Shown here: piece by piece, positions 1 to 354 of the stretch
Layout of the letters: every line of letters starts with the position of its first letter
How positions within the stretch are numbered: position 1 is the stretch's first letter
From: a phage
Sequence record: BH153092.1
Direction: 5' to 3' (one strand)
Length of the DNA: 354 nucleotides
The notes under the pieces: model-generated
Seen by the model: only the letters and a program-made list of their open reading frames with translations
The model's database searches: none
Told to the model about the DNA's origin: nothing
Position numbers and translations under genes: made by a program

Positions 1-80
1 GGCCACTATGATGCCAATAAGAAGCGTCTCTATATTAGTCCCATTTCTGCGAATGATCTTGTAAGGTTACGTTCAACGAA

Positions 81-308
81 TTACAGCATCAAGCCTAGAG
101 TATAAGGTTGCGGACTATAGGCAGATTGCAAAGAAAAAGACAGAAGAGAACACGTATCTCTCATAGTCGAAACTAAGGCATCCAAAGCCGTAGTCGTTCC
201 ACAAATACTATACAAAAGAATTGTATGCCACGATTGTGGACTAGCTACAAACGTTAACACCAGGGCGGTATAACTACTGAACGGTGGACACGCTATTAAA
301 CTCGCCAA
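81..308 (-). CDS. 75-aa ORF from the six-frame track, hypothetical protein if real; judged most likely a spurious antisense ORF
   Basis: ORF is real as an open frame (TTG start at 306-308, TAA stop at 81-83; the stop-to-stop frame extends to 329). Against it being a gene: non-ATG start; no purine-rich Shine-Dalgarno-like motif in the 17 nt upstream (minus-strand sequence ccacaacgtacacgaca); peptide is about 60% S+L+T+A+P with only 3 charged residues in 75 (D2, R1, no E or K); its codon positions carry T-rich position 1 and C/T-rich position 2, the mirror image of the sense-like pattern on the + strand. Confidence 0.1.
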   Translation of the reverse strand: MASLIACPPFSSYTALVLTFVASPQSWHTILLYSICGTTTALDALVSTMRDTCSLLSFSLQSAYSPQPYTLGLML

Positions 309-354
309 TGTCGTGTACGTTGTGGTCAGCTAAATCCTGAAAGTCAAACACGCG
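121..354 (+). pseudogene. Coding-like region in + frame 1 (codon position 1 at coordinates = 1 mod 3), interrupted by in-frame TAA at 271-273 and 331-333 and lacking any ATG/GTG/TTG in its 50-codon open stretch 121-270; disrupted gene remnant or non-standard-code CDS fragment, product unknown
   Basis: Hand-counted position-specific composition for 121..354 (78 codons): position 1 G 31, A 25, C 13, T 9; G by codon position 31/11/8; T by codon position 9/26/14. Purine-rich position 1 and T-rich position 2 are the standard sense-strand pattern, and the phase is the same in every 60-nt block across both TAA codons, so no frameshift. Conceptual translation of 121-270: ADCKEKDRREHVSLIVETKASKAVVVPQILYKRIVCHDCGLATNVNTRAV, then stop. 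No homology search was possible and I do not recognise the protein. Confidence 0.3.
130..150 (+). repeat. Low-complexity polypurine tract (20 of 21 bases A/G; single C at 141)
   Basis: Directly visible: aaagaaaaagacagaagagaa. In + frame 1 it reads K-E-K-D-R-R-E; on the minus strand it is a polypyrimidine run that produces the LLSFSL segment of the track ORF. Confidence 0.5.

What the first reader, a model, noticed from the sequence alone, without database searches (positions are those of the whole stretch)
121..354. Sense-strand-like triplet periodicity on the + strand, opposite to the only called ORF
Over the whole window, G falls 40/21/15 and T 18/35/30 at coordinates = 1/2/0 mod 3 (A 39/41/39, C 21/21/34). 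A 4x3 chi-square by hand gives about 23 on 6 df, roughly p = 0.001. G-rich, T-poor first positions and A/T-rich second positions are the standard signature of a sense coding strand, and the signal is concentrated in 121..354 (G 31/11/8). This argues that the window derives from protein-coding sequence read left to right in frame 1, and that the minus-strand ORF in the track is its antisense shadow.
Basis: partly seen in the sequence, partly recalled or inferred. Interest (0 to 1): 0.45.

Follow-up and report, generated by a model that had tools for sequence, protein, structure and literature searches.

The report
Mirror-image copy of phage nrdD gene
The three-base rhythm is real, but it exists because the window is a known phage gene (RB49 nrdD, anaerobic ribonucleotide reductase) written backwards without complementing, so neither strand of the window encodes anything and the finding is a data artefact or control.

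Summary

The window as given, on either strand, matches nothing. There was no DNA match in phages, plasmids, E. coli genomes, or viral, genome and metagenome contigs. There was no protein match for + frame 1 or for the minus 75-aa ORF.

Read from base 354 to base 1 without complementing, one frame is open over all 117 codons and encodes NrdD (Pfam PF13597, E=9.5e-16; T4 NrdD structure 1H78, E=7e-31). The reversed DNA is 98.9% identical over 100% of its length to Escherichia phage RB49 nrdD (E=6e-125).

The window equals the base-by-base complement, not reversed, of AY343333.1 top strand 35546-35639 plus 35839-36098. It differs only by a 199-nt gap and two adjacent-base swaps.

The G-rich column is the gene's true first codon position. 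The signal fades below about position 100 because the 199-nt gap shifts the phase.

No + strand gene exists, and the minus ORF is spurious. Low interest: a mirrored sequence, either a decoy or a strand-handling error.

The parts
95..354 (.). Mirror image (plain reversal, no complement) of Escherichia phage RB49 nrdD from the 2nd base of codon 97 to codon 183. This equals the complement without reversal of AY343333.1 top strand 35839-36098. True codon position 1 falls at coordinate = 1 mod 3, position 2 at 0 mod 3 and position 3 at 2 mod 3.
   Evidence: reversed bases 1-260 match L003 1501-1760 at 256 of 260 positions; the translation matches Pfam NRDD and T4 NrdD (1h78) residues 97-189. In one search, the composition by true codon position (G 40% at position 1) resembles that of the whole RB49 gene (G 34.5% at position 1).
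1..99 (.). Mirror image of RB49 nrdD around codons 248-281 (DPNYDIKQLALECSSKRLYPDYISAKNNRSIT). This equals the complement without reversal of AY343333.1 top strand 35546-35644. Here true codon position 1 falls at coordinate = 2 mod 3, one base out of phase with the rest of the window.
   Evidence: reversed bases 256-354 match L003 1955-2053 at 99 of 99 positions, and the reversed frame-2 translation is identical to RB49 NrdD. In one search, re-phased composition for 1-94 gives chi-square 11.0 (p=0.09), with T 45% and A 10% at position 3.
95..99 (.). Junction of the two pieces. The 5-base CTAGA (AGATC in gene orientation) is present at both edges of a 199-nt stretch of RB49 nrdD that is missing from the window. 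Because 199 = 3x66+1, the gap shifts the frame.
   Evidence: No public viral or metagenome contig carries this junction.
344..345 (.). Adjacent-base swap relative to RB49. In gene orientation TC becomes CT, changing codon 100 from ATC (Ile) to ACT (Thr).
   Evidence: RB49 and two IMG/VR relatives all have ATC here. No viral contig has the swapped version.
326..327 (.). Second identical adjacent-base swap. In gene orientation TC becomes CT, changing codon 106 from ATC (Ile) to ACT (Thr).
81..308 (-). The 75-aa ORF called in the track, starting at TTG. It is a spurious open frame in the complement of the mirrored gene, and it is rich in Ser/Thr/Ala/Pro because its second codon position is the complement of the G-rich column.
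   Evidence: the ORF; no Pfam hit; product not on record; no tblastn hit in phages.
1..354 (+). It is interrupted by stops at 103 (TAA), 118 (TAG), 271 (TAA) and 331 (TAA) and is not a gene.
   Evidence: stops. (no homologue anywhere).

Best explanation
The window is not a natural 5'->3' sequence. It is a fragment of the nrdD gene of Escherichia phage RB49 (Krischvirus RB49), which encodes the large subunit of the class III anaerobic ribonucleoside-triphosphate reductase. The fragment is written in mirror image, reversed but not complemented. Equivalently, it is the GenBank top strand complemented but not reversed. This operation keeps base composition and three-base periodicity, and it keeps codon position 1 in a fixed phase. 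That is why the + strand shows a 'sense-like' pattern of G-rich first position and A/T-rich next position. The operation destroys all coding meaning and all detectable similarity on both real strands. The signal weakens below about position 100 because the window joins two pieces of the gene across a 199-nt gap, which moves the codon phase by one base. What is shown: the identity with mirrored RB49 nrdD, the codon-phase mapping, and the absence of any gene on either strand. What is inferred: the mirroring happened in silico, either as a deliberate reversed-sequence control or as a complement-without-reverse bug, because no known replication or recombination process produces a non-complemented reversal.
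For:: the plain reversal has a frame open over all 117 codons, whereas the six ordinary frames have 4-11 stops each; that translation hits Pfam PF13597 NRDD at E=9.5e-16 (58 bits against a cutoff of 26.2); it hits the phage T4 NrdD structure 1h78 at E=7.3e-31, residues 97-189, and 9d3x at E=2.6e-19; the reversed DNA matches 834 phage records; the best is RB49 nrdD at 98.9% identity and 100% coverage (E=6e-125); reverse(window) = RB49 L003 1501-1760 + 1960-2053 with only 4 differing bases; the window as given has no match in phages, plasmids, E. coli genomes, or viral, genome or metagenome contigs; the forward window against the RB49 locus gives only 11-14 nt chance matches; composition by true codon position in 100-354 (G 40/11/16%, T 14/18/33%) follows that of the whole RB49 nrdD gene (G 34/17/19%, T 17/28/38%).
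Against: The window is not a perfect mirror of the deposited RB49 sequence. It lacks 199 nt and carries two TC->CT swaps that are absent from RB49, from two IMG/VR relatives and from all scanned contigs. The exact source and processing history therefore remain unknown. The 5-nt microhomology at the gap looks like a biological or PCR/assembly deletion rather than a random cut, so part of the history may be real biology that happened before the mirroring.
Confidence: 0.97

Rival explanations
1. A real gene on the + strand in frame 1, either decayed into a pseudogene or read with a code in which TAA/TAG are sense codons. All four in-frame stops are TAA/TAG and none is TGA.
For: G-rich first and A/T-rich second positions in that frame. 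The four stops are TAA, TAG, TAA and TAA.
Against: The frame-1 translation has no homologue in Pfam, PDB, 5.8 billion protein clusters or phage tblastn. The window DNA matches nothing in any collection. The mirrored reading explains the same periodicity and gives a 99% identical known gene.
Confidence: 0.01
2. The minus-strand 75-aa ORF (81..308) is the real gene and the + strand periodicity is its antisense reflection.
For: It is the longest ordinary ORF in the window.
Against: It starts at TTG and has a low-complexity Ser/Thr/Ala/Pro/Leu composition. It has no Pfam hit, its product is not on record and it has no tblastn hit in phages. It spans the junction of the two mirrored nrdD pieces at 95-99.
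Confidence: 0.005
3. Chance or repeat-driven periodicity in non-coding DNA, for example from the GTN runs at 190-199 and 310-327.
For: The window is short, and the sub-window was chosen after looking at the data.
Against: The whole-window shuffle p is about 0.001. There are no tandem repeats and only two short chance direct repeats. The GTN runs are mirrored real codons of nrdD.
Confidence: 0.005
4. The source is a genuine RB49-like phage variant whose nrdD carries a 199-nt microhomology-mediated frameshifting deletion and two Ile->Thr changes. Only the mirroring is artificial.
For: A 5-nt AGATC repeat lies at both edges of the gap; by my own rough calculation the chance of 5 or more shared bases at a random cut is about 0.6%. 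From general knowledge, T4 nrdD is dispensable in aerobic culture, so a broken nrdD could persist.
Against: No scanned contig or phage record has the junction or the swaps. Two identical adjacent-base transpositions (ATC->ACT) in an otherwise 100% identical 354 nt are not a typical mutation pattern. This statement refines the best explanation and does not compete with it.
Confidence: 0.3

Closest known systems
Escherichia phage RB49 (Krischvirus RB49, Straboviridae) nrdD, anaerobic NTP reductase large subunit, AY343333.1 34525-36387 complement (protein AAL15144.2)
   Same: After plain reversal, 350 of 354 bases are identical to two segments of this gene (codons 97-183 and 248-281), and the translation is identical except Ile100Thr and Ile106Thr.
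   Different: The window is written 3'->5' and so is not the gene on either strand. A 199-nt stretch between the segments is missing, which shifts the frame. There are two TC->CT swaps.
Bacteriophage T4 NrdD (class III ribonucleotide reductase; PDB 1H78/1H79/1H7A/1H7B/1HK8; Pfam PF13597 NRDD)
   Same: The mirrored translation aligns to T4 NrdD residues 97-189 at E=7.3e-31 and to Pfam NRDD profile positions 78-150 at E=9.5e-16.
   Different: Only a fragment of about 90 residues of a protein of about 600 residues is covered. It is a homologue, not the same gene, and it is visible only in the mirrored reading.
Reversed-sequence negative controls (decoys) and complement-without-reverse strand-handling errors (named from general knowledge of bioinformatics practice, not tested here)
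   Same: The window keeps its composition, length and codon periodicity but loses all homology and reading frames on both real strands, which is what such a control or error produces.
   Different: A simple reversal of the deposited RB49 record would not also carry a 199-nt gap and two base swaps. Provenance could not be checked with these tools.

Membership tests
   There are four in-frame stops, at 103, 118, 271 and 331.
   No hit in Pfam, PDB, 5.8 billion protein clusters or phage tblastn, even at E<=10.
NrdD (class III anaerobic ribonucleotide reductase, Pfam PF13597) gene present in the window | NrdD-like translation from one of the six biological reading frames | tested here: not met
   Of the six ordinary frames, + frames 1 and 2, - frame 1 and the 75-aa ORF that fills most of - frame 2 were scanned against Pfam and gave no hit; + frame 3 and - frame 3 (8 and 11 stops) were not scanned. 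The NRDD hit appears only for the non-complemented reversal.
Mirror image (reversed, non-complemented copy) of a natural sequence | The reversed string is near-identical to a natural sequence over its full length | tested here: met
   98.9% identity and 100% coverage to RB49 nrdD, E=6e-125. 350 of 354 bases are identical after allowing for one gap.
Mirror image (reversed, non-complemented copy) of a natural sequence | The string as given, and its reverse complement, match nothing | tested here: met
   No blastn match in phages, plasmids or E. coli genomes. No exact 23-mer match in viral, genome or metagenome contigs. Only 11-14 nt chance matches to the RB49 locus itself.
Mirror image (reversed, non-complemented copy) of a natural sequence | Documented reversal or complement step in the data's provenance | not testable with these tools
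   The origin of the window is not disclosed.
Structured non-coding RNA (viroid-like, snoRNA and similar) | Rfam family match or unusually stable fold | tested here: not met
   The only hit is Afu_304 at 12.4 bits against a gathering score of 35, E=8.6. Fold z-scores are -0.49 and +0.51. No tRNA or tmRNA was found.

The most novel reading that the evidence does not exclude
Before it was mirrored, the sequence came from a real RB49-like phage whose nrdD is inactivated by a 199-nt deletion between two AGATC repeats and carries two tandem TC->CT substitutions. That would be a naturally or laboratory-decayed anaerobic ribonucleotide reductase gene in a Krischvirus.
Probability: 0.3. Interest if true: 0.08.

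Novelty: not a real feature. Interest (0 to 1): 0.04.

Why it matters
It has no biological importance. Its value is as quality control. The case shows that codon-position composition and period-3 tests survive plain reversal of a sequence and can point confidently to a 'sense strand' that does not exist. Any periodicity-based coding call should be backed by an open frame or by homology. A window with strong periodicity, no open frame and no match anywhere should be tested in mirror image. If the mirroring was not deliberate, the pipeline has a complement-without-reverse bug that may affect other windows taken from minus-strand features.

Tried and rejected
- **Non-coding RNA or viroid-like element.** A 354-nt record raised this possibility. 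Rfam gave only a chance snoRNA hit, ARAGORN found nothing, and folding on both strands was no better than shuffles. Rejected.
- **Frame 1 with TAA/TAG reassigned.** All four in-frame stops are TAA/TAG. With stops masked as X, the translation had no hit in Pfam, PDB, the large protein collection or phage tblastn. Rejected.
- **Recovering the source contig.** I tried the exact 75-aa product and a forward 23-mer in three contig collections. Nothing was found.
- **Tandem or dispersed repeats as the source of periodicity.** None of significance were found.
- **Natural carriers of the 199-nt gap or the two swaps.** I searched in true gene orientation. There were none in viral or metagenome contigs, and none among the listed phage records, which all span 551-553 nt.
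- **Searches not run.** The two remaining large protein searches were not spent on the minus ORF, because Pfam, the exact look-up and phage tblastn were already negative and the mirrored origin accounts for the ORF.

Full report
**Observation**

At coordinates = 1/2/0 mod 3, G is 40/21/15, T 18/35/30, A 39/41/39 and C 21/21/34. The chi-square is 23.48 on 6 df (p=6.5e-4), and the mononucleotide-shuffle p is 0.001. In 121-354, G is 31/11/8 and the chi-square is 33.9 (p=7e-6). In 1-120 there is no signal (chi-square 5.7, p=0.46). Period-3 Fourier power is 2.58 against a shuffle mean of 0.74 and sd of 0.42 (p=0.0014). The called minus-strand ORF (81..308, 75 aa, TTG start) is there.

+ frame 1 carries four stops: TAA 103, TAG 118, TAA 271 and TAA 331. 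With the stops masked, its translation has no hit at E<=10 in Pfam or in PDB sequences. It also has no hit in the 5.8-billion-cluster protein collection or by tblastn in 50,697 phage records.

The minus ORF has no Pfam hit, is not on record as a called product and has no phage tblastn hit.

The window DNA has no blastn match, even in the sensitive 'distant' mode at E<=1, in phages, plasmids or E. coli genomes. A 23-mer from it is absent from the viral, genome and metagenome contig collections.

It is not a structured RNA. The only Rfam hit is a chance one (Afu_304, 12.4 bits against a gathering score of 35, E=8.6). No tRNA or tmRNA was found. Fold z-scores are -0.49 and +0.51. It has no tandem repeats.

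A sequence with a clear coding-type rhythm, no open frame and no relative anywhere is odd. This prompted a test of non-biological readings.

**The decisive result**

I translated the plain reversal of the window (base 354 to base 1, not complemented). One frame has no stop in 117 codons, whereas the six ordinary frames have 4-11 stops each. The translation is AQTESPKSTGVACAVTAQIIAQVASHQYGGTTIANIDQVLAPYVKKTYHKHLADAETYGIKADTLYAQEKTEKETLDGYQALEYEI... It hits Pfam PF13597 (NRDD, anaerobic ribonucleoside-triphosphate reductase) at E=9.5e-16, 58 bits against a cutoff of 26.2. It also hits the crystal-structure sequence of phage T4 NrdD (1h78) at E=7.3e-31 over residues 97-189.

The reversed DNA matches 834 phage records. 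The best is Escherichia phage RB49 nrdD at 98.9% identity and 100% coverage, E=6e-125. The forward window found none of these. Against the RB49 locus itself, the forward window gives only 11-14 nt chance matches.

**Exact anatomy**

L003 is the RB49 locus in coding orientation, with the nrdD CDS at 1212-3074.

- reverse(window) = L003 1501-1760 followed by L003 1960-2053, with 350 of 354 bases identical.
- In GenBank coordinates, the window runs in the same direction as the top strand of AY343333.1. It is that strand's base-by-base complement over 35546-35639 (window 1-94) and 35839-36098 (window 95-354).
- It can therefore be described either as 'reversed but not complemented' relative to the gene, or as 'complemented but not reversed' relative to the record.
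- Five bases at the junction (window 95-99, AGATC in gene orientation) occur at both edges of the missing 199 nt.
- The four differing bases are two identical adjacent-base swaps. In gene orientation TC becomes CT at window 344-345 and 326-327, turning ATC (Ile) into ACT (Thr) at NrdD residues 100 and 106.
- RB49 and two IMG/VR relatives have ATC at both sites.
- Neither the junction nor the swapped stretch occurs in the viral contigs, and the junction does not occur in the metagenome contigs.

In window 100-354, coordinate = 1 mod 3 is the gene's true codon position 1, 0 mod 3 is position 2, and 2 mod 3 is position 3. By true position, G is 40/11/16% and T 14/18/33%. This resembles the whole RB49 nrdD gene, where G is 34/17/19% and T 17/28/38%.

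Reading the mirrored text left to right from a position-1 base gives triplets made of position 1 of one codon, then positions 3 and 2 of the codon that precedes it in the gene. The G-rich first position is preserved. The A/T-rich wobble base lands in the apparent second position. Together these imitate the classical signature.

The signal fades on the left because 199 is 3x66+1. In window 1-94, true position 1 sits at coordinate = 2 mod 3, so pooled counts by a single phase blur the signal. Re-phased, that piece shows T 45% and A 10% at position 3 (chi-square 11.0, p=0.09 on only 94 bases). The re-phased sum of the two pieces (window 1-94 plus 100-354, 349 bases) gives chi-square 33.2 (p=9e-6).

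The mirrored frame stays open across the junction only by chance. The last 24 residues of that translation are out of frame. The correct continuation, DPNYDIKQLALECSSKRLYPDYISAKNNRSIT, appears in the neighbouring mirrored frame and is identical to RB49 NrdD.

**Mechanism and rivals**

No replication, repair, recombination or reverse-transcription process writes a strand in the same chemical polarity with reversed base order. This is established knowledge, not something tested here. A 99% identical mirror image over 354 nt cannot be convergence either. The best explanation (confidence about 0.97) is therefore an in-silico mirroring, either a deliberate reversed-sequence control or a complement-without-reverse bug applied to a minus-strand feature.

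The rivals are each at or below 1%. They are a + strand gene (with or without TAA/TAG reassignment), a real minus-strand ORF, and chance periodicity.

One question stays open. The 199-nt gap and the two swaps may belong to a real RB49-like variant: the 5-nt microhomology favours a biological or PCR/assembly event, with a rough chance of 0.6% for a random cut by my own estimate. Alternatively they were added in silico: two identical adjacent-base transpositions in otherwise identical sequence are an unusual mutation pattern. I put about 0.3 on the former. It does not change the verdict.

**Comparison with what is known, and novelty**

The underlying sequence is the already known nrdD of phage RB49, a T4-like Krischvirus, homologous to the structurally characterised T4 NrdD. 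The window as given does not qualify as an NrdD gene, because no biological reading frame encodes NrdD. It meets the two sequence-level criteria for a mirrored copy that could be tested here; whether a reversal or complement step is documented in the data's provenance could not be checked with these tools. Interest is very low, except as a caution that period-3 and codon-position statistics are blind to sequence reversal and as a possible flag for a strand-handling bug.

Noticed in passing
window 95-99 (junction); missing stretch = AY343333.1 35640-35838: Relative to RB49 nrdD, the mirrored sequence lacks 199 nt (codons ~184-249, the conserved NTLFSTNGQTPFVTLTFG... core). The gap is flanked on both sides by the same 5 bases, AGATC. 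Because 199 is not a multiple of 3, the gene would be frameshifted. All listed phage relatives have the full stretch.
   Followed up: partly
window 344-345 and 326-327: Two identical adjacent-base transpositions relative to RB49. In gene orientation ATCG becomes ACTG, giving Ile100Thr and Ile106Thr. They are the only base differences in 354 nt. They are absent from RB49, from two IMG/VR relatives and from the viral contig collection. The pattern is odd for natural mutation.
   Followed up: partly
window 4-102, + strand: A weak Rfam hit to the fungal C/D-box snoRNA Afu_304 (12.4 bits against a gathering score of 35, E=8.6), driven by a UAUGAUG box-C-like motif at 7-13. It is a chance match inside mirrored coding sequence.
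   Followed up: yes
window 1-354, + frame 1: All four in-frame stops are TAA/TAG and none is TGA, which briefly suggested a reassigned-stop genetic code. The mirrored origin explains the frame without any recoding.
   Followed up: yes
window 1-73 (mirrored reading, last 24 codons): The mirrored NrdD frame stays open for 24 more codons after the frameshifting junction (LHWNVLVSVFTLIISLRRITVVSP). This gives a misleading 117-codon uninterrupted frame. The true continuation lies in the neighbouring mirrored frame.
   Followed up: yes
L001 (IMGVR_UViG_2974573495_000001) 3287-3839 and L002 (IMGVR_UViG_3300045988_033703) 1327-1877: Two IMG/VR contigs of 150-165 kb carry RB49-like nrdD at 95-96% identity in piece 1 and 99% in piece 2 to the mirrored window, with the 199 nt present. 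They are ordinary Krischvirus-like relatives.
   Followed up: partly

What the first reader, a model, noticed from the sequence alone, without database searches (positions are those of the whole stretch)
103..333. Coding-like frame carries four in-frame TAA/TAG codons and no in-frame TGA
In + frame 1 the only stops are TAA 103-105, TAG 118-120, TAA 271-273 and TAA 331-333; all four TGA trinucleotides in the window (9, 54, 278, 338) are out of frame. One reading is a genetic code in which TAA/TAG are sense codons and TGA is the sole stop (ciliate-type table 6 and relatives), under which the whole window is one open frame. This is not yet evidence: from the position-specific composition I estimate about 4 in-frame stops expected with no selection (about 2 TAA, 0.8 TAG, 1 TGA), matching the observed 3/1/0. 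Missing all four TGAs by chance has probability about (2/3)^4 = 0.2. Recoding, a multiply-nonsense pseudogene and an artificially scrambled coding sequence are therefore all compatible. Known prokaryotic and phage recodings involve TAG or TGA rather than TAA, which makes a bacterial recoding explanation less likely.
Basis: inference. Interest (0 to 1): 0.4.

Follow-up and report, generated by a model that had tools for sequence, protein, structure and literature searches.

The report
Phage nrdD gene written backwards
The window is not a natural DNA strand: it is part of the anaerobic ribonucleotide reductase gene (nrdD) of E. coli phage RB49 written in reverse order without complementing, so its "in-frame stop codons" come from reading a mirrored gene and say nothing about a variant genetic code.

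Summary
The pattern is what chance gives: a shuffle that keeps each codon position's composition yields 3.9 ± 1.7 stops, and 33% of such shuffles have no in-frame TGA. Two of the six frames here are TGA-free, and 57% of plain shuffles have at least one such frame.

As given, the window matches nothing at DNA or protein level. Read backwards without complementing, it has a 117-codon frame with no stops. That frame matches NrdD (Pfam PF13597, E = 1e-15; T4 NrdD structure 1H78, E = 7e-31). The reversed DNA is 98.9% identical to nrdD of Escherichia phage RB49.

- Window 95-354 mirrors NrdD codons 97-183, and window 1-99 mirrors codons 248-281.
- The two pieces overlap in one shared 5-mer, and 199 nt of the gene are missing between them.

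Each "stop" is the first base of one real codon followed by bases 3 and 2 of the preceding codon. This explains the G-rich first position, the absence of selection against stops and the lack of homologs.

Recoding and pseudogene readings are rejected. A weak Tn3-transposase similarity (E = 0.01) that I followed for a while was chance.

The parts
95..354 (.). Mirror image (reversed, not complemented) of Escherichia phage RB49 nrdD, locus L003 1501-1760, NrdD codons 97-183. Neither strand of the window as given encodes it.
   Evidence: Local blastn of the reversed window gives reversed positions 1-260 = L003 1501-1760, 256/260 identical. The reversed frame 3 is open and matches NrdD.
1..99 (.). 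Mirror image of RB49 nrdD L003 1955-2053, NrdD codons 248-281. It is in a different codon phase from the rest of the window because 199 nt (3n+1) are missing between the two pieces.
   Evidence: Reversed positions 256-354 = L003 1955-2053, 99/99 identical. Natural codon position 1 falls on window phase 2 here, which explains the weak periodicity of window 1-117.
95..99 (.). Junction. CTAGA, the mirror of AGATC, is a 5-mer present at both edges of the missing 199-nt stretch of nrdD.
   Evidence: The two blastn pieces overlap by 5 nt. RB49, Brandy, JSE and ELT4 all carry the 199 nt. The junction is not found in IMG/VR in natural orientation.
103..105 (+). Apparent TAA. T is position 1 of NrdD codon 181 (TAT, Tyr); AA are positions 3 and 2 of codon 180 (GAA, Glu).
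118..120 (+). Apparent TAG. T is position 1 of codon 176 (TAT, Tyr); A and G are positions 3 and 2 of codon 175 (GGA, Gly).
271..273 (+). Apparent TAA. T is position 1 of codon 125 (TAT, Tyr); AA are positions 3 and 2 of codon 124 (CAA, Gln).
331..333 (+). Apparent TAA. T is position 1 of codon 105 (TCG, Ser); AA are positions 3 and 2 of codon 104 (AAA, Lys).
326..327 (.). Dinucleotide swap relative to mirrored RB49: the window has TC where the mirror of the phage would be CT. In natural reading this is ATC (Ile) to ACT (Thr).
   Evidence: All four Krischvirus relatives compared have TC in natural orientation.
344..345 (.). A second, identical dinucleotide swap (natural ATC Ile to ACT Thr).

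Best explanation
The window is a segment of the nrdD gene (anaerobic class III ribonucleoside-triphosphate reductase, large subunit) of Escherichia phage RB49, or a near-identical Krischvirus. It is written 3'->5' without complementation. It carries one internal 199-nt excision at a repeated 5-mer and two adjacent-base swaps.

No known biological process produces a reversed, non-complemented copy. It is therefore a handling artefact or a deliberate decoy, not a feature of a genome.

Reversal keeps base composition and three-base periodicity. First codon positions, which are G-rich, land on window phase 1, so frame 1 looks coding-like. The triplets of that frame, however, are chimeras: position 1 of codon k followed by positions 3 and 2 of codon k-1. 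Selection never acted against stops in such triplets, so TAA, TAG and TGA appear at the rate set by composition alone. The observed 3/1/0 is exactly what the RB49 codon junctions predict.

Shown: the identity of the sequence, the mapping of every stop, and the phase shift at the junction. Inferred: that the reversal is artificial.
For: - Reversed window, frame 3: 117 codons with 0 stops, against 4-11 stops in every frame of the window as given.
- That translation hits Pfam NRDD PF13597 at E = 9.5e-16, NCBIfam NF006732 anaerobic ribonucleoside-triphosphate reductase at E = 1.7e-28, and T4 NrdD structure 1H78 residues 97-189 at E = 7e-31.
- blastn of the reversed window against phages: RB49 nrdD, 98.9% identity over 100% of the query; 622 records matched, mostly phages of enterobacterial, Vibrio and Aeromonas hosts.
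- Local alignment: reversed 1-260 = L003 1501-1760 (256/260) and reversed 256-354 = L003 1955-2053 (99/99). The forward window gives no match beyond 11-14-nt words at E = 0.5.
- Base-by-base mapping shows each of the four stops straddles two real codons. The RB49 codon junctions of this piece predict exactly 3 TAA + 1 TAG + 0 TGA.
- The forward window has no DNA match in phages, plasmids or E. coli genomes or in viral, genome or metagenome contigs. It has no significant protein homolog.
- Within-codon dependence is absent (summed mutual information p = 0.50), whereas 64% of real 354-nt in-frame windows give p < 0.05. This is as expected for chimeric triplets.
- Periodicity is strong in 118-354 and weak in 1-117, matching the phase change at the 3n+1 excision.
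Against: The match to RB49 is not perfect. 199 nt are missing between two AGATC copies, and two TC->CT swaps are absent from all four relatives compared. A plain reversal of the deposited genome therefore does not reproduce the window exactly, and I cannot say what produced these extra differences. I have no information on how the window was generated, so 'deliberate decoy' against 'accidental reversal in some record' is unresolved. Only 354 nt are available, so I cannot check whether flanking sequence is reversed too.
Confidence: 0.97

Rival explanations
1. Genuine coding region in + frame 1 of an organism or phage whose code reads TAA and TAG as sense, with TGA as the only stop (table 6-like).
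For: Frame 1 is open if TAA/TAG are sense and has no in-frame TGA. It has a G-rich first position.
Against: - The same is true of frame -2, and TGA-free frames are common by chance.
- The stop count equals the no-selection expectation.
- There is no homolog for the frame-1 translation in 5.8 billion clusters, 1.84 billion representatives, Pfam, PHROGs, NCBIfam or the PDB.
- There is no within-codon dependence.
- The sequence is fully accounted for as mirrored RB49 nrdD, a standard-code gene.
- In the whole mirrored gene the same phase contains 2 TGA.
- Stop reassignments known in bacteria at the time of the Codetta screen all involved UGA, and UAA+UAG->Gln is a eukaryotic nuclear change (PMC8629427).
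Confidence: 0.003
2. A multiply-nonsense pseudogene in + frame 1, specifically a decayed Tn3-family transposase (tnpA) fragment.
For: - tblastn against plasmids: Tn3-family TnpA of the ISYps3-like group, 41 bits, E = 0.01, 43% identity over 47 aa and 29% over 87 aa.
- Four control queries reached only E >= 5.
- My own family HMM aligned window codons 6-107 colinearly at 15 bits.
- Constrained permutation tests gave p = 0.002 and p = 0.03.
Against: - The curated Tn3 profiles NF033527 and PF01526 do not hit the window, although a true TnpA segment of the same span scores 108 and 66 bits.
- phmmer against 1.84 billion representatives found no transposase.
- Third codon positions are at chance.
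- The C-terminal flank is no better at the colinear register than at an unrelated one.
- Decisively, 355 of 359 aligned bases of the reversed window are identical to phage nrdD. That leaves no room for an independent origin, so the Tn3 similarity is coincidence.
Confidence: 0.005
3. A real gene on the minus strand under the standard code, namely the 75-aa ORF 81..308 (82 stop-free codons in frame -2), with frame +1 merely its antisense.
For: It is the longest stop-free stretch in the window as given.
Against: It has no homologs: Pfam and PHROGs give nothing, tblastn against plasmids gives a best E = 5, and the 5.8-billion-cluster search gives nothing. The mirrored nrdD identity explains the whole window.
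Confidence: 0.002

Closest known systems
Reversed-sequence decoy or negative control (a real sequence written backwards without complementing)
   Same: Composition, k-mer mirror statistics and three-base periodicity are preserved, while open reading frames and homology are destroyed in the orientation given. Restoring the order recovers an intact ORF and 98.9% identity to a known gene.
   Different: It is not a pure reversal of the deposited RB49 sequence. 199 nt are excised at a repeated AGATC, and two TC/CT dinucleotides are swapped.
nrdD of Escherichia phage RB49 (Krischvirus, Straboviridae); anaerobic class III ribonucleotide reductase, Pfam PF13597; T4 NrdD structure 1H78
   Same: The reversed window equals nrdD codons 97-183 and 248-281, with 355 of 359 aligned bases identical.
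   Different: The window as given encodes nothing of it on either strand. The excision would frameshift the gene, and two conserved Ile codons read Thr.
Ciliate-type nuclear code (translation table 6 and relatives: UAA/UAG = Gln, UGA the only stop)
   Same: Superficially, in-frame TAA/TAG and no in-frame TGA within 118 triplets.
   Different: There are no homologs in that frame and no codon-level structure. The stop count is at the neutral expectation, and the source is a standard-code phage gene. UAA+UAG->Gln is described for eukaryotic nuclear genomes (PMC8629427).
Stop-codon recoding in phages (TAG->Gln, code 15; TGA->Trp, code 4)
   Same: The source is a phage gene, and a phage-like window with in-frame stops invites this reading.
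   Different: The phage papers returned by my literature search (listed, titles and abstracts only) describe code 15 as TAG read as Gln and analyse TAG and TGA; from my own knowledge, no TAA recoding is known in phages. RB49 nrdD is intact under table 11.

Membership tests
Stop-codon-reassigned coding region (table 6-like) | The frame becomes one long ORF only when TAA/TAG are read as sense, and this is more than chance. | tested here: not met
   Frame +1 does open, but so does frame -2. 57% of shuffles have at least one TGA-free frame, and the stop count equals the neutral expectation.
Stop-codon-reassigned coding region (table 6-like) | The translated frame has homologs, and the in-frame TAA/TAG align with one consistent amino acid. 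| tested here: not met
   No significant homolog in any library. In the only weak alignment, which is spurious, the stops face Pro/Ser, Leu/Ile and Ala/Ser/Cys.
Stop-codon-reassigned coding region (table 6-like) | Suppressor tRNA, altered release factor and genome-wide coding density that recovers under the variant code. | not testable with these tools
   Only 354 nt are available and they contain no tRNA. The forward orientation was found in none of the collections searched, so no context can be fetched.
NrdD (PF13597) coding sequence | One strand of the DNA, read 5'->3', encodes a protein that passes the family threshold. | tested here: not met
   None of the three window frames scanned (+1, +2 and the frame -2 open stretch) hits Pfam. 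Only the reversed string does, at 58 bits against a cut-off of 26.2.
Reversed-sequence artefact or decoy | The reversed (non-complemented) string has an intact ORF and near-identity to a known gene, while the given string has neither. | tested here: met
   0 stops in 117 codons, 98.9% identity to RB49 nrdD, and no forward match.
Tn3-family transposase pseudogene | Match to the curated family profiles (NF033527 / PF01526). | tested here: not met
   The window gives no hit. A true TnpA segment of equal span scores 108 and 66 bits.

The most novel reading that the evidence does not exclude
The string that was reversed might come from a natural RB49-like phage variant rather than from the deposited genome. 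Such a variant would carry a 199-bp deletion between two AGATC direct repeats that frameshifts nrdD, a gene that from general knowledge should be dispensable in aerobic growth. It would also carry two ATC->ACT (Ile->Thr) double substitutions. The excision and the swaps would then be biological and only the reversal artificial. No genetic-code novelty survives under any reading.
Probability: 0.12. Interest if true: 0.08.

Novelty: not a real feature. Interest (0 to 1): 0.02.

Why it matters
It matters only as a control. A gene written backwards keeps three-base periodicity and a G-rich "first position", so it can pass for a coding frame studded with stop codons and invite a variant-code interpretation.

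The case also shows how a database-wide E = 0.01 protein hit, backed by permutation tests at p = 0.002-0.03, can still be coincidence. Testing the reversed and complemented strings is a cheap step to run before any homology-free "recoding" claim.

Tried and rejected
1. Forward-orientation homology.
- blastn against phages, plasmids and E. coli genomes found nothing beyond 23-26-nt chance words.
- Exact and codon-degenerate pattern scans of viral, genome and metagenome contigs found nothing.
- Pfam, PHROGs, PDB and NCBIfam found nothing.
- The search of 5.8 billion protein clusters found nothing for frame +1 or frame -2.
- Peptide-pattern locus scans of three collections found nothing.

2. phmmer of the 50-aa open segment against 1.84 billion representatives. 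The single hit, P0121 (E = 2.4e-8), is the translation of a tandem repeat matched in five weak stretches. It is spurious.

3. Tn3-family transposase relic. I pursued this through and at one point rated it about even odds. It was rejected once the reversed identity was found. The ambiguous signs had been there: curated profiles were silent, third positions were at chance, and the C flank was not register-specific.

4. RNA or regulatory readings. Rfam gave nothing below E = 8.6. There is no tRNA. The fold z-score is -0.49. There are no inverted repeats and only two short chance-level direct repeats, and no promoter or terminator matches.

5. Global shuffle that preserves codon phase as the origin. 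This was compatible with the stop count and the mutual information, but it is superseded by the exact mirror identity.

6. Search for the natural-orientation junction and for the swap variant in IMG/VR: not found.

Full report
**Observation.** Its four TGA trinucleotides (9, 54, 278, 338) fall in frames +3, +3, +2 and +2. All six frames carry 4-11 stops. The longest stop-free run is 82 codons in frame -2. Three-base periodicity is real (chi-square 23.5, p = 7e-4): G makes up 34% of phase 1. The signal comes from 118-354 and is weak in 1-117.

**Is the pattern more than chance?** It is not.
- Shuffling bases within each codon phase gives 3.9 ± 1.7 stops. 33% of shuffles have no in-frame TGA, and 12% have no TGA together with at least 4 other stops.
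- Frame -2 is also TGA-free, and 57% of mononucleotide shuffles have at least one TGA-free frame.
- Mutual information between codon positions is at the shuffle level (summed p = 0.50). By contrast, 64% of 25 real in-frame 354-nt windows gave p < 0.05.

**Search for relatives of the window as given.** Nothing was found.
- DNA: blastn against phages, plasmids and 5,426 E. coli genomes, and exact or codon-degenerate scans of viral, genome and metagenome contigs, were all empty.
- Frame +1 protein: Pfam, PHROGs, PDB and NCBIfam, 5.8 billion protein clusters, tblastn against phages and peptide-pattern scans of three contig collections were all empty.
- phmmer of the 50-aa open segment against 1.84 billion representatives returned only a translated tandem repeat, matched in five weak stretches.
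- The frame -2 ORF has no homolog either.
- There is no RNA family, tRNA, stable fold, meaningful repeat, promoter or terminator.

**A false lead.** tblastn against plasmids gave a Tn3-family transposase of the ISYps3-like group at E = 0.01 (41 bits, 43% identity over 47 aa).
- Four control queries (reversed protein, frame -2, residue shuffle, phase shuffle) reached only E >= 5.
- A family HMM that I built aligned codons 6-107 colinearly at 15 bits.
- Constrained permutation tests gave p = 0.002 and p = 0.03.
- Against this, the curated profiles NF033527 and PF01526 were silent, although a true TnpA segment of the same span scores 108 and 66 bits. Third codon positions were at chance. The C-terminal flank scored as well at an unrelated register as at the colinear one.
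- The next step showed that this similarity is coincidence.

**What the window is.** Reversing the string without complementing it gives a frame with 0 stops in 117 codons.
- Its translation (AQTESPKSTGVACAVTAQIIAQVASHQYGGTTIANIDQVLAPYVKK...) hits Pfam NRDD PF13597 at E = 9.5e-16, NCBIfam NF006732 at E = 1.7e-28, and the T4 NrdD crystal structure 1H78, residues 97-189, at E = 7e-31.
- blastn of the reversed string against phages finds nrdD of Escherichia phage RB49 at 98.9% identity over the full length, in two pieces. The gene is annotated as the anaerobic ribonucleoside reductase large subunit and is intact under table 11.
- Local alignment shows reversed 1-260 = locus L003 1501-1760 (256/260) and reversed 256-354 = L003 1955-2053 (99/99). 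The forward window matches nothing in that locus.
- In window coordinates, 95-354 mirrors NrdD codons 97-183 and 1-99 mirrors codons 248-281. The two pieces overlap in CTAGA (95-99), the mirror of an AGATC that flanks both sides of a missing 199-nt stretch.
- The only other differences are two TC->CT swaps (window 326-327 and 344-345; natural ATC Ile -> ACT Thr). They are absent from RB49, Brandy, JSE and ELT4.

**How this produces the finding.**
- In window 100-354, phase 1 carries natural codon position 1, phase 2 carries position 3 and phase 3 carries position 2. Frame 1 therefore inherits the G-rich first position of a real gene.
- Each of its triplets, however, is the first base of codon k followed by bases 3 and 2 of codon k-1.
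  - TAA 103 = T of Tyr181 TAT + AA of Glu180 GAA.
  - TAG 118 = T of Tyr176 TAT + AG of Gly175 GGA.
  - TAA 271 = T of Tyr125 TAT + AA of Gln124 CAA.
  - TAA 331 = T of Ser105 TCG + AA of Lys104 AAA.
- The RB49 codon junctions of this piece predict exactly 3 TAA, 1 TAG and 0 TGA. Over the whole mirrored gene the same phase holds 8 TAA, 9 TAG and 2 TGA, so the absence of TGA is local luck.
- Because 199 = 3n+1, the phase changes at the junction. In window 1-99, natural position 1 falls on phase 2. This explains the weak periodicity of the first third.
- Chimeric triplets also explain the missing within-codon dependence and the total absence of homologs.

**Comparison with known systems.**
- UAA+UAG->Gln is the commonest nuclear code change in eukaryotes, and the stop reassignments known in bacteria at the time of the Codetta screen all involved UGA (PMC8629427). 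The phage papers listed (titles and abstracts only) describe TAG read as Gln (code 15) and analyse TAG and TGA.
- None of this applies here. The membership tests for a recoded gene fail: there are no homologs, no consistent residue at the stops, and no excess over chance. The test for a reversed-sequence artefact is met.
- No known biological process writes DNA backwards without complementing it (established knowledge). The window is therefore an artefact or a deliberate decoy.

**Verdict.** This is not a real feature. Its headline reading is refuted, and its 'artificially scrambled coding sequence' alternative is essentially correct. What remains unexplained is the origin of the 199-nt excision at a shared 5-mer and of the two dinucleotide swaps. 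These could be edits by whatever produced the window. Less likely, they are traits of a natural RB49-like deletion variant; neither was found in IMG/VR.

Noticed in passing
window 95-99 (junction) and the 199 nt absent between window 99 and 100 in natural terms: The two mirrored nrdD pieces are joined at a 5-mer (AGATC in natural orientation) that occurs at both edges of the missing 199 nt. A deletion between short direct repeats, or a k-mer-preserving rearrangement, would look like this. All four Krischvirus genomes compared retain the 199 nt.
   Followed up: partly
window 326-327 and 344-345: Two identical adjacent-base swaps relative to mirrored RB49 (natural ATCG -> ACTG). Each turns a conserved Ile codon ATC into ACT (Thr). 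They are not seen in RB49, Brandy, JSE or ELT4, and their origin is unknown.
   Followed up: partly
window 10-270 (+ frame 1) versus L001 1866-4808 / L002 1764-4700: A colinear 29-43% identity to ISYps3-like Tn3-family transposases (tblastn E = 0.01; permutation tests p = 0.002-0.03) turned out to be coincidence, because the window is mirrored nrdD. This is a caution on how far a borderline hit and post-hoc permutation tests can mislead.
   Followed up: yes
window 81-329, minus strand, frame -2: This is the longest stop-free stretch of the window as given (82 codons; 75-aa ORF from TTG). It is also TGA-free and has no homolog anywhere, so it is a chance open frame of the mirrored sequence.
   Followed up: yes
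reversed window positions 261-354 (= window 1-94): After the frameshifting junction, the reversed frame 3 stays open for about 31 more codons by chance (RTTTLSNLHWNVLVSVFTLIISLRRITVVSP). The true NrdD frame of this piece is reversed frame 2 (DPNYDIKQLALECSSKRLYPDYISAKNNRSIT).
   Followed up: yes
protein P0121 (807 aa), hit of window 121-270: A protein predicted from a tandem DNA repeat reached E = 2.4e-8 against a 50-aa query by summing five weak repeated matches. It is an example of repeat-inflated phmmer scores in the representative library.
   Followed up: partly
window, + frame 1, codon positions 2 and 3: Mutual information between phases 2 and 3 is lower than in 99.6% of phase-preserving shuffles. 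These phases carry natural codon positions 3 and 2 of the same codon, so some dependence was expected. I did not examine this further.
   Followed up: no
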